NCBI GenBank assembly: GCA_017471705.1 | Contig: JAFUSH010000040.1 | Location: forward strand, 19,915-83,914 | Reading direction: 5' to 3' | Origin: Alphaproteobacteria bacterium | GTDB taxonomy: Bacteria; Pseudomonadota; Alphaproteobacteria; RF32; CAG-239 | Length of the DNA: 64,000 nucleotides | Shown here: one piece after another, positions 1 through 64,000 of the stretch | Numbering within the stretch: position 1 is the first letter of the stretch | Layout: every line of letters begins with the position of its first letter | Program-made: the position numbers and the translations under genes | Notes under the pieces: model-generated | What the model saw: the letters and a program-made list of their open reading frames with translations, nothing else | Databases searched by the model: none | Told to the model about the DNA's origin: nothing

Positions 1-616
1 TACTCTCTTCGCCTTTTAGCAAACGCTTTATATTGGCGTGATGTCTGACAATGACTAATATTGCGATTGCCGTGTAGAATACGGTATATATCGGCGGACA
101 AAGAAAAAAAGCAATTATCGGCACAACAGCGGCGGCAGTTAAAGCCGATAATGAAGAATAACGGAAAGCAAAAGCCATAAGCAACCATACAAAAAAAGCC
201 GATAAAGCTACAATCGGTTGTGTCATAAGAATAAATCCGAAAGATGAAGCAACCCCTTTTCCGCCTTTAAATTTGAGCCAAATCGGAAAATTATGCCCTA
301 AAATACCGCAGGTTCCTGCTATTAACGAAGCCAAATCGTTAAACATCAGCGGAAAATTTGTGTTATCACCGTTAATCGGAAAAACAGGAGTTAATTTATA
401 AGCGGTATAAGCGGCAATACCGGCTTTAAATGCGTCTAGCAACACGGTCAGTAGAGCCAGCCATTTGTTACCGGTTCGTAAAACATTGGTGGCTCCTATG
501 TTGCCGGAGCCGATTTTGCGAATGTCCCCGTAGCCGGCTAAGTAACATAAAACCAAGCCAAACGGGATAGAACCGATTAAATAACCGCCTAAAGCGCATA
601 AAATTAATATAAGCAT
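1..616 (-). CDS. plsY: Glycerol-3-phosphate acyltransferase PlsY. The 3' end runs off the window, so it is absent from the ORF track.
   Basis: My own reverse-strand translation starts at the ATG (rc of cat 614-616), which is preceded by AAGGGGA. It reads MLILILCALGGYLIGSIPFG...GSGNIGATNVLR...HNFPIWLKFKGGKGV...VRHHANIKRLLKGEES. The frame stays open to base 2. Confidence 0.85.
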   Translation of the reverse strand, partial: MLILILCALGGYLIGSIPFGLVLCYLAGYGDIRKIGSGNIGATNVLRTGNKWLALLTVLLDAFKAGIAAYTAYKLTPVFPINGDNTNFPLMFNDLASLIAGTCGILGHNFPIWLKFKGGKGVASSFGFILMTQPIVALSAFFVWLLMAFAFRYSSLSALTAAAVVPIIAFFLCPPIYTVFYTAIAILVIVRHHANIKRLLKGEES

Positions 617-778
617 ATTATTTCCCCTTAAAAATTTCCTAATTAGTAGCTTAATTCATAATTTTTTTCAATCAAATTTTATAAATAAGAAAAATTCTGT
701 TGAAAGGCTGTAAAATAATAATGACAATGTAAATAAAATTTGTAACATACTTAGTAGACTTTAAAAGGCGGAGTAAAA

Positions 779-1495
779 ATGAAACCTAAATTTAAGCGCG
801 TTATGCTGAAAATATCCGGAGAAGGATTAGCCGGAGCCGATGGAAGCGGTATTGATGCCGAAGTTATAACAAAAATAGCGTTGCAAATAAATGAATTGCA
901 TCAAGACGGGGTTCAGATTTGTATTGTGGCGGGCGGAGGTAATTTTTTCCGTGGTGCCAAAAGTGTCTGCACCGGAATGGATAGGAGCGTTGCCGATCAA
1001 ATCGGAATGCTGGCAACCGTGATGAATGCAATGGCTCTTAAATCTGCTTTGGAAGGATTGCTAATACCGATAAAAGTTTTTTCCGGAATAAGGGTTCCGC
1101 AAGTTTGTGATGATTATACTTTCAAAGAAGCATCGCGAGCAATGCTTGACGGAAATGTGCTGATTTTTGCCGGCGGTACCGGCAGTCCGTATTTTACTAC
1201 CGATACCGGCGCAGCTCTCAGAGCGATAGAGATGCATTGCGATATTTTGATGAAAGCAACACAGGTTGACGGGGTTTATGATGCCGATCCGCGTATAAAT
1301 CCAAACGCCGAAAGATACGATACAATAACGTTTTCCGAGGTTTTGGCAAAACACTTGAATGTTTTGGATATGACAGCGGTTTCAATGGCTGAAGCTGCAG
1401 ATTTGCCGGTAATGATTTTTGCCTTGAACGGGGAAAAATCCATTGTTGACGCGGTATATGGAAAAGAAAAATGCACAATTATCAAAAAACAGTGA
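779..1495 (+). CDS. pyrH: UMP kinase
   Basis: 238-aa ORF with KRVMLKISGE, GGGNFFRG and FAGGTGSPYFTTD motifs. SD is upstream, and the gene order is pyrH-frr. Confidence 0.95.
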   Translation: MKPKFKRVMLKISGEGLAGADGSGIDAEVITKIALQINELHQDGVQICIVAGGGNFFRGAKSVCTGMDRSVADQIGMLATVMNAMALKSALEGLLIPIKVFSGIRVPQVCDDYTFKEASRAMLDGNVLIFAGGTGSPYFTTDTGAALRAIEMHCDILMKATQVDGVYDADPRINPNAERYDTITFSEVLAKHLNVLDMTAVSMAEAADLPVMIFALNGEKSIVDAVYGKEKCTIIKKQ

Positions 1496-1502
1496 GGTTT
1501 AA

Positions 1503-2066
1503 ATGACTGATTACAATTCGTTAAAAAGTGATACGTTGGAAAGAATGGAAAAAACTGTTGATGCTCTGAAAAACGATTTCGGCGGGTTGCGCGCCGGCAG
1601 AGCTCACGCCAGTTTATTGGACGGTATTTTGGTGGAGGCATACGGCAGTATGACGCCGATTAGTCAGGTGGGGACCGTAAGTGTTCCGGATGCACGCACT
1701 TTATCCGTAAGCGTATGGGATAAAGGATTAGCTAAAAATGTGGAAAAAGCTTTGCGAGAGAGTGAATTGGGCTTGAATCCGATGTCTGATGGTCAGCTTA
1801 TTCGTATTCCTATTCCTCCGCTCAGTGAAGAACGTCGTAAGGAGTTGGTGAAAATCGCCGGAAAATATACGGAGCAAAGCAAAATAGCCATTCGTAACAT
1901 ACGCCGTGATGCTATGGACGAAGTTAAGAAAATGAAAAAAGATGCATTAATTTCCGAAGATGATGAAAAAAAATACAATAATGAAATTCAAAAATGGACA
2001 GATGATGCCGTAAAAAAAATTGATGAGCAATTTTCTGCCAAAGAACAGGATATTATGCAGGTATAA
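1503..2066 (+). CDS. frr: Ribosome recycling factor
   Basis: 187-aa ORF with LLDGILVEAYGS and LGLNPMSDGQLIRIPIPPLSEERR. It starts 7 nt after pyrH. Confidence 0.95.
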   Translation: MTDYNSLKSDTLERMEKTVDALKNDFGGLRAGRAHASLLDGILVEAYGSMTPISQVGTVSVPDARTLSVSVWDKGLAKNVEKALRESELGLNPMSDGQLIRIPIPPLSEERRKELVKIAGKYTEQSKIAIRNIRRDAMDEVKKMKKDALISEDDEKKYNNEIQKWTDDAVKKIDEQFSAKEQDIMQV

Positions 2067-2069
2067 GAT

Positions 2070-2777
2070 ATGGAAAGCGGAACCTCTGTAAATCATATAG
2101 CCTTTATAATGGATGGCAACCGTCGCTGGGCAAAGAAAAATAATTTGCCGATTGCGATGGGGCATCGTAAAGGAGCCGAAACTCTCACGGAAATTGCCAA
2201 AGTTGCCAAGAATATGGGTATTAAATATATGACGGTATACGCTTTCTCTACCGAAAATTGGGGTAGAGATATTTCAGAAGTCAATGCTTTAATGGACTTG
2301 TTGCGTCATTATCTGGACAGCGGTTTTAAGGAACTTCAGGAAAATGACGTGCGTATAATTTTTATCGGTGAAAAATATATGCTCGCTGATGATATAAGGC
2401 AAAAAATGTCTCAGATAGAAAAGCAAACCGCCGATAATAAATCTGCCACTTTATGTGTTGCTTTGAGCTACGGCAGCAGACAGGAAATAGTGCAGGCGGT
2501 GCGCAAAATTGCCGAAGAAGCAAAATCGGGAAAATTATCTCTCAGTGATATAAATATTGAGAAATTTACCGAATTTTTATACACAGATGGTATACCTGAC
2601 CCCGATTTGGTTATCAGAACCAGCGGAGAAAAGAGAATAAGTAACTATTTACTTTGGCAAACGGCGTATAGTGAGTTTTATTTTTCCGACACATTATGGC
2701 CTGATTTTTCCAAGGAAGAATTAAAAAGTATTATTGAAGACTATTCCAAGAGGGAGAGAAGATATGGTAAGTCGTAA
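2070..2777 (+). CDS. uppS: Undecaprenyl-diphosphate synthase (cis-prenyltransferase)
   Basis: Motifs HIAFIMDGNRRWA, YAFSTENW and RTSGEKRISNYLLWQ. Confidence 0.95.
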   Translation: MESGTSVNHIAFIMDGNRRWAKKNNLPIAMGHRKGAETLTEIAKVAKNMGIKYMTVYAFSTENWGRDISEVNALMDLLRHYLDSGFKELQENDVRIIFIGEKYMLADDIRQKMSQIEKQTADNKSATLCVALSYGSRQEIVQAVRKIAEEAKSGKLSLSDINIEKFTEFLYTDGIPDPDLVIRTSGEKRISNYLLWQTAYSEFYFSDTLWPDFSKEELKSIIEDYSKRERRYGKS

Positions 2778-3672
2778 ATTTGGAGCCATAGTTAAAAGAA
2801 TTTTAGCCGCAATTGTGATGATTCCGATTGCGATTGTGACTTTATACGTGGGAAGTCCGTATGTTGAAGTCTTGGCTATTATAGTTGGCAGTTTACTTGC
2901 GTGGGAATGGGCAAATATGCTCTCGGTTCCTCATAGAACCTCCTATTATGTAACTGCGTATATAATGAGCTTGGCTATTGCAATATGGAGCTACAATTTT
3001 TCGGTTATATTGACGATGACGGCAGTTATTTCGGCGGTCGTGTGGTTTATTTCCGAAAGAGAAAAACATCGTCGTTTGCTCACGTTGGGAGTGATGTATA
3101 TATCTATAGGTATCGCCTCTCTTATTTGGATGTATCGCTCATTTGATCCGAGCGAAGGAAATTTTGATCCTCGTTATAATTACAGCTTTATTATGACGGC
3201 GTGGTTTTTCCTGATGGTGTGGAGTATGGATATAGGGGGGTTGGTAGTTGGATGCAATTTACGCGGTCCGAAATTAGCTCCGAAAATAAGTCCCAATAAA
3301 ACTTGGTCGGGATTGTGCGGCGGTGTATTGTTAGCTATGTCGGTGAGTATAATATTTATGTATTTCTGCACACAGGTTATGGAAATACCGTTTTATGACT
3401 TTTCTAAATTCCGTTATATTTCTTTTTCATACCGTCCGCTTGAAATTCGTTATGAATGGAATGTTAATTCGCAAATGTTTTATGCTTTGATGGCGGCGGT
3501 TGTTGCACTTTTGGCGCAAGCAGGTGATTTGGTGGAATCGGCAATTAAACGTCTGGTCGGGGTAAAAGACTCTTCTAAATTAATTCCGGGACACGGCGGG
3601 GTGTTTGATCGTATCGATGGTCTGATTTTTGCCGCTCCGTTTGTTTATTTGTTCTTTATGTATATTTTATAG
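2764..3672 (+). CDS. cdsA: Phosphatidate cytidylyltransferase
   Basis: Polytopic protein ending in KRLVGVKDSSKLIPGHGGVFDRIDG (CTP-transferase signature). I moved the start from the track's 2734 to ATG 2764, which lies behind a GGGAGAG SD and overlaps uppS by 14 nt. Confidence 0.85.
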   Translation: MVSRKFGAIVKRILAAIVMIPIAIVTLYVGSPYVEVLAIIVGSLLAWEWANMLSVPHRTSYYVTAYIMSLAIAIWSYNFSVILTMTAVISAVVWFISEREKHRRLLTLGVMYISIGIASLIWMYRSFDPSEGNFDPRYNYSFIMTAWFFLMVWSMDIGGLVVGCNLRGPKLAPKISPNKTWSGLCGGVLLAMSVSIIFMYFCTQVMEIPFYDFSKFRYISFSYRPLEIRYEWNVNSQMFYALMAAVVALLAQAGDLVESAIKRLVGVKDSSKLIPGHGGVFDRIDGLIFAAPFVYLFFMYIL

Positions 3673-3684
3673 CGAGGTGTAATT

Positions 3685-5106
3685 ATGGAAATTTTGTCAA
3701 ACATTTTGTACTATGTTATTCCTTTTGTAGTTCTCTTAGGAATATTGGTATTTGTTCACGAGTTCGGGCATTTTATAGTGGCTCGTATGTTAGGAGTGAA
3801 AGTAGTTGCTTTTTCTATAGGTTTCGGCAAGGAATTATGGAGCCGTACCGATAAAAAAGGAACCTGTTGGAAAATTTCTGCCGTTCCGCTCGGCGGATAT
3901 TGTCAGTTTTTGGGAGATGCCGACGCATCATCTTCAACAACCAGTAAATCTTTGGCAAAATTATCCAAAAAGGAAAAAGCGATGGCGTTTCCTTTGCAAA
4001 AAACGTGGAAAAAACTGGCAATTGTTGTTGCCGGTCCGTTATTCAATTATATATTGGCGGTTCTAATTTTCATCGGTATTTTCTTTGCTTACGGTAAAAT
4101 TGTTCATCCTTCGGTAGTGGGAGGTGTTATTGACGGCAGTGCCGCCGCCGAAGCAGGAATAATGGTCGGAGATGAAATTTTAAGCATAAACGGAAAACCG
4201 ACACCTGATTTTCAAACTTTAAGCAATGAAGTAATGCTCAGCGAATCTGATGAAGCAGATGTTGAAGTCAAACGTCCTATTAATGTTTCTATGCAGACCG
4301 AACAAATTACTTATTGCGAATGCGGTGAGGAGAAAAACGGACAGATGATAGGTGTTCGCTCCATTCCTGCAGACAGGAACGAAGAGACCGGAGAGTTGTC
4401 GCCGGTTCCGGTGATTATTGACGAAGTGTTCCCTAACAGTCCGGCCGAAAAAGCGGGAATCGTTAAAGGTGATGTATTTGAAAGTATTAACGGCGTACAA
4501 TTGACATATTTTGATGATTTGAAAAAATATGTTGAGGAGCATAACGGTGAAAATTTAGATGTTAAAGGCCGTAGAATGCTTAATTTGAAGGTTGTGCTTA
4601 AGGATACGGATTTTGATAATGAAATCGGCGGTAAAAGCAAACGCAGAATGTTGGGAGTAAGTTCTACTCCGGAATTGGCTTTCAGCGAAAAAATGAGTTT
4701 TGTTGATGCGATTAAAGCCGGTTTTGAAGAAACATACAGTATAACCGCAGTAACTCTGCGCGGAGTTTGGCAAATGATTACCGGTCAACGCGGCGGACAA
4801 GATGTAGGCGGTATAATCCGCATAGCCGAAATGTCCGGAGATGTGAGCAAAACGGGCGGAATTATAGGGTTTATTTACTTTATGGCTCTTCTTTCGGTTA
4901 ATTTGGGATTGATTAATCTGTTCCCGATACCTGTCTTAGACGGCGGAAATATTGTCATTTTCTTGATTGAAATGGTGATAGGACGTGACTTAAAAGAAAA
5001 CATTAAGGATTATATTTTCAAATTCGGCTTGCTGATAATTTTGGCGATTATGCTGTTGGCAACGTGGAATGATATTCTGCATTTGGCAAGTCGTTGGTTT
5101 TACTAA
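3685..5106 (+). CDS. rseP: RIP zinc metalloprotease RseP (site-2 protease)
   Basis: N-terminal HEFGH motif in a TM helix, PDZ-like middle and C-terminal NLFPIPVLDGG. It occupies the conserved cdsA-rseP-bamA position. Confidence 0.9.
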   Translation: MEILSNILYYVIPFVVLLGILVFVHEFGHFIVARMLGVKVVAFSIGFGKELWSRTDKKGTCWKISAVPLGGYCQFLGDADASSSTTSKSLAKLSKKEKAMAFPLQKTWKKLAIVVAGPLFNYILAVLIFIGIFFAYGKIVHPSVVGGVIDGSAAAEAGIMVGDEILSINGKPTPDFQTLSNEVMLSESDEADVEVKRPINVSMQTEQITYCECGEEKNGQMIGVRSIPADRNEETGELSPVPVIIDEVFPNSPAEKAGIVKGDVFESINGVQLTYFDDLKKYVEEHNGENLDVKGRRMLNLKVVLKDTDFDNEIGGKSKRRMLGVSSTPELAFSEKMSFVDAIKAGFEETYSITAVTLRGVWQMITGQRGGQDVGGIIRIAEMSGDVSKTGGIIGFIYFMALLSVNLGLINLFPIPVLDGGNIVIFLIEMVIGRDLKENIKDYIFKFGLLIILAIMLLATWNDILHLASRWFY

Positions 5107-5120
5107 TAAGGAATTGAAGT

Positions 5121-7379
5121 ATGAAAAAAGTAGTTTATGTCGGATTAATGACGAGTTTGATGGCGTTTCAAGCCAATGCCGCAGATTTTTATGTGAAAAA
5201 TATTGAGGTTGACGGTTTGCAGCGTGTTGAGAAAGCAACAGTACTGTCATATTTGAATATTAAGCGTAATTCAAGTGTTTCACAAGATAAGTTGGACAGT
5301 TCTTTCAAAAATTTGTATGATACGGGTTTGTTCAGCGATATCAGTTTTGACACTGCAACCGCGAATGTGCTTAAAATTAATGTGAAAGAAAATCCGATTA
5401 TCGGTAAGCGCGCCTTTGACGGCAATGATAAAATAGATGATAAAATTTTGGAAACCGAAGTTCAACTCGGACCGCGCTCGGTTTACGACAAAGCCAAAGT
5501 ACAGCAAGATGTACAAAGAATTTTGGATGTTTATCGTAAAACCGGTCGTTATTCGGTTACGGTTGAGCCTAAGATTATTGAGCGTGAAGAAAACCGCGTG
5601 GATTTGATTTATGAAATTGATGAAGGTTCCGCTGCTAAGATTGATAAAATTAACTTTATCGGAAACACGCACTATACCGGTTCTGATTTGCAAGACGAAA
5701 TAATGAGCAAGGAAAGTCGCTGGTACCGCATTTTCAGTTCAGCTGAAGATTATGATGCCGAAAAAATGGATTATGATAAGGAGTTGCTCAGACGCTTTTA
5801 TACAAATCGCGGTTATGCTGATTTTTACGTACAGACGGCAATGGCAGAATTAAGTGAAGATCACAAATCTTTTGTGCTTACGTTTAATTTGTATGAAGGT
5901 CCTCGTTATAAGGTTAAAGATATTAAAATAGTATCTAATATAGAAGGCGTTGATACTCGGAGTCTGTACGATGATTTGGAAATTGAAAAAGGTGATTGGT
6001 ACAATGCTCAATCAATAGAAAAATCAATTGCCGAAATGACCGACAGTTTGGGTAAAAAAGGTTTTGCGTTTGTTGATATTTCTACCGAATTGGGACGTGA
6101 TGCCGAAAAAGGAGAGATAGATATTATCTTCAATATTGATGAAAGTGAACGTATTTTTGTTAACCGTATTAATATTACCGGAAATGACCGCACGGAAGAT
6201 GAGGTAATCCGCCGTGAATTTCGTCTGGATGAAGGTGATGCTTTGAATATATCCAAACTTAGAGATTCGCGCAGAAATGTTGAAAATTTAAATTATTTCA
6301 GCAAAATAGATATTCAAACAGATATTGTTGATGAAAATAAAGCGGATTTAAATGTTAACGTAGAAGAAAAATCTACCGGATATTTCAATATAGGTGTCGG
6401 TTATTCAACGACTAACGGCGCTTTGTTCAGAGCCGGTGTTACGGAAAATAATTTCCGCGGAAAAGGACAGGAAATCGGCTTTAATGTAGGAATTTCTCAG
6501 CGTAACAAGGATTATAATATCAGCTTTACGGAACCGTATTTTCTCGGTCGCCGTTTGAGTGCGGGTATTGATTTGTTTATGGAAGATCAGGATTATGAAG
6601 ATGAGGCTTCATACGATACCAGAACTATCGGGGGCCGGACCAGATTTGGTTGGAATTATACCGATAATTTATATCACTTAGCCCGCTATACGCTTAGTAC
6701 TTCCGATATCAAGAACGTAAAGGAATACGCTTCCGAATATGTTAAGGCTGAAAAAGGTAAAGCGACCACTTCGGCGGTGGGGCAGACTCTTATTTATGAT
6801 AAGCGCGACAGCAGCATAAATACTAAAGAAGGTTATTACTTATCGTTTGGTCACGATATATCCGGTTTAGGCGGAGATACAAAGTATAATCGTTTTGATG
6901 CCAAGGCGTATAAATTCTACACGGTGGCTGATTATTATACTTTCAAATTCTTCACCACCGGCGGCTATATAGTCGGTTACGGCGGAAAAGATATTCGTAT
7001 GTCCGATCGTTATTATCTCGGCGGTAATAATATGCGCGGTTTTGAGGTTGCCGGTATCGGCGCCCGCGATAAGGTTACCGATGATGCTTTAGGCGGTAAC
7101 TGGATGATGTATTCGGGGGCAGAGATGACCTTCCCTATCGGATTGGATGAATTGGGAATTAAAGGTCGTACTTTCTGGGATATCGGCGCATTAGGTAAAC
7201 CGGATAACTATAATGCGCAAAAAATTAATTACTCTTCCAAAATCAGACAGTCAATCGGTTTCGGTTTTGATTGGATGTCGCCGATGGGTAAAATTAATAT
7301 TGACTTCGGGTTCCCGATTGTTAAAGAACGCTATGATGAAACAGAAGTGTTCCGTTTGAATTTCGGTACCAGTTTATAG
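5121..7379 (+). CDS. bamA: Outer membrane protein assembly factor BamA
   Basis: 752 aa with a signal peptide (MAFQANA), POTRA-type N-terminal repeats and a C-terminal beta-barrel. Conserved neighbourhood. Confidence 0.95.
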   Translation: MKKVVYVGLMTSLMAFQANAADFYVKNIEVDGLQRVEKATVLSYLNIKRNSSVSQDKLDSSFKNLYDTGLFSDISFDTATANVLKINVKENPIIGKRAFDGNDKIDDKILETEVQLGPRSVYDKAKVQQDVQRILDVYRKTGRYSVTVEPKIIEREENRVDLIYEIDEGSAAKIDKINFIGNTHYTGSDLQDEIMSKESRWYRIFSSAEDYDAEKMDYDKELLRRFYTNRGYADFYVQTAMAELSEDHKSFVLTFNLYEGPRYKVKDIKIVSNIEGVDTRSLYDDLEIEKGDWYNAQSIEKSIAEMTDSLGKKGFAFVDISTELGRDAEKGEIDIIFNIDESERIFVNRINITGNDRTEDEVIRREFRLDEGDALNISKLRDSRRNVENLNYFSKIDIQTDIVDENKADLNVNVEEKSTGYFNIGVGYSTTNGALFRAGVTENNFRGKGQEIGFNVGISQRNKDYNISFTEPYFLGRRLSAGIDLFMEDQDYEDEASYDTRTIGGRTRFGWNYTDNLYHLARYTLSTSDIKNVKEYASEYVKAEKGKATTSAVGQTLIYDKRDSSINTKEGYYLSFGHDISGLGGDTKYNRFDAKAYKFYTVADYYTFKFFTTGGYIVGYGGKDIRMSDRYYLGGNNMRGFEVAGIGARDKVTDDALGGNWMMYSGAEMTFPIGLDELGIKGRTFWDIGALGKPDNYNAQKINYSSKIRQSIGFGFDWMSPMGKINIDFGFPIVKERYDETEVFRLNFGTSL

Positions 7380-7388
7380 GAGAAAAAT

Positions 7389-8402
7389 ATGGTCGACAGC
7401 ACTTTTTATGCAGTGAAAGAGAATGTTACTTTGGCCGATGTGGTCAAAGTAACTTCTTCTGCTTTGACAGATGAAAGCAAACAAAATGAAAAGATAGCAC
7501 ACATTGCCACTATGGTATCTGCCGGCGAGAAAGATATTTGTTTTTTTTATGATCGCAAAGGTAAGGAAAAAGCAGCCGAAATTAAAGCTAAAGCTTGCGT
7601 TACTACCGAAGAATTAAAACAATTTGTTCCGCAGAATGTGATTGTTCTAATCAACGAGAATCCGAAAATTGCATTTATTAAATTGAACGAATATATGTAT
7701 GCCGAAAAAAAACCGGTTGCCGGTATTGATGCCACGGCTAAAATTGCTGAGAGTGCCAAAATCGGGCAAAACTGCCATATCGGCGCAAACGTGGTGGTGG
7801 AAGATAATGTTGAAATCGGTGATAATTGTATAATTGAACCGAATACGGTTATTTGCCACGATTGCAAAATCGGAAAAAATTGCAAAATAGGCAGTAATGC
7901 CTCCATTGCGTACAGCATAATAGGTGATAATTGCTACATATATACCGGTGCACGTATCGGATTTGACGGTTTCGGTTTTCAGCTTATGAATTATCAGCAT
8001 CACCGTATTCCGCAATTGGGGCGTGTTATTATCGGCAACGATGTGGAAATAGGCGCAAATACGTGTATTGACAGAGGGGCTCTTGATGACACGGTTATCG
8101 GTGACGGAAGCCGCATAGATAATTTGGTGCAGATTGCTCATAATGATAAGCTGGGACGCGGTTGTGTGATAGTTGCTCAGGTGGGAATTGCCGGCAGCTG
8201 TACCTTGGGCGATTTTGTTGTTTTGGGCGGACAAGTCGGTTTGGCTGACCACTTAAATATCGGCAGCGGCGCGCAAATTGCCGCGCAATCCGGTGCGATG
8301 CGCGATGTTGAAGCCGGAGCGGTGGTAATGGGTTCTCCGTGCGTTCCGTTTAAAGATTTTATGCGTCAGGTTTCATTTTTACAGAAAAATTCTAAAAAAT
8401 AG
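7389..8402 (+). CDS. lpxD: UDP-3-O-acylglucosamine N-acyltransferase
   Basis: Left-handed beta-helix hexapeptide repeats (IGxNxxI periodicity), in bamA-lpxD-fabZ order. Confidence 0.95.
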
Positions 8403-8410
8403 AGGAAAAA

Positions 8411-8857
8411 ATGTCAGAAAATAAAATTTATAATATTGATGAAATTATGAAAATGCTTCCGCATCGTTATCCTTTTTTGTTGGTTGACAGATTGGAAGTT
8501 GAAGAAGCAGGCGTTAAAGGAATTGGTTTGAAAAATTTAACAATGAATGAGTTGTTTTTCCAAGGACATTTTCCCAATAATCCGATTATGCCGGGGGTTT
8601 TGCAGATAGAAGCAATGGCGCAGACGGCCGGTTGTATTGTTATGAGTGCTGATGAAAATTATGCTGAAAATAAGCGCAGCGTGCTGTTTATGTCGGTTGA
8701 AGGCGTAAAGTTCCGTAAGCCGGTGCGTCCGGGGGATCAGCTCAAAATGCACTTGGAAAAAATCAGGGAACGCCGCAATATATTTGTATTTAAAGGTGTA
8801 TCAACGGTTGACGGACAAGTGGTGTCGGAAGCTGAATTGACGGCGATGATTATATAA
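8411..8857 (+). CDS. fabZ: 3-hydroxyacyl-ACP dehydratase
   Basis: LPHRYPFLLVDR and FFQGHFPNNPIMPGV hot-dog motifs. Confidence 0.95.
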   Translation: MSENKIYNIDEIMKMLPHRYPFLLVDRLEVEEAGVKGIGLKNLTMNELFFQGHFPNNPIMPGVLQIEAMAQTAGCIVMSADENYAENKRSVLFMSVEGVKFRKPVRPGDQLKMHLEKIRERRNIFVFKGVSTVDGQVVSEAELTAMII

Positions 8858-8879
8858 AAAAATTGTCAGTATCGTTTAC

Positions 8880-8924
8880 AAGGGTTTTTCCTGAATGCTA
8901 GGCGTAACGGAAAAATCCTTTTTT
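8880..8924 (+). terminator. Intrinsic terminator after fabZ
   Basis: AAGGGTTTTTCC (8880-8891) pairs with GGAAAAATCCTT (8909-8920) with one G-U pair. A T6 run follows. Confidence 0.6.
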
Positions 8925-8977
8925 ATTGTGCCGGAAGTTTTCTGCTTGCAATTATTTACAATTAATATAATATAACT

Positions 8978-9133
8978 TTTGCAGGCGAGAGGTCGTCTGC
9001 GGAGTATCGTAACTCCTTCCAATAGAATAACTCCTCAGAACGGGGAGCTTGCTGAATATGTTGAATAAGCAGGACTGGCTATTGGCAGTTACGAACTCCC
9101 CACCTTGAAGTGATTTAAGGTGGTTTTTGTTTT
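8978..9133 (+). ncRNA. Candidate structured small RNA or transcribed leader, family not recognised
   Basis: A TATAAT box lies near 8966-8971. The following ~150 nt are noticeably more GC-rich than the flanks and form serial hairpins. The first is 8981-9000, an 8-bp stem with a GAGG loop. The second is 9001-9016, GGAGT/ACTCC. A long-range GGGGAG (9042-9047) can pair with CTCCCC (9096-9101). The segment ends in CCACCTT(10 nt)AAGGTGG at 9100-9123 plus TTTTTGTTTT. Confidence 0.35.
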
Positions 9134-9156
9134 AACAAAAGCAAATAAGGAAGTTT

Positions 9157-9390
9157 ATGACAATGTCAAAGAGAGAATATTTGGTCGATAAGCAAACAAT
9201 GAAAGAAATCGGCTATGAACTGTGGAAAATGCGGGTTGAAAGAAATATGTTTCTGCATCAGGTAACTATGCGCACCGGCATACCGGCACGCGATATAGAG
9301 GGAATGGAAATGGGGCGTTATGTGCGTTATCGGTATTTACGGGGGTTAATAGCTTTTTACGGTAAAGAAATGAAAATAATTTTCGAATGA
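9157..9390 (+). CDS. Small XRE-family helix-turn-helix protein
   Basis: 77 aa. IGYELWKMRVERNMFLHQVTMRTGIPARDIEGMEMG fits the HTH_3 pattern. An AAGGAAG SD lies upstream. Confidence 0.7.
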   Translation: MTMSKREYLVDKQTMKEIGYELWKMRVERNMFLHQVTMRTGIPARDIEGMEMGRYVRYRYLRGLIAFYGKEMKIIFE

Positions 9391-9402
9391 AATAGAAAAA
9401 AC

Positions 9403-9435
9403 TTGACAAAATATTTTTATAAGCTAACATAGCTT
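9403..9435 (+). promoter_or_regulatory. Sigma70-like promoter (TTGACA-16-TAACAT) with an overlapping 6-3-6 palindrome, AAGCTA-aca-TAGCTT
   Basis: TTGACA is at 9403-9408, TAACAT at 9425-9430 and the palindrome at 9421-9435. It sits 30 nt upstream of the GC-rich ORF. Confidence 0.4.
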
Positions 9436-9465
9436 ATATTTCCTAACTTTTAATTATAAATAATT

Positions 9466-9834
9466 ATGAACGAAAACAAAAAGATGTTCGGACGCTCGTA
9501 CGTCCCCGTAAAGAACACAGTGATTCTTGCCTACTTCCAGTATGATGAGGCAGGCAAAGTATTTTACACGATGAAGGCGGTCGGCAAGCTCATCAACCGC
9601 AAGAAGCCGATATCTCCGGAGAATGTGGAGGTTTTCGACAAGCACGGAGCTTTCTACCTCTACAGCGATGAACCTCTGATGACGGTTGACGGTAAGCAGC
9701 GGTGTCTGCCCAAGGCGGTGCTGACCTGCGCTCTATCCGATGACCCGAAGGAGCTTGAGAACGCTCTGGCGAAGCTGGCCGGTATTTTGCGTCACTCGCG
9801 TCCCTTTACGAAGGTGTATAATGAAGTCCGCTAA
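9466..9834 (+). CDS. Hypothetical 122-aa protein, compositionally foreign (GC-rich cassette 1)
   Basis: Complete ORF bracketed by its own promoter and terminator. Hand-counted GC is 50-62% per 60-nt line, and 12 of 14 Lys codons are AAG. There is no SD and I recognise no family. Confidence 0.7.
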   Translation: MNENKKMFGRSYVPVKNTVILAYFQYDEAGKVFYTMKAVGKLINRKKPISPENVEVFDKHGAFYLYSDEPLMTVDGKQRCLPKAVLTCALSDDPKELENALAKLAGILRHSRPFTKVYNEVR

Positions 9835-9839
9835 CCGTT

Positions 9840-9875
9840 ACTCTCCCGACCTTAACCGGTCCGGAGAGTTTTTTT
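9840..9875 (+). terminator. Intrinsic terminator of GC-rich cassette 1
   Basis: ACTCTCCcGACC / GGTCcGGAGAGT stem with one C-C mismatch and a 6-nt loop, followed by T7. Confidence 0.7.
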
Positions 9876-9905
9876 ATCTTTTGTTTAAATTTTTTATTGT
9901 GAACT

Positions 9906-9934
9906 CTTGCATAGGAAAAATCGACTCCCTATAT
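9906..9934 (+). promoter_or_regulatory. RpoH (sigma32)-type heat-shock promoter of dnaK
   Basis: CTTG (9906-9909), 17 nt, then CCCTATAT (9927-9934). This matches the CTTG-N17-CCTATNT type consensus. It lies ~35 nt upstream of the dnaK ATG. Confidence 0.55.
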
Positions 9935-9969
9935 ACAGTTTTAGAAAAGTAAAAAGGAGGATTTTTTCT

Positions 9970-11880
9970 ATGAGTAATAAAGTTATAGGTATTGATTTGG
10001 GTACAACCAATTCTTGCTTTGCCGTTATGGACGGTAAAGAAGCCAAAGTTTTGGAAAATTCCGAAGGGGCGAGAACAACTCCTTCTATGGTGGCATTTAC
10101 CGATACCGAGCGCTTGGTCGGTTATCCTGCAAAACGTCAGGCGGTCACCAATCCTGAGAATACCTTGTTTGCTATTAAAAGATTAATCGGACGTCGTTTT
10201 GATTCGGCAGAAGTGGCAAAATTTAAGGAACATTCACCGTTTAAAATTGTTTCCGGTGATAACGGTGACGCTTGGGTGGAAGCAAAAGGGCAAAAATATG
10301 CTCCGTCACAGATTTCAGCAATAGTTTTGCAAAAAATTAAGGAATATGCCGAAAGTTATTTGGGTGAGAAAGTAGAAAAAGCGGTGATTACCGTTCCGGC
10401 ATATTTTAACGATTCACAGCGTCAGGCTACCAAAGATGCCGGTAAAATCGCCGGATTGGAAGTTCTGCGTATTATCAACGAGCCGACAGCGGCAGCGCTT
10501 GCTTACGGTTTGGATAAAAAAACTTCCGGTACAATCGTAGTTTATGACTTGGGCGGCGGTACTTTCGATGTTTCTATTTTGGAAATCGGCGACGGCGTGT
10601 TTGAAGTTAAGGCTACTAACGGTGATACATTCTTGGGCGGTGAAGATTTTGACCAAAGAATCGTTAATTATTTGGCTGATGAGTTCAAAAAAGAGCAGGG
10701 TATTGACTTGCGTTCCGACAGATTGGCTTTGCAGCGTTTGAAAGAAGCCGCCGAAAAAGCTAAAATAGAACTTTCGGCTACTACACAGACCGAAGTTAAT
10801 TTGCCGTTTATTACCGCAGACAGCACCGGTCCTAAACACTTAAATATTAAATTAACCCGCGCTAAACTGGAATCTTTGGTGGAAGATTTAATCGAGAAAA
10901 CAGCAATTCCTTGTCAAAAAGCTTTATCAGATGCCGGTTTGAAAGCCAGCGACATCAGCGAAGTTATTTTGGTCGGCGGTATGACACGTATGCCGAAGGT
11001 TCAGGAAAAAGTTAAAGAGATTTTCGGCAAAGAACCGCATAAAGGCGTTAATCCTGATGAAGTTGTAGCTGTTGGTGCCGCTATTCAAGGCGGTGTGCTG
11101 ATGGGTGATGTTAAAGATGTATTGCTTTTGGATGTTACCCCGCTGTCACTCGGTATTGAAACTTTGGGCGGTGTGTTTACGCGTCTTATTGACCGTAATA
11201 CCACTATTCCGACCAGAAAATCACAAGTATTTTCAACTGCCGAAGATGGACAAACCGCAGTTACCATTCGCGTGTTCCAAGGCGAACGTGAAATTGCCGC
11301 ACACAATAAATTGCTCGGTCAGTTTGATTTGGTGGGTATTCCTCCGGCGCCGCGCGGTATGCCGCAAATCGAAGTTACCTTTGATATTGACGCCAACGGT
11401 ATCGTGAACGTTTCGGCGAAAGATAAGGCAACCAATAAAGAACAGGCTATCCGTATTCAAGCTTCCGGCGGATTGAGCGAAGATGAAATCAATAAGATGG
11501 TTAAAGATGCCGAAGCTAATGCCGAAGCCGATAAACAAAAGAAAGAAGTGGTTGAGGCTAAAAACCGTGCTGAAGGTTTGGTTCACGAAGTTGAGAAAAA
11601 CCTGAAAGAGTTCGGCGATAAGGTTTCTGATGCTGATAAAGAGAATATCAAAAAAGCAGTTGAAGATACCAAAGCGGCAATGGAAAAAGAAAATCTGGAA
11701 GATTTGAAATCCAAAACCGATGCCTTAATGCAGGCTTCAATGAAACTCGGCGAAGCGATGTATAAGTCGCAGCAAGCGCAAGGTGCGCAAGGTGCGGCTC
11801 AGGGTGCCGATACCGGTTCTGCCGGAGAAGCCCCTAAAGATGAAAATGTGGTGGATGCCGATTTCGAAGAAGTCAAATAA
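9970..11880 (+). CDS. dnaK: Chaperone DnaK (Hsp70)
   Basis: [15 protein letters not shown]..., DLGGGTFD and [11 protein letters not shown] motifs. I chose ATG 9970 behind an AAAGGAGG SD rather than the track's start at 9907. Confidence 0.95.
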
Positions 11881-12086
11881 AAAACTCGTATAACGGGCTA
11901 TTACTTGAAAGCTTTCTTGCTTATGTACCTTTTGTTGTACACTGCGCAAGAAAGCTTTCTTCGTACTATCCTCGTTCTCCGAGTTTTTTGCGAAAAAGTC
12001 TTTTTCTGTTGGTCTCGTTATACGAGTTTTTCTGTCCTTAAGAAAGCTTTCTGCGTACTATCCTCGTTCTCCGAGTTTTTTGCGAA
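11881..12086. repeat. Composite intergenic repeat block downstream of dnaK
   Basis: A 47-nt direct repeat occurs at 11948-11994 and 12040-12086 with 1 mismatch and a 92-nt period. A 15-nt inverted repeat, AAAACTCGTATAACG (11881-11895) / CGTTATACGAGTTTT (12017-12031), is also present. GAAAGCTTTCTTGC (11907-11920) pairs with GCAAGAAAGCTTTC (11946-11959). There are three CTCG-N5-CGAG+T-run mini-hairpins. Confidence 0.8.
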
Positions 12087-12146
12087 TACACCGCGACAGT
12101 CGGCAAACTGCGTATATGAGACATTATAAGAGTCTTTTGTGCAGTT

Positions 12147-13454
12147 CTAAATCTTCAGCAAAATCGGATTTTTAATTTCCGGTTTAGTGTCGGAAATTTC
12201 AATAGCAGACAATAAATTTTGTTTGGCTTTTTCGTATTGTTCTTCGCTTTGATAGTGAACCATTGCCAATGGTTTGTTATTATCCGCATAATCACCGATT
12301 TGTGCAAATTCCGAATATCCGGTAGATAAATCAAGTTTTTGTTCCGGTGCGGTGCGACCGCCTTTCATTTCAATAATACTCAAGCCGACGGCTCTGGTAT
12401 CCATTGCACTTACATAGCCTGATTTTTCTGAGAATATCGGTTTTTGATGAGCGGCTTTCGGCAGATAGGTTTCATATTTTTCGACAAAGTCTTTCGGACC
12501 GCCCAAAACAGATACCATAGCAGCAAATTTTTCCAATGCCGCTCCGGAAGCAATAACCTTTTCAATCAGCGAATCGGCGGTGTTTTCGTCGGCACAGCGT
12601 TTGCATTTAATCAATAATTCTTTACAAAGAGTTTGCGTAATAGTATTAAGGCGCGAATCGATTTTTTTGCCCTGCAGATAATCTACCGCTTCCTTAACTT
12701 CCAATGCATTACCGACGGTTGTTCCCAAAACTTGATTCATATCGGTCAAAACGGCACGGGTTTCTGTGCCTGCTCCGTTTGCAACATCAACTATGGATTG
12801 CGCCAAGTTTTTGGCATCTTCAAAATTATTCATAAAAGCGCCGTTTCCGCATTTTAAATCCATAACCAAATACTGTAAGTCAGCGGCCAATTTTTTTGAA
12901 AGAATCGATGCGGTTATTAAAGGAATTGATTCTACAGTAGCGCAGACATCGCGGACGGCATATATTTTTTTATCGGCCGGAGCCAAAGAAGCGGTTTGCC
13001 CGATGATGGCACAGCCGACATTTTTTACGGTTTTCTTAAACAAATCTTTATCGGCTTGGGTGTTATAGCTTGGAATTGCCTCCAGTTTATCAACCGTTCC
13101 GCCGGTATGTCCTAATCCGCGTCCGGCAATCATCGGAACATATACATCGCAAGCTGCCAGAATCGGAGCCAACATTAAACTGACTTTATCACCGACACCG
13201 CCGCTTGAGTGTTTATCGACAATAGGCTTATCAAATTCATTCCACTCCATTTTATCTCCGGAATCGCGCATTGCCAAAGTTAAATCAATGGTTTCACGGC
13301 GATTAAATCCGTTTAAAAATATTGCCATAGTTAAAGCTGCTATTTGTACATCGTTAACCGATTTGTTGATAATGCCGTTAACAAATTCATTGATTTGCTC
13401 TTTTGATAGCTCGTTTTTGTCGCGTTTGCAGCGGATGATTTCTTGCGGTAACAT
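12147..13454 (-). CDS. deoA: Thymidine/pyrimidine-nucleoside phosphorylase
   Basis: 435 aa with VDKHSSGGVGDK and the TGRGLGHTGGT-like segment IAGRGLGHTGGTVDKLE. Confidence 0.9.
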   Translation of the reverse strand: MLPQEIIRCKRDKNELSKEQINEFVNGIINKSVNDVQIAALTMAIFLNGFNRRETIDLTLAMRDSGDKMEWNEFDKPIVDKHSSGGVGDKVSLMLAPILAACDVYVPMIAGRGLGHTGGTVDKLEAIPSYNTQADKDLFKKTVKNVGCAIIGQTASLAPADKKIYAVRDVCATVESIPLITASILSKKLAADLQYLVMDLKCGNGAFMNNFEDAKNLAQSIVDVANGAGTETRAVLTDMNQVLGTTVGNALEVKEAVDYLQGKKIDSRLNTITQTLCKELLIKCKRCADENTADSLIEKVIASGAALEKFAAMVSVLGGPKDFVEKYETYLPKAAHQKPIFSEKSGYVSAMDTRAVGLSIIEMKGGRTAPEQKLDLSTGYSEFAQIGDYADNNKPLAMVHYQSEEQYEKAKQNLLSAIEISDTKPEIKNPILLKI

Positions 13455-13457
13455 CTG

Positions 13458-14255
13458 TTAATCCTCTTCCAAAAATTTTTGAATAAGCATACCGAGTTTA
13501 ACTGATGATTTTTGCACCTGTTGCAACACATCATCGTGGTCTTGCTGTTTATCGGTAAGTCCGGTGCAAAGATTGGATATGACGGAAATTCCCAAAATTT
13601 TTATGCCTTTATGAACCGCCGATATAACTTCGGATACGGTTGACATACCCACGGCATCGGCTCCGAATGATTGAAACAACCGTACCTCGCTTTTGGTTTC
13701 ATAATTAGGACCTAAAACCATCATATAAACACCTTCCGGTACAGTAATATTTTCTTGAGCCGCAATTCTTAAAAATTTTTGCCGCATATCATAGTCATAG
13801 GCGTTGCTCATATCAGGAAAATACGGAGCTTCGTGTTGTCCGATAAGAGGGTTAAGACCGCTTAGATTAATATGGTCACGGATAAGCAGTAAACTGCCGG
13901 TCGGAAGCGATGTTCTGAGCGAACCTGCGGCATTGGTGACAATCATTTGCGTAATTCCCAACTTTTTCAGCATAAGAATAATTGCATCAATAATTATCGG
14001 ATCTATACCTTCGTAAAAATGAAAACGCCCCTGCAGGCACAGTACATTGTGTTTGCCGATTTTTCCGGCATAAAAACGTCCTTCGTGTCCGGCAACCGTA
14101 GGAGTAGGAAATTCGGGAATTTCAGAATAAGGTATGATGAGAGGATTTTTAATTGCAGAAATCAGTCCCCCCAAACCGGAACCCAAAATGATGGCTGTAT
14201 CAGGCTGAAAATTTTCCAGTTTGTTTTTAAGATATTCAAAAGCATTTTCTAGCAT
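13458..14255 (-). CDS. punA: Purine nucleoside phosphorylase (trimeric PNP / PunA type)
   Basis: 265 aa with AIILGSGLGG, GRFHFYEG and GADAVGMSTVSEV motifs. Its stop is 3 nt from the deoA start. Confidence 0.85.
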   Translation of the reverse strand: MLENAFEYLKNKLENFQPDTAIILGSGLGGLISAIKNPLIIPYSEIPEFPTPTVAGHEGRFYAGKIGKHNVLCLQGRFHFYEGIDPIIIDAIILMLKKLGITQMIVTNAAGSLRTSLPTGSLLLIRDHINLSGLNPLIGQHEAPYFPDMSNAYDYDMRQKFLRIAAQENITVPEGVYMMVLGPNYETKSEVRLFQSFGADAVGMSTVSEVISAVHKGIKILGISVISNLCTGLTDKQQDHDDVLQQVQKSSVKLGMLIQKFLEED

Positions 14256-14647
14256 TTTATGTCTCCCGCTTTAAAATTATGGGGCAACAATTGTTGCAAA
14301 GTATATGTCTTGATATTACCGTTTAAATCGGCACTGTGAATCATTGTTTTTTCGGTGCCGAATTCGGCGATTTTTTGTAAACAGTTGCCGCAAGGTAAAA
14401 TACATTCGGTATCGGCAATTATTAAGATTTCGGTGATGGTTGTTTCACCGTCTGCAATCATTGCCGCAACAGCTCCGGCTTCGGCACAGGTTCCGCAAGG
14501 ATATGAAGCATTTTCAACGTTACACCCTCCGTAAATTTTGTTGTTTGCGGTTAAAACGGCGGCACCTACTTTAAACTTTGAATAAGGAGCGTAAGCATTA
14601 AGACGGCAATTTTGCGCTACTTGTAAAAGTTCATTTTTCATAGCCAT
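14249..14647 (-). CDS. cdd: Cytidine deaminase
   Basis: 132 aa with zinc motifs CAE (GTCAEAGA) and PCGNCLQ. It overlaps punA by 7 nt. Confidence 0.9.
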   Translation of the reverse strand: MAMKNELLQVAQNCRLNAYAPYSKFKVGAAVLTANNKIYGGCNVENASYPCGTCAEAGAVAAMIADGETTITEILIIADTECILPCGNCLQKIAEFGTEKTMIHSADLNGNIKTYTLQQLLPHNFKAGDIKC

Positions 14648-14743
14648 ATTTTTTACTCCGAAGTTGAAAAATGTGTTGATTTATTGTAAGAATATTATAC
14701 ATTAAAAGTCAAGAATATCTTAAAATCAATGAGGGAGACGTTG

Positions 14744-17700
14744 ATGAAGAAAATAATTTTGATATCTTTATTGATAGTGATTTTGGCGGTTGGCGGCTTT
14801 TCGTTTTATTTATCTAAAATGGATTGGAACGTGCATAAAGAGAGGTTGGCCGCGCAACTTTCCGAAGCTATGGGAAAGAAAATTAATTTTTCGGGTAATT
14901 TAAAAGTAGAGCTTTTCCCTCATCCGCAACTTTCGGCAAATGACGTTGAGATTATCAATCCGCAAAATAACGAGAGATTGGCGGTTATACATAAATTGGA
15001 TACCGAAATCACATTGTCATCTTTGTTAAAAAGAAAACCCGATGTGCAATCTCTCTCAATGGACGGGGTTGAAGTTTGGTTTAAGTTTGATGAACAGGGT
15101 ATCAGTAACTGGCATCAAAGCAATAAATCCGTTTCATTTACGGAACAATCCGGTTTTAATTTGCATAATTTCGGTATTCAGAAATCAACAGTTCATATAA
15201 ATCATCAAAAATACAATATTGCATTTGATTTAACGAACTTTAATGCCGATGTTCAAGCAGCGGGTATTGACGGACCGTATCGTATGGACGGAAGCTTTTT
15301 GAAAGATAATGAACGATACGGAATAGCATTAAGCGTAGATTCATTATCTCAACTGGAAGATGTCAGTATGAGTTTGGCAATTACTCATCCGCAAACCGAA
15401 AGTAAATTTCGTTATGACGGCAGCTATAATGCTTCGGTTGACGGTATGAAAGGGGTTTTAAGCGGACAATCGCAAAGAACGGCAGATTGGGTTAACAGTA
15501 TTTTGGGTGATAAAATTATACGCGATGAATACAACGAGCCGATTATTTTTTCGGCAGATGTCGAATCCGATACCATAACAACCGTTTTGAATAATTTGGT
15601 AATAAAATTTGATAAATTGTTTGAAGGAGCCGGAAAAGTAAATATAACGGCACCTTCAAAAGATAAAAAAAGAAAGGTCGATATAAAATTCCAACTTGTT
15701 AATTTAAATTTTCGCCCTTTGAAGAAGCTTATTTCGGATAATTTTAAAGAAATTCAAAAAGGACGAAAATATGAGCCGGATACCAATTTCGATTTATCTT
15801 ATGATATATCATCAGAGAGAGTGATTGTAAGCGATGGTCCTTTGGGGACTTTTGAGAATGTTATGGCCAAAGGAAGATGGACGGATAATATTTTTAATTT
15901 GGATGACTTTTATGCGGCTTGTCCGGGAAATATTGTTTTGAGCTTGAAAGCCGGATTAACCGAAAAAGAAAGTGAGCCGAATTATTATATCGATGTGGAT
16001 ATTAACGGTCAGAATTTACTTTCGTTTATAAATGCGTTGGGATTTAAATTGAAATCTCCGAAACAATCATCTTATCGTGAAGCCGATCTTAAGTTCAGCG
16101 TACAGGGTGACGGCAACGTCATAAATATTGTCGGCAGCGAATTGAAATTGGATAAAGCCAAAATTGATGCTAAAGTATCAATTGATATGGCAAATTATGA
16201 ATACTATTTTGAGATTGATGCCGATACATTAAACTTGGATAATTATATTTTTCCGCTGACAACGGAAGACGATGAAACTATGCAGGAATTGATAGTGGCG
16301 GATACCAAACGTTTTGAATGGATTAAAAATAATAAAGCGGAAGTATCGGTTAGAGCTAAAAGTGCGACGTATAAAGGAATTTCCGGTCGTAATTTTGAAG
16401 TAAGTTTTGTCACCGACGGAGCCGGATTGATAACTGTTGAGTATGCATCAATCGAAAATATGTTGAATAGCGGTATCGAACTTTCGGGAATTATAAATAA
16501 TTTCGGTGATGATAATATGAGTTTCAGCGATGTAACCTATGATATAAAGTCTTCCAATATTAAATTATTGGCGGATAAACTGGGTATCAGATTGCCGAAA
16601 TGGCCGATTTTTGAACAAAGTAATTTTACCGAAACCGGTGTTTTGGTCGGAAATTTACAGAAAATTTTGGTAAATTCCCAAACCAAAGCGGGAGAGCACT
16701 CTTTCAGATATGACGGAATATTAAACGAAAGTGACGGAAAGTTGGATTTTGACGGTGAAATGCTGCTTAAAACCGGACATATGGAAAATTTACTTAAATT
16801 ATTGGTCGGCAATATAAGCGGTAAAGTATACAGAGGTCCATTGGTCGCAAACGCAAAAGTAAAAGGTAATGCCCAAAACTGGACGGCAGAAAATGCCGAT
16901 ATTCAGATGGGTATTGATAAGTATACGGCAAATGTTAACATTTCGGAAAGCGGAAAGATTTATAAAATTACCGGAAATGTTAAGACTACTGAACTCAATT
17001 TACAAAATTGGATAAACGTGCAGAGAACCAGAACACTGCCTAAGTTAAGTACCGCCGAAGAAAATAATTTTATTGCTCAGCCGAATTTTAACGGAGATGT
17101 TATAAATTACAACAGTTATAAGAGTGTGGCTCTGGATATTGATTTGAACGCGCAAAAGAGTTCGTACGGCGATTATGCTATGAGCAACTTAAAAACTCAT
17201 ATATCAAATGAACAAAACACTTTGCTGTTCCAAAATTTGAGTTTTGAAAATAAAAATCATAAGGTATCGGGTTCTTTGCAAATAAGTTATGCTCAAACTC
17301 CGCAAATGAAGGGGAAACTGCTTATAACGTATCCTAAAATTATGAATCTGGGCGGAAAAATCTATTCTCTGAATTTGGAAAATGTTGCGATAGATACTGA
17401 TTTCGAAACTTCGGCCGAAACGGTTGCCGATATGGTAAAAGGGCTAAAAGGTAAGGCCTCTGTTTCCGGTGATTCTTTGAAATTTAAAGGTATAAATTTA
17501 GATGTTATAGAAAAAGATTTGCAAAGCAGAGAGTATTCAAAGGGATTATACCAATTAATCAGAGAAAATATTCAAAGCGGTGAAACATCTTTCGGAAAGT
17601 TTAAATCAGATGTCGTGATGAGTAACGGAGTTGTAACGTCTTCACAAAGCGTTTTCAAAAACGATACAACAAATTTAAATGTCAGCGGAAGCGTTAATTT

Positions 17701-18946
17701 GAAAGAATGGAAGATTAACGAGGTGTTCACGGTAAATTATCCTGATTTAAAAGATATTCCAAGTTACTCATTTTCTTTTACTGGTATGCTTAATAAGCCT
17801 GCGGTTGATATAAGAATTGAGGAAATAGCAAACAAATATGACAGTCACTGGAAGAAAATAGAAGAAGAGCAAAAACAGAAACAAGAGGAAATCAGACAGC
17901 AACAGATTGAAAAAATCGAAGAATTGCAAGGTAAAATATCTACGGTGTCGGAAAAAGCAACCACAGTGCTGAAAGAAGCTGAGGATAGTATGAGTAAACG
18001 TCTTACGGATGCTATTGTCGATAAGTATAAAGCCAAGATAGAAGAAATTAATACCATAAACAGCTCTATGGAAGATATTAAAGTTAAACTATCAGGTAAT
18101 ATAACCGATGAAGATATAGTAACTTACGGCAACGATATTGAAAATTATAATTCGCAGCTTTCCGGTATTTCTTTTGAAATTCAGGCTTGCAATCAGGAAG
18201 ATGTTGACAATAGAAAAAGCGAACTTACGGAGCGAAATAATGATATTTATTCTAAGGCAAATAATTTGTATAATGAATTTAAAGATATGTGGAGAGATGA
18301 CAGTGAGCAACTGTCACAATACAATTCTTTGAATTATCTTAACGAAAATGAAGATTTGAATGATAAAAACTTATTGCTTCAGGAAAATAAGGATTCGATA
18401 GAAGCTGTTTATTCCGATGTGATGAATAAATTCAATCAGTTGGATACGGCAGAAAAAGTGAGCGAAAAACACGAACTGGCAGTGTCTATTGATAAGTTGA
18501 TTAATCAGCAGGAAGATATATATTCACAAATGCAAGGTATTCGCAAATCCGTATCTGAAAGTTTATTACGGCTTATAGATGAAAGACGAAAGTCTTTTGA
18601 AGAACAGAAACGTCAAGAAGAGGAAGAAAGACAAAAACAGGCCGAGATAGATGCTCAGAATTTGCTTATAAACAATAATCCGAATCCGGTTGTTGACGAT
18701 TTACCTGAAATTATGGAAAATATAAGTATTTCAGCGGAGCAAAACGATACCGGAAATGATGCAATTCAGGATAATAATATTGAGCAAAATACGGTATCAT
18801 CGCCGGTAAGCCGAGGGAGAATAATTACCCAGTATGATAAAAATAAACCTGAAAATACACAGGATAATAAACCGACGGGAAGCGGGTTACTTACTCCGGT
18901 TGACGGAGCCGTGCAAAAAGTAAGCGGAAGTATCAGTGTAAAATAA
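14744..18946 (+). CDS. AsmA-family outer-membrane biogenesis protein with a long C-terminal coiled-coil / low-complexity extension
   Basis: N-terminal TM anchor (MKKIILISLLIVILAVGGFSFYL) followed by ~1000 aa of AsmA-like beta-rich sequence. The final ~370 aa are E/K/Q/N-rich. Start set to ATG 14744 behind a GAGGGAG SD. Confidence 0.75.
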   Translation: MKKIILISLLIVILAVGGFSFYLSKMDWNVHKERLAAQLSEAMGKKINFSGNLKVELFPHPQLSANDVEIINPQNNERLAVIHKLDTEITLSSLLKRKPDVQSLSMDGVEVWFKFDEQGISNWHQSNKSVSFTEQSGFNLHNFGIQKSTVHINHQKYNIAFDLTNFNADVQAAGIDGPYRMDGSFLKDNERYGIALSVDSLSQLEDVSMSLAITHPQTESKFRYDGSYNASVDGMKGVLSGQSQRTADWVNSILGDKIIRDEYNEPIIFSADVESDTITTVLNNLVIKFDKLFEGAGKVNITAPSKDKKRKVDIKFQLVNLNFRPLKKLISDNFKEIQKGRKYEPDTNFDLSYDISSERVIVSDGPLGTFENVMAKGRWTDNIFNLDDFYAACPGNIVLSLKAGLTEKESEPNYYIDVDINGQNLLSFINALGFKLKSPKQSSYREADLKFSVQGDGNVINIVGSELKLDKAKIDAKVSIDMANYEYYFEIDADTLNLDNYIFPLTTEDDETMQELIVADTKRFEWIKNNKAEVSVRAKSATYKGISGRNFEVSFVTDGAGLITVEYASIENMLNSGIELSGIINNFGDDNMSFSDVTYDIKSSNIKLLADKLGIRLPKWPIFEQSNFTETGVLVGNLQKILVNSQTKAGEHSFRYDGILNESDGKLDFDGEMLLKTGHMENLLKLLVGNISGKVYRGPLVANAKVKGNAQNWTAENADIQMGIDKYTANVNISESGKIYKITGNVKTTELNLQNWINVQRTRTLPKLSTAEENNFIAQPNFNGDVINYNSYKSVALDIDLNAQKSSYGDYAMSNLKTHISNEQNTLLFQNLSFENKNHKVSGSLQISYAQTPQMKGKLLITYPKIMNLGGKIYSLNLENVAIDTDFETSAETVADMVKGLKGKASVSGDSLKFKGINLDVIEKDLQSREYSKGLYQLIRENIQSGETSFGKFKSDVVMSNGVVTSSQSVFKNDTTNLNVSGSVNLKEWKINEVFTVNYPDLKDIPSYSFSFTGMLNKPAVDIRIEEIANKYDSHWKKIEEEQKQKQEEIRQQQIEKIEELQGKISTVSEKATTVLKEAEDSMSKRLTDAIVDKYKAKIEEINTINSSMEDIKVKLSGNITDEDIVTYGNDIENYNSQLSGISFEIQACNQEDVDNRKSELTERNNDIYSKANNLYNEFKDMWRDDSEQLSQYNSLNYLNENEDLNDKNLLLQENKDSIEAVYSDVMNKFNQLDTAEKVSEKHELAVSIDKLINQQEDIYSQMQGIRKSVSESLLRLIDERRKSFEEQKRQEEEERQKQAEIDAQNLLINNNPNPVVDDLPEIMENISISAEQNDTGNDAIQDNNIEQNTVSSPVSRGRIITQYDKNKPENTQDNKPTGSGLLTPVDGAVQKVSGSISVK

Positions 18947-18967
18947 AAATTTAACAAGGAGAGAGAA

Positions 18968-19858
18968 ATGACCAAAAGACCAGAAGTGTGTGTGTTACCC
19001 GTAGCGGGGCTTTCCACGCGTAATTTACCTACAACCAAAGTTTTACATAAAGGGTTTATGACTCTTGATAATAAACCGGTTATTCAGTATGCCGTAGATG
19101 CTTGTGCCGAAGCAGGAATCAAAGAAATAGTGTTTATATACAGTGATGATGCGTGTAAGCATATGTTCAGTAAGTATTATTCTCCGTTTCCGGAATTGGA
19201 GGAACATTTGGTCAAAAAGAAAAAAGATGATTTGCTGAAAGCCGTAAAAGAAATAATTCCGGCCGGTATGAAATTTTCTTTTGCGCGCCAAAGCGAACCT
19301 AAAGGAAACGGTCACGCTGTTTTAATGGCTAAAGAAATTATAGGTAATCGTGATTTTGCCGTTATGTGGGTTGATGATGTATATATAAATTTACACGGTG
19401 ACGGGGTTATGAAGCAGTTAGCCGATGTTTATGAAGAAAAAGGCGGAATTGTTGAAAATATTATGGAGTGTCCGCGTGAAGAAATGGTGCGTTACGGTGC
19501 TTTGGTGGGGGCAAAACGTGAAGGCAATGTTGTACGGGCAACCGGTTTGGTGGAAAAACCTAAGCTGGAAGAAGTTCCTTCCAACTACGCCTCGATGGGA
19601 CCATATATTATTCCGAATGAAGTCTTAGATATATTGCCGGAAGTAACTAAAGGTTCAAATGGGGAAATAAATCTTACCGATGCGCTTAATTTGGCAGCAA
19701 TGAGAGGTATGCCGATATATGGTGTTTTAACTAAAGGTATGCGTTTTGACTGCGGTACAAATGTTGACTTGCAGAAAGCTAATATAAAATTGAGTTTGAT
19801 GAACAGCGGAGAATTGAGAGCATATACGCGTAATTTGCTGGATACAATGGATATATAA
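18968..19858 (+). CDS. galU: UTP--glucose-1-phosphate uridylyltransferase
   Basis: VLPVAGLSTRNLPTTKVLHKGFMTLDNKPVIQY and VEKP motifs. Confidence 0.85.
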   Translation: MTKRPEVCVLPVAGLSTRNLPTTKVLHKGFMTLDNKPVIQYAVDACAEAGIKEIVFIYSDDACKHMFSKYYSPFPELEEHLVKKKKDDLLKAVKEIIPAGMKFSFARQSEPKGNGHAVLMAKEIIGNRDFAVMWVDDVYINLHGDGVMKQLADVYEEKGGIVENIMECPREEMVRYGALVGAKREGNVVRATGLVEKPKLEEVPSNYASMGPYIIPNEVLDILPEVTKGSNGEINLTDALNLAAMRGMPIYGVLTKGMRFDCGTNVDLQKANIKLSLMNSGELRAYTRNLLDTMDI

Positions 19859-19882
19859 TTAAAGCGTATTTTAGTAAAAAAC

Positions 19883-19910
19883 ACGCCCCTTGCTTTTCGG
19901 CAAGGGGTGT
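19883..19910. terminator. Bidirectional terminator between convergent genes
   Basis: CCCCTTGC (19886-19893) pairs with GCAAGGGG (19900-19907), extended by flanking pairs. A-rich on the left and T-rich on the right. Confidence 0.6.
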
Positions 19911-19913
19911 ATT

Positions 19914-20687
19914 TCATTTTTTAAGACTTTGCAGATAATTTTGATACCAATTTTCGGCATTGGTCAGATAAGCACGGCACTTATTTATATCAAAATGCGT
20001 AAATTCATCTTCCAATCCCTTGTGGGCATCAATGTAAACATCTTGCATACAGTAGCCTTTTTTGTTGGTTTGGGCTATTTTATGCAATTCTTGCTCAACA
20101 TTATCCGGAGTGATTCCTCCGGCGTATCCCTGCAGTACATCTATAAAGGCCGGTTCATCACGGGTAGCGGGAACAATTCCGGCTCCGAATGATTCATCAA
20201 ACAGGCAATCAAATTTGACATTGCGTATATACAGCTCTTGAATCAAACGTTTGTTGCTCTGATTGTATGAAAGAATGAAGCGGTGGCGCGGAAAACGACG
20301 GATAACCTTTTCCAGTTTGTCAATATCAGGTGTTTTTTCTCTGCCGATTTTGAAGTTTAATTGTACCCTTTGAAAAAACGGCGAATCGTCATTGTAATCA
20401 AAAAGTAAGAATTCTTCCAGTTCGGGAGCGACAATCCCCTGACCAAAATCCTCAACCCATTGCAAATTGACGTGCAAAGCAGCATTAATGGTTGTACGTC
20501 GGTGCAACAATAAACCCCACAATGAATAAATCCAATCATAACGGGGAGTACCGTAGGCGGCTTTTTTGTTTGATACCTGCACGCCTATTTCCGCGCGCGG
20601 AAATTCATTTAACAAGTTTAAAAGTTCGGGAATGGAAGTTGTTTCATTACAACCCGAACAGGTAATAAATTTCAGTTTCATACTCAC
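19914..20687 (-). CDS. TIM-barrel protein distantly resembling phosphoribosylanthranilate isomerase (TrpF-like), orphan
   Basis: 257 aa. LFDESFGAGIV...LQGYAGGITPDNV...IDAHKGLE parallels the PRAI pattern D.G.GG.G..F.W...LAGGL..DNV...D..SGVE. No other trp genes are nearby. Confidence 0.5.
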   Translation of the reverse strand: MSMKLKFITCSGCNETTSIPELLNLLNEFPRAEIGVQVSNKKAAYGTPRYDWIYSLWGLLLHRRTTINAALHVNLQWVEDFGQGIVAPELEEFLLFDYNDDSPFFQRVQLNFKIGREKTPDIDKLEKVIRRFPRHRFILSYNQSNKRLIQELYIRNVKFDCLFDESFGAGIVPATRDEPAFIDVLQGYAGGITPDNVEQELHKIAQTNKKGYCMQDVYIDAHKGLEDEFTHFDINKCRAYLTNAENWYQNYLQSLKK

Positions 20688-20843
20688 ATATTAATTTGTA
20701 AAACAATAATCAAAAAAAACAGAGGCATTATACAATTCAGCTCTTATTTGTCAAGGTGCAAATTTATGTTTGACAAGCTTGCCATATAAGAGTAAACTAA
20801 AGAATTAGAGTAAAAATTAAAAAGATATAAATTTTGTATAATT

Positions 20844-21935
20844 ATGGATGAAAATGAAATGGTAAAGCGTGCCTTCAAAGAAGCCACGCCTGTCGCTCGC
20901 AGAGTTGCTGCGCAGCGTATGAGAGACGGTAAATCTTTTGCCGAAATCGAAGACGAATTTATCAATATTATAGGTATTGAAAGTCCGTTGTATGATTCGA
21001 TGAAAGAATCTCTGGTTGACCACATTCAGCGTCACGGTCTTAATGCAGTTGCATTGGAATACTTTGATGAGTTTGTGCAGGTAGAATATTTTACCAAGCA
21101 CGCTTATCAAAAAGTTCTTAAAAAAGTTCGTCACGCGTATGTGGATATGGAACACCGAATTAACGATGCGGATGCCAAGATTGCCAAAGCAGGTGATAAT
21201 TATCTTGAAAAAAACAAACTGGAACAAGAGAAAAAGAAACTTGACACGTCATTGAAAAATTTGGAGTATCTGATTTCTAAAATTACGGAATATCTGCAAA
21301 AAGTCGATGATTTGTCTTCTGTTGTTTATGATATGATAATGCAAGGTAAGTCACCTGATTTTGAAGCTTGGCGTGATAAGATGATTATTCAGGATATTTT
21401 GTTTGAAGAAAACAAACAGTTCTTGAAACAATCATTGCATCATCTGGCTGTTTTGGAACAAAATAAGTGTAAATTAGGCGTAGATGATTTGCGTTTGCTT
21501 TTGTACCATAAACAGGGTTGTCGTCGCGAGAAACTTTATCGCAAGGTTGAGGAATGGATAATTAAAATCTATTATTCGCTGGATACGGAAGATGAACGTC
21601 GTTATATCTATAAAGATATATGTTTGTTCATTGAAGAGGTTGTCCCTATGGCCGGATATATTTCGCCGATGATTATTCATTTTATCCTTGACCGTGATTT
21701 CGTCAGTGAGGATAGCCGTAATTTGTTGATGAAAATAAAGCCTGTAGTTGCTCATTTGTATATGACATCGCTGATTGTAACTCCGCTTCGCCGGATGTAT
21801 GATAGAGCGGTTGAGAATTTGAGCAAAGAATCATTGAGCGAATCCGATATTTATGTGATGGAAGTTATGAAGCTCTATAATCCTAAAATTGTTTCGGATG
21901 TTGTCAACGAATTTTTGAGCAGCAGATCTCATTAA
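20844..21935 (+). CDS. Hypothetical protein (363 aa, helical, cytoplasmic)
   Basis: Long ORF with host-like composition and its own terminator. I recognise no motif. Confidence 0.6.
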   Translation: MDENEMVKRAFKEATPVARRVAAQRMRDGKSFAEIEDEFINIIGIESPLYDSMKESLVDHIQRHGLNAVALEYFDEFVQVEYFTKHAYQKVLKKVRHAYVDMEHRINDADAKIAKAGDNYLEKNKLEQEKKKLDTSLKNLEYLISKITEYLQKVDDLSSVVYDMIMQGKSPDFEAWRDKMIIQDILFEENKQFLKQSLHHLAVLEQNKCKLGVDDLRLLLYHKQGCRREKLYRKVEEWIIKIYYSLDTEDERRYIYKDICLFIEEVVPMAGYISPMIIHFILDRDFVSEDSRNLLMKIKPVVAHLYMTSLIVTPLRRMYDRAVENLSKESLSESDIYVMEVMKLYNPKIVSDVVNEFLSSRSH

Positions 21936-21941
21936 AAAAAG

Positions 21942-21985
21942 ACGATTGTTTATATGTTTTCGGACATATAACAATCGTTTTTTTT
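21942..21985 (+). terminator. Intrinsic terminator
   Basis: ACGATTGTtTATATGT / ACATATAACAATCGT stem with one bulge, followed by T8. Confidence 0.6.
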
Positions 21986-22246
21986 GTTATTTGGTTTTAG
22001 ATTGATTGAATTTAGAGTTTGCAGATATATATAGACTGTGTTCGCAAACGGCAGTGATGTTCTTTAAGCAATTAAATTCTAAATTGTTCGTTTGGAATCG
22101 GCACAAAAAAGCATCGTAAAAGATTAAATAATCGAAAAAGATTATTTTACCGAGTATGCTGCGTGTCAGGCCTTGTTTGTGATGTTATTTAGATAAGGTT
22201 TGGTATATTCTTATCATATTATCTTTTGAACCATAAAAAGGCGGAG

Positions 22247-22277
22247 AAGGGAGCGTTTTTTATGCTCCCTTTTTTGT
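22247..22277 (+). terminator. Orphan intrinsic terminator in a 420-nt intergenic region
   Basis: AAGGGAGC (22247-22254) pairs with GCTCCCTT (22264-22271). A T-run follows. No CDS lies upstream of it. Confidence 0.55.
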
Positions 22278-22354
22278 TGAGATGTATAAAATTATAAAAA
22301 TTGTTTTCTTTTGTATTTATAAAGGTATACTCGGACTATCGGTGGAGGTTGAAA

Positions 22355-23185
22355 ATGGTAAGAATATTTTACGGTATGTTATTTTTGTGCGGATTGATTT
22401 TTTCGGCAAATGCACAAGAGGCAGAGGTTTCAACGGCAGAATCTTCGGGTGAAATTCAGGAAACACAGGATGTAAATTCTTCGGAAGAAACTGTTTCAGA
22501 ACAATCGGTGGAAGAAGAACCGGAAGAAGAGGTCGTTTATGTTGATGCCGAAGTTTTTTCTCCGTCTTTTATGAAAAGTTTGCTGGAGTGTAAACCGGAT
22601 ACAGAAAGTAACTCTGAAAATCAGGTTGAGATTGCAGGTAAAAAAGACCAACGTTGTCTGATAAAATATGCTAATTTTGATTTGAACGTTCCGTTTACAT
22701 TGTTGGGTAATATTCATAGTTTTGAAGATGTGGAAACACTTTTGAAAAATAAAGATATTGCGCATTATAATTATCGCGCCGATTATATTTATGACGGTTT
22801 GGTTTATGCTTTGTCGGCGTGTTCTGATAAGAAAGACTATTATGGTAAACAGGAAGAATTATCCGATGAATATGTTACAATAATCAGAGGGCTGAGTTCA
22901 GAATTTATAAACGGTATATGCACGATAAATTTACAAAATACACAAAGCATTGAAGGGGTTGACAGTGATTTCGGAGTTATTTGCACTTTACCATACAAGG
23001 AAATAAAAAATTTGGAGCCGTATTTTAAGGATATAGTGGAAAAATACGGAGAAAAACGCGGTTTCGGAGCCGATGGACATATTATGGTAAAACCGGCGGA
23101 ACAAAATAAGACGACACACGAAGGTGATATAGCTCTGATGTATTATATGCAAAAAAACGGATTTTGTAAAAAGAATTCCGAATAA
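22355..23185 (+). CDS. Secreted hypothetical protein with an acidic N-terminal region
   Basis: Signal peptide MVRIFYGMLFLCGLIFSANA behind a GGTGGAGG SD. The start is ATG 22355, not TTG 22301. Confidence 0.65.
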   Translation: MVRIFYGMLFLCGLIFSANAQEAEVSTAESSGEIQETQDVNSSEETVSEQSVEEEPEEEVVYVDAEVFSPSFMKSLLECKPDTESNSENQVEIAGKKDQRCLIKYANFDLNVPFTLLGNIHSFEDVETLLKNKDIAHYNYRADYIYDGLVYALSACSDKKDYYGKQEELSDEYVTIIRGLSSEFINGICTINLQNTQSIEGVDSDFGVICTLPYKEIKNLEPYFKDIVEKYGEKRGFGADGHIMVKPAEQNKTTHEGDIALMYYMQKNGFCKKNSE

Positions 23186-23186
23186 G

Positions 23187-24113
23187 TCAGAGATAATGAA
23201 TAGCTTCGAGAGCGGCTTTTGCTCCGCATCCGGCGGCAATTACAGCCTGCCGATAGGGAGTGCAAACATCACCGGCGGCAAAAACACCGGCAATATCGGT
23301 GGCGCAACTGTGTGCTTTTGTAACGATATATCCTCCGGCATCAAGATGTAAATAACGCCTGAACATTTCCGTGTTGGGATGATGTCCGATTGAAACAAAA
23401 ACACCGGCAATATCCAAATATTTGCGTTTATCGCTCTTAACGTTACGAATCTTGATACCGCTTACTTCCAACGGATTTTCCGTACCGATTATTTCATCAA
23501 CGACATTGTTCCAGAAGATAGTTATTTTGCGATTTTCAAATATACGTTGCTGCATAATTTGCTCGGCATTGAATGAGTGCCGGCGATGGATGATGTACAC
23601 TTTTTCCACGTAGTTAGTCAGGTACAAAGCTTGTTCAAGAGCGGAATTTCCGCCTCCGATTACGGCAACTTCTTTTCCGCGGTAAAAAAAACCGTCGCAG
23701 GTTGCGCAAGAAGAAACTCCGTGACCGATATATTTTTGTTCACTGGGTAATCCCAGCCATTTTACAGAGGCACCGGTTGCGATTATGATGGACTTTGATA
23801 TAAATGAGTTACCGCCGGCAGAACTGCAAACAAAGGGGTTATCATAAAAATCTACTTCGGTAATTTCATCGTCAATAAGCTTAACACCCATATTTACGGC
23901 TTGTTTATAAATACGTTCCATTAAATCAAAACCGCTCAGGGGTTCGGCAAAACCGGGAAAATTTTCTACCCAACCGGAGCGAATCAATTGTCCTCCTTTG
24001 TTCGCACCGGTTACAATCAGAGAATTTATACCGGCTCGCGCCGCATAAATTCCGGCGGTGTATCCGGCAGGTCCGGAGCCCATTATCAATAAATCAGATT
24101 TATATTCGGCCAT
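23187..24113 (-). CDS. trxB: Thioredoxin-disulfide reductase
   Basis: GSGPAGYTAGIYAARA FAD motif, CATCDG redox centre and GGGNSA NADPH motif. The start is MAEYKSD (24113), behind a GGAG SD. Confidence 0.9.
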   Translation of the reverse strand: MAEYKSDLLIMGSGPAGYTAGIYAARAGINSLIVTGANKGGQLIRSGWVENFPGFAEPLSGFDLMERIYKQAVNMGVKLIDDEITEVDFYDNPFVCSSAGGNSFISKSIIIATGASVKWLGLPSEQKYIGHGVSSCATCDGFFYRGKEVAVIGGGNSALEQALYLTNYVEKVYIIHRRHSFNAEQIMQQRIFENRKITIFWNNVVDEIIGTENPLEVSGIKIRNVKSDKRKYLDIAGVFVSIGHHPNTEMFRRYLHLDAGGYIVTKAHSCATDIAGVFAAGDVCTPYRQAVIAAGCGAKAALEAIHYL

Positions 24114-24267
24114 TTTTTTCTCCTTTTGCAACAAAAATAATTATATTCAGTGTTTTTTCAATGTTGCGCGATATATTTTTAAAAGCCCGAAAAAATAACT
24201 TGCTTTTCTGATAAAATTGATTAGATTGTAACCCAGACTATGGTAAAATTTTTTAAGGAGATATAAA

Positions 24268-24501
24268 ATGCCTTCAGTTATAAATGATTCTTGTATTAAA
24301 TGCGGTACTTGCGCCGGTATATGTCCGGTAAGCGCTATGCATTTGAGCGATAGCCAGATGGTTATTGATCCGGATACCTGCATTGATTGCGGCGCTTGCA
24401 TTGCGGAATGTCCGGTCAGTGCTATTTGCAATGATGCCGAAGCAACTCCGGAAGCAATCAGCTTTAATGCAGAGCAATCAAAAATTTGTCCGAGTGCATA
24501 G
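24268..24501 (+). CDS. 2x[4Fe-4S] ferredoxin
   Basis: 77 aa with CIKCGTCAGICP and CIDCGACIAECP. Confidence 0.85.
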   Translation: MPSVINDSCIKCGTCAGICPVSAMHLSDSQMVIDPDTCIDCGACIAECPVSAICNDAEATPEAISFNAEQSKICPSA

Positions 24502-24522
24502 TTTGGAAAGTTAATTAAAAAG

Positions 24523-24547
24523 CTCAGGCTCAGACCTGAGTTTTTTT
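24523..24547 (+). terminator. Intrinsic terminator after the ferredoxin gene
   Basis: CTCAGG-ctcaga-CCTGAG followed by T7. Confidence 0.6.
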
Positions 24548-24564
24548 ATACGAGAAATACCGAA

Positions 24565-25323
24565 ATGATTGACAATCACACCAATGATTATCTGCTGGAT
24601 AAAAAAATCAAAATATTTCAGCCATCGAACGGATATCGTGCATCTAGTGACGCGGTTTTACTTTCGGCTATGCCGGAAAACAGTCTGAAAAATGTTAAAA
24701 TTTTAGATGTAGGTTCGGGAACCGGTGCTGTTTCGCTTTGTTTGGCATATCGTCTGCAAAAAAATAATGTGCAAATATCCGGTTTTGAATTGCAGAAAGA
24801 ACTGGTCAACCTGTCAAATAAAAGCGCGGAAGCCAACGGGTTTGATTTTGTGCATTTCTATCTGGCGGATATAAGAAATAAGATTGAAATACCGGAATAT
24901 AAGCCGTGTTCGTTTGACGTTGTAATCAGCAATCCTCCTTACAGTGAGTGTGATATGCCGTCTCCGAATGAGTCAAAAGCCATTGCTCATAATCATCGCA
25001 ATTTCAGTTTAGATAACTGGTTGGCTTTTTGTCTGAAATCGCTTAAACCATTCGGAAAATTATATTTAATAAACCGAGCAGAAGCTCTGGCCGGTATTTG
25101 TTCTTTTTTGCAGAATAAGGCGGGAAATATTACGATTTTGCCCATATATTCAAAACAAGAGCAAGTTGCCAAAAGAGTTATTGTTGCGGCACAGAAAGAT
25201 TCTAAAGCTCCTTGTCGTATTTTACCACCTCTGATTATGCACGATTCTGCGGGAAACTATACGGCAGAGGGTGAAAAAATTTTAAGAAAAGGATTATCTT
25301 TCGGGGAATTAATCAATATTTAA
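24565..25323 (+). CDS. SAM-dependent N6-adenine methyltransferase, TrmN6/YfiC-like
   Basis: ILDVGSGTGAV SAM motif and the NPPY catalytic motif (ISNPPYSE). Confidence 0.65.
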   Translation: MIDNHTNDYLLDKKIKIFQPSNGYRASSDAVLLSAMPENSLKNVKILDVGSGTGAVSLCLAYRLQKNNVQISGFELQKELVNLSNKSAEANGFDFVHFYLADIRNKIEIPEYKPCSFDVVISNPPYSECDMPSPNESKAIAHNHRNFSLDNWLAFCLKSLKPFGKLYLINRAEALAGICSFLQNKAGNITILPIYSKQEQVAKRVIVAAQKDSKAPCRILPPLIMHDSAGNYTAEGEKILRKGLSFGELINI

Positions 25324-25379
25324 GTTTATTTTCATATTTGTTATGGTATAATATCGGCAGTTTGCTGAAAGAGGTGCTT

Positions 25380-26399
25380 ATGTTGAGATTTTTATTGATG
25401 TTGTTTTCAAGCTTGATGTTAAATATCAGTTTTTCTCAGGCCTTTATGCCGTCGTATCCTGACGGAGACGAGTATTTTAAATGTGTAAAAGCTACAAATG
25501 ATTATGAAGGCTGTGCAAGTGAACAGGCTCGTCAAAGATTGAATACGGTAAAAAAGGAGTACAGAACAATTCTTACAAATCCCAATATTGTGGGTTGGCA
25601 CGAAAAAATTTCCGATAATACCGTGACTCTCCGCGATATGTTTGAGAGTTGGACGGCTTTTCGCAATCGTTTATGTTCGCTTTCTAAAAAAGCGGCGAAG
25701 TATCTGGAACCTTTGATAGATGAAAAAATAGGATGTAATTCGTATTATATAACTCATCATCAAGATCATCTCAACAGCATTATATTATTGTTGACTAAAA
25801 ATGTTCCGCAAAAAAGAAAAGAATTTAATTATTTGAAAATATATGATCACGATGATGAATATGAAGAGTGTATGAAAGGAAAAAATAATTCGAAATGCTT
25901 AGATGAAGAATTGAAGCGTTCTTCCAAAGGGATCAAGAATTTGTATAAAACATTGCTGGAAGATAATTTTGTCGGCAAGTGGAATAACGGGCCGGATTTA
26001 AAAAACGGTAACTATCGTGATATGTATGACAGTTGGATTGCTTATCGTAATCGGATGTGCTCGCTTTCCGTGTGGGCATATCAGGTTGGGTACGGTAAAA
26101 ATGCATTGGGAGTAAATCAGTGTTTGCAATTTTTTAATCGCGAAAAGTTGGAAACCTTACAAAATTTATTAATGAGTGCAAATTCTGCTCTTGACGATGA
26201 ATATGATGAAGACTTTGACGATGACGGCGGTGAAGCTGAAGGTAAAACTATAAAGCCGCTGGAAAGACGCTTTGACACCGAACAAAAAGCGGAAGATGTG
26301 TTGGAATCCGAGGAAACGGCAGAGCCTTTAATCAAAAAAGCAGAGCCTAAAAAACAAGCTCCGCAGAAAAAAGTGGAAGTTCCTGCTTGGGCTAGATAA
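25380..26399 (+). CDS. Secreted protein with two tandem LprI/DUF1311-like domains and a charged tail
   Basis: Signal peptide MLRFLLMLFSSLMLNISFSQA. The C..C...Y..L......W.(A/Y)(F/R)NR(L/M)CSLS pattern occurs twice (WTAFRNRLCSLS and WIAYRNRMCSLS). Confidence 0.6.
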   Translation: MLRFLLMLFSSLMLNISFSQAFMPSYPDGDEYFKCVKATNDYEGCASEQARQRLNTVKKEYRTILTNPNIVGWHEKISDNTVTLRDMFESWTAFRNRLCSLSKKAAKYLEPLIDEKIGCNSYYITHHQDHLNSIILLLTKNVPQKRKEFNYLKIYDHDDEYEECMKGKNNSKCLDEELKRSSKGIKNLYKTLLEDNFVGKWNNGPDLKNGNYRDMYDSWIAYRNRMCSLSVWAYQVGYGKNALGVNQCLQFFNREKLETLQNLLMSANSALDDEYDEDFDDDGGEAEGKTIKPLERRFDTEQKAEDVLESEETAEPLIKKAEPKKQAPQKKVEVPAWAR

Positions 26400-26498
26400 A
26401 TATACATACCTGTTAGTATAAAATATTTGTTGCTATTTGCAAGAACAGCAGATATACGTACTTGAAGGTATAGGTATATGTATATGTAAGGATTGGAG

Positions 26499-27122
26499 AT
26501 GCGCAGAACCAAAGAAGATGCCGAACAAACCAGAAAAGCTATTTTGACTTCGGCGATGGATATTTTTTATGAGAAGGGATATTCCAAAACCACTTTTGAT
26601 GAAATTGCTAAACGAATAAATTTGACTAAAGGTGCGGTATATTGGTATTTCAGAAACAAACCGGACATTGTTGCCGCTTTGATAAATGATTTTACCGCTC
26701 AGTATTTGGGAAATGTAAAAGATTTTGTTGCGGCACATCAACCGGTAAGTTTTGAAAGTATTATTGAAATGCAGCTTTTCAATAATAAACAAATCAGAGA
26801 AGATAAACGGTTCTACAAATTTTTATTCTTTATATCTTGTCAAATGGAATGGAGCGAGGCTATTATCAATAAAATACAGCCTTCAATAGAACAAACCAAA
26901 CAAGTTACCCGTGCATTATTCATAGATGCCTTGCAAACTTTGCAAAAAGAAGAACAAATTCGTGCCGATGTGGATATAAGTCAAATATGTGAAATCTTGA
27001 TGACTATGTATGGCGGTATGTTGGAGGCTTATTTTACCAAACGTCTCACCAATGATTTTGATGAACTGGTGAGAAATGGTTTTTCGTTGATTTTTAACAA
27101 TATTAAGACAGAAGGTTATTAA
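26499..27122 (+). CDS. TetR-family transcriptional regulator
   Basis: The N-terminal segment TRKAILTSAMDIFYEKGYSKTTFDEIAKRINLTKGAVYWYF is a TetR HTH. Confidence 0.85.
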   Translation: MRRTKEDAEQTRKAILTSAMDIFYEKGYSKTTFDEIAKRINLTKGAVYWYFRNKPDIVAALINDFTAQYLGNVKDFVAAHQPVSFESIIEMQLFNNKQIREDKRFYKFLFFISCQMEWSEAIINKIQPSIEQTKQVTRALFIDALQTLQKEEQIRADVDISQICEILMTMYGGMLEAYFTKRLTNDFDELVRNGFSLIFNNIKTEGY

Positions 27123-27123
27123 A

Positions 27124-28299
27124 ATGAAAATTAATTATCCGAATTTAAAAGAAGTAAGTAAAAAAATTGCGTTATTTATCTTATGCGTAGCGATAGGTTG
27201 GTATTTGAAAGGCAGATTATCACCGAGCGGACAATCTATGGGGTACGGTATGGGCGAAGTTTATATTTTGGCTCAAAAGGCACAGACCAAGGATATATCA
27301 TCATCTAATAACAAAATTTCGTATATTGAAGCAATCAATGAAGTAAATTTACTGCCGCAAGTGACCGGCACTGTCGAAAATATATTATTTGAAGAAGGCA
27401 GCATAGTTAAAGAGGGGGATGTTTTATTTGAGATAGACCCTTCCAAATATCAAGCGGCATTCGATTTAGCCAAAGCAAAACTTGACAGCGCACAAGCCAA
27501 TTTGGTAAAGGCTGAAAGAGATTATAATCGACAAGTAAAATTAAGTGATGAAAAATTCGCTTCCAAAGCAACTTTTGATATGTCAGAAAGTGCGTATTTG
27601 CAAGCCAAAGCTGCCGTGGAAGAAGCTAAAGCCAATCTTGATGTGGCAACTATTGACTTGGATAATACCAAAGTTGTGGCTCCTATCAGCGGTAAGGTCG
27701 GTAAAGCGCTGGTAACAAAAGGAAATTATGTGGTAGCTTCAAATGTGGTGTTGGCTAAAATTGTGCAAATAAATCCGATACGCATAAGCTTTTCCCTAAC
27801 CGATAAAGAGATGGCCGCTCTTCAAACCAAGAATTATAAGGCAGAAGATTTAACGGCACAAGTTATTCTTCCTACGGGGGAAACAATACGTGAGAAAGTT
27901 GTTGCCACATTTTTTGACAATGCGGTCAATTCCAGCACCGCTACCTTGTCGGTATATGCCGATGTCGCCAATGAAGCGCACCGTCTTATTCCGGGAAATT
28001 ACGTACAATCAGCCATATCTGATAACAAACCGGTTCATTCGGTGGTGATTCCGCAATCAGCAATTAATTACGATAAAGACGGTGCGTACATTTATATTGC
28101 TAAAGTTAACAGTGATAAAAGTCAGGAAAATGATTTACACGGAATAGCGGAACAACGCCGCATTGTTCTTGGAGATACGATTACCGGTTCGGATCAAGCT
28201 GTAATCAGCGGTCTGAAAGAAGGAGAGTTGGTTGTTATACAAGGAAATGTTAAAATACAGAATAATTCGCAAATTAAAATCGGTTTGGTAGAAAAATAA
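27124..28299 (+). CDS. RND efflux periplasmic adaptor (membrane fusion protein)
   Basis: 391 aa with lipoyl / alpha-hairpin / beta-barrel layout (VKEGDVLFEIDP, coiled-coil AQANLVKAERDY, VVAPISGKVG). It starts 1 nt after TetR. Confidence 0.85.
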   Translation: MKINYPNLKEVSKKIALFILCVAIGWYLKGRLSPSGQSMGYGMGEVYILAQKAQTKDISSSNNKISYIEAINEVNLLPQVTGTVENILFEEGSIVKEGDVLFEIDPSKYQAAFDLAKAKLDSAQANLVKAERDYNRQVKLSDEKFASKATFDMSESAYLQAKAAVEEAKANLDVATIDLDNTKVVAPISGKVGKALVTKGNYVVASNVVLAKIVQINPIRISFSLTDKEMAALQTKNYKAEDLTAQVILPTGETIREKVVATFFDNAVNSSTATLSVYADVANEAHRLIPGNYVQSAISDNKPVHSVVIPQSAINYDKDGAYIYIAKVNSDKSQENDLHGIAEQRRIVLGDTITGSDQAVISGLKEGELVVIQGNVKIQNNSQIKIGLVEK

Positions 28300-28316
28300 A
28301 CAAAGGACAGTAGATA

Positions 28317-31300
28317 ATGTTTTCAAAGTTTTTTATTGAAAGACCGCGTTTTGCCGTGGTGATAGCCATTGTTATGGCATTGGCTGGTATAGTTTCGGTT
28401 ATGACAATGCCAATCGGAATGTATCCGGAGATTGCTCCGCCGGAAATCAGAGTTTCTACCAACTATTTAGGGGCAAGCGCAGAAACGGTTGCCAACAATG
28501 TCGGAATTCCGTTGGAAAAAGCTATTAACGGTATCGAGGATATGCTGTATATGTCGTCCAATTCATATAACTCCGGCGCTTATGATTTGAGTATCGCTTT
28601 TGAAACCGGAACCGACCCTGATTTGGATCAGGTAAAAGTGCAGAATCGTATTCAACAAGTGGTCAGTACCTTACCTAAAGAAGTTCAAGACGTGGGTGTT
28701 ACTGTTCGCCGCCGCTCATCCGACATATTGGCATTTATACAGGTTACTTCACCAAATGGTACTTACGACAGCAATTTTCTTAATAACTATGTAGAAAACA
28801 ATATTAAGATTGCAGTGAGCAGAGCATACGGCGTAGGAGAAGTAAATGTTATGGGCGCCGCTACGAGTATGCGCGTTTGGATAGACGCGGATAAAGCAAC
28901 AGCTTTAAATATTCCGATTGATACGATAAAAACCGCCATTCAGAGCCAAAATGTTCAACCGTCGCTTGGTTCTATAGGTTCGGCTCCGGGAGACGGCAAG
29001 CAGGTATTGGTATATTCTTTGGAAACAAAAGGACGTTTAAATGATCCGAAAGATTTTGAGAATATCATTGTACGCACCGCGGAAGAAGGCGGATTGGTTC
29101 GCCTGAAAGATATTGCCCGTGTTGAATTGGGTTCGGAAAACTATTTGTTGCATTCCACAGTTGACGGTAAGCCTTCCGTGGCAATGATTATTAATAAATC
29201 ATCGGGAGCTAATGCAGTTAATGCGATGAAAGCAGTGAGAGCCGAGCTGAAAAAGCTTGAAAGGTTTTATCCTGAAGATTTTGAATTAAAAATTTTTGTT
29301 GATACCACAGATTTTATTTTGGCTTCAATTGAAGAGGTTTTCTTTACTTTATTACTTACTTTTGTGCTGGTTGTATTGGTCTGCTACGTATTTCTGCAGG
29401 ATTGGAGAGCAACTCTGGTTCCGTCCATTGCCATACCGGTATCCATTTTAGCCACCTTTGCCGTTATGAAAGTTCTGGGTTTTAACTTAAATATTCTGAC
29501 GCTGTTCGGTCTGGTATTGGCGATAAGCTTGGTTGTGGATGATGCAATTGTGGTTGTGGAAAGAACATTGCATCTTATGCAAGAAGAGAAACTTTCTTCT
29601 AAAGAAGCTGCAATAAAGGCGATGGAACAGGTTTCCAGCGCGGTTATCGCCACAACTTTAGTGTTATTGGCAATTTTTGTGCCGATTGCTTTTATGGGCG
29701 GCATTACCGGAAAAATATATCAGCAATTTGCCATAACCATCAGTTTTGCAATTGCCTTTTCCGCCATAAATGCTTTAACCCTGTCTCCGGCAATGTCTGC
29801 CACGTTTTTGCGTCCGATACAAAAACATTCAACCGGATTTTTCGGATTATTTAACAGAATGCTGGAAGGGACAACTAATAAGTATTTGGTTATTATCGGA
29901 TACATCGGACGTAAATTAAGCGTTATAGCGTTTATTTTAGGCATCATAGTATTAATGATTGTATTGTTTATGAAAATAACTTCAACTTCATTTTTGCCGA
30001 GTGAAGATCAAGGTTTAATAATGATTAATGTGCAATTACCCGAAGGTGCTTCAAACGTCAGAACCAAGGCTGTAAACGATAAAATCAGAGAAATAGCTCA
30101 AAAGGAGCCTTCTGTTAAATCCATATTGAATTTGGAAGGTTTCAGTATTATGGCAGGACAAGGCGAAAACGTAGGCTTTGGTGTATTATCACTTAAAAAT
30201 TGGAGTGAAAGAACAGCAGATTCTGAATTTTCAACCAATATTTTAAGAAGATTATCCGCTCAAACCACCGGAATATCAGAGGCAAAAATTCAGATGTTTG
30301 AAATGCCGGCTATTCCGGGGTTAGGCTCAACCAACGCAATGGATTTCAAAATTCAATCGGTGGAAAGTTCGGATATGAACGAGTTGGAAAAGGTAGTTCA
30401 GAATTTTACCTCGCAAGCAATGGCGTTACCGCAAATAATGATGGCTTATTCTACTTTTAATGCTCAAACTCCGCACGCATATATTGAAATTGACCGTGAA
30501 AAAGCCGAATCCTTAGGAGTTGCCGTCGGAAGTATTTATTCTTCGCTGCAAACTTATGTCGGTTCAAGCTATATTAATGATATAAATATCGGAACGCAGG
30601 TTAATAAGGTAAAAATGCAAGCCGATTGGAAATATCGTAAAGATTTGAGCAGTTTGAATAAAATATATGTATACAGTAATAAGGGACAAATGGTTCCGTT
30701 AGGCAGTTTAATAAAAGTAAAAACAGTGCTGTTACCGCGCGGTATTGAGCGTTACAACCAATATCCGAGCGCAACCATTAACGCTATGGCACACGCTAAT
30801 GTAAGCTCCGGCGAAGCTATGCAAGCACTTGAAGATTTGGCAAACAGAATATTACCGAAGGGTTACACCTACGCTTGGTCCGGTGCCAGTCTGCAAGAGA
30901 AGAACAATCAGGGGCAAATATATTATATAATTGCTTTTGCAATTTTATTTGCTTATTTGTTTATGGTGGCGCAATATGAGAGTTGGATGATTCCTCTTTC
31001 GGTGATGCTGTCGGTTACGGCGGCTATGCTCGGAGCTTTACTCGGTTTGTTTATTACCAAAATGTCGTTAAGTATTTACGCTCAACTCGGTTTGGTGCTT
31101 TTGGTAGGTTTAGCAGCTAAGAATGCTATTTTGGTGGTGGAATTTGCCAGAGATGCACATAATGAAGGAACTCCGATATTGAAAGCTGCCATTTACGGAA
31201 CTAAAGAACGTTTCCGCGCAGTGCTGATGACGGCATTTACCTTTATTTTGGGTGTGGCTCCGCTGGTATGGGCAAGCGGAGCATCAGCCGGAAGCCGCAG

Positions 31301-31427
31301 CGCCGTGGGTGTGCCGGTGTTTTCGGGAATGATTGTCGGTACTATCGGCGGGTTGTTGCTTATTCCGTTAATGTATATTCTGGTGCAAAATATTACCGAA
31401 TATAAAAAGAAGAAACAGAATGACTGA
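28317..31427 (+). CDS. RND efflux permease (AcrB/HAE1-like)
   Basis: 1036 aa. MFSKFFIERPRFAVVIAIVMALAG start, 12-TM duplicated architecture. Confidence 0.95.
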   Translation: MFSKFFIERPRFAVVIAIVMALAGIVSVMTMPIGMYPEIAPPEIRVSTNYLGASAETVANNVGIPLEKAINGIEDMLYMSSNSYNSGAYDLSIAFETGTDPDLDQVKVQNRIQQVVSTLPKEVQDVGVTVRRRSSDILAFIQVTSPNGTYDSNFLNNYVENNIKIAVSRAYGVGEVNVMGAATSMRVWIDADKATALNIPIDTIKTAIQSQNVQPSLGSIGSAPGDGKQVLVYSLETKGRLNDPKDFENIIVRTAEEGGLVRLKDIARVELGSENYLLHSTVDGKPSVAMIINKSSGANAVNAMKAVRAELKKLERFYPEDFELKIFVDTTDFILASIEEVFFTLLLTFVLVVLVCYVFLQDWRATLVPSIAIPVSILATFAVMKVLGFNLNILTLFGLVLAISLVVDDAIVVVERTLHLMQEEKLSSKEAAIKAMEQVSSAVIATTLVLLAIFVPIAFMGGITGKIYQQFAITISFAIAFSAINALTLSPAMSATFLRPIQKHSTGFFGLFNRMLEGTTNKYLVIIGYIGRKLSVIAFILGIIVLMIVLFMKITSTSFLPSEDQGLIMINVQLPEGASNVRTKAVNDKIREIAQKEPSVKSILNLEGFSIMAGQGENVGFGVLSLKNWSERTADSEFSTNILRRLSAQTTGISEAKIQMFEMPAIPGLGSTNAMDFKIQSVESSDMNELEKVVQNFTSQAMALPQIMMAYSTFNAQTPHAYIEIDREKAESLGVAVGSIYSSLQTYVGSSYINDINIGTQVNKVKMQADWKYRKDLSSLNKIYVYSNKGQMVPLGSLIKVKTVLLPRGIERYNQYPSATINAMAHANVSSGEAMQALEDLANRILPKGYTYAWSGASLQEKNNQGQIYYIIAFAILFAYLFMVAQYESWMIPLSVMLSVTAAMLGALLGLFITKMSLSIYAQLGLVLLVGLAAKNAILVVEFARDAHNEGTPILKAAIYGTKERFRAVLMTAFTFILGVAPLVWASGASAGSRSAVGVPVFSGMIVGTIGGLLLIPLMYILVQNITEYKKKKQND

Positions 31428-32700
31428 AATACGTTTGCAATGCGCCGAAATAATTCAGAAAATACTGGAAGATAAAGTTTTTTTCGGTGAGTTAAAAAAC
31501 GATATTGCGGAAAGAGAACTGCCGTTTGCCAATATGCTGGTCTTGACCTCGTTGCGTTATTGGACGGCATTAAATGCGGTATTAAAAAAATATGTTACAA
31601 AAAAAATACCGCATAAACACAGATTGTCAGAATATCTTCTGAAATCGGCAATTTGCGAGCTTCTTTTTATGGAAACGGCTCCGTATGCGGTAATCAATCA
31701 AACAGTGCAAAACATAAAACAAAACTGTGATAAATTCTTAGGCGGAATGGCAAATGCGGTGCTGAGAAAAATAGCGGCGCAAAAAGAACAAATATTGAAA
31801 GATATATCCGATATTTCATTGCTTCCGGAGAGCTTTTTGTCTTTGCTGTCCGGATATTCCGAACAAGAAATAAAACAAATTTCCGAAAGTGCTAAAATAG
31901 TACCGCCGTTGGATATTACCGTAAAAAACGATCATACTCAATGGCTGCAAAAATTTACGGCAGATTTGTTGGCAAACGGAACATTGAGAATATATAATGC
32001 AACGAAAATACAAAATTTACCTGAATATGCTTCAGGAGAATGGTGGGTGCAAGATGTTGCTTCATCTTTACCGGTAATAATCGCCGGAGATATAAAAGGT
32101 AAAAAAGTTATCGACCTATGTGCCGCTCCCGGTGGAAAAACAGCGCAATTGGCTGCAAAAGGCGCAAATGTAACGGCGCTGGATATTTCCGATTGCAGAA
32201 CGCAAACATTAAAACAAAATATGCATCGTTTAGGGTTTGATAGTGTGAAGGCAGTAGTTGCCGACGCTTTAGATTATATGAAAAACAGTACGGATAAATA
32301 TGACGTCGTATTACTTGACGCACCTTGTTCGGCAACCGGAACATTTCGGCGGCATCCGGAAGTTTTGCATATAAAAAATATAACAGACGCGCAAGAACAG
32401 GCACATCTGCAAAAACAGATGCTTGAATTGTGTAGTAATATATTGAAAAAAGATGGTATTTTGATATATAGCGTATGTTCTGTCTGCAAGATGGAGGGAG
32501 AAGAACAAATTGCCGGATTTTTGCAGAAACATAAAGAATTTAGGCGCTTGAAAATTGATACAAAAGACATTTCATTATCAGGAAAATGGGAAGATAATTT
32601 AATTAATGAAAGCGGAGAAATCAGAACAATGCCTTATTATTTGAAATCACAAAAAGGAATGGATTCGTTTTTTATTTGTAAAATGCAAAGAATAATTTAA
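31420..32700 (+). CDS. rsmB: 16S rRNA (cytosine967-C5)-methyltransferase
   Basis: NusB-like N-terminus, DLCAAPGGKT SAM motif and DAPCSATGTFRRHPE catalytic motif. It overlaps the RND gene by 8 nt. Confidence 0.85.
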   Translation: MTEIRLQCAEIIQKILEDKVFFGELKNDIAERELPFANMLVLTSLRYWTALNAVLKKYVTKKIPHKHRLSEYLLKSAICELLFMETAPYAVINQTVQNIKQNCDKFLGGMANAVLRKIAAQKEQILKDISDISLLPESFLSLLSGYSEQEIKQISESAKIVPPLDITVKNDHTQWLQKFTADLLANGTLRIYNATKIQNLPEYASGEWWVQDVASSLPVIIAGDIKGKKVIDLCAAPGGKTAQLAAKGANVTALDISDCRTQTLKQNMHRLGFDSVKAVVADALDYMKNSTDKYDVVLLDAPCSATGTFRRHPEVLHIKNITDAQEQAHLQKQMLELCSNILKKDGILIYSVCSVCKMEGEEQIAGFLQKHKEFRRLKIDTKDISLSGKWEDNLINESGEIRTMPYYLKSQKGMDSFFICKMQRII

Positions 32701-32741
32701 CAAATTAAGGTTATCATAAGTTAAATTTCGGAGGTAATGCT

Positions 32742-33812
32742 ATGAATGATTTGCTGTATTTTTTTATTTGTGTTTTATTCGGCTTTGCCGGAATGTATAT
32801 AGGGTACAAACCGCAGAGTGATAAATATGCTCAAACTTTGAAATTTTCTTATTTAATGCTACCCTTGCCGTATATTTATGTATTTTATGCGGTTTGCGCG
32901 ATATTTGCTTTTTTCCGGTTGAATAATAATGATTTTATTGAAGATTTGACTTTCTGGCGAGTGATTGTTCCATTGATTTCGGCACCGATAATTTACGGGG
33001 CTTGTACGGTATTGAGTGAACGTCGTGCATTACTCATAACGATTGTCTGTGTAGCGTTGACCGTATGGCTGCAGCCTGTCGGTGAAGGCAATTCGTATCC
33101 GGCATTGCCGATATGGTTGCTGCAGATAATTATATTGATATTGGCTTTCGTCTATTGTTGGGGCGCAATGTTGAATAATTTTTTACCGCATACGCTTTTA
33201 ATTCCGCAAATTACACTCCTTTTGGGACTTGCCGGAATGGCTTTTCTGGGCGCGGCTCCGTTGTATATTGCTCTTTGTGCCGGTGCTTTGCTCGGAGCTT
33301 TAGGGGGGTACCTGAGCATAAATTTTTATGATGTTAAAATAGAAATTGATAATGCGGCGGCAATCACGTTATCGTATATGGTATGTTCACTTGTTTTAAT
33401 GAATATCGGAGAGATGGGATTGCCGAGTTGTGCTATCTTGACCTGCGTATTTTGGGTGGAGTTGTTAACTGCTTTATGGCGGTACTTTTTTATTTCACGC
33501 TCCGGTTCACTGTATGAAAGTACTAATTACTACATTGCGGCACAAAGGCTTACGGTCAAAGAATTGGTTGTCAGCATATCTAAGGTTTCTGCCGTTATGA
33601 TGTTTTTGGCGTGGTTCCAATTATACTCGGTTAATAACTATTCATTGGTAATTGTCGCTTTTTGCGTGGCGCTGTGGCTTAACGGTTCAATGGGTTCAAT
33701 GAGCGGCGGTAAGCAGACTTTGCGCGAAATAAATCAGGATGTTATGGAAAATATTAAACAGGGGATTCAAGAAACAAAAGACGCATTATCACAAAGACGC
33801 AAGGATAAATGA
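32742..33812 (+). CDS. Polytopic inner-membrane protein, unknown function
   Basis: 356 aa with ~9-10 hydrophobic segments and a charged C-terminal tail. Confidence 0.6.
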   Translation: MNDLLYFFICVLFGFAGMYIGYKPQSDKYAQTLKFSYLMLPLPYIYVFYAVCAIFAFFRLNNNDFIEDLTFWRVIVPLISAPIIYGACTVLSERRALLITIVCVALTVWLQPVGEGNSYPALPIWLLQIIILILAFVYCWGAMLNNFLPHTLLIPQITLLLGLAGMAFLGAAPLYIALCAGALLGALGGYLSINFYDVKIEIDNAAAITLSYMVCSLVLMNIGEMGLPSCAILTCVFWVELLTALWRYFFISRSGSLYESTNYYIAAQRLTVKELVVSISKVSAVMMFLAWFQLYSVNNYSLVIVAFCVALWLNGSMGSMSGGKQTLREINQDVMENIKQGIQETKDALSQRRKDK

Positions 33813-33813
33813 T

Positions 33814-35145
33814 ATGCCGTTGGACGAGAGTTTTAAAAATATAAGTTATGTCAATTCCTCATCACGGGAATCTCTCGGAATGTTCAGAGTGACGGTAGTT
33901 GCTTTTGAAGACAGGTGCAATCTTAATTGCGGTTTAAGATTTGCCGAATTGTTAAAACAAAATCCTTTGTTTAATGTGTATTTTTTGAATGAGGCATTTC
34001 CTAAAGGTTTTTTAAATCTCCAAGGTCGTAATTTTTTTGATTTTATTGATCAGGGCAGCCGAATTATGGAAACTAACCATAGCGACATTGTGATTTGGGG
34101 TTATGAAGAAAACGGAAAAATAAGACTAAATTTTCAAACAGCGAATCAGTATATAATTTCGGATGACTTGCATTTTTCTTTGTTAGACAGCCTCTTTGTT
34201 CCGTTGAATTATTTTTCGAATCCGGAAAGTTTTTCGGCGTCTTTAATGCTGCTTATAAGCGGTATAATCATAGCTTCGGTTAATCCGGTTACAAATGAAC
34301 AAAAGCAAAATAAACCGAAGTTATTGAAACAAATTATAAAAAAGTTGGCAGAAGATACTTCGCCTAAAGATATGTCGCGTGAATTTATGCCGTTTATAAT
34401 GAATATGTTGGGAAAGGTCTATTTGGCAGGAACAAAGGATAATTTGAGTGAAGATGACGCGGAAATTATTGAAAGTTTGTTATCCGGTGCCTTAAAAAAT
34501 GAGCAATATATGCGCTTACCGATATATTTCGGAAGTGTTTATAATAATTTGGGGCAATTGCACGAGGTTGCATTTCGCCAAGAATGCAAAGACGGTTCCG
34601 AACATCTTAAAACGGCAATAAAATATTACCGCGAAGCGCAAAAATACCATAATCGCAATTATCCTTACGATTACGGTTTTATTTCATATCGTTTAGCCAT
34701 ACTTTATTTTGAATTTTGGAAGCAAACCGGTGATTTGCAAGCATTGCGCGATACAGTTTCGCAAATGCGCGAAGCGGAAAAAATGTATACCATATCTCAA
34801 TTTCCGACTTCGTGGAGCTATATTGAAGGAATGCTCGGATATTATTTGACTTGTTTGGGAATGGAAACCCAAAGTAATGATATTATGCAGTTGGCGATTA
34901 ACAGCTATCACAATAAGCAAAAAATATATGATCAAATGCGCTATCCGCAGGAATGGGCGGCAATTCAGGATGAAATAGGAAATATTTATTATTTGCTCGG
35001 TAAACAAAATAATGATGATAATTTTATGTATGAAGCGCGTAATTATTTCAATTCGGCTTTAGAAGCATACAAAAAGGTTAAAAATAAAAAGGCGATTCAA
35101 GAGATTAAACAACGGTTGGATAAAGTAAAAAATTATATCGCCTGA
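33814..35145 (+). CDS. TPR-like repeat protein, unknown function
   Basis: Start taken at ATG 33814, 1 nt after the upstream stop. The C-terminal half has TPR-like Y/A/L periodicity (AIKYYREAQKY, ALEAYKKV). Confidence 0.55.
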   Translation: MPLDESFKNISYVNSSSRESLGMFRVTVVAFEDRCNLNCGLRFAELLKQNPLFNVYFLNEAFPKGFLNLQGRNFFDFIDQGSRIMETNHSDIVIWGYEENGKIRLNFQTANQYIISDDLHFSLLDSLFVPLNYFSNPESFSASLMLLISGIIIASVNPVTNEQKQNKPKLLKQIIKKLAEDTSPKDMSREFMPFIMNMLGKVYLAGTKDNLSEDDAEIIESLLSGALKNEQYMRLPIYFGSVYNNLGQLHEVAFRQECKDGSEHLKTAIKYYREAQKYHNRNYPYDYGFISYRLAILYFEFWKQTGDLQALRDTVSQMREAEKMYTISQFPTSWSYIEGMLGYYLTCLGMETQSNDIMQLAINSYHNKQKIYDQMRYPQEWAAIQDEIGNIYYLLGKQNNDDNFMYEARNYFNSALEAYKKVKNKKAIQEIKQRLDKVKNYIA

Positions 35146-35197
35146 CCTTGAAAAAAATTATGATGCCGTTTATTTGGAATACAGGGAGGAAAATGGT

Positions 35198-35800
35198 ATG
35201 GTAAATTGTATAGAGCAAGACAGTTTACGGAATCGCCGTTCCGTTTACGGTTTGGGAAAGTTGTCAGCTTCGGTGAACGGATGTTTGGAAGATTCCATAA
35301 AATCGTGTTTGTTGAATTGTCCTACGCCTTTTAATGTTCAATCGGCAAGACTTGTTATTTTGCTTAATAAACATCATCAGATTTTGTGGGATAAAATATG
35401 GAATAATTTAAAGGGAATCATTCCGAGCCAGCGCCAAAAAGTTACTGAAGAAAAAATAAAAGGCTTTGCCAAGGCATACGGAACCATATTGTTTTTTGAA
35501 GATAAAGATGCATTACGAGAACTGAAAAAACAATTTCCGGCGTATCGTAAAAATATGAAAATATGGACGCAACAGGCAAACGGAATGCTGCAATTTATGA
35601 TATGGCAAATTATGGCGGAAAATAATATAGGAGCATCGCTGCAGCACTATAACGAAATTATAGAAGATGATGTATATTCAATGTATGATTTGCCTAAAAA
35701 TTGGGAGTTGGTGGCGCAAATGCCTTTCGGAAGCATAGAAAAAGAGCCTGCCGAAAAAACTTTTCTGCCGCTTGACGAGAGAGTTAAAATTTTTAAATAG
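35198..35800 (+). CDS. Nitroreductase-family protein
   Basis: RRSVYGLGK and PTPFNVQSARLVIL resemble the nitroreductase fold N-terminus. ATG 35198 follows an AGGGAGG SD. Confidence 0.65.
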   Translation: MVNCIEQDSLRNRRSVYGLGKLSASVNGCLEDSIKSCLLNCPTPFNVQSARLVILLNKHHQILWDKIWNNLKGIIPSQRQKVTEEKIKGFAKAYGTILFFEDKDALRELKKQFPAYRKNMKIWTQQANGMLQFMIWQIMAENNIGASLQHYNEIIEDDVYSMYDLPKNWELVAQMPFGSIEKEPAEKTFLPLDERVKIFK

Positions 35801-35837
35801 CAATATTTCAAAACAATTTTATACGATTAAAATTATC

Positions 35838-35866
35838 TTGACATTAAAGTAGGTAAAAACTACCAT
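35838..35866 (+). promoter_or_regulatory. Sigma70-like promoter of the radical-SAM operon (TTGACA-17-TACCAT)
   Basis: TTGACA at 35838-35843 and TACCAT at 35861-35866. A 9-bp imperfect hairpin (35870-35894) lies in the ~50-nt 5' UTR. Confidence 0.4.
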
Positions 35867-35922
35867 TCTGTATGCACATCGTGAATGCGCATACGGTTAC
35901 CAATTGATACAGAGAGGCTCTA

Positions 35923-37071
35923 ATGACAGATAATTTCAATTTTGATATTTCTCCGAAGTTTATTGATTATTTTGATAAAAGAGTAAAGCAGGTATTTTTT
36001 TATACTACGGAATCTTGCCATCTTCGTTGCAAGCAATGTTTATATAAACCTAATTTGTTTTTCCAAATGAAACAGCGAAAAGAAATTCCGTTGGAAGAAA
36101 TGATAAAATTAGCGGAAGATTTTCATAAATTGGGGGCTGTTAAAGCAACTATTATGGGCGGCGAACCTTCTAAATACGGTGATGAAAAACATAATGATTT
36201 ATGCAGATTTATTGCAGAACTGCGGCGGATAGGATACACATATATAAGAATGGATACCAACGGTCAATTTGAAGATGATATGCTGGCGCTTGACGGTATG
36301 AAAGAATTGGATGAAGTATCTTTCAGCATTGACGGATATTCTCCTCAGATAAACGATATTTTGCGCGGAGAAGGTTCCTTTGAAAAATGTCAAGCCAATA
36401 TAAAAAGAGCCGTGGAATTGGGATATACCGTTGATGTTACGTCTTGCATTCATCCGACACTGTTGCAAGAAGATGATAACGGACAGCTGAATATTGAAAA
36501 GATGATTTTATTTGCACAGAATTTGGGTGTCAGAAATATAAATTTCCACGTTTTGTTTAAACACGGTTTTCCGATGGATACGTGGACGGAAGATACGGCG
36601 GTTACGCCCGAGAGATGGATTGTTGCCCGCGATATTTTGGCAGATGCCGTTACTAAAAATAAATATAAAATTCACGTCCGTATTCCGTATCATTTTATTG
36701 CCAGAGAAGAGTTTGATAAGAATCCGAAATATTACGGATATTGTCCGGCTAAACTCGGCGAAAGATTATTGGTTCATCCGGACGGTCAAATCCGAATTTG
36801 TTCGGGGTTGATAAGTTCTAAATACTGTGTAGCACATTACTATGATAATAAAATTGTTTGGGAAGAAGGATATCTTAATGAATTAAATGACCACGATTTG
36901 AATAATCCGACACCTTGTACCAATCAAAGTAAAGGAATGAAGTGCGGAAATTATTGCCCGTTATGTTTTTCATTCAAACCGTATCAAAAAGAATATGTTT
37001 GGAAAAACAAATTGAAATGGGAAGAAGCTAATGATCAGAAATGCAACATTTTCGATAACAAATCGGTGTAA
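35923..37071 (+). CDS. Radical SAM enzyme with a Cys-rich (SPASM-like) C-terminal domain
   Basis: CHLRCKQC (CxxxCxxC) and the GGEP motif. The C-terminus carries CPAKLGERLLVHPDGQIRIC and CTNQSKGMKCGNYCPLC. Confidence 0.85.
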   Translation: MTDNFNFDISPKFIDYFDKRVKQVFFYTTESCHLRCKQCLYKPNLFFQMKQRKEIPLEEMIKLAEDFHKLGAVKATIMGGEPSKYGDEKHNDLCRFIAELRRIGYTYIRMDTNGQFEDDMLALDGMKELDEVSFSIDGYSPQINDILRGEGSFEKCQANIKRAVELGYTVDVTSCIHPTLLQEDDNGQLNIEKMILFAQNLGVRNINFHVLFKHGFPMDTWTEDTAVTPERWIVARDILADAVTKNKYKIHVRIPYHFIAREEFDKNPKYYGYCPAKLGERLLVHPDGQIRICSGLISSKYCVAHYYDNKIVWEEGYLNELNDHDLNNPTPCTNQSKGMKCGNYCPLCFSFKPYQKEYVWKNKLKWEEANDQKCNIFDNKSV

Positions 37072-37972
37072 CAGCCGATGTCGAATCTGCAATATTTGGA
37101 AAATATCCGATTTTTCCGATGAGCTTTCCGTATCGGAAATAGGCGATTTATTTTCCAAACCGTTTTTTGAAAGTTTGGATACGATAAGCATAACCGGCGG
37201 CGAGCCTTTTTTACGCGATGATTTGAAAGATATTATCTGTTTAATAAATAAAAAATGTCCGAATGTAAGACGTATTTTTCTCAATACCAATGCGTCATTT
37301 CCGGCAAAGGCATTAAAAATATGCGAGTTATGTACAAGTTTGTTTGATGAAACGATATTGAGCGTTTCTTTGGACGGCCGCGAACCGATTCATAATGAAT
37401 TAAGAGGAGTGAACAATTATCACAATGTAATATCACTGGTTGAACAAGCGTCCGGAATAGAAAATGTAAAAGTTTCATTATCAATGACGCTGTCGGATAG
37501 AAATTGCACTGTTGAAGATTTGCAATATGTCCGTGAATTGGCGAAAAAATATTCGGCAATGTTCAGCTTTCGCTTTGCGGATACTTCGGAATTTTATTAT
37601 CGAAATTCAGAGTTGAGCTTGACGGTTTCGGACGAAAAGAAAAAAATGGTTGCCGAATTTATAAAAGAAAATTGTCAAGACAATGAATTTTTGCAGATTT
37701 TGCGAGAATATATCGAAAATGGGAAAATTCCTTTACTAATTGATGAACAGGGAAAAAATCGTTGTCTGGCCGGAAGGGAATTCGTGTTTATACATCCCAA
37801 CGGTGCAGTTTCACCGTGTTTGTACAGTTCCCGAACGATAAATACTCTGCATTACCGAGCAGAAAAAATAAGATTGGGAGAAAAAGAAAAATGCCCGTGT
37901 TGTACGGATTGTGCCATTTACCCGATTATTGAATATCAAAAACGAAAACTGAAAAAGGAGGACAAATGTTAA
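37031..37972 (+). CDS. Radical SAM enzyme with a twitch/SPASM-like C-terminal domain
   Basis: CNSRCRIC (CxxxCxxC) and ITGGEPFLR. The C-terminus carries CLAGREFVFIHPNGAVSPC and CPCCTDC. It overlaps the preceding gene by 41 nt. Confidence 0.85.
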   Translation: MIRNATFSITNRCNSRCRICNIWKISDFSDELSVSEIGDLFSKPFFESLDTISITGGEPFLRDDLKDIICLINKKCPNVRRIFLNTNASFPAKALKICELCTSLFDETILSVSLDGREPIHNELRGVNNYHNVISLVEQASGIENVKVSLSMTLSDRNCTVEDLQYVRELAKKYSAMFSFRFADTSEFYYRNSELSLTVSDEKKKMVAEFIKENCQDNEFLQILREYIENGKIPLLIDEQGKNRCLAGREFVFIHPNGAVSPCLYSSRTINTLHYRAEKIRLGEKEKCPCCTDCAIYPIIEYQKRKLKKEDKC

Positions 37973-38640
37973 ATAGAATAAAACAAATTTTATCGGAAAA
38001 ATTGAAATCATCTTCTCACGATTTAACCCATACTTACAGGGTATATAAAAATTGTATGAAAATAGCGGAAAACGAACCTAATATTAAAGTTGATACAGAG
38101 GTTTTAAGCGTTGCAGCATTACTGCACGATATTGCCCGTCCCGATGAAGACGCTAATCCGGAAAAACATATAGATCACGCTATTTTGGGAGCTCAAAAAG
38201 CGTATGAAATACTTTTGGAATTGGGTGCAAGCAAAGAATTTGCCGAAAAAGTTTCAAGCGCCATAAAAACGCACCGTTTCAGAGGCGGTTTGGTTCCGGA
38301 ATCGATAGAGGCCAAAATATTGTTTGATGCTGATAAACTTGATGTTATAGGCAATATAGGAATTGCGCGTTCTTATATGATTGCCGGCGAGCAAAAACAG
38401 GATATTTACAATGATTGCGATATAGATGAATATATCAAATCTAATTTGGTCGGCGGAGTTTCTTCGGGAAAAATTATAGATATAAAGAAACATACTCCGA
38501 ATATCGAATTTTTGACCAAAGATGTGAATATTCCGAATCGAATGTTTACCCAAACCGGTAAAACTATGGCAAAGGAACGAATTGAAAGAATGAAAACTTT
38601 TTTTGAAGTTTTGAAAAAGGAAATTGACGGGATATTGTAG
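37966..38640 (+). CDS. HD-domain metal-dependent phosphohydrolase (YedJ-like)
   Basis: H...HD...D pattern: LTHTYRV, ALLHDIARPDE and FDADKLD. It overlaps upstream by 7 nt. Confidence 0.85.
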   Translation: MLNRIKQILSEKLKSSSHDLTHTYRVYKNCMKIAENEPNIKVDTEVLSVAALLHDIARPDEDANPEKHIDHAILGAQKAYEILLELGASKEFAEKVSSAIKTHRFRGGLVPESIEAKILFDADKLDVIGNIGIARSYMIAGEQKQDIYNDCDIDEYIKSNLVGGVSSGKIIDIKKHTPNIEFLTKDVNIPNRMFTQTGKTMAKERIERMKTFFEVLKKEIDGIL

Positions 38641-38649
38641 ATAAATAAT

Positions 38650-39546
38650 ATGTCAGCAAATTTGATGTACGATATTACCGAAGAACCGTATTATGATTAT
38701 TTCGTCCGCAACGGTTATAAATACTTGGGTTGCGGCTATATGCACGTTGTTTTTGAAAAAAACAATACGGTCTATAAGTTGGTTCGCTCAAAATTTAAGA
38801 AGTTTGATAAAAAATACGATTATGAATTTGAACGCGACTGTTTGAATTTTCTTCGTAAAAAAGGTGTACCTGCTCCGCAAATAATCAAAATTTATGATAC
38901 GGGCGAACTTATTGACGATTATATGGTTATGGTCGAAGAAAAGGTGCAAGGCATTGTGAAAAATGAGAAGACGATAAATATTAAAAACATAAAAGAAATA
39001 ATATCTTTTCAAGAAAAAATACATTCGATTACAATGCCTTTTTTCGGTCAATTGTATGACAAAGATTTGCAATTTGATACTTGGCGGGAATATCTTCATT
39101 ATATAATGAATCGGGCTAAAAAAGCTTCTTTGCTTTTTCAGATTCCGTACGACGAAAAATGCGTGGAGAAGTTTTTTTCCGAAAAATATCAATATACGGA
39201 TAAATCGCGTTATATGATTTTAGATCCTAATGAAGAAAATTTTATTTTTGATGAGACAGATAAAATCTCCGGTGTTATCGATATAGACCATCCGATTTGT
39301 TTTGATCCTCTATATGAGCTTTCGGTATGTCTTTATGCAAAAAAATATATTTTTGAAATGATGAGAAGCATAAAAACGGATTATTTCAACAAATTTGCGG
39401 AAGTAATTAAAATGTATGCGAAAATTCATTCATTGGCAGATATTTTGTTTTTGTATGATAAGGATAAGAATTTGTTCAAAAATGAGATTGAAAATTGCGC
39501 GAAAAATGTATCGGAATTTCAAATTTTTTTGAACGGTTATAAATAA
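38650..39546 (+). CDS. Protein-kinase-fold phosphotransferase (APH / choline-kinase-like)
   Basis: YMILDPNEENFIFDETDKISGVIDIDH matches the (H)xDxxxxN...IDxD catalytic/Mg loop, with Leu in place of the usual His. Confidence 0.55.
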   Translation: MSANLMYDITEEPYYDYFVRNGYKYLGCGYMHVVFEKNNTVYKLVRSKFKKFDKKYDYEFERDCLNFLRKKGVPAPQIIKIYDTGELIDDYMVMVEEKVQGIVKNEKTINIKNIKEIISFQEKIHSITMPFFGQLYDKDLQFDTWREYLHYIMNRAKKASLLFQIPYDEKCVEKFFSEKYQYTDKSRYMILDPNEENFIFDETDKISGVIDIDHPICFDPLYELSVCLYAKKYIFEMMRSIKTDYFNKFAEVIKMYAKIHSLADILFLYDKDKNLFKNEIENCAKNVSEFQIFLNGYK

Positions 39547-39560
39547 AAGGATTTAAGGAT

Positions 39561-41069
39561 ATGACTAAATTCTCTGTTAAAACTTCTGATTTTGAAAAAA
39601 GTTCAATATCCGCAAAACAAGCAGAACTTTTATTTTCGGTTTTGATTGAAAAAGTAAAGAAGATACAAAAACAAAAAGTAAAATTAATTGCGCAAATGCA
39701 AAAAGAGCATCTTAATTATCGCTTAAAGACTATCGGTAAAAATTTTGTAATGGTGATAACGAGAGAACGGTGTTCGGAAGAAGAATTATGTATCGGATAC
39801 CCGTTTCCGATAATAAGTAAAATATTTAAAAACGGTGTTCAAAATCAATTTAAGGTGAAGTATTTTTTGCGCGGCGAGATTTTAAGAAGCGAACAAAAGC
39901 ACCATTTTATAGAGAAGTTGCGAAAAAATGGGTTTGATGTGCAAGAAAAAATATCGGATTCCAAAAGAGATTTTATTAAGGCACTGAAAAACAATATTTC
40001 CGCATTGAATGCAAAACGCATAAATTATGCGGATTTATACCGCTTTGCCGGAGATTCTTTTTTAAGTACGTATATGTTGGATTTATTTTCCTCCGATTAC
40101 AATATAAGCGAGCGAAAAATATACAGCGATAATTATAAACATATAGCGGGATTTTACGATGCGAAACCGTTGTCGGAATTACAAAATACTCAGCCTGACG
40201 GGGTATTTATTTTTTCCGATTTGCTGGATATTGATGACGCTTTTGTGCAGGATTTTGCCATTAAATACCCAAAAGATGGGGTTTATATCATCAACAGCCG
40301 TAACTGTTTTTTCGTGAAAAAAGGGAAGAATATTGAGCTGTTTTCTTTGAAAAATAAAGAAGATATACTGCTGACCAAAGATAATATTTTTGCGTATATG
40401 AAAAATTGTGTGCGCCCGTTTGTCAACAGTGTTAAATTGCCGAGTTTAAGTGCAGACAAGAGTAAAAAAATCAATAAAATTTACATTAATCCTTATGCTT
40501 CTTTGCGGCAAAAATCTTTAAGTCTTTCGGAAATAGAAAATATGGTGAAAGGACTTAAAAAGATATTACCAGATGTTTTGATATTGTTTCCGTCCGGCCA
40601 TAACGAAGAAACTAAAAATTTCAGCAATAAAATAAGGCAGGCGGTAAGTGTTGATATTTTGGAAGATAGGGGAATTTATAATTTATACGAAAAAATAAAA
40701 CAAAATAATATAGATTTGGTTATTACCGTAGATTCCGCCATTACACACATTTTAACCAAATTAGGTATTGAAAATATTGTTCTGTATAAAAAAGGTTTTT
40801 GGGATGCCCTGTCTTTACAATCTCTCGTTGCCGAATCGCCGATGGCATTTTGCAGTTATTATTCTTGGCAATATCCGTTAATTTATAAAGGAAAAAGCGG
40901 ATTGAAAGAATTGCTGAAATTGGTCGGTTATTTGAATTGTCCGACTAAAAAAATTCCCCAATTTCAAAAATTGAAATTGATGAATGAAAATTTCAGCAGA
41001 AAAATAAATGCTGAAATACAAAAAATATGTGAAAATTTAAGCATCAATCATAAATTAGAAAAAAAATAA
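39561..41069 (+). CDS. 502-aa protein with a C-terminal glycosyltransferase family 9 (heptosyltransferase)-like domain
   Basis: INPYASLRQKSLS...LVITVDSAITHILTKLGIENIVLY resembles the GT9 motif (..nDSGpmHlAaAlg.P.v.l.g). The N-terminal ~300 aa are unrecognised. Confidence 0.45.
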   Translation: MTKFSVKTSDFEKSSISAKQAELLFSVLIEKVKKIQKQKVKLIAQMQKEHLNYRLKTIGKNFVMVITRERCSEEELCIGYPFPIISKIFKNGVQNQFKVKYFLRGEILRSEQKHHFIEKLRKNGFDVQEKISDSKRDFIKALKNNISALNAKRINYADLYRFAGDSFLSTYMLDLFSSDYNISERKIYSDNYKHIAGFYDAKPLSELQNTQPDGVFIFSDLLDIDDAFVQDFAIKYPKDGVYIINSRNCFFVKKGKNIELFSLKNKEDILLTKDNIFAYMKNCVRPFVNSVKLPSLSADKSKKINKIYINPYASLRQKSLSLSEIENMVKGLKKILPDVLILFPSGHNEETKNFSNKIRQAVSVDILEDRGIYNLYEKIKQNNIDLVITVDSAITHILTKLGIENIVLYKKGFWDALSLQSLVAESPMAFCSYYSWQYPLIYKGKSGLKELLKLVGYLNCPTKKIPQFQKLKLMNENFSRKINAEIQKICENLSINHKLEKK

Positions 41070-41134
41070 AATATGTTTAAGATTTTAATTAATTGTCAGC
41101 GATATGAATAATTGTGTAAATATATAATAGTCAT

Positions 41135-41147
41135 TGACTTTTAGTCA
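41135..41147 (+). promoter_or_regulatory. Short palindrome TGACT-ttt-AGTCA overlapping a TTGACT -35 box (possible TetR operator)
   Basis: Seen ~40 nt upstream of the TetR ATG. It is only 5-3-5, so it could be chance. Confidence 0.3.
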
Positions 41148-41184
41148 GTAAATGATACTATTATGCCCAAATAGCGAGGTCGAT

Positions 41185-41802
41185 ATGAACAAAAGACAGG
41201 AATGCGCCTTAAAGACAAGGCAAAGACTATTGGATACGGCAACTGATTTAATCAGCAAGGGTGATTTTCGTTCACTCAATATTGAGGATATCACAAAAGC
41301 CTGCGGATGCGCTAAAGGAACTTTTTATACATATTTCAAAAATCGTGAACAAATCAGCTGTGAAGCTTGCCGCAATATGTTTAATCGCATTGAAAAGCGT
41401 ATGCAGCAAATGAAAAATAAAACTTTTTTAGAGCGGTTGGGACATTATTTTGACAGCTTTATGGTAGAAGTTCAGCGTTATGGTATCAATGTGTGCCGAG
41501 AGTGGATACGAGGTGTGATAGATCCGAGCCTGTCGCCGGAAAATACGGATATTACTAAGTGGCAATTTGACGTTGATATGCTTCAAAATATACTTAATCA
41601 GGCAATAAAAGACGGTGAGTTGAAGACAACGGCACCGGTTGAACTTTTGACTCATATAATTATTTCCGAACTCTACGGAATGATGACTTGCTGGTGTATG
41701 TCGGACGGAAAATTCAAACCGACGGATTGGTCGGATAAGGTGTTTAAGGCGCAGCTTATACCGATGATAGGACAATATTTAACTAAAATAGGAAAACAAT
41801 GA
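41185..41802 (+). CDS. TetR-family transcriptional regulator
   Basis: TRQRLLDTATDLISKGDFRSLNIEDITKACGCAKGTFYTYF HTH. ATG 41185 follows a GCGAGG SD. Confidence 0.8.
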   Translation: MNKRQECALKTRQRLLDTATDLISKGDFRSLNIEDITKACGCAKGTFYTYFKNREQISCEACRNMFNRIEKRMQQMKNKTFLERLGHYFDSFMVEVQRYGINVCREWIRGVIDPSLSPENTDITKWQFDVDMLQNILNQAIKDGELKTTAPVELLTHIIISELYGMMTCWCMSDGKFKPTDWSDKVFKAQLIPMIGQYLTKIGKQ

Positions 41803-42158
41803 CACAAACATATTTAACATTAAACAACGGACAGAAAATGCCGCAATTCGGGCTAGGTGTGTTCTTGGTGTCGGATGGCAAAGATACAATTGAGGCTTGT
41901 TTAAATGCGTTTAAGCTGGGATACCGTCATATAGATACGGCACACGCTTACCAAAATGAACGCGGTGTCGGTGAAGCGTTAAAACAAAGCGGATTAAAAC
42001 GCGGAGAAGTATGGATTACCACTAAATTATGGCCAACCGAGTATGGCGAAGGAAAAACTTTGCCGGCTATAGATAAAATGCTGGAGCGGTTGCAGACAGA
42101 TTATATTGATTTATTATTATTGCATCAATATTTCATATCGTGGAAACCTGAAGATTAA
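41799..42158 (+). pseudogene. Aldo/keto reductase fragment (N-terminal ~115 aa only)
   Basis: LNNGQKMPQFGLGVF, GYRHIDTAHAYQNE and DYIDLLLLHQ are AKR N-terminal motifs. The ORF stops at 119 aa, whereas the family is ~275 aa. Confidence 0.7.
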
Positions 42159-42173
42159 GGAAAGGATAAAAAA

Positions 42174-42809
42174 ATGAAAGTATTACTTGTTAACGGCAGT
42201 CCGCATAAAAACGGCAGCACGAATCGAGTTCTGCAAGAAATAAGCGCAACTTTGGAAGAAGAAGGAATCGGGGCGGAAATTTATCATATCGGTATTAATC
42301 CTGTGGCCGGATGTCGGGGGTGCAATGCTTGCGCAAAACTTGGAAAATGCGTTATTAATGATAATGTCAATGAATTTGTTGAAAAAGCCAAAGATTTTGA
42401 CGGTTTTGTTTTTGGTGCGCCGGTGCATTACGGTTCGGCAGGCGGCAACATATCCGCATTTTTAGACCGAGCTTTCTTTTCAGCTTTCAGAGCCGACAAG
42501 GCAGATATTTTTAAACATAAGCCGGGGGCGGCGGTTGTTTGTGCCAGACGCTCGGGAACGACAGCAACTTTAGATCAGCTTAACAAATATTTTACCATAA
42601 CGGAAATGCCGGTTATATCCGGTCGCTATTGGAATATGGTGCACGGATATGACGCCAAAGACATAGAACAAGATTTGGAAGGCTTGCAAAATGTTCGGAT
42701 TTTAGCACGTAATATGGCTTGGCACTTAAAGTGTCAGGAAGCCGGAAGAAAAGCGGGTATTCCGATGCCTAAAGAAGAAGAAATTGTATTTACTAATTTT
42801 ATCAGATAG
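42174..42809 (+). CDS. Flavodoxin-like NAD(P)H-dependent FMN reductase (iron-sulfur flavoprotein-like)
   Basis: MKVLLVNGSPHKNGST start and the Cys cluster CRGCNACAKLGKC. Confidence 0.75.
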   Translation: MKVLLVNGSPHKNGSTNRVLQEISATLEEEGIGAEIYHIGINPVAGCRGCNACAKLGKCVINDNVNEFVEKAKDFDGFVFGAPVHYGSAGGNISAFLDRAFFSAFRADKADIFKHKPGAAVVCARRSGTTATLDQLNKYFTITEMPVISGRYWNMVHGYDAKDIEQDLEGLQNVRILARNMAWHLKCQEAGRKAGIPMPKEEEIVFTNFIR

Positions 42810-42820
42810 GAAACATCGGA

Positions 42821-43819
42821 ATGAAGAAGATTTTGACCGCATTTTTAGTATCAACAACACTTTTATGGGGAGAAAATGCTATGGCAAATGCTTTAAATGA
42901 TAAACAGCAGGCAATTGCAGAGGTGTCTGCTTATGCGGCACTGGGTAATCAAGACAGGCTTAAGCAGTCCATTGTCGCCGGTTTGGATAAAGGTGTAACT
43001 GTTAATGAGTTTAAAGAAATTCTGGTACAGGCGTACGCTTATTGCGGTTTCCCTCGCAGTTTGAATGCTCTTGCCACACTGATGCAAGCAGCACCGGAGA
43101 GTGCCAGAGATGCAACACCTGCGCTACAAGCGGATGCTTTAGCTGTCGGTACGGAAAATCAAACCAAACTTGTCGGTCAGGAAGTGAAAGGACCTTTGTT
43201 TGACTTTGCACCGGCAATTGATAAATACCTGAAGGCACATTTATTCGGTGATATTTTTGCTCGTGACAATGTGGATTGGCAGTTAAGAGAAGTTGCCACC
43301 ATTGCTATGCTTTCAGCTCGTGACGGTTTGGAAAGTCAATTAAACAGCCATATTAATGTAGGTAAGCATAATGGTTTGACTGATGAGCAAGTTGCTGAAA
43401 TTTTGAATATTTCCGGCGAGGCAAAAGCAAAGAATGTTATATTCGGTTTCGGTGAGGAAAATCCGTACGGACAATATTTTACAGGCAAGAGTTATCTGCA
43501 AAAAATTACGAATGAAAACGGAGTACCGATGTTTAATGTGACATTTGAACCGAAGTGCCGTAATAATTGGCATATTCATCACGGCGGCGGACAGATTTTA
43601 CTTGTAACTCAAGGCAGAGGGTGGTATCAGGCTTGGGGAGATGAACCTCGTGAGCTGAAAGCAGGTGACGTAGTAAATATCCCTGCCGAAACGAAGCACT
43701 GGCACGGTGCCGCCAAAGACAGTTGGTTTACGCATATTGCCGTAGAAGTTCCTTCGGAAAACGGTTCGGCAGAATGGTTGGAGCCGGTTACGGATGAAGA
43801 GTATGATAGATTAAAATAG
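42821..43819 (+). CDS. Secreted carboxymuconolactone-decarboxylase-family / cupin fusion protein
   Basis: Signal peptide, two CMD-like helices (AYAYCGFPRSLNAL and the ATIAMLSARDG segment) and a C-terminal cupin (WHIHHGGGQILLV...IPAETKHWHGA). Confidence 0.7.
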   Translation: MKKILTAFLVSTTLLWGENAMANALNDKQQAIAEVSAYAALGNQDRLKQSIVAGLDKGVTVNEFKEILVQAYAYCGFPRSLNALATLMQAAPESARDATPALQADALAVGTENQTKLVGQEVKGPLFDFAPAIDKYLKAHLFGDIFARDNVDWQLREVATIAMLSARDGLESQLNSHINVGKHNGLTDEQVAEILNISGEAKAKNVIFGFGEENPYGQYFTGKSYLQKITNENGVPMFNVTFEPKCRNNWHIHHGGGQILLVTQGRGWYQAWGDEPRELKAGDVVNIPAETKHWHGAAKDSWFTHIAVEVPSENGSAEWLEPVTDEEYDRLK

Positions 43820-43831
43820 GGAGAATAAATA

Positions 43832-44761
43832 TTGATTAAAGTAAAAGAAACTTTGGGCAGTTCGGTAAATATTCCGGTCGAAAAGCGTGACGGCGAAGCG
43901 TCAATTGTATATTTTACAAAAGATTTAAGCGCCGAAGGTTTGCAAAAAATCTATCAAAAAGTTAAGCAAAATATGAAAGGAAAAGTTGCCGTTAAACTGC
44001 ATACGGGTGAAAAGCACGGTCCGAATATTATTCCGCGCGAATGGGTTAAAAATCTGATTGAAACAGAAATACCGAATGCAACTATTGTGGAAACAAACAC
44101 CTATTATGAGGGGGACAGATATACTACCGAACAACATCGCGAAACCCTAAAAGTAAACGGCTGGACATTTGCACCGGTGGATATTTTAGATGAAGAAGGC
44201 ACAACTATGTGGGCGCTTGAGGGAGGAAAATATTTCAAAGAAATGTCAGTCGGTTCACATTCGGATAAATATGATTCTTTGCTTGCACTGACGCATTTTA
44301 AAGGACATACGATGGGTGGTTTCGGAGGTTCAAATAAAAATCTCGGTATCGGAATGGCAGACGGTCGTATAGGTAAAGCAATGATTCATACTTATCCGGA
44401 GAAAGGTCAGTGGAGTATCGCTATGGATGAGTTTATGGAACGTATGACCGAATCTACCAAAGCAATACTCGATCATTTCGGTAAAAACATTACCTACATT
44501 AATGTACTGCGCAATATGTCAGTCAGTTGTGATTGTGAGGGAATAGCCGCCGCACCGGTGGTTACTCCGGATATAGGTATTTTGGCAAGCGATGATATTT
44601 TGGCGGTGGATCAGGCGTCTGTAGATATGGTGTTTGCTTTGGCCGAAAAAAGCCGTGATTTGCGTGAACGCATTGAAACCAGACACGGTCTGCGCCAACT
44701 TTCATATATGAAAGAACTTGGTATGGGCAATGATAAGTATATTTTAATTGATTTGGATTAA
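43832..44761 (+). CDS. DUF362-family protein
   Basis: VAVKLHTGEKHGPNIIP and THFKGHTMGGFGGSNKNLGIG are typical DUF362 blocks. TTG start behind an AGGGAG SD. Confidence 0.7.
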   Translation: MIKVKETLGSSVNIPVEKRDGEASIVYFTKDLSAEGLQKIYQKVKQNMKGKVAVKLHTGEKHGPNIIPREWVKNLIETEIPNATIVETNTYYEGDRYTTEQHRETLKVNGWTFAPVDILDEEGTTMWALEGGKYFKEMSVGSHSDKYDSLLALTHFKGHTMGGFGGSNKNLGIGMADGRIGKAMIHTYPEKGQWSIAMDEFMERMTESTKAILDHFGKNITYINVLRNMSVSCDCEGIAAAPVVTPDIGILASDDILAVDQASVDMVFALAEKSRDLRERIETRHGLRQLSYMKELGMGNDKYILIDLD

Positions 44762-44772
44762 AAGGTTAAGGT

Positions 44773-46083
44773 ATGAAGAACAAAATTCTAATATACGGTC
44801 GGTTTTTGACAGCGGTTGCGGTTATGATTTTATGCGGATTGGCGTTTTATCGTCATACATATCCGTTAGAAATTTTTGATGTGCAATTCACTGCAGCACT
44901 GCAAAACGGTATTATTTCCGGTTTCGGACTCGGTCTGATTTTACTTGCTTTGCTCATTATGATAACGCTTCTCTTCGGGCGCGTATACTGTTCGACTTTA
45001 TGTCCGCTCGGACTTTATCAGGAATTGCTGACTATCTTGTTTAAACCGTTTTATAAAAAACGCAAAGCTGCTATGCAACCGGTAAAACATTATGCGTTTG
45101 CTTATTTTTCGGCGGCAGTTTTATTTGGTGCATTATGCGGAGGTACGGTTGTTTTACTCCGAATGCTCGACCCTTATTCGGTGGCAGGTAATGCTTTGAG
45201 CGGTGCTTGTTTCGGGGTAGGTTTCGCAATTGCTTTGGCTATTTTGGTGTTTTTTAAGAAACGTTTTTTCTGCACCAACATATGTCCGGTCGGTGCGGTT
45301 TTAGGTTTAATTTCACGTTTTTCGCTGTTTAAAATCCGTATTGACACCGATAAATGCAAAATGTGCAGTTTGTGCGCAAGATCCTGTCCGTGCGGTTCGA
45401 TTGATTTTAAGAATCATACGGTTAACAACGAAACCTGCGTTAAGTGTTTTAAGTGTTTGAGCCATTGCGGACACGGAGCGCTGTATTACGGTTTACCGAA
45501 AACAAAACGACCGGAATTTAACTTAAAGCGTCGGCAATTATTAACATCAGGTGCAGTGTTGGTGCTTTTCGGAGCGGCTTTCAGAGGGGGAATTGAACTT
45601 ACTAAGTTGGCAGCTTCCAAGATTAAAAAAGTTATCTTACCGGCCGGCTCCGGCAAACCGGAATACTTTGCCAATCGCTGTTTAAATTGTAACTTGTGTG
45701 TACAAAACTGTCCGATGAAAATTATTAAGAAAGCCACGGCTGATATACCGTTTGTACATTTGGACTATGGTGATACCTATTGTGATTTTAATTGCCATAA
45801 GTGTTCTCAAGTATGTCCGTCGGGTGCAATCAAACGCATAAGTTTAGCTGAAAAACAGAATACAAAAATCGCTAATGCCGTTATTAATGAAGATGTTTGC
45901 ATCAAATGCGGTGTTTGCGCGATGGAATGTCCGAAACAAATCATTATAAAAGAAGATGGCAAATTTCCGATTATTCAATTTGATAAATGTATAGGCTGCG
46001 GCAAGTGCGCAAGCGTCTGTCCGGTTAAAGCTATTAAAATTGAATCAACCCCTCAACAAATTACTTTAGTAAAAGGAGAATAA
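44773..46083 (+). CDS. Membrane-anchored polyferredoxin (multiple 4Fe-4S motifs)
   Basis: The N-terminal TM region carries CSTLCP/CTNICP motifs. It is followed by [45 protein letters not shown] and [12 protein letters not shown]. Confidence 0.8.
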
Positions 46084-46084
46084 A

Positions 46085-46336
46085 ATGAGTTTAGGTATCA
46101 CTGAAATAATTTTAATTTTAGTTGTTGTTTTAGTACTGTTCGGCGGAAAGAAAATTCCGGAGCTGGCTCGCGGTTTAGGCAAGGCGCAGGCCGAGTATAA
46201 AAAAGCTAGGGAAGCGATTGAAAACGAGGTAAACGAATTTAAGTCCGAGGTAGAAAAAGCAGCCGGCGAAGAAACCGGTAATAAAACACCGGCAAAAAAA
46301 ACCGCCAAGAAATCGGTGAAGAAAGCTAAAAAATAG
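46085..46336 (+). CDS. tatA: Twin-arginine translocase subunit TatA/E
   Basis: [34 protein letters not shown] is the canonical TatA N-terminus. Confidence 0.9.
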
Positions 46337-46337
46337 T

Positions 46338-47051
46338 ATGGTCGATAAAAAGGAAGAAACATTGATAGAACACTTGGAAGCATTGCGCACAATGCTTATC
46401 AGGTGTTTGCTTTCATTGGCAATAGGGTTGGGACCGATTTTTTTTATCACACCTTATGTTATGGATTTGCTCATCAGGGTGATGATGGCGGAAAATGAGG
46501 TTACGCTTAATTTCTTTTCGCCGATGGAAGTGTTTATCTTACAACTTAAAATCGCACTGGTGCTTGATATTTTGTTCTGCTTTCCGTATATGGCACGCGA
46601 GGTATGGCGGTTTGTCGCACCGGCGCTCTATCAAAACGAACAGGACTTTGTTAAGTCAATCGTTTTGACTTCGAGTGCACTTTTTATAATCGGTGTACTG
46701 TTTTGTTTGTTTTTCATTTTGCCGATGGTTATTCGCTTCGGATTGAGTTTTGTCACAGAAAGCATTAAACCTGTATTTGGTATCGGCAATATCGTATCGC
46801 TGGCACTTTGGCTTTCGTTGGTGTTTGGGGCAATGTTTCAATTTCCGCTCATCACTTATGCTTTAATCCGTTCCGATATAGTCGGTTATGAAACGATGAA
46901 AAGCAAACGAACCTATATTTTTGTCGGTATTTTGATAATATCCGGACTTTTGACGCCGCCGGATATTATCAGCCAATTGTTGTTAACCATTCCGACTTAC
47001 GGACTTTTTGAAATCGGCTTGTTTTTCGGAAAAAGAAAGAAAATTTTGTAA
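46338..47051 (+). CDS. tatC: Twin-arginine translocase subunit TatC
   Basis: 237 aa with 6 TM segments, LIEHLEALR start and the GLLTPPD motif. Confidence 0.9.
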   Translation: MVDKKEETLIEHLEALRTMLIRCLLSLAIGLGPIFFITPYVMDLLIRVMMAENEVTLNFFSPMEVFILQLKIALVLDILFCFPYMAREVWRFVAPALYQNEQDFVKSIVLTSSALFIIGVLFCLFFILPMVIRFGLSFVTESIKPVFGIGNIVSLALWLSLVFGAMFQFPLITYALIRSDIVGYETMKSKRTYIFVGILIISGLLTPPDIISQLLLTIPTYGLFEIGLFFGKRKKIL

Positions 47052-47068
47052 TTTTTAGGAGAACTAAT

Positions 47069-48307
47069 ATGAATAGACGTGAATTTTTAATGAGTACTCT
47101 TGCTGCTTTTGCCATTGCAGCTTTACCAAAGCTGACAATTGCGGAAACCGTAGCCGTATCGGAAAAAGTAAAGGCGCAAATCAACAATAACAATAAACTC
47201 GGTTTCGGCTTTATGCGTTTACCGCTTAAAAATCCGAACGACCAGACATCAATTGACTATGATACCTTAAATAAAATGGTTGATAAGTTTATTGAGCGCG
47301 GTTTTACCTATTTTGATACCGCGTGGATGTATATGGGGCACGAGAGCGAAGTTGCCATTCGCAAATCGGTTGTTGAACGCCATCCGAGGGATAGCTATAC
47401 CGTTGCCAGCAAAATGCCGATAGGTATGGTAACAAGCGCCGAAAATATGGAAGAAATATTTAATAAACAGTTAGAGAAAACAGGCTTGGATTATTTCGAT
47501 TATTATTTAGTACATAATGTAAATGCCAGTACAATGCCGAATGTTAAAAAATATAATCCGTTCAAATTTATTGCCGAAAAGAAAAAAGAAGGTAAAATCA
47601 AACATATCGGTTTTTCTTTTCACGATAGTGTCGATTTGTTGGAAGAAATTCTGAAAGAACATCCGGAAGTTGAGTTTGTTCAACTGCAAATCAATTATAT
47701 TGATTGGGATAATGCCACCATTCAGTCACGTAAATGTTATGAAGTCGCACAGAAATATAATTTACCGGTTGTTGTAATGGAGCCGGTTAAAGGCGGAAGT
47801 TTGGCAATGGTGCCGGAAAATGTGGAAAAAATCTTCAAAGACGCCGAACCTGATATGTCGGTAGCTTCTTGGGCCATACGTTATGCTGCAAGTTTGCCGG
47901 GGGTTCGTACGGTGTTGAGCGGTATGACCACTATGGAACAATTGGAAGATAATACGAGTTATATGCAAAATTTTGAACCGCTTAGTGATAAAGAAAATAA
48001 AACGATTGAAGAGGCTGTTAAAGTTTTACACGCATCAATTGCCATTCCTTGCACGGCTTGCCGTTATTGTGTAGAACATTGTCCGATGAAGATTGATATT
48101 CCGAGTATGTTTGCGCTTTATAATGCCGAAAAACAAGATACAAAAGATAAGCCGTTCAGAGTTCAACGTGTTTATTATAACAATTTGATTGAACATTCCG
48201 GTAAGGCTTCACAGTGTGTTCATTGTAAAAGTTGTGAAAAACATTGCCCTCAACATATCGTTATTAATGAGTGGATGACGAAAATTGCCCAAACATTTGA
48301 GGGGTAA
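47069..48307 (+). CDS. Tat-signal aldo/keto reductase with a C-terminal 4Fe-4S ferredoxin-like domain
   Basis: MNRREFLMSTLAAFAIAALP twin-arginine leader, AKR core (FDTAWMY, DYYLVHN), then CTACRYCVEHCP and CVHCKSCEKHCP. Confidence 0.8.
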   Translation: MNRREFLMSTLAAFAIAALPKLTIAETVAVSEKVKAQINNNNKLGFGFMRLPLKNPNDQTSIDYDTLNKMVDKFIERGFTYFDTAWMYMGHESEVAIRKSVVERHPRDSYTVASKMPIGMVTSAENMEEIFNKQLEKTGLDYFDYYLVHNVNASTMPNVKKYNPFKFIAEKKKEGKIKHIGFSFHDSVDLLEEILKEHPEVEFVQLQINYIDWDNATIQSRKCYEVAQKYNLPVVVMEPVKGGSLAMVPENVEKIFKDAEPDMSVASWAIRYAASLPGVRTVLSGMTTMEQLEDNTSYMQNFEPLSDKENKTIEEAVKVLHASIAIPCTACRYCVEHCPMKIDIPSMFALYNAEKQDTKDKPFRVQRVYYNNLIEHSGKASQCVHCKSCEKHCPQHIVINEWMTKIAQTFEG

Positions 48308-48309
48308 TA

Positions 48310-48984
48310 ATGACTGATGACATATATTCGGATATTGGTTTTGCCAAGCTTGATTTGAGTCGTGAGACAAGAACCGGATTGCCGGAAACCGTTTATTGCG
48401 CAGGTAAAACAAATGAGCAGCTCTTGAAAATATTGCAAACTTTTCAGGAAAAGAATGTTGCCGTTCTGGGTACTCGTTGCAGTAAAGAGCAATATAACTT
48501 TGTGAAAGAAAGCGGATTGCCGCTTGTTTATGGTGAACTTTCGCGTGTTATTAAACTCGGCGAAAATAAGACAAAAATGAGAGGCGTGTTGGCGGTTTGT
48601 GCTGCCGGCACCGCTGATTTGCCGGTAGCGGAAGAAGCAGCTGAAGTAGCTGAATTTACCGGTATAACTGTGGAGCGATATTACGATGTCGGCGTGGCAG
48701 GATTACATCGTCTGTTATCCAAAATCGAGGAAATCAAAAAAGCTGATGCGATTATTGCCGTTGCCGGTATGGAAGGTGCGCTTCCGAGTGTGGTCGCAGG
48801 TTTGGTTTCGGCTCCGGTTATTGCCGTACCGACTTCGGTCGGATACGGAGCTTCGTTTCAGGGTTTGACGGCACTCTTGGCTATGCTTAATTCTTGCGCC
48901 GAGGGTATTTCGGTGGTTAATATTGATAACGGTTTCGGGGCGGCGATGGTGGCGCGTAAGATGTTAAGAATAAAGGAAAAATAA
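48310..48984 (+). CDS. larB: Nickel-pincer cofactor biosynthesis protein LarB (NaAD carboxylase/hydrolase, PurE-like)
   Basis: FAKLDLSRETRTGLPETVYCAGKT, VCAAGTADLPVAEEA and AVAGMEGALPSVVAG. Confidence 0.85.
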   Translation: MTDDIYSDIGFAKLDLSRETRTGLPETVYCAGKTNEQLLKILQTFQEKNVAVLGTRCSKEQYNFVKESGLPLVYGELSRVIKLGENKTKMRGVLAVCAAGTADLPVAEEAAEVAEFTGITVERYYDVGVAGLHRLLSKIEEIKKADAIIAVAGMEGALPSVVAGLVSAPVIAVPTSVGYGASFQGLTALLAMLNSCAEGISVVNIDNGFGAAMVARKMLRIKEK

Positions 48985-50208
48985 ATGGCGAAATACTTAT
49001 ATTTTGAAGGCGCTTGCGGTATTTCCGGCGATATGACTGTCGCGTCATTGTTGGATTTGGGAGCGAGTCGGGAAAAACTTGATAAAGCAGTTGAAAGCTT
49101 GCACTTGGAGGGATTTCATTATCATATCAAGCGCAAAAATTCATACAGTATTTCCGGTCTGGATTTTGATGTACATTTGCACCATCACGATGAACCTCAC
49201 GAGGAACATTATCACGAGCATAGCCACGGCGAACATCACCGCGAACACCGGCATTTAAGCGATGTTTATGCCATTATCGACCGTGCAGATATAACCGAAA
49301 AGGCACGGACTTTAGCTAAGAAAATTTTTGATATTGTAGCCGAGGCGGAAGCCAAAGCGCACGGCGTCGATAAAAAGGAAGTACATTTCCACGAAGTCGG
49401 GGCCATTGATTCGATTGTTGATATTATATCCGCCGCCGTATTGCTTGATGACTTGGCAATTGATAAGGTTATTGTTACCGGTTTAAGCGAGGGAACAGGG
49501 ACAATTATGTGTCAGCACGGCGAATTGCCGGTGCCGGTTCCGGCGGTGATGAATATTGCAGAGGCTCATCAAATACATTTGCGTTCTACCGCTAATATAG
49601 GTGAAATGGTAACACCAACGGGTATTGCGATTATTGCCGCATTACAGCCGCAAAATGAATTGCCGAGGATTTATAAAATAATAAAATCCGGTATCGGTCT
49701 GGGTAAACGCGATTTCGGACACGCAAATTTTCTGCGTACGATGATTATTGAAGACGTTCAAAATACCGATACTATGTTTGCTTTAGAGAGCAATATAGAT
49801 GATTGTACCGCGGAAGTACTCGGGTTGGCAATGGAAAAAATTATGAAAGCCGGTGCTTATGATGTACATTTTGAACCGTGTTATATGAAGAAAAACCGTC
49901 CGGCGTATATATTGCGAGCCATTACTTCTGCCGATAAGTTAGAAGCGGTGGAATATGCCGTGTTCAAATATACGACAACCATCGGTTTGAGAAAATATCC
50001 GGTTGACAGAACTTGTATGAAGCGTAAAATTATAAAAGTTTCACTTGAATGCGGAGAGGTTGAAGTCAAAGTTTCGACTTTTAAAGACATTGTGCGCTAT
50101 GCGCCGGAATTTGAAAGCGTTAAGAAGTTAGCCGAGGCAACCGGTAAAGATTTTCATTTTATCTATAATTCGGCGCAACAATTGGCAATGAAAAATGAGG
50201 AAAAATAA
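48985..50208 (+). CDS. larC: Nickel insertion protein LarC
   Basis: YFEGACGISGDM start, His-rich stretch HLHHHDEPHEEHYHEHSHGEHHREHRH and HFHEVGAIDSIVD. Confidence 0.85.
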   Translation: MAKYLYFEGACGISGDMTVASLLDLGASREKLDKAVESLHLEGFHYHIKRKNSYSISGLDFDVHLHHHDEPHEEHYHEHSHGEHHREHRHLSDVYAIIDRADITEKARTLAKKIFDIVAEAEAKAHGVDKKEVHFHEVGAIDSIVDIISAAVLLDDLAIDKVIVTGLSEGTGTIMCQHGELPVPVPAVMNIAEAHQIHLRSTANIGEMVTPTGIAIIAALQPQNELPRIYKIIKSGIGLGKRDFGHANFLRTMIIEDVQNTDTMFALESNIDDCTAEVLGLAMEKIMKAGAYDVHFEPCYMKKNRPAYILRAITSADKLEAVEYAVFKYTTTIGLRKYPVDRTCMKRKIIKVSLECGEVEVKVSTFKDIVRYAPEFESVKKLAEATGKDFHFIYNSAQQLAMKNEEK

Positions 50209-51035
50209 TGACAGACGGATTACATCTTAAATTAGAGAAGCTACAGGCATATTTCAAAGAACTCGGTTCGGTGGCCATAGCCTTTTCGAGCGGCGTAGAT
50301 TCAACTTTTATGTTAGCGGTAGCTTCTGATATATTACCTAAAGATAAAGTTTTGGCTTTGACGGCGGCTTCGGAGTCTTTTCCCAAAAGAGAATTGAACG
50401 CTGCCCGTCAGTTTTGTAACGACAGAGGAATTAAGCATATTGTTTTCAGTTCGGAAGAGTTGAATATTGAGGGATTTAAGCACAACCCCAAAAATCGCTG
50501 CTATTTATGCAAACGCGAATTATTTACTAAAATCAAAGAATTGGCGGTGCGGAATAACATAGAATATGTTTGCGAAGGCTCTAATACCGACGATTTGGGA
50601 GATTATCGCCCCGGTTTACAAGCTGTTGCCGAACTTGGCATTAAAAGTCCTCTGCGTGAGGCAGAATTGACGAAACAGGATATTCGCAATTTATCAAAAG
50701 AAATGGATTTGCCTACTTGGAATAAACCTTCATTTGCTTGTTTGGCTTCGCGTTTTGTATACGGTGAACTGATTTCCGAGGAAAAATTACAAATGGTTGA
50801 TAAGGCGGAACAACTGTTAATAGATTTAGGATTTTCCCAAGTACGAGTTCGGATTCACGGCAAAATCGCTCGCATAGAAATTCTGCCGGAAGAGTTTGCA
50901 AAAATTATAGAATCGGAAATAAGAAAGAAAATCAATACGAGTTTTGCCGAATATGGCTTTTCATACACCGCACTTGATTTGAAAGGTTATCGCACAGGTT
51001 CAATGAACGAAACAATTCTAAAGGATGTTAAATGA
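50208..51035 (+). CDS. larE: ATP-dependent sacrificial sulfur transferase LarE
   Basis: PP-loop AFSSGVDS plus CYLCKRELF and the SFACLASRF Cys motif. It shares 1 nt with the larC stop. Confidence 0.85.
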   Translation: MTDGLHLKLEKLQAYFKELGSVAIAFSSGVDSTFMLAVASDILPKDKVLALTAASESFPKRELNAARQFCNDRGIKHIVFSSEELNIEGFKHNPKNRCYLCKRELFTKIKELAVRNNIEYVCEGSNTDDLGDYRPGLQAVAELGIKSPLREAELTKQDIRNLSKEMDLPTWNKPSFACLASRFVYGELISEEKLQMVDKAEQLLIDLGFSQVRVRIHGKIARIEILPEEFAKIIESEIRKKINTSFAEYGFSYTALDLKGYRTGSMNETILKDVK

Positions 51036-52129
51036 CAAGACGTGAATTTTTACTGGGCAGTGCCGTTATCTTAACCGCCGGCGGCGCCGGATATCTTAAT
51101 TTGGCAAAGTTTGGGCATTTACCCGACAAAATAAGTATGGTGAAGATTAATAAATCGCCGCATTACAGAAACGGAAAGTTTCAAAATCTGCACCATACCG
51201 AAAAAATGACCGGACAAGGCGGATTTTTCGGTACAATGTGGGATTTTTGGTTTGGTAATCATCCAGATACAAAACCGACTAAAATTATTCCGGCGGTGAA
51301 AACAGATTTAAAAAATTTACCGTTAAATGAGGATTTGCTGGTTTGGTTCGGACATTCCTCCGTTTATTTTCAATTAAAAGGCAAGCGATTTTTGATTGAT
51401 CCGGTATTTTCGAATAATGCGTCACCTCTGCCTCATAATGTTGTACCATTTAAGGGTACTGATATTTATTCGGCGGATGATATGCCGGAGATTGATTATC
51501 TGATTATCACTCACGATCATTATGATCACTTGGATTATGAAACAATTATTGCCTTAAAATCGAAAATAAAGCACGTTATCACCGGTTTGGGAGTTGGTTC
51601 GCATCTCAGATATTGGGGCTACGACAATGATATTATAACTGAACTTGATTGGTTTGAAAGTACGGATACTAAAGACGGTAAAATATATTGTTTACCGGCG
51701 CGTCATTTTTCGGGAAGATTGTTTGAATGCCGCACTTTGTGGGCATCATTTCTGATTGAAATGAATGGCTTTAAACTTTATATCGGCGGAGATTCCGGTT
51801 ATGATAATCATTATAAAGCCATCGGTGATAAGTTCGGCGGCGTTGATTTTGCTCTGCTTGAGGCCGGACAATATGATAATAATTGGCGCTATATTCACGA
51901 ACACCCCAAAGAATTTATTCAATCGGCAACTGATTTGAAAGCCAAAAGAGTTATTCCGGTGCATAATTCAAAGTTTTGTATTTGCAATCATCCGTGGTAT
52001 GAACCGTTGGACAAGATAAGCGAGCTTGCCGCTGATGTAGATTTAAACCTTAATACCCCGAAAATCGGTGAAATTGTAAATTTAAGTGAAAACCGGCAAT
52101 TTGCTGCGTGGTGGAAAGAATTAAAATAA
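51032..52129 (+). CDS. Tat-signal MBL-fold metallo-hydrolase
   Basis: MTRREFLLGSAVILTAGGAG leader and ITHDHYDHLD (HxHxDH). ATGA overlap with larE. Confidence 0.8.
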   Translation: MTRREFLLGSAVILTAGGAGYLNLAKFGHLPDKISMVKINKSPHYRNGKFQNLHHTEKMTGQGGFFGTMWDFWFGNHPDTKPTKIIPAVKTDLKNLPLNEDLLVWFGHSSVYFQLKGKRFLIDPVFSNNASPLPHNVVPFKGTDIYSADDMPEIDYLIITHDHYDHLDYETIIALKSKIKHVITGLGVGSHLRYWGYDNDIITELDWFESTDTKDGKIYCLPARHFSGRLFECRTLWASFLIEMNGFKLYIGGDSGYDNHYKAIGDKFGGVDFALLEAGQYDNNWRYIHEHPKEFIQSATDLKAKRVIPVHNSKFCICNHPWYEPLDKISELAADVDLNLNTPKIGEIVNLSENRQFAAWWKELK

Positions 52130-52162
52130 TTATTATGTGTCATTTTAAAAAAGGAAAAAAAT

Positions 52163-52909
52163 ATGAAAAAAGTTACTATTTTAACAATTATGATGTTGCT
52201 TGCAGCATCATCGGCGCTGGCGGCGAATAATTCAAATGCTGAGCTTACAATCACCGCTTTATGGCTTACGGCGTTTTTAACCGCCGTTGTTCACACCATA
52301 ACCGGACCTGATCATTATTTGCCGTTTATAGCCATTGCCAAAAGTCGCGATTTCAGTTTAAGAAAAACGTTACTTTGGACTTTTATCTGCGGTTTGGGAC
52401 ATATAGGCAGTGCGCTTTTGATTGCTCTCGGCTTTGTGTATTTGTCGCATTTTTTAACGGATACGCAGTTTACGTGGATTGAAGATAATCGTTCTGATTT
52501 GGCGGCTTATGCTTTAATCGGGCTCGGCGGTGCATATTTGTTATGGGCGCTGCGTCACAGATGGCTGCATAAACACGGTCAGTCACACCATCACGGATAC
52601 GCTATGCACGGCGGAACCGAAACTAAGGATAAAAATATTACCGTCTGGGTTGTGTTTATTATATTTGTTTTAGGTCCTTGCGAGGCTCTGCTTCCGATTT
52701 TGACAGCCTCGAGCGTTATGGGTATTCCGGCTGTTATCAGTTCGACGGTAATATTTTCTGTTGCTACGATTGCTACTATGATGATTGCTGTTACACTGGG
52801 GTATTTAGGTATATCAGCCTTGCGTTTTAAAAAAGCGGAGGCATATGCACACGAACTTGCCGGTGTGACCGTTATGGCCTGCGGTTTGTTAATTTTATGC
52901 GGTCTGTAA
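52163..52909 (+). CDS. Membrane protein resembling NicO/RcnA-type nickel/cobalt transporters
   Basis: Signal-like N-terminus, HTITGPDH motif in the first TM helix and a His-rich loop (HRWLHKHGQSHHHGYAMHGG). The family call rests on context and motif only. Confidence 0.5.
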   Translation: MKKVTILTIMMLLAASSALAANNSNAELTITALWLTAFLTAVVHTITGPDHYLPFIAIAKSRDFSLRKTLLWTFICGLGHIGSALLIALGFVYLSHFLTDTQFTWIEDNRSDLAAYALIGLGGAYLLWALRHRWLHKHGQSHHHGYAMHGGTETKDKNITVWVVFIIFVLGPCEALLPILTASSVMGIPAVISSTVIFSVATIATMMIAVTLGYLGISALRFKKAEAYAHELAGVTVMACGLLILCGL

Positions 52910-52930
52910 TCGGTTTTGATACTTTCAATG

Positions 52931-52958
52931 GATATCCCTCGGTTTACAGAGGGATATC
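52931..52958. terminator. Hairpin between convergent genes (terminator of the long operon)
   Basis: GATATCCCTC (52931-52940) pairs with GAGGGATATC (52949-52958) as a perfect 10-bp stem, followed by TTT. Confidence 0.55.
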
Positions 52959-52998
52959 TTTCAGCCGTTCATCGGAAGCGTTTAATTTTATCCGATAT

Positions 52999-53655
52999 CT
53001 AATGTAAATCGGGATAAATGACTTCCTTTATCTCACTTTTAATTATTTCTGACACGCGGTAGGATTCTCTTATTTTTTGCAAAGATTTGCCATACGTTGC
53101 TTTGTCCAGATGACATTGCTTTGATTTGAGGTAGTTTAAGCATTTTTCGGGATACTTTCCCATAACTGTCGCTATTGCCCAAGCCACGCCCATTTGGGAA
53201 TAATAAGCATCGGTATTCAAATTATCCAAAACCTTAATCACGCGGTCAATATATACACCATTCAAATAGTGCGACAGCAACATCACCGAAACAATTCGGC
53301 TTTCAAATTCTTGGTTGGAATGCTGATATTGCATTACAAAATCCCAGACTGTTTCCTGATATTTGCGGGCAATTTTGAAGTTCTGGCACAAAGAATCATT
53401 AATACTCCAATCGTCAACATAAGGAACAAATGCCTTAAAATATTTCAGCAAAATATTAATATCATCTTTGGCATAACCGATAACAAACGCGTGCAGAAGT
53501 TTGAGTTCAAAAGCAGAATAATCGTCATTGTCCAAAAATTCGCAATAGTTATCTTTAGCAACTTTTTGCGCCAGTTTCCTAAGCTCCGGTACCGAAATCC
53601 CGAAAGTCGTCCGTTTTATGCCGTTTAATTCTTGTTTTATTTGCGCTAAATTCAT
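52999..53655 (-). CDS. DNA alkylation repair protein (AlkD-like HEAT-repeat)
   Basis: 218 aa, helical. SVPELRKLAQKV, the WSINDSLC-type DxW...D segment and AWAIAT resemble the PF08713 family. Confidence 0.7.
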   Translation of the reverse strand: MNLAQIKQELNGIKRTTFGISVPELRKLAQKVAKDNYCEFLDNDDYSAFELKLLHAFVIGYAKDDINILLKYFKAFVPYVDDWSINDSLCQNFKIARKYQETVWDFVMQYQHSNQEFESRIVSVMLLSHYLNGVYIDRVIKVLDNLNTDAYYSQMGVAWAIATVMGKYPEKCLNYLKSKQCHLDKATYGKSLQKIRESYRVSEIIKSEIKEVIYPDLH

Positions 53656-53865
53656 TTTTTATTCGTCAATTTTACCGTCCCAATCTTGAACATTTGAAGT
53701 ATGTTCGTGCAGAATTTTTAATCACATAATCTATCATAGCAAATATCCATAATTAAAATTTAACACCATAATACGCACAAACCATTGAGAGTCAAACAGT
53801 TTGTAAAAATTATAGCCAATCTATGATGTGCATTTCGTTGAGGTTATTGACATTCAAATATAATA

Positions 53866-53892
53866 CCGTTAAATTCGTAAAAAATTTAACGG
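53866..53892 (+). promoter_or_regulatory. Perfect 10-bp inverted repeat abutting the SD of the downstream gene
   Basis: CCGTTAAATT (53866-53875), cgtaaaa, AATTTAACGG (53883-53892). The 3' arm overlaps GGAGG (53891-53895). Confidence 0.35.
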
Positions 53893-53901
53893 AGGTTAAA
53901 A

Positions 53902-54387
53902 ATGAAACATTTAGTTAGTTTATTCTGTGCTTTGTTAATGCTTGTGGCTTGTTCTAAACAGCCTGATAATAATATTGAAGCACACAAAGCGGCAATGAAA
54001 CGCTTTGAAACAATGATTAACACCGCAGACTCAAACATTGCCAAAGAACTTGTTGCTAATGATGCTCCGTTCTATACGCCTGCATCGCCGACACCTCTTT
54101 ACGGCGGCGAAGGTTATCTTTCGGTTGTTCATTGGATGCGCCAAAGTTTTCCTGATGTTCAATGGAAATTAGAAGAAATGGTTGCCGAAGGTAATGTTGT
54201 TGCTGTCCGTTGGACATTAAGCGGCACTCACAAAGGCGAATTTATGGGAATGCCCGCAACGGGTAAACATTTCTCCACATCAGTTATGAACTTCTACTAT
54301 TTCAATGATGAAGGCAAAGTTGTTAATGATATTGCCGCCGAAGGTATGATTGGCATTCTTCGAGGCATCGGAATGTTGGATAAGTAA
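53902..54387 (+). CDS. SnoaL-like ester cyclase family lipoprotein
   Basis: Lipobox LMLVAC. FPDVQWKLEEMVAEGNVVAVRWTLSGTHKGEFMGMPATGK is typical of ester cyclases. Confidence 0.7.
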   Translation: MKHLVSLFCALLMLVACSKQPDNNIEAHKAAMKRFETMINTADSNIAKELVANDAPFYTPASPTPLYGGEGYLSVVHWMRQSFPDVQWKLEEMVAEGNVVAVRWTLSGTHKGEFMGMPATGKHFSTSVMNFYYFNDEGKVVNDIAAEGMIGILRGIGMLDK

Positions 54388-54435
54388 GATAAAACCGAGC
54401 GGTTAAACTCGGCTTGGTTTTGTTGATATTTTATA

Positions 54436-55530
54436 TTATTTCACTTTTTCAATAAAGCTCTTAATATCTTCGGCAAATGTCTTTGGTTGTTCAAGAGCGG
54501 TAAAATGTCCGCCGCGCGGCATTTGCGTATATTGCACAATCGGATAATGCTTTTCTATCCAATCTCTCGGTGCAGGCAAAACATCTTTCGGAAATGCCGC
54601 AATCGCTACCGGAACGCTGATTTTATCCATCGGCGGTAATGTCCAAGTATTACCATAATACACACGTTGTGAAGTGCAAGCTGTATCTGTCAGCCAATAA
54701 AGCGTCAAACAATCGCACAAATCATCTTTGCTTAAAAGCTCCCAATCGCTCCACGAATGATATTTTTCTATTACCCACGCCGCCAATCCGACCGGCGAAC
54801 CGGCAAGTGCATAAGCCAAAGTTTGCGGTTTTGTGCTGTGAATATTGATATACGCCGCTTCATCACGCAGCCATTTATTCGCGCGGCGTTTATAATCCAA
54901 TTCTTCCGGTGTTAATTGCTCGTCTTCTGCTGTTAAAAGCTCTTTAACCATACCGATATCAGTCAAATGAATACCTTTAACTTCATTCGGATAATTTGCC
55001 GCCAAATAACAGGTTACACCGCGCCCCATATCGCCGCCAGATGCAGCATACTCTTTATACCCCAAAACCTCGGTCATTAAAATATGCCAAATCTCGGCAA
55101 TTTCCGCATTGTTGATAAAACCTTTTTCCGGTAAAGTCGAAAAAGCAAATCCGCATAATGACGGCACAATTAAATCATAATCCGGTAGCAAATCAAAAAG
55201 TTTGGCATAACGCAAAAAACTATCCGGCCATCCGTGTGTCAACAATAACGGCATCGCGCCTTTTTTCGCCGATTTAATGTGAAAGAAATGAATCTTTAAG
55301 CCATTTATCTTGGCAATAAATTGCGGATATTGGTTTAATTCATTTTCTTTTTTGCGCCAGTCATAATCATTTTGCCAATAATCCAACAACTCGCGCAAAT
55401 ATGCTCTATCCGTGCCGAATTGCCAACTTTCATTAGCCAAATCCGGCGGGAAGCGTGTATCTTTTAATCGTTGCCGCAAATCTGCAAGCCGTTCTTCCGA
55501 AAAATGAATCTCAAACTTTTGCACAGTCAA
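54436..55530 (-). CDS. Epoxide hydrolase (EHN N-terminal domain plus alpha/beta hydrolase)
   Basis: F.IHFSEERLADLRQRLKDTRFP N-domain, LLLTHGWPDSF and the GGDMG nucleophile elbow. Confidence 0.85.
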   Translation of the reverse strand: MTVQKFEIHFSEERLADLRQRLKDTRFPPDLANESWQFGTDRAYLRELLDYWQNDYDWRKKENELNQYPQFIAKINGLKIHFFHIKSAKKGAMPLLLTHGWPDSFLRYAKLFDLLPDYDLIVPSLCGFAFSTLPEKGFINNAEIAEIWHILMTEVLGYKEYAASGGDMGRGVTCYLAANYPNEVKGIHLTDIGMVKELLTAEDEQLTPEELDYKRRANKWLRDEAAYINIHSTKPQTLAYALAGSPVGLAAWVIEKYHSWSDWELLSKDDLCDCLTLYWLTDTACTSQRVYYGNTWTLPPMDKISVPVAIAAFPKDVLPAPRDWIEKHYPIVQYTQMPRGGHFTALEQPKTFAEDIKSFIEKVK

Positions 55531-55556
55531 ACTATCCCAAAAACGTAAAGAAGAAT

Positions 55557-56480
55557 TTACTTTACGTTCTTTTTCAAAAATTCTTTCATTAATTTAGCAA
55601 TTTCTTTGTAATGTGATTCAAGAGCAAAGTGTCCGCTGTCAACAAAATGGATTTCGGCATTCGGCAAATCTTTCTTAAATGCTTCGGCTCCCGCCGGAAT
55701 AAAAGACGGGTCATTTTTGCCCCAAACTGCTAACAGAGGCGGCTGGTAATCTCTGAAATATTTCTGAAATGCCGGATATAGTGCAACGTTGCTTTGATAA
55801 TCAAAAATCAAATCATTTTGCATTTCCGCACGTTCCGGTAACTGGACATAAGCATAATCCAAAGTATATCCGTCCGGTGATACGCTATTCTCAGGCGTGC
55901 CGAAAGTATATTGTCCGATAATGGTATCAAGAGCATAAGCTGAAGCGTATTGCGCCCGAAGTTCCGATGTCGGATTTTTCCAATATTCCTTGCGTGCTTC
56001 CCACTTTTTACCTAAACCTTCTTCATAAGCATTGCCGTTTTGCGAGATAATTGCTTGAATCCGTTCCGGATGCCACATCGCAAGGCGATAACCTATAGGT
56101 GCGCCGTAATCAAAGACATACATTGAATATTTATTTAATCCGAGTTTTTCGGTAAAACTATCAACTACTTTGGCGAGATTATCAAAGTTATAGGTAAACT
56201 TATCGCGTGACGGAGCTTCCGTCTGTCCGAAAGAAGGATAATCCGGAGCAATCAAATGGTAATCATCGGCTAACTCCGGTATCAAATCCCGAAACATATG
56301 ACTGGCACTCGGAAAGCCGTGTAAGAGCAGAATTGCCGGCTTATTAACATCTCCGGCTTCGCGATAAAAAACTTTAATACCGTCTACATCGATTGTTTTA
56401 TATTGCACTTGTTCTGCTGCATTCACCGCATTTATCATTAACATCAATGCTCCAAAAAATAAAATTAATTTCTTTAACAT
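55557..56480 (-). CDS. Secreted alpha/beta hydrolase
   Basis: Signal peptide MLKKLILFFGALMLMINAVNA, LLLHGFPSASHMF and the FDYGAPIG elbow. Confidence 0.8.
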   Translation of the reverse strand: MLKKLILFFGALMLMINAVNAAEQVQYKTIDVDGIKVFYREAGDVNKPAILLLHGFPSASHMFRDLIPELADDYHLIAPDYPSFGQTEAPSRDKFTYNFDNLAKVVDSFTEKLGLNKYSMYVFDYGAPIGYRLAMWHPERIQAIISQNGNAYEEGLGKKWEARKEYWKNPTSELRAQYASAYALDTIIGQYTFGTPENSVSPDGYTLDYAYVQLPERAEMQNDLIFDYQSNVALYPAFQKYFRDYQPPLLAVWGKNDPSFIPAGAEAFKKDLPNAEIHFVDSGHFALESHYKEIAKLMKEFLKKNVK

Positions 56481-56727
56481 TTCTACCTCTATAAATGATA
56501 ATATATTGAGTTATTAATTTATATTTGCAAAAAATTCAAACAATTTTTAATTCTGCTGATAATTTCAGGTATACACAAAATCACAACATTTTGCCAACCT
56601 CAGGGCATCAAAATTATTTTGTGTGTTTTATAAAGTAAAAAGCACTGTAAATTAATTATAAATCGCCGTACGGTGCAGTGAATTTTCTTCGTCGCTTCAA
56701 ATCTATTCTCATAATTTTTAAAACAAT

Positions 56728-56750
56728 AAAATCCCCATAAAGGGGATTTT
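56728..56750 (-). terminator. Terminator downstream of the tRNA
   Basis: AAAATCCCC-ataaa-GGGGATTTT, a 9-bp stem with a T-rich tail on the minus strand. Confidence 0.6.
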
Positions 56751-56760
56751 ATTGCTTTAT

Positions 56761-56837
<77 letters not shown>

Positions 56838-56914
56838 ATATGCGTTGACAAGTGACTACATAATATATTTGCTCATCTTTGTCAAGCCTTTAATTAAAAA
56901 AAACTGATTTTATT

Positions 56915-57859
56915 TCATTTTTTTATCATTGTTATTGCCTTCTCAGTATATTCCTTGATGGTTTGCGCACTTTTCTTTAATTTGTCGTGTTCTGTTTTTG
57001 ATAAATTGGGAGTAATAACGTGATATATACCCTGACGATTTACCACAGTAGGCAATGATAAACAGACCTCTTCCACTCCTTCAACATATTGGTGGTGAGA
57101 AGAAACGGTTAAAATAGAATAATCGTTGTTACTTATGGCGCGGCATATTTGCGTCAGCGCTCCCGCTATGCCGTAACAAGTCCAACCTTTTCCTTCTATG
57201 ATTTTATAGGCAGAACGAACTACCCCGTCATTTATTTCGGCTTTTTTAGCTTCATCTAACGGTTTGTTTATACTTTGAGCATATTCATCAAGGGTTAAAG
57301 TTCCGGCTTCGGCGTTTGACCATACCAGAACTTCGCTGTCTCCGTGTTCTCCCAACACATCGGCGTGAACCGATTTGGTAGAAACTCCCAAATAAAATGC
57401 CAATAAATTTCTGAAACGCGCCGTATCTAAAACAGTTCCGCTGCCGATAACTCTTTCCTTTGGAAAGTCTGAAAGTTTAAGCGCAATATCGGTCATAATA
57501 TCAGCAGGATTCGTTGTGATTATCAAAATTGTATTCGGTGCGTATTTTTTTATTTGCGGAATGATGTTTTCAAAAATTTTTACATTGCGTTCCAATAAAT
57601 CGATTCTGGTTTCTCCCTGCTTTTGATTGGCTCCGGCGGTTACGATGACAGCGTCACTGTCAATAAGGTCTTCATAATTTCCGGTTCGAATTTTTCCGGC
57701 ACCGGCAAAAGGGGCGGCGTGTGCTATATCCATAGCTTCCGCTTCGGCTTTTTGGGGGTTGGAATCGATGAGTATTACTTTATGCGCCACACCGGTCATC
57801 ATCAGTGAAAATGCAGTTGCGCTTCCGACGGCTCCTGCTCCTATTATTCCTACCTTCAT
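56915..57859 (-). CDS. ldh: L-lactate dehydrogenase
   Basis: GAGAVGS Rossmann motif. TAGANQKQGETRIDLL has Gln at the LDH/MDH specificity position, and the catalytic GEHGDS is present. Confidence 0.85.
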   Translation of the reverse strand: MKVGIIGAGAVGSATAFSLMMTGVAHKVILIDSNPQKAEAEAMDIAHAAPFAGAGKIRTGNYEDLIDSDAVIVTAGANQKQGETRIDLLERNVKIFENIIPQIKKYAPNTILIITTNPADIMTDIALKLSDFPKERVIGSGTVLDTARFRNLLAFYLGVSTKSVHADVLGEHGDSEVLVWSNAEAGTLTLDEYAQSINKPLDEAKKAEINDGVVRSAYKIIEGKGWTCYGIAGALTQICRAISNNDYSILTVSSHHQYVEGVEEVCLSLPTVVNRQGIYHVITPNLSKTEHDKLKKSAQTIKEYTEKAITMIKK

Positions 57860-57985
57860 TTTTATATCTCCCGATTACAAACAATATTATACTCATAATT
57901 TAGTTCTGATTTCGGCAAATGCAAGTTTAGAGATATTGACAAGTGTCCGGTAAGAGGTGTATCTGTAAGAAAATGAGGAGAAATT

Positions 57986-58465
57986 ATGATAAAAACCAAT
58001 GCGATGCGGATTTTGGAAACCGCTAAAGTAGAATATAAAGCTTATGAATACAGTCCGAACTGCGGTATTGATGCCGTTTCTGTTGCCGGATATATCGGAA
58101 AACCGGTGGAACAAACATTTAAAACTTTGGTGACACAAGCTCCTACCGAACAGCACGGGTTTAATCACTTTGTGTTTGTGATTCCGGCTGATTCCGAATT
58201 AAGCGTGAAGAAAGCGGCGCAGGTAGCTGGTGTTAAAAATATAGAAATGCTGCCGCTTAAAAAATTATTGCCGCTTACCGGATATGTTCACGGCGGTTGT
58301 TCACCGTTGGGAATGAAAAAAAATTTTCCGACTTTTATTGATGAAACGGCGATTTTATTTGATACGATTTGTTTAAGCGGCGGCAAAATAGGGTTAACGC
58401 TCGAATTAAACGCTGAAAAATTGGCTTCTGTTATTGGAGCCGAATTTGCCGATTTAACATTATAA
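57986..58465 (+). CDS. ybaK: Cys-tRNA(Pro)/Cys-tRNA(Cys) deacylase YbaK
   Basis: 159 aa with TNAMRILE start, FKTLV and GYVHGGCSPLG. Confidence 0.85.
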   Translation: MIKTNAMRILETAKVEYKAYEYSPNCGIDAVSVAGYIGKPVEQTFKTLVTQAPTEQHGFNHFVFVIPADSELSVKKAAQVAGVKNIEMLPLKKLLPLTGYVHGGCSPLGMKKNFPTFIDETAILFDTICLSGGKIGLTLELNAEKLASVIGAEFADLTL

Positions 58466-58495
58466 ATAAAAAATGAAAAAAACTATACAAAATAC

Positions 58496-58523
58496 TTGAC
58501 AAATATTTAAAAAAATATATTCT
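58496..58523 (+). promoter_or_regulatory. Sigma70-like promoter of GC-rich cassette 2 (TTGACA-16-TATTCT)
   Basis: TTGACA at 58496-58501 and TATTCT at 58518-58523. The -35 context ACTTGACAAAtATTT is shared with the cassette 1 promoter. Confidence 0.4.
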
Positions 58524-58573
58524 GACTCTTGCGATTTTTTAATAATTAGTACTAATAATTAAACATTAAGCTT

Positions 58574-59092
58574 ATGAAAAAGGAAGAAGCGCTTAGCAAG
58601 ATTCTTGCAATTATGGATGAGCAAGGTGAGTTATCTGTAGCCGACATTTCTGCCGCCCTGCGTGCCAGACAGCACCCCAAGCCCGAGGAGAGTTTTGACC
58701 TGCTGGTCGAAGTTTTCGGCGAGAAGAAGAGGGTACCTTTCGAGAGTGGCAAGGGTATGAGTCCTATCGGCATTTTCCCGCGCAACGGTCTGAAGTTCTA
58801 CATCGATCTGGACGAGACGGCTATGGTTGAGTTTCCCAACGAGGAAGCCAAGGCCGAGTTCCCCGACGAGGAGATGTGTACTCTTATGCAAGATGTGCGC
58901 AACGAACTCAACGACAAGCTCCGCGAACTGGGCAAACCGATTCTCTCCGGCGATTACTGGCTCAACGGCCACGAGCTTTCCGGACATATCGGATACCATA
59001 TGGCCAAGTTCCGCGACGGCAAGCTCAAGGTGGACTACTACGACAGCTCGCGCCGCGCCAAGATCCGCAAGTTTGGCAGGTTCAACGGTTGA
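58574..59092 (+). CDS. Hypothetical 172-aa protein, compositionally foreign (GC-rich cassette 2)
   Basis: Complete ORF with its own promoter and terminator. Hand-counted GC is 53-55% per line. There is no SD and I recognise no family. The N-terminus (LSKILAIMDEQGELSVADISAALRA) looks like a winged helix. Confidence 0.7.
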   Translation: MKKEEALSKILAIMDEQGELSVADISAALRARQHPKPEESFDLLVEVFGEKKRVPFESGKGMSPIGIFPRNGLKFYIDLDETAMVEFPNEEAKAEFPDEEMCTLMQDVRNELNDKLRELGKPILSGDYWLNGHELSGHIGYHMAKFRDGKLKVDYYDSSRRAKIRKFGRFNG

Positions 59093-59098
59093 ACCGCA

Positions 59099-59133
59099 CC
59101 CCGAGAATAATCATTCTCGGGGGTTACTTTTTT
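59099..59133 (+). terminator. Intrinsic terminator of GC-rich cassette 2
   Basis: CCCCGAGAAT-aatc-ATTCTCGGGG, a perfect 10-bp stem, followed by GTTACTTTTTT. Confidence 0.7.
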
Positions 59134-59156
59134 AACGTATGTTTCCAAAAAAATAC

Positions 59157-59184
59157 TTGCAATTTATGATTTTTATGCTATACA
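59157..59184 (+). promoter_or_regulatory. Candidate rplK promoter (TTGCAA-16-TATACA with TG extension)
   Basis: TTGCAA at 59157-59162 and TGcTATACA at 59176-59184. Confidence 0.4.
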
Positions 59185-59226
59185 AAGCAAGCGTTTGAGT
59201 GATTCAAACGTTGTTTGTGTTAATAA

Positions 59227-59259
59227 TTTGTGGGAGGCGAGCCATCGTCTGACCACAAA
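59227..59259 (+). promoter_or_regulatory. Candidate ribosomal protein L1 autoregulatory leader (mimic of the 23S L1-stalk site)
   Basis: TTTGTGG/CCACAAA helix, internal loop G / GA, AGGCGA/TCGTCT helix and GCCA loop. The GUGGGAGGC ... GACC strand resembles the 23S rRNA L1-binding segment. Confidence 0.45.
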
Positions 59260-59280
59260 CCTAGTTAAAAGAGGTATAAA

Positions 59281-59718
59281 ATGGCTAAATCTAAAAAGAA
59301 AATTTTAGGTCTTATCAAGCTGCAAATACCTGCCGGAAAGGCGAATCCGTCTCCGCCGGTCGGTCCTGCTTTGGGGCAAAAAGGCTTAAATATTATGGAA
59401 TTTTGTAAGGCTTTCAATGCTCAAACTCAAAAGATGGAACCGGGAATTCCGGTGCCGGTAATTATTACCGCCTATGATGATAAGAGCTTTACGTTTATTA
59501 CAAAACTTCCGCCAGTTTCTTACTTAATTAAAAAAGCTGCCGGCGTTCAATCCGCTTCTAAAGAACCGGGTAAAAAGTCGGTCGGTCAAATAACAATGGC
59601 TCAGGTAAAAGAAATTGCCGAAACCAAAATGCCGGATTTGAACTGCTTTACGGTTGAATCCGCTATGAATATGGTTAAAGGTCAGGCTGTTTCTATGGGC
59701 ATCAAAGTAACGGAGTAA
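59281..59718 (+). CDS. rplK: 50S ribosomal protein L11
   Basis: [35 protein letters not shown]. Confidence 0.95.
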
Positions 59719-59722
59719 GTCG

Positions 59723-60406
59723 ATGAGCGGAAAGAGATTAGTAAACGCATATAAAAATCTTGATAAAAACCAAGCATACAGTTTGAAAGACGCTATCAAG
59801 ATTGTTAAAGAAAATGCTACTGCAAAATTTGATGAGACCATCGATTTAGCAATTAATTTAGGTGTTGATCCGAAACACGCCGATCAAATGATACGCGGTG
59901 TTTGCCAGTTGCCGCACGGCAACGGTAAAACGGTGCGTGTTGCCGTGTTTGCGAAAGATGCTAAAGCAGATGAGGCCAAAGCTGCCGGTGCTGATGTTGT
60001 AGGTGCCGAAAATTTGGTTGATTCTATTTTGGCCGGAAAAATTGATTTTGACAGATGTATTGCTACTCCGGATATGATGGGTATGGCCGGTCGCGTGGCT
60101 CGTGTATTGGGACCGAAAGGTTTAATGCCGAATCCGAAACTCGGTACCGTTACTATGGATGTTGCTACAGCTGTTAAAAACGCTAAGGCCGGTGAAGTTC
60201 AATATCGTGTTGAAAAGAACGGTATTGTTCACGCCGGTGTGGCAAAGGCTTCTTTTTCTGATGATCAAATCTATGATAATGCTAAATTGTTCATTGAAAC
60301 GATTATCAAAGCAAAACCTGCTACATTGAAAGGAACTTATTTGAAGAAAATCTCCATCAGTTCTACAATGGGTGTAGGTGTTAAAGTTGATTCTTCAAAT
60401 ATTTAA
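59723..60406 (+). CDS. rplA: 50S ribosomal protein L1
   Basis: [24 protein letters not shown] and [15 protein letters not shown]. Confidence 0.95.
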
Positions 60407-60428
60407 GAAGAGCAATAATTAATAGATA

Positions 60429-60466
60429 AAGAAACCGTCCTGTTGGTGCAGGGCGGTTTCTTTATT
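60429..60466 (+). terminator. Intrinsic terminator after rplA
   Basis: AAGAAACCGtCCTG / CAGGgCGGTTTCTT stem of ~14 bp, followed by TTATT. Confidence 0.65.
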
Positions 60467-60475
60467 AAAAAGTTA

Positions 60476-60645
60476 GGCTCAATTATGATTTGTGTATGAT
60501 ATGAAAATCTCATACCTCGAGCAAAGCGAGGTCAGAGTATCTGCCGATTAATTAAAATAATTTGAAGACTCACCCATATTTTTTGCTTATCGCAAAAAAT
60601 ATGGGTGACAATACTCTTTTGTAATACAAAAATCATAATTGAGCC
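60476..60645. repeat. 170-bp MITE-like / highly structured element with terminal inverted repeats
   Basis: GGCTCAATTATGATTTgTGTAT (60476-60497) is the reverse complement of ATACAaAAATCATAATTGAGCC (60624-60645), matching 21 of 22. Inside is a perfect 16-bp hairpin, CACCCATATTTTTTGC/GCAAAAAATATGGGTG (60571-60607), plus two shorter hairpins. Confidence 0.5.
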
Positions 60646-60767
60646 AAAAGTTATCAACATATTTCTTATAAAATAAAATATTTTTATTGCAAAATAGATA
60701 ATTTTATTATAAATATGTAAGTGAAATACGACATACCGTATTTTCTAAAACCTTATCCTAATACACT

Positions 60768-60802
60768 GCTTTCCTCGGTCAAGGTCGGGGAAAGCTTTTT
60801 TT
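60768..60802 (+). terminator. Orphan intrinsic terminator in the rplA-downstream intergenic region
   Basis: GCTTTCCtCG / CGgGGAAAGC 10-bp stem followed by T7. No CDS lies upstream. Confidence 0.5.
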
Positions 60803-60847
60803 ATTCGAATATTTTTTTTCCTTGAAAACTAAAATAAAAACACAAAT

Positions 60848-60867
60848 AGCGGGAGAGTTCCCCCGCT
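60848..60867 (-). terminator. Terminator of the minus-strand operon
   Basis: AGCGGG-agagttcc-CCCGCT, with a T-rich tail on the minus strand. Confidence 0.45.
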
Positions 60868-60888
60868 ATAATTATCTAAATTGTATAC

Positions 60889-61554
60889 TTATTGATTTTT
60901 CTTAAACCAACGAATAGCATCGGCACATTTGTCTTCGCTCATTCCTTTTACGCGGCAACGATTAACTTCAATAGTCGGAGTTTTATCCATACTGAAACAA
61001 CCTTCGCCCAAAAGCATAATATCCATATAAGTTCTCACTCCGGGATTAACTCTGTTCATTTGAACATTGGTGCTTATTTCCGGCCATTTTAATTTGAGAG
61101 CTAAATTACTGATGTGTTCGGTTAAATCATTAAGGACGTATATGCGCATTGAACAACGAACTATGTTATCCATACCGCGTTCTACTTTATAGTCATCGTA
61201 GTAAACGAGAATTTTACGCTCATTGTCGTAAACTACTTTTCCGTTTTCAATGCGGATTTGATATACTTTACCGTAAGTATTATCGTATTTTTTCTCTTCT
61301 TTTTTTTCTTCACCGAAATTTTTTTCAACCGATTTAACGAATTCACCTTTTTCTGCCACACTTTCTTCTTCGGAAGAAGCGGGTGAGGCATAATTTGCTC
61401 CGTATTCGGCGGATGACTGCGGCTGTTCAACTGCGGGCTCGGGAGTTTTTGCTTTTACAGGAGAATTTGCACCGGGGGCGAAAGTCTGTGCTTGAGCTTC
61501 AATACTCGTCAATAAAACACCCAAAAACAATATTTTTATAAAATTTTTAATCAT
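60889..61554 (-). CDS. Secreted hypothetical protein
   Basis: Signal peptide MIKNFIKILFLGVLLTSIEAQA, a low-complexity P/E/S linker and a Cys-containing C-terminal domain. Confidence 0.65.
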   Translation of the reverse strand: MIKNFIKILFLGVLLTSIEAQAQTFAPGANSPVKAKTPEPAVEQPQSSAEYGANYASPASSEEESVAEKGEFVKSVEKNFGEEKKEEKKYDNTYGKVYQIRIENGKVVYDNERKILVYYDDYKVERGMDNIVRCSMRIYVLNDLTEHISNLALKLKWPEISTNVQMNRVNPGVRTYMDIMLLGEGCFSMDKTPTIEVNRCRVKGMSEDKCADAIRWFKKNQ

Positions 61555-61557
61555 TGC

Positions 61558-62250
61558 TTACCTTATTTTATGCAGATTCTTGGTTATCTTATCCATATTT
61601 TCGATAGTCGATTTATATAAATCGTCAATAGCGTTGGTATTTGCTTTATCCTGTTCCTGAACCATTTCTTGCAGACTGCTTTCCGGAATATCTTTAAATT
61701 CCGAATAATATTCAGGATTTTGTGAATTAATATAATCAAACTTTCCGGTGCAAGAGCCGTTTCCGGTGCGTTTGTTGTTTTTCATTTTAATCTCATCGCC
61801 ATCGGCGTAACAGGTCGTAATTTTGTAATCAACTCTATCAAACAGCAAGAAGCACTTGTCGGTATCGACAACTTCTTTGAAGCTCTTTTGTTGATGAGGT
61901 GTTATATTTTTCAATGCAACAGTTTTGCTTACGACAAATTTAGCTTTTTTTGCATCTTCTTCTATTTGCAGCTTGTTATCCGCAAATTTGTATTTTGAGG
62001 ATATGTTATCGGTCCAAGACAATGAAAGTTCTGCTTCTTTAACTTCTTTATCCATACGGTTATATACCGTTACATAGAACTCGCATTGAGATGTAACCCC
62101 TTCTTCATTAACCAGAGGCTTGATGTTTTCAATACGGAAGATTATACCGTCGCCTCTGGAAGTTGCTTCATCGGCCTTAACTGCAGTTGTTGAAGCAAGG
62201 ACAATACCGAAAGCCAATCCCGAGGCTATAAACTTACTGATTAAATTCAT
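61558..62250 (-). CDS. Secreted hypothetical protein (weak paralog of the downstream gene)
   Basis: Start taken at MNLISKFIASGLAFGIVLASTTAVKA (ATG 62250, GGAG SD). It shares the RIEN...C.(F/R).(Y/I)V..(Y/L)N...L.L.W pattern with 60889-61554. Confidence 0.6.
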   Translation of the reverse strand: MNLISKFIASGLAFGIVLASTTAVKADEATSRGDGIIFRIENIKPLVNEEGVTSQCEFYVTVYNRMDKEVKEAELSLSWTDNISSKYKFADNKLQIEEDAKKAKFVVSKTVALKNITPHQQKSFKEVVDTDKCFLLFDRVDYKITTCYADGDEIKMKNNKRTGNGSCTGKFDYINSQNPEYYSEFKDIPESSLQEMVQEQDKANTNAIDDLYKSTIENMDKITKNLHKIR

Positions 62251-62325
62251 TTTTTTACTCCATAAAGTATTAAATCTGGGTTCAGCATAAATCATTATTA
62301 TTTAATTTTTCTTAAATTTTTTAAA

Positions 62326-63105
62326 TTATTCATCTTCCAGATAACGTTTTAATCTCAATAAATCATTCCACGATTTGGCTTTTTGTGCGCTGCTTCGCAA
62401 CAGATACGCAGGGTGAAAACTGGCAAAAGCTGCCGTTTTCTTACCGTTATTCAATTGCAATTCCATTAATTTCCCTCGCATAGATGAGATGCTTTCATTG
62501 TTTCCTAATATCGCATTTGCGGCACTTGCACCCAATAAGAATATGACCTTAGGTTCAACCAATTCTATCTGACGCAATAAAAAAGGTAGACAAACGGCAA
62601 TCTCACCATCGGTAGGAGTGCGGTTTCCCGGCGGGCGCCACGGCAAGATGTTGGATATGTAACAATCTCTGCGATTAAGACCTATTGATGCCAGCATTTT
62701 TTCCAACAATTGTCCGCTGCGTCCCACAAAAGGTTTTCCCATTCTGTCTTCATCAGCTCCCGGAGCTTCTCCTATCAACATTACCCGTGCGTGAGCATTT
62801 CCGTCACCGAATACGGTGGAATTTGCCGAAAATTTCAGAGAACAACCTTCAAATTTTTCTAAAATATTTTTAAGTTCGTCAAGTGTGGAGGCTTGCGCGC
62901 ATTTTTCTTTGGCGTTCAGACAAGCAGAATTACTTTCCTGAGCCAAAAGAGTGGTGGCCGGTCTTACGGGAGAAGAATTTACCGATACTTCCGGTTTATT
63001 TTCTGCCGGAATAGTTTGTTGCAATGCATTATACGGTTCATCTGCCGCAATCGTATCAATTCCGGACAATTTGTACCAATTAAGTATTTCAATTATGTTT
63101 TTCAT
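62326..63105 (-). CDS. Uracil-DNA glycosylase, family 4
   Basis: GEAPGADEDRMGKPFVGRSGQLL and the HPAYLLR motif. Start at MKNIIEIL (63105) behind a GGTGGAAG SD. Confidence 0.85.
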   Translation of the reverse strand: MKNIIEILNWYKLSGIDTIAADEPYNALQQTIPAENKPEVSVNSSPVRPATTLLAQESNSACLNAKEKCAQASTLDELKNILEKFEGCSLKFSANSTVFGDGNAHARVMLIGEAPGADEDRMGKPFVGRSGQLLEKMLASIGLNRRDCYISNILPWRPPGNRTPTDGEIAVCLPFLLRQIELVEPKVIFLLGASAANAILGNNESISSMRGKLMELQLNNGKKTAAFASFHPAYLLRSSAQKAKSWNDLLRLKRYLEDE

Positions 63106-63233
63106 TTTCTTCCACCGATATAAAATATATCCGCAAATACTTTTTTTTGCAATAGAAAGAGAGTATTTACACATTAATAATATTTTTTATGTATAATCAG
63201 ACGGAATAATATTCGAAAACAGGAAAAAAGGTT

Positions 63234-64000
63234 ATGAAAAATTTTATGATAAGGTTATTGTTCGCTCTGGGATTTGTGTCAGTTGCCGTATTGGCTTGCT
63301 CACGGAATATATTTAATTTTAAAACAACTGATGATGAAAAAACGGTTATTACTCCGCATTTTGATGAAAACGGTTACTGGCGCACAAGCAATTTTATAGT
63401 GAAAAAAAATCAAGATAACACGTTTTCCTATTATGGCACCAATTCTTTATACGGTGCTTATTTGGCTGCTCGAGTGGCGCATTTGCGTCAGGATTTTGAT
63501 AATGCGTCGGAATATTACAAGATAGTGATTGATAAAGATGCTTCCAATAATAATATCAATCGTACGGTATATGTTATTTTAAGTTCTTTGGGGCAAATCG
63601 GCGAGGCTACGCCTTATGCTCGCAAAGAGATAGAACAGGGTAATACGGAAAGCATAGCCCCTTTGATTGTGGCTATTAAGGATTTTGCAGACGGAAAGTA
63701 TGAACGGTCACGACAAAATATACTTCTTATAAAAGATAAAGCGCATACCACGCTTATTAATCCGTTGTTTGAAGCTTGGACTTATGCCGGAGAAAAAAAT
63801 GAAGAACAGGCGATTGCCGGTATTGATAAAATAGAAAAAGATGAGGCTCTTGAAACTATGAAGTTGTTTCATAAGGGAATGATTTATGATTATTTGGGTA
63901 ATAAAGAAAAAGCTCAGGAAATGTTCGGGGAAATAGTTAAGAATCACTATCAAAGCGTGACTTACAGGTTGCTCGAAATTATTACCGATTTTTATGTTCG
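63234..64000 (+). CDS. TPR-repeat lipoprotein (3' end beyond window; absent from the ORF track)
   Basis: My own translation from ATG 63234 reads MKNFMIRLLFALGFVSVAVLACS (lipobox) ...YGAYLAARVAHLRQDFDNASEYYKIV... The frame is open to the window end. Confidence 0.6.
   Translation, partial: MKNFMIRLLFALGFVSVAVLACSRNIFNFKTTDDEKTVITPHFDENGYWRTSNFIVKKNQDNTFSYYGTNSLYGAYLAARVAHLRQDFDNASEYYKIVIDKDASNNNINRTVYVILSSLGQIGEATPYARKEIEQGNTESIAPLIVAIKDFADGKYERSRQNILLIKDKAHTTLINPLFEAWTYAGEKNEEQAIAGIDKIEKDEALETMKLFHKGMIYDYLGNKEKAQEMFGEIVKNHYQSVTYRLLEIITDFYV

Follow-up and report, generated by a model that had tools for sequence, protein, structure and literature searches.

When a stretch the size of a single gene departs from the codon usage of its genome, it is routinely dismissed as recent horizontal transfer. 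The locus upstream of dnaK in the 64-kb window analyzed here (the whole stretch of DNA under study) raises the question of whether a small gene of this kind, designated X, is a foreign payload or belongs to its host. The former was proposed in the earlier note on this DNA, with X placed under the control of an adjacent XRE-type repressor. According to the results presented below, X is native to a clade of uncultured rumen alphaproteobacteria, where it is a conserved neighbor of dnaK, and the unusual codons it prefers appear to be under active maintenance and not a remnant of transfer.

Codon usage of X and of its counterpart at 58.5 kb

Gene X (9466..9834, + strand) encodes a basic (pI 9.3), soluble, lineage-specific protein of 122 aa and uses GC-ending, non-host codons. 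Its description as a GC-rich ORF was correct: the GC content of X was 0.518 in a window with 38.8% GC, and the GC content at third codon positions (GC3) was 0.689 vs. 0.37 ± 0.03 in 55 host genes. The AAG bias was likewise found, since 12 of the 14 Lys codons were AAG and two were AAA. Among the approximately 60 window ORFs of at least 80 aa, the only other outlier in GC3 and AAG usage was gene Y (58574..59092, + strand), which encodes an acidic, soluble, lineage-specific protein of 172 aa in the same codon dialect (GC3 0.698; AAG in 14 of 16 Lys codons) and corresponds to the second cassette of like architecture that had been noticed at 58.5 kb. The codon-usage z-scores proposed as a check were calculated against the host genes of the window and amounted to +10.6 and +10.9 for the GC3 of X and Y and to −6.2 and −6.9 for their codon log-likelihood under host usage; the basis for this usage was a single 64-kb window together with short loci, and native genes elsewhere may possibly share the dialect. 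At the first and second codon positions, the z-scores were +1.7 and −0.4 for X and +2.6 and −0.2 for Y. The GC2 of X was 0.328, and the amino acid composition of both proteins was host-like. The compositional anomaly of X and Y is purely synonymous.

The discriminating measure for X is GC3 rather than total GC, which in 200-nt stretches was not specific to X and reached 0.555 in parts of lpxD. The GC jump that had been placed some codons into X was not observed, as GC3 was already 0.7 within the first 10 codons; the apparently late jump is caused by A-rich amino acids at the N-terminus. Assembly chimerism at X is excluded because independently assembled sequences of several samples show the identical arrangement. 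No excess of mRNA structure was found in the coding bodies of X and Y (folding z = −1.3 and −0.5, respectively), and a specific mRNA structure was rejected as the cause of their high GC. One tRNA gene (Met) was present in the window.

In the dialect of X and Y, the four-fold and NNY families use codons ending in C, with AAG, GAG, CAG, and CTG replacing AAA, GAA, CAA, and TTR, whereas GCG, CCG, GGG, and CGG are rarer than in host genes, i.e., the dialect is codon-specific and is not plain GC-richness. GC3 was raised in every homologue (0.49–0.69 for X and 0.57–0.70 for Y, with 0.30–0.42 in neighboring genes). If X and Y coincide with two recombination hot spots, GC-biased gene conversion there could raise their GC in all lineages without codon selection, and amino acid evolution of both proteins, approximately 10 times faster than that of neighbor genes, could go with frequent allele exchange. 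However, the enrichment is confined to the ORFs and ends at their boundaries, with AT-rich leaders and flanks, GC2 is not elevated, and codons with a final G (NCG and GGG) are depleted rather than enriched. The effects reported for biased gene conversion in bacteria are, moreover, far below the GC3 increase of +0.3 seen at X and Y, and this explanation is considered improbable.

No homology between X and Y was detected (hhalign probability 0.6%). A short motif seemingly shared by them (LMTVDGKQRxLP vs. LLxEVxGExKRVP) and a GC3-rich ORF of 94 aa from lineage L012, tried as a relative of X or Y, were both rejected as not significant.

Conserved position of X and the adjacent RNA–HTH module

X was located directly upstream of dnaK in seven lineages, whichever gene preceded it (fabZ, ddl, or rlmH), while in an eighth lineage (L018), it followed fabZ, with a small insertion between X and dnaK. 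The amino acid identity of X among the examined lineages was 59–100%, with an upstream-of-dnaK position in all of them, and neither patchy presence nor a variable location was found among close relatives. The homologues formed 17 clusters for X and 29 for Y, with dN/dS values of 0.09–0.21 and 0.08–0.22, respectively (purifying selection), and high dS for both. Metagenome-assembled genomes with X and Y include RGIG4925 (JAFUXW01), RUG772 (OMQI01), and GCA_036418035.1. A profile search of 1.84 × 10⁹ representatives detected X in three clusters only, the more distant ones being limited to two, each located after fabZ; metagenome and genome scans added few X or Y loci. No X homologues were found outside the clade, on phage contigs, or on plasmids, and no donor homologue of X or Y was present among 5.8 × 10⁹ clusters, in IMG/VR, or in PLSDB. 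Mobility signatures (repeats, integrase, tRNA, attC) were not seen at the X flanks. Thus, the reading of X as a foreign payload fails because X is conserved at dnaK in relatives; a conserved core gene at the same locus was the very outcome that had been named in advance as refuting it. It can be added that a functional tie between X and dnaK is suggested by synteny alone.

X resembles the "alien" genes and genomic islets of parametric detection of horizontal gene transfer (HGT; Lawrence–Ochman) in that its GC3 and codon usage depart from those of the AT-rich host over a sharply bounded stretch of one gene's length, that its product is an orphan, and that it possesses a promoter and a terminator of its own. 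It differs from them in its dnaK position, fixed across lineages with saturated synonymous divergence, in an anomaly limited to synonymous sites with the dialect retained, and in the absence of flanking repeats, tRNA, mobility genes, and a detected donor or mobile reservoir.

Upstream of X lies an inserted RNA–HTH module (8935..9390, + strand), which is separate from the X unit and comprises a promoter, a structured RNA of about 150 nt (8982–9135, + strand) with a terminator-like hairpin (9100–9133), and a small HTH-like gene encoding 77 aa (9157–9390, + strand). A small HTH-like gene was thus rightly recognized next to X, but its assignment to the XRE type is weak (Pfam HTH_25, 19.5 bits, below the cut-off of 24.6). 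Positions 8935–9377 (443 bp of a module of about 445 bp) were 91–94% identical to sequences of L026, L027, and L028, situated at unrelated loci. The structured RNA had a fold z of −6.4, and in its four copies, 15 of 48 pairs carried compensatory changes; Rfam gave no credible match for the module region (best, Atu_C7, 16.9 bits vs. a threshold of 45 bits). This structured RNA, linked to a small HTH gene, is new.

The promoter of X overlaps a dyad, which agrees with the 6-3-6 palindrome described earlier over the −10 box: the core AAGCTAacaTAGCTT is exact at 9421–9435 and unique in the window, and it extends to a 9-3-9 dyad, TATAAGCTAacaTAGCTTATA (9418..9438; shuffle P = 0.006). The dyad at the X promoter is lineage-specific, and relatives carry a different one (12-2-12 in L007, 7-2-7 in L017) or none. 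This arrangement had suggested a foreign payload repressed by the adjacent XRE-type protein at the −10 palindrome, in the style of Aca/Acr, C-protein, or toxin–antitoxin pairs. The HTH-like gene ends 13 nt before the −35 box of X, with no terminator between its stop codon and the X promoter, so that read-through into X is possible; the dyad is statistically unusual, and the window lineage alone was seen to combine the HTH insertion with this dyad. However, X occurs without the HTH gene in at least six other lineages (L001, L005, L007, L016, L017, L018, and L022 lack it; the fabZ-to-X gap in relatives without the module is about 134 nt), the HTH gene occurs without X in L026–L029, and it moves to other loci with its own promoter and the structured RNA as a 443-bp unit. 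The palindrome of the window lineage is found neither beside other HTH copies nor at the module's own promoter, and it is not conserved at the X promoters of relatives. X itself is conserved, syntenic, and under purifying selection, no PADLOC or PHROG matches were obtained, and the Pfam score of the HTH protein is below threshold. The repressor-and-payload module was therefore not confirmed and is regarded as very improbable; the HTH gene and the structured RNA are a later insertion unrelated to X, and nothing in the sequence supports a putative interaction of the HTH protein with the dyad in the window lineage only. Compared with Aca–Acr, C-protein restriction–modification, and type II toxin–antitoxin systems, the window is similar in having an HTH-like gene beside a small gene and a promoter dyad, whereas X and the HTH gene are probably separate transcription units, each with its own promoter, the HTH gene belongs to a module of its own that is present at several loci, and X is chromosomal, syntenic, outside mobile elements, and without a defence or anti-defence match.

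Transcription units and leaders

The promoter of X (9403..9430, + strand) consists of a −35 box TTGACA (9403–9408), a 16-nt spacer, and a −10 box TAACAT (9425–9430) and scored 10 of 12 in a consensus scan. In the alignment of eight lineages, the −35 box TTGACAAAA was invariant, and the −10 box had the form TAnnnT at a fixed distance. The terminator (9841..9875, + strand) is a hairpin CTCTCC-c-GACC/GGTC-c-GGAGAG (9841–9868) followed by a run of seven T and folds in the mRNA as predicted; across seven lineages, all 70 of 70 cells were paired (100%), with two compensatory pairs and seven invariant pairs. X is a self-contained, monocistronic unit with a sigma-70-type promoter, its own terminator, and an AT-rich leader, as had been suggested from the window. 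The promoter of dnaK, CTTGCAT-N14-CCCTATAT (9906..9934, + strand; dnaK ATG at 9970), which we take to be a sigma-32 promoter on the basis of the alphaproteobacterial RpoH consensus, starts approximately 30 nt past the X terminator, in agreement with the earlier placement of the cassette end. It is nearly invariant in seven lineages, in which the X-to-dnaK spacer as a whole is 85% identical.

The leader of X (9439..9465, + strand) is AT-rich; one of its boxes, (C)TAACTTTTAAT, is conserved, and the ATG is preceded by ATAATT. The lack of a Shine–Dalgarno (SD) sequence was confirmed by the duplex energy to the anti-SD (+1.6 kcal/mol). The box is kept across lineages, and an SD is present in none of these lineages. 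Many other genes do carry an SD, although the statement that almost every gene in the window has one was too strong: among 59 starts, 35 had a strong SD, four a weak one, and 20 none, several of the last being doubtful starts. The conserved box CUAACUUUUAAU resembles the T7 gene 10 epsilon enhancer, UUAACUUUAA (PMC9590205). This likeness may serve as a lead only: it is short, it lies in an AT-rich context, and no enrichment of epsilon-like boxes was found in the 64-kb window. The leader of X is similar to SD-independent AU-rich leaders (S1-dependent, T7 epsilon, and Bacteroidetes-type) in being AU-rich and SD-less in every lineage, but most genes of this host use SD, and Y carries another, palindromic box.

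The unit of Y has the same design, and the common design of promoter, leader, and terminator was observed in all lineages. Its promoter and SD-less leader (58496..58573, + strand; read from the alignment) include a −35 box TTGACA (58496–58501), a −10 box TATTCT (58518–58523), and the palindromic box AATTAGTACTAAT(A) (58544–58561, + strand), which is conserved in L024, L025, and L014; in L018/L019, the leader of X likewise has this box. The Y terminator (59099..59133, + strand), read from the sequence and folded, is a hairpin CCCCGAGAAT..ATTCTCGGGG with a T-run, and equivalent hairpins are located 3′ of Y homologues. A common operator, TAATWAT-N-ATWATTA, in the leaders of X and Y (two hits in the window) was dropped because the pattern was derived post hoc and is absent from all relatives.

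The near-consensus promoters of X and Y would agree with ordinary translational selection, in which both genes are extremely highly expressed and show the true optimal codons of the organism. Among NNY codons, those ending in C are optimal in a wide range of bacteria, and the AAG share in ribosomal-protein genes is somewhat raised (0.35–0.47). However, the ribosomal-protein, HU, dnaK, and frr genes of this clade had GC3 of 0.26–0.39, with GGT far more frequent than GGC and GAA than GAG, and favor GGT, CGT, GAA, and TTG, i.e., the opposite of X and Y; the absence of SD is also untypical of the top-expressed genes here. High-expression codon bias was rejected on these GC3 values, and there is very little to recommend this explanation.

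Persistence of the dialect and the encoded proteins

In deep lineages, codon identity at conserved residues was at the random level, both for Y (window-lineage group vs. L012, z from −1.3 to +0.3) and for X (window lineage vs. L018, z = 0.5), whereas the deviations of codon preference from host usage were correlated among these lineages and between X and Y (r = 0.57–0.80). Since the dialect has been kept across fully turned-over synonymous sites, it would be held by selection on the coding mRNA or on its decoding. Site-specific constraint, for example from an overlapping antisense gene, was rejected because synonymous sites are saturated. According to our calculation of F81-type neutral decay, the loss of codon identity bounds GC3 at approximately 0.52–0.59 even for an ancestor with 100% GC3. 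X and Y are unrelated orphans at fixed positions, with a synonymous-only signature that has survived complete synonymous turnover; a gene-specific bias maintained against the mutational bias was found for both, in small samples and with decay uneven among lineages.

The principal alternative is an ancient transfer of X and Y from a donor of higher GC content, whose genes may have been AAG-rich and SD-less, into the ancestor of the clade, where they became wired to host promoters and are still ameliorating, slowly and unevenly, without codon selection. Their atypical codon usage does look like a coherent donor dialect, GC3 values of X and Y are similar within a genome (0.69/0.70 in the window lineage and 0.54/0.57 in the ERZ1039782 assembly) and spread from 0.49 to 0.70 among lineages, and X and Y each form an orphan family with no relatives in cells, which is often the case for genes derived from mobile elements. 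The sister lineages L016 and L024 also show an excess of GC-to-AT changes (10–14 to 2–5), as passive decay predicts. The window lineage, in contrast, is short of such changes, with 2–5 in X and Y vs. 10–14 in the sister lineages and about 11–17 expected for Y from the flanking control gene ybaK; these counts, polarized by parsimony, are small and open to parallel decay, so that they are suggestive and not decisive. By the position-specific amelioration logic of Lawrence and Ochman and of Muto and Osawa, as quoted in PMC7042692, host-like GC2 and amino acids together with extreme GC3 are the reverse of the expected order. The equations quoted there predict a GC2 of about 0.43 for a donor with 60% GC vs. 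0.328 in X, and the first two codon positions of X did not show the GC content of a donor (GC2 z = −0.4). Deep lineages are saturated at synonymous sites, yet the GC3 of Y is at least 0.57 with the same preferences, and the searches of 5.8 × 10⁹ clusters, IMG/VR, and PLSDB yielded no donor homologue. Ancient transfer is, on the whole, unlikely, although it is the most serious competitor.

The preferred reading, to which we give an even chance, is that X and Y are lineage-specific native genes, vertically inherited, whose non-host codon usage is kept by selection. Counterpoints to it are the variation of the GC3 of X among lineages (0.49–0.69) and the resemblance of the dialect to the ordinary usage of a moderately GC-rich, donor-like organism. 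In the native reading, X would be a free-standing unit permanently upstream of dnaK with a strong sigma-70-type promoter; its short AU-rich leader without SD would have to load ribosomes by an SD-independent route, and the conserved terminator would insulate X from the dnaK promoter of RpoH type, which follows after 30 nt. X and Y may belong to a small class of SD-independent genes whose output is set by decoding or mRNA stability. Conceivable means are a dependence on certain tRNA species or wobble modifications or, alternatively, a coding body that is GC-rich and resists RNase, preceded by an open, AU-rich start, and the output of X and Y would thereby be kept apart from the bulk AT-codon transcriptome. 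X would presumably act in stress or proteostasis near dnaK.

A more far-reaching and rather doubtful proposal is that X, Y, and perhaps more genes elsewhere in these genomes form a class with a private, selectively kept codon dialect and SD-less leaders, for which tRNA supply, wobble modification, or mRNA stability would act as the gate. Such a class would be a translationally insulated mini-regulon whose output is not set by transcription, with some members sharing the palindromic leader box AATTAGTACTAATT and one locked to the dnaK locus. As a working analogy only, X resembles codon-gated programmes (Streptomyces bldA/TTA, modification-tunable transcripts) in its gene-specific synonymous bias against genomic usage and in the adjoining stress gene, but the bias of X and Y extends over all codon families rather than one codon. 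Queuosine and the decoding of NAC vs. NAU codons provide an example of modification-dependent translation (PMC11755703). If selection truly maintains the dialect, parametric HGT calls can err for conserved native genes, and X and Y would provide a tractable system from nature in which regulation or stability is signaled through the codons chosen; if the gated class is real, natural bacterial codon usage would serve as a regulatory channel for lineage-specific proteins.

X and Y each represent a new protein family that is confined to rumen Alphaproteobacteria, with X as a constant companion of dnaK. Neither had a match in Pfam, PHROGs, NCBIfam, PADLOC, or PDB sequence profiles. No membership of X in toxin, antitoxin, Acr, or defence families was found (AcrF10 and AcrID1 appeared only at E > 4), nor did X or its profile show homology to GrpE, HrcA, DnaJ, or MerR-HspR in Pfam/NCBIfam; X differs from the canonical dnaK partners (grpE, hrcA, dnaJ, hspR) in having its own sigma-70-type promoter and terminator. 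The protein searches proposed earlier for X were carried out with profiles and with Foldseek on an AF2 model (pLDDT 70.9) in which five strands precede three helices, and neither a family nor a fold was matched, with nothing below E ~0.2 in PDB and BFVD.

The AF2 model of Y (pLDDT 82) suggests a core that is weakly C-type-lectin-like. The best Foldseek matches of this core were the bacterial C-type-lectin-like domains 8q4e (C-terminal domain of Legionella Lcl) and 8oks (Bdellovibrio Bd2740), with a weak E of 0.04–0.1, a probability of 1.0, an identity of 11–21%, and TM scores of 0.31–0.42 (query) and 0.40–0.63 (target), the core aligning at TM 0.42/0.62. In contrast to these proteins, Y is devoid of a signal peptide and of a fibre or collagen-like region and carries an extra N-terminal helical hairpin, which is duplicated in some Y homologues. 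Elsewhere in the window, an apparent 1-kb gap at 32.7–33.7 kb is occupied by a membrane-protein ORF.

Two compositional outliers and their products

Of the approximately 60 ORFs in the window (GC 38.8%) with a length of 80 aa or more, only two were outliers in composition, namely, a 122-aa ORF upstream of dnaK (9466–9834, plus strand; hereafter X) and a 172-aa ORF adjoining ybaK (58574–59092, plus strand; hereafter Y). X had a GC of 0.518, a GC3 of 0.689 and AAG at 12 of 14 Lys codons, and Y had a GC3 of 0.698 and AAG at 14 of 16, which confirmed the GC-rich, AAG-biased nature of X and the presence of a second similar ORF as described in an earlier note. Relative to 55 host genes (GC3 0.368 ± 0.030), the GC3 z-scores were +10.6 and +10.9, and those of the codon log-likelihood under host usage were −6.2 and −6.9, respectively. 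No further GC3-rich ORFs were found among intergenic ORFs of at least 30 aa in the window. The anomaly was confined to synonymous sites: GC2 was 0.33–0.34 (z about −0.3), and the proteins had host-like proportions of FYMINK and GARP residues. The GC increase did not begin some codons into X, as had been claimed, GC3 being 0.7 already over codons 1–10.

The product of X is a basic (pI 9.3), soluble protein of 13.9 kDa, modelled by AF2 (pLDDT 70.9) with an N-terminal five-stranded sheet and three C-terminal helices; no significant fold match was found in PDB and BFVD, and no family match in Pfam, PHROG, NCBIfam, PADLOC or PDB sequences. The product of Y is acidic (pI 5.7) and has 29 homologue clusters (48–99% identity); the core of its AF2 model (pLDDT 82) weakly resembles a C-type lectin. 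Homologues P0040, P0041 and P0045 carry two copies of its N-terminal helical hairpin. The genomic context of Y (homologue loci L010, L012, L014, L024 and L025) differs among distant relatives, the ybaK–rplK location being found only in close ones. No homology between X and Y was detectable.

Conservation of X beside dnaK and the multi-locus RNA–HTH segment

In the window, bamA (5121–7379) is followed by lpxD, fabZ (8411–8857), a 608-nt spacer, X and dnaK (9970–11880). A search of 5.8 × 10^9 protein clusters revealed 17 unannotated homologues of X (59–100% identity), and a profile search of 1.84 × 10^9 representatives contributed just two further, more distant clusters. The organisms are MAGs from the rumen (Alphaproteobacteria bacterium RGIG4925; uncultured Rhodospirillaceae RUG772). 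X was located directly 5' of dnaK in each locus reaching beyond it, except for an insertion in the distant L018, while the upstream neighbour was fabZ (L001–L004, L016, L017 and again L018), ddl (L005, L006, L021) or rlmH (L007–L009, L023). The X–dnaK spacer, comprising the terminator and the dnaK promoter, had 85% identity across seven lineages, and the terminator stem was 100% paired with two compensatory pairs. With a dN/dS of 0.09–0.21 at dS from 0.8 to >2 (0.02 for dnaK), X is a genuine protein gene, and a conserved, lineage-specific one tied to dnaK. The earlier note had suggested that X is the foreign-looking payload of a repressor-controlled module and had named conservation at the same locus in relatives as evidence against this; since X is so conserved, its reading as a recently acquired, XRE-controlled cassette was rejected. 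Assembly chimerism was ruled out because the arrangement recurs in independent assemblies.

The insertion in L018 (3000–3920) carries a small Cys-rich (metallothionein-like) ORF and a CsoR-type metal repressor gene (PF02583) with their own promoter containing an inverted repeat. The dnaK region of the window (9970–12146) is followed by a convergent gene (12147–13454) of the glycosyl-transferase-family-3/PYNP_C phosphorylase type, as identified by Pfam in syntenic loci, so the usual dnaK–dnaJ arrangement is absent. In this clade, lpxA was nowhere found nearby after fabZ.

The spacer contains a module of about 445 bp (8935–9390) consisting of a promoter, an RNA of about 150 nt (8982–9135) and a small HTH-like ORF (9157–9390), whose XRE label corresponds to a Pfam match below threshold. 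Positions 8935–9377 were 91–94% identical to segments at other loci (L026, L027 and L028), the module spanning 2275–2728 in both L026 and L027 and also being present in L029 (200–654). The other copies are located 3' of a dCache-SpoIIE gene adjoining gyrA or 3' of a phosphorylase gene, and the module occupies three or more unrelated contexts. In view of these copies and of the fabZ–X gap of only about 134 nt in relatives, the proposed role of the HTH gene as a repressor paired with X is very unlikely, and the gene appears to be a bystander. The RNA (folding z = −6.4) comprises five helices and a terminator-like hairpin with conserved loops GAAUAUAUUGAAUA and AAUAACUCC, shows compensatory changes in 15 of 48 pairs among four copies, and has no Rfam family. 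It may represent a new sRNA or cis-regulatory RNA, whose GGGGAG and CUCCCC segments could pair alternatively with the terminator in the manner of a riboswitch or attenuator. The RNA start (GCAGGCGAGAGGTCGTCTGCGG, 8984–9005) and the rplK leader (GGGAGGCGAGCCATCGTCTGACC, 59140–59280) share AGGCGAG..TCGTCTG, a likeness seen by eye that may be due to chance.

Control regions of X and Y

The promoter (TTGACA-16-TAACAT), hairpin terminator and missing Shine–Dalgarno (SD) sequence reported for X were all found, although a clear SD preceded only about two thirds of the starts in the window, not almost every other gene. The same design was common to X and Y in all lineages: an invariant −35 element (C)TTGACAAA, a −10 element reading TAnnnT or TATnCT, an SD-less, AU-rich leader (27–55 nt), and a private hairpin terminator. 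A palindrome is indeed present at the X promoter, its dyad being 9-3-9 rather than 6-3-6; it did not accompany the HTH copies at other loci, and dyads spanning the −10 box occurred only in the window's own lineage (W), L007 and L017, with unrelated sequences. That of L007 (about 3085–3110) is a perfect 12-2-12 palindrome, AAAGGAAAGTGTgtACACTTTCCTTT.

The X leader retains the box CUAACUUUUAAU, similar to the T7 epsilon enhancer UUAACUUUAA (PMC9590205); this is a lead only, because epsilon-like motifs were not enriched in the window. The Y leaders of W (58544–58561), L024 (2970–2983) and L025 (2921–2934) contain a palindromic box AATTAGTACTAAT(T/A), with a variant in L014, and the identical 18-mer is present at an equal distance from ATG in the X leaders of the distant L018 (2552–2569) and L019 (695–712); the −35 element lies at −78 in both Y of W and X of L018. 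Elsewhere in the 236 kb of fetched sequence, only weak two-mismatch matches to this box were found. The matching box and spacing hint that the control regions answer to one regulator or descend from a common source, and the box may be a shared operator.

Codon dialect and its persistence

X and Y share a codon dialect (r = 0.78). When pooled over 13 homologues, it was raised in CTG/CTC, CCC, CGC, GGC, GCC, AAG, GAG and CAG, as well as AAC, TAC, TTC, GAC, CAC and ATC, and lowered in TTA, TTG, ATA and AGA, but also in GCG, CCG, GGG and CGG. Thus, the pattern does not amount to mere maximisation of GC, and this speaks against gBGC or selection on GC content alone. High-expression codon usage was likewise rejected as a source, as genes for ribosomal proteins, HU, dnaK and frr differ (GC3 0.26–0.39, favouring GGT, CGT, GAA and TTG). 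The structure of X and Y mRNAs did not exceed that of shuffled controls.

GC3 was raised in all homologues (0.49–0.69 for X and 0.57–0.70 for Y; 0.30–0.42 for neighbours). Codon identity at conserved residues was at random expectation between the W group and L012 for Y (z from −1.3 to +0.3) and between W and L018 for X (z = 0.5); therefore, synonymous sites had turned over between these deep lineages, and deviations of codon preference from the host were still correlated (r = 0.57–0.80). Under an F81-type resampling model bounding GC3 from the upper limit on residual codon identity, we infer that neutral turnover from an all-GC ancestor would, even so, cap GC3 below about 0.52–0.59, and the observed values are higher. 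Polarised third-position GC-to-AT:AT-to-GC counts, in which AT-to-GC changes can be imitated by parallel decay, were 4:5 and 2:6 (X) and 3:9 and 5:9 (Y) on the W branch, 11:3 for X in sister L016, 14:5 for Y in sister L024, and 6:6 and 10:9 for the flanking control ybaK in W. The GC-to-AT changes in W were clearly below the control-rate prediction (about 11–17 expected for Y). From this small sample, it was concluded that the dialect is probably held by a persistent force varying in strength between lineages. An ancient horizontal transfer decaying unevenly among lineages is a less likely source: a donor equilibrium at GC3 of about 0.69 predicts values near 0.43 for GC2 and 0.64 for GC1, and GC3 is the first to erode under amelioration (PMC7042692), so that the pattern of X and Y is the reverse of the expected order. 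The dialect is best explained by a presumed mechanism in which selection on decoding or mRNA would maintain it, acting together with SD-independent initiation.

The nearest known categories, namely, compositionally "alien" genes, codon-gated translation programmes and SD-less AU-rich leaders, each match X incompletely. Judging from these few short loci, X and Y may provide a clean counter-example to equating codon anomalies with horizontal transfer, and possibly a natural instance of codon usage serving as a regulatory channel. A motif (VELVDLFGQKTHVPTSVL) similar to the best-conserved stretches of X and Y, although not to a statistically significant degree, occurs in a 94-aa unannotated ORF adjoining Y in the distant genome L012 (3548–3832, minus strand), which has a GC3 of 0.57 and prefers AAG.

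Follow-up and report, generated by a model that had tools for sequence, protein, structure and literature searches.

The 64,000-nucleotide stretch of DNA analyzed here (hereafter the window) encodes two candidate users of a cofactor, nickel-pincer nucleotide (NPN), in one operon: an aldo-keto reductase (AKR) fused to a [4Fe-4S] domain (hereafter AKR-FeS) and a DUF362 protein with the LarA fold. Judging from its sequence motif, its adjacency to larB and its co-occurrence with the lar genes, AKR-FeS would be the most likely NPN client of the operon. On balance, we lean towards a reading in which NPN is supplied to the Tat-exported AKR-FeS, and in which DUF362, a relative with the LarA fold, does not obligately take NPN as its ligand and is probably an accessory redox enzyme. 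It has been asked since 2014-2015 which enzymes use NPN in the many organisms that make the cofactor without having larA. Users of the AKR type and of the ornithine-cyclodeaminase type were reported no earlier than 2025-2026.

The lar operon and the aldo-keto reductase next to larB

The three cofactor genes lie on the forward strand and were identified with NCBIfam and Pfam profiles. LarB (48310..48984) matched NF033503 with 289 bits (cut-off 175). LarC (48985..50208), a fusion of LarC1 and LarC2 with a His-rich loop, matched Pfam Ni_insertion (E = 7e-129), TIGR00299 and NF052512, with profile scores of 190 and 131 bits. LarE (50208..51035) matched TIGR00268 with 338 bits (cut-off 150). The initial annotation had placed LarB, LarC and LarE downstream of DUF362 and had found no LarA in the window, and both statements held. 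Lar_N gave no match across the window or across the whole 1.8-Mb, 100%-complete genome, and a LarA profile retrieved nothing from the six-frame ORFs of the genome. An ornithine-cyclodeaminase-type NPAD client was also sought in the genome and was set aside, since a weak partial Rossmann match (27.5 bits) was all that was found.

The genes downstream of DUF362 lie on one strand with gaps of 0-33 nt, and no terminator-like sites were seen between them. The first encodes a membrane polyferredoxin (44773..46083, + strand). Its N-terminal half resembles NapH and its poly-[4Fe-4S] half NapG, with an internal RRQLL segment. The assignment is based on the Pfam families Fer4_5 and Fer4; the matches to NCBIfam NapH, NapG and NapF were sub-threshold. 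TatA (46085..46336, + strand; Pfam TatA_B_E, E = 4e-15), TatC (46338..47051, + strand; Pfam TatC, E = 5e-54) and AKR-FeS (47069..48307, + strand) follow. DUF362 had been described as lying four genes upstream. Four genes intervene before larB, so that DUF362 is in fact the fifth gene upstream. The AKR among these four genes had been overlooked.

Beyond larE, a metallo-beta-lactamase-fold protein with a Tat-type N-terminus, MTRREFLL (51032..52129, + strand; Pfam Lactamase_B_2, E = 4e-33), is followed by a membrane protein with a His-rich loop (52163..52909, + strand). The former gene is kept 3' of larE in two relatives (G006 and G016). The latter, which matched no Pfam family at E <= 1, is a candidate nickel permease. 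It also follows the lar genes in four relatives of the genus and in a Verrucomicrobiales MAG (57% identity).

AKR-FeS starts with a Tat signal (MNRREFL), has the AKR fold (Pfam Aldo_ket_red, PF00248; 176 bits, E = 1e-51) and ends in a 2x[4Fe-4S] domain (Pfam Fer4). The known enzyme that bears on its role is NphT (Semersky et al., Nat Chem 2026; PMC13524815; PDB 9YEB), an aldo-keto reductase that depends on NPMN. NphT binds the nickel-pincer mononucleotide covalently via Lys200 and ligates the nickel with His144 (PDB 9YEB; PMC13524815), and mining of larA-less larBCE clusters in 2026 yielded 427 adjacent aldo-keto reductases, NphT among them (PMC13524815). The NphT type is further defined by a cofactor cavity that cannot accommodate the AMP moiety. 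In AKR-FeS, His185 (47621-47623, + strand) of the segment GFSFH and Lys241 (47789-47791, + strand) of the segment EPVKGG are 56 residues apart, as are His144 and Lys200 in NphT. Two positions before the His stands a polar residue, Ser183 (T142 in NphT), and the residue before the Lys is hydrophobic, Val240 (I199 in NphT). In the canonical AKRs 5DAN and 1YNP, the His is replaced by Asn-Phe or a gap, and the Lys by Arg or Ala. The motif has no counterpart in canonical AKRs, its equivalence to that of NphT being assigned from the spacing, the published NphT residue numbers and the alignment to canonical AKRs.

The gene adjoins larBCE in a larA-less cluster, as does that of NphT. Its stop codon lies 2 nt before the start of larB, and the same arrangement was observed in four relatives of the genus. 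These observations weaken the earlier proposal that DUF362 accounts for the lack of larA in this cluster. The proposal is not supported, and DUF362 is not needed to explain the cluster, since the AKR next to larB carries the His/Lys pair of NphT.

The genus sample comprised 25 genomes, that of the window included. LarC was found in five of them (G000, G005, G006, G016 and G023), and an AKR-FeS ortholog (76-91% identical) was found in exactly the same five, always adjoining larB. DUF362 showed another distribution. Two of these genomes (G016 and G023) have the lar genes and AKR-FeS without DUF362. The DUF362 ortholog of G005, which has a Tat signal, lies on another contig amid unrelated genes, and G006 has a 44%-identical DUF362 paralog, likewise with a Tat signal, in divergent orientation beside the polyferredoxin. 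A DUF362 ortholog is present, and no lar genes were found, in G003 (83% complete). In the genus, AKR-FeS thus tracks larBCE in five out of five genomes, whereas DUF362 does not.

The Lys of AKR-FeS was further compared among copies that lie beside DUF362. It is Lys in genomes with LarC (the window, G006, L065 and L066), and Leu, Ala or Arg in genomes that lack LarC (L034, L058 and L082). The Lys of AKR-FeS tracks the NPN pathway, whereas that of DUF362 is invariable, although this comparison is an imperfect control. Lys-type AKR-FeS copies also occur in five MAGs without LarB and LarC. Either the incompleteness of MAGs inflates such absences, or the Lys of AKR-FeS is not strictly diagnostic. 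In view of these five MAGs, we rejected the Lys as a perfect marker of NPN capacity.

The most economical reading is that AKR-FeS is a client of the NphT type whose form, exported and fused to Fe-S, is new. NPN made by LarB, LarC and LarE would be passed to AKR-FeS, encoded directly upstream of larB. AKR-FeS would acquire its cofactor and fold in the cytoplasm before export through the TatA and TatC of the operon itself. The only tatA and the only tatC of the genome lie inside the operon, as would suit a self-contained module for the production, loading and export of AKR-FeS. The electrons of AKR-FeS would probably travel by way of the NapH/NapG-like membrane polyferredoxin.

DUF362 would be a variable accessory at the border of this lar module with an island under TetR control that encodes flavodoxins, reductases and cupins. 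In the window, the last gene of the variable redox/detox island upstream encodes a secreted CMD-cupin fusion (42821..43819, + strand; Pfam CMD and Cupin_2). The island is also present in a 90%-identical relative. There, the redox island has 13 genes, is headed by TetR, ends with DUF362 and adjoins the polyferredoxin-Tat-AKR-lar module.

The DUF362 protein and its relationship to LarA

The DUF362 reading frame (43832..44761, + strand) is open, starts with TTG and encodes 309 amino acids without a signal peptide. Inspection of the letters showed a Shine-Dalgarno sequence, GGAGA (43820..43824, + strand), 7 nt ahead of the TTG. We considered whether a Tat signal had been overlooked upstream of this start. 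This was rejected, since 12 nt separate the end of the preceding gene from the TTG, and the TTG has a good ribosome-binding site. The protein belongs to DUF362 by its match to the family HMM (Pfam PF04015; E = 2e-37, 129.6 bits against a gathering cut-off of 24), which covers model positions 1-200 of 200. No function or cofactor was found assigned to any DUF362 member in the literature searched.

The segment THFKGHTMGGFGGSNKNLGIGMADGRIGKAMIH (aa 154-186; 44291..44389, + strand) contains the motif THFKGH159TMGGFGGSNK169...IH186, in which H159-x9-K169-x16-H186 gives the spacings of 10 and 17 that the initial annotation had reported. In LarA, K184 is the NPN tether and H200 the nickel ligand (PMC7583248); together with R75 they bind NPN, and D72, H108, H174 and K298 are catalytic (PMC7583248; PMC11770544). 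These roles and residue numbers agree with those given in the initial annotation, as does the LarA spacing of 10 and 16: two LarA homologs read EPHFFAGFSGGPKGIMPGIAGLETILTFH, that is, H-10-K-16-H. In our alignment, most members of the DUF362 subfamily keep the K-to-H spacing of 16 found in LarA.

A likeness of this kind might arise by chance, in a gene that is unrelated to LarA. The bare His/Lys/His spacing is not rare, as 3.5% of shuffled sequences gave such a triple. In addition, no LarA was retrieved from the PDB sequences by phmmer or hmmsearch, queried with the DUF362 protein and its profile. The kinship is visible only to fold search and profile-profile comparison.

Both of these methods, however, pointed to LarA. 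An AF2 model of DUF362 was built from a 43-sequence alignment (pLDDT 93.9), replacing a single-sequence model (pLDDT 38). Foldseek against the PDB placed LarA or LarA homologs at ranks 1-17 (E from 6e-8 to 1e-3), with about 270-290 aligned columns and TM-scores of 0.40-0.50; 2YJG, 8EZF, 6C1W, 5HUQ, 7S91, 6D6Z, 4NAR, 9Q3J/K and 9EID were among the top matches. The two-domain fold of LarA is therefore present in the DUF362 model. In the profile-profile alignment of DUF362 and LarA by hhalign (E = 0.002, 215 columns), H159, K169 and H186 fell onto H174, K184 and H200 of LarA. Both results agree with the structural and profile similarity that the initial annotation had anticipated.

The families also matched each other in Pfam. 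A genuine LarA sequence passes the DUF362 threshold with 26.5 bits, and two DUF362 orthologs reach Lar_N precisely at the motif region, with E-values of 0.017 and 0.087, below the cut-off. The DUF362 protein of the window gave no match to Lar_N (PF09861) or LarA_C (PF21113) at E <= 10. The fuller motif common to DUF362 and LarA, H...GF.G..K....G.A(8-9)H, was found in none of 200,000 shuffles. Since the top Foldseek ranks, the hhalign register and the two-way Pfam cross-matches all agree, we conclude that the likeness is homology, due to common descent. Chance spacing is hardly tenable in the face of this evidence and of the shuffles of the rich motif, and was rejected. The kinship itself is already known: Pfam clan CL0471 unites DUF362 and DUF2088, and DUF362 was taken as an outgroup in the LarA field (PMC11770544).

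The retention of the LarA site is partial. In the hhalign alignment, LarA H108 corresponds to D95, D72 to T58 and R75 to the non-conserved K61, and the region of K298 is not conserved. Of the catalytic set D72/H108/H174/K298, the equivalent of H174 (H159) alone is retained. Of the NPN-binding set, K169 and H186 are aligned to K184 and H200 and are invariant, and the counterpart of R75 is not conserved. DUF362 has in addition a family-specific CxC, Cys233-Asp234-Cys235 (44528..44536, + strand), which is absent from LarA. It is present in 92 of 92 orthologs and is nearly invariant in the alignment A1 of sequences at 35-90% identity. All 18 key residues are invariant across the 92 ortholog and paralog sequences, whether the host is lar-positive or lar-less. 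They comprise Lys169, His159, His186, His155, Cys233, Cys235 and a dozen further polar residues. The DUF362 protein of the window is a cytoplasmic member of a tightly conserved DUF362 subfamily.

Distribution of DUF362 and its possible ligands

Close DUF362 orthologs (59-73% identical) were collected from 80 species-level genomes, mostly from gut and rumen, in the Bacillota, Bacteroidota, Actinomycetota, Pseudomonadota, Verrucomicrobiota and Elusimicrobiota. LarC was found in 51 of the 80 and was absent from 29 (36%). LarB was found in none of the 20 LarC-negative genomes checked (17 of these 29, together with G003, G022 and G025), and the set without LarB and LarC includes a closed 2.5-Mb Bacteroidales chromosome. 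The LarC status switches no fewer than 8-10 times on the DUF362 tree. Of the ortholog-bearing genomes, the first 50 in the sample include 33 with LarC, and 23 of these 33 are without canonical LarA. Typical neighbors of DUF362 are flavodoxins, FMN reductases, nitroreductases, AKRs and regulators of the MerR or TetR type. Some of the orthologs are Sec lipoproteins, and many carry Tat signals. Tat signals usually mark cofactor-loaded proteins, and their presence on DUF362 orthologs suggests that a cofactor is inserted ahead of export.

The lar genes lie within 10 kb of DUF362 at five of the 80 loci (L028, L065, L100, L102 and L105), to which the window and G006 are to be added. The number expected by chance is about 0.4, by a rough estimate (51 lar-positive genomes x 20 kb / ~2.5 Mb). 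Adjacency is thus about 12 times chance, and it occurs across the Alphaproteobacteria, Verrucomicrobiota and Bacillota. Telmatospirillum siberiense has a Tat-signal DUF362 with larC, larE and larB immediately behind it. In the Verrucomicrobiales MAG, a lipoprotein DUF362 and a cytoplasmic DUF362 are immediately followed by larB-larC-larE and the His-rich membrane protein. No LarA or AKR-FeS homolog was found in either genome, and the AKR near DUF362 in T. siberiense is a canonical one without the His. DUF362 is the sole visible candidate client in these two genomes. In a Lachnospiraceae MAG, DUF362 and a Lys-type AKR-FeS lie next to each other between larE and larB-larC. DUF362 thus lies beside lar genes more often than chance predicts, but such loci are few.

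It is possible, if doubtful, that DUF362 binds NPN as an enzyme in its own right and forms a second client, derived from LarA, in the operon. Lys169 would then be the cofactor tether, with His186 completing the coordination of nickel and His159 serving as general acid/base, in a protein that is cytoplasmic in the window and Tat-exported in relatives. Such a role is consistent with the LarA fold and the triad in register, and in particular with the fact that the residues retained are exactly the equivalents of the NPN-tethering Lys and the nickel-ligand His. The K-to-H spacing of most subfamily members, the excess of lar adjacency in three lineages, the two larA-less and AKR-FeS-less genomes with DUF362 as sole candidate, the Tat signals of close orthologs and the presence of LarC in the majority of the ortholog-bearing genomes also argue for it.

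Several facts, however, are difficult to reconcile with NPN binding. LarC is missing from more than a third of the ortholog-bearing genomes, and LarB from all 20 LarC-negative genomes checked; the key residues are nevertheless unchanged. The Sec-lipoprotein forms could not be loaded in the cytoplasm. R75, D72, H108 and K298 of LarA are not conserved, two of the five lar-positive genomes of the genus are without DUF362, and no lar gene is near at about 70 of the 80 loci. NPN binding by DUF362, whether in a second client or as a trait ancestral to the subfamily, would seem to us rather unlikely on this evidence. We regard with similar reserve, as a tentative proposal, the view that the subfamily is a second LarA-derived family of nickel-pincer enzymes, cytoplasmic or, after Tat export, periplasmic. 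Of the new class of NPN-binding enzyme suggested by the initial annotation, the LarA fold and the register of the residues stand; the lar-less orthologs tell against NPN, and the kinship was on record as CL0471. If the proposal were true, the subfamily would often work beside an AKR-[4Fe-4S] enzyme that is loaded with NPN and connected to a membrane polyferredoxin, and the DUF362 copies of lar-less gut bacteria would use scavenged cofactor or would have shifted to another ligand.

DUF362 might also be a non-catalytic helper, either a nickel binder (through His155/His159/His186/Cys233/Cys235) or a LarA-like carrier of NPN to AKR-FeS. DUF362 pairs with a Lys-type AKR-FeS inside lar clusters in two phyla (the window, L065 and L066), and locus L105 groups two DUF362 copies, one a lipoprotein and the other cytoplasmic, with a His-rich permease. 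An invariant, His/Cys-rich site would also suit a metal binder. DUF362 is, however, dispensable in G016 and G023, where the lar genes and the AKR are present, and it is kept in lar-less genomes. Its roughly 18 invariant polar residues, moreover, resemble an enzyme active site more than a metal carrier. We therefore consider a helper role improbable.

The reading that we prefer assigns NPN to AKR-FeS and another ligand to DUF362. Because orthologs of DUF362 function in many bacteria that are unable to make NPN, its conserved Lys/His/Cys site most likely holds a non-NPN ligand, possibly a directly bound metal or another anionic ligand. DUF362 would probably act in the same substrate pathway as AKR-FeS.

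Significance and comparison with known systems

An NPN-dependent AKR-FeS, exported and linked to the respiratory chain, would bring NPN chemistry into the periplasm and would couple hydride transfer to one-electron carriers. For DUF362, either outcome would be informative. NPN binding, if true, would provide the first cofactor for a large family of unknown function. A DUF362 protein without NPN would show which other ligands can be accommodated by the LarA scaffold with its Lys/His pair.

Compared with NphT, AKR-FeS shares the fold, the genomic setting and the His/Lys motif with its flanking residues. Unlike NphT, it has a Tat signal, ends in a 2x[4Fe-4S] domain and is encoded together with TatAC and a NapH/NapG-like polyferredoxin. 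NphT, in contrast, is a small cytoplasmic monomer, and forms with Fe-S or Tat elements are not mentioned in the report on it (PMC13524815).

Compared with LarA (Lar_N PF09861 and LarA_C PF21113; 5HUQ, 6C1W, 2YJG and 9Q3J), DUF362 has the same two-domain fold, belongs to the same clan, CL0471, and conserves the segment H-x3-G-F-x-G-G-x-K...H. It is about 110 residues shorter than LarA, and D72, R75, H108, Y294, Q295 and K298 are not conserved. DUF362 has an invariant CxC and further invariant residues of its own that are not in LarA. Unlike LarA, DUF362 is not obligately co-inherited with larBCE, and exported forms exist, with a Tat signal or as lipoproteins. With respect to DUF362 at large (PF04015, COG2006, annotated as 'uncharacterized Fe-S center protein'), the subfamily found in the window is a full-length member. 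It differs from other DUF362 proteins in having no fused ferredoxin domain, and it is unusually conserved between phyla, at 59-73% identity.

The Tat translocase and its predicted substrates

The tatA and tatC genes of the operon (46085-47051) were the only Tat translocase genes detected by tblastn in the whole genome. This organism thus appears to have a Tat pathway dedicated to substrates encoded in the same operon. These seem to be the AKR-FeS enzyme (an aldo-keto reductase carrying a 2x[4Fe-4S] domain), the MBL-fold protein and, in the polyferredoxin, its NapG-like half. The polyferredoxin (44773-46083) comprises a NapH-like membrane half, a twin-arginine-like internal segment and a NapG-like four-cluster half, and looks like a fusion of the two halves. 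The genome also encodes, on contig C67, a paralog that is 56% identical.

The His-rich membrane protein and DUF362 in other genomes

The His-rich membrane protein (52163-52909, 248 aa) bears an HTITGPDH motif, and one of its loops, HRWLHKHGQSHHHGYAMHGG, is rich in His. Comparison with Pfam gave no match. In four relatives within the genus its gene comes after the lar genes, and a 57%-identical protein is likewise encoded after the lar genes in a Verrucomicrobiales MAG. Because of this recurrence, we regard it as a candidate for a new nickel permease family.

At locus L105 of a Verrucomicrobiales MAG, larB-larC-larE and the gene for the His-rich membrane protein are directly preceded by two tandem DUF362 genes (8852-10861). 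The first of these encodes a lipoprotein signal, and the second has no signal at all. At L102, from an uncultured alphaproteobacterium, larC (10924-11664) lies directly 3' of a Tat-signal DUF362 gene and is shortened by a stop codon to 246 aa; neither larB nor larE follows it at this locus, which looks like a decaying lar cluster next to an intact DUF362 gene. This DUF362 domain, about 40-45% identical, is also embedded in giant metagenome proteins of 1,000-2,900 residues (e.g. P0168, P0175, P0206 and P0250), which suggests cell-surface or multidomain extracellular forms.

The aldo-keto reductases

At 41799-42158 lies what remains of an aldo-keto reductase gene, encoding 119 aa. The ortholog is 282 aa long in G016, a genome of the same genus, and equally long in a metagenomic relative. 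In the remnant, the N-terminal end is fused in frame to the C-terminal end. These sequence features point to an internal deletion and probably to a dead gene.

The AKR-FeS enzyme (47069-48307) has an NphT-like His185/Lys241 pair. The pair is kept by AKR-FeS homologs in five MAGs (G197, G201, G205, G209 and G210; loci L136-L140, L148 and L156), and neither LarB nor LarC was found in these MAGs. Either the MAGs are incomplete, or some of these Lys-type aldo-keto reductases are independent of NPN. In Eggerthella sp. CAG:209 (L131), the AKR-FeS gene directly adjoins larB and a larC fragment, and Arg replaces the tether Lys (EPLRGG). This Arg-type enzyme may bind NPN non-covalently.

The AKR-FeS enzyme has a Tat signal and 2x[4Fe-4S] fused to the aldo-keto reductase. 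It would represent a variant of the NPN-dependent aldo-keto reductases that is exported and wired to Fe-S clusters. The paper describing NphT, an NPN-dependent aldo-keto reductase, does not treat such a variant and mentions neither Tat, ferredoxin nor 4Fe-4S (PMC13524815).
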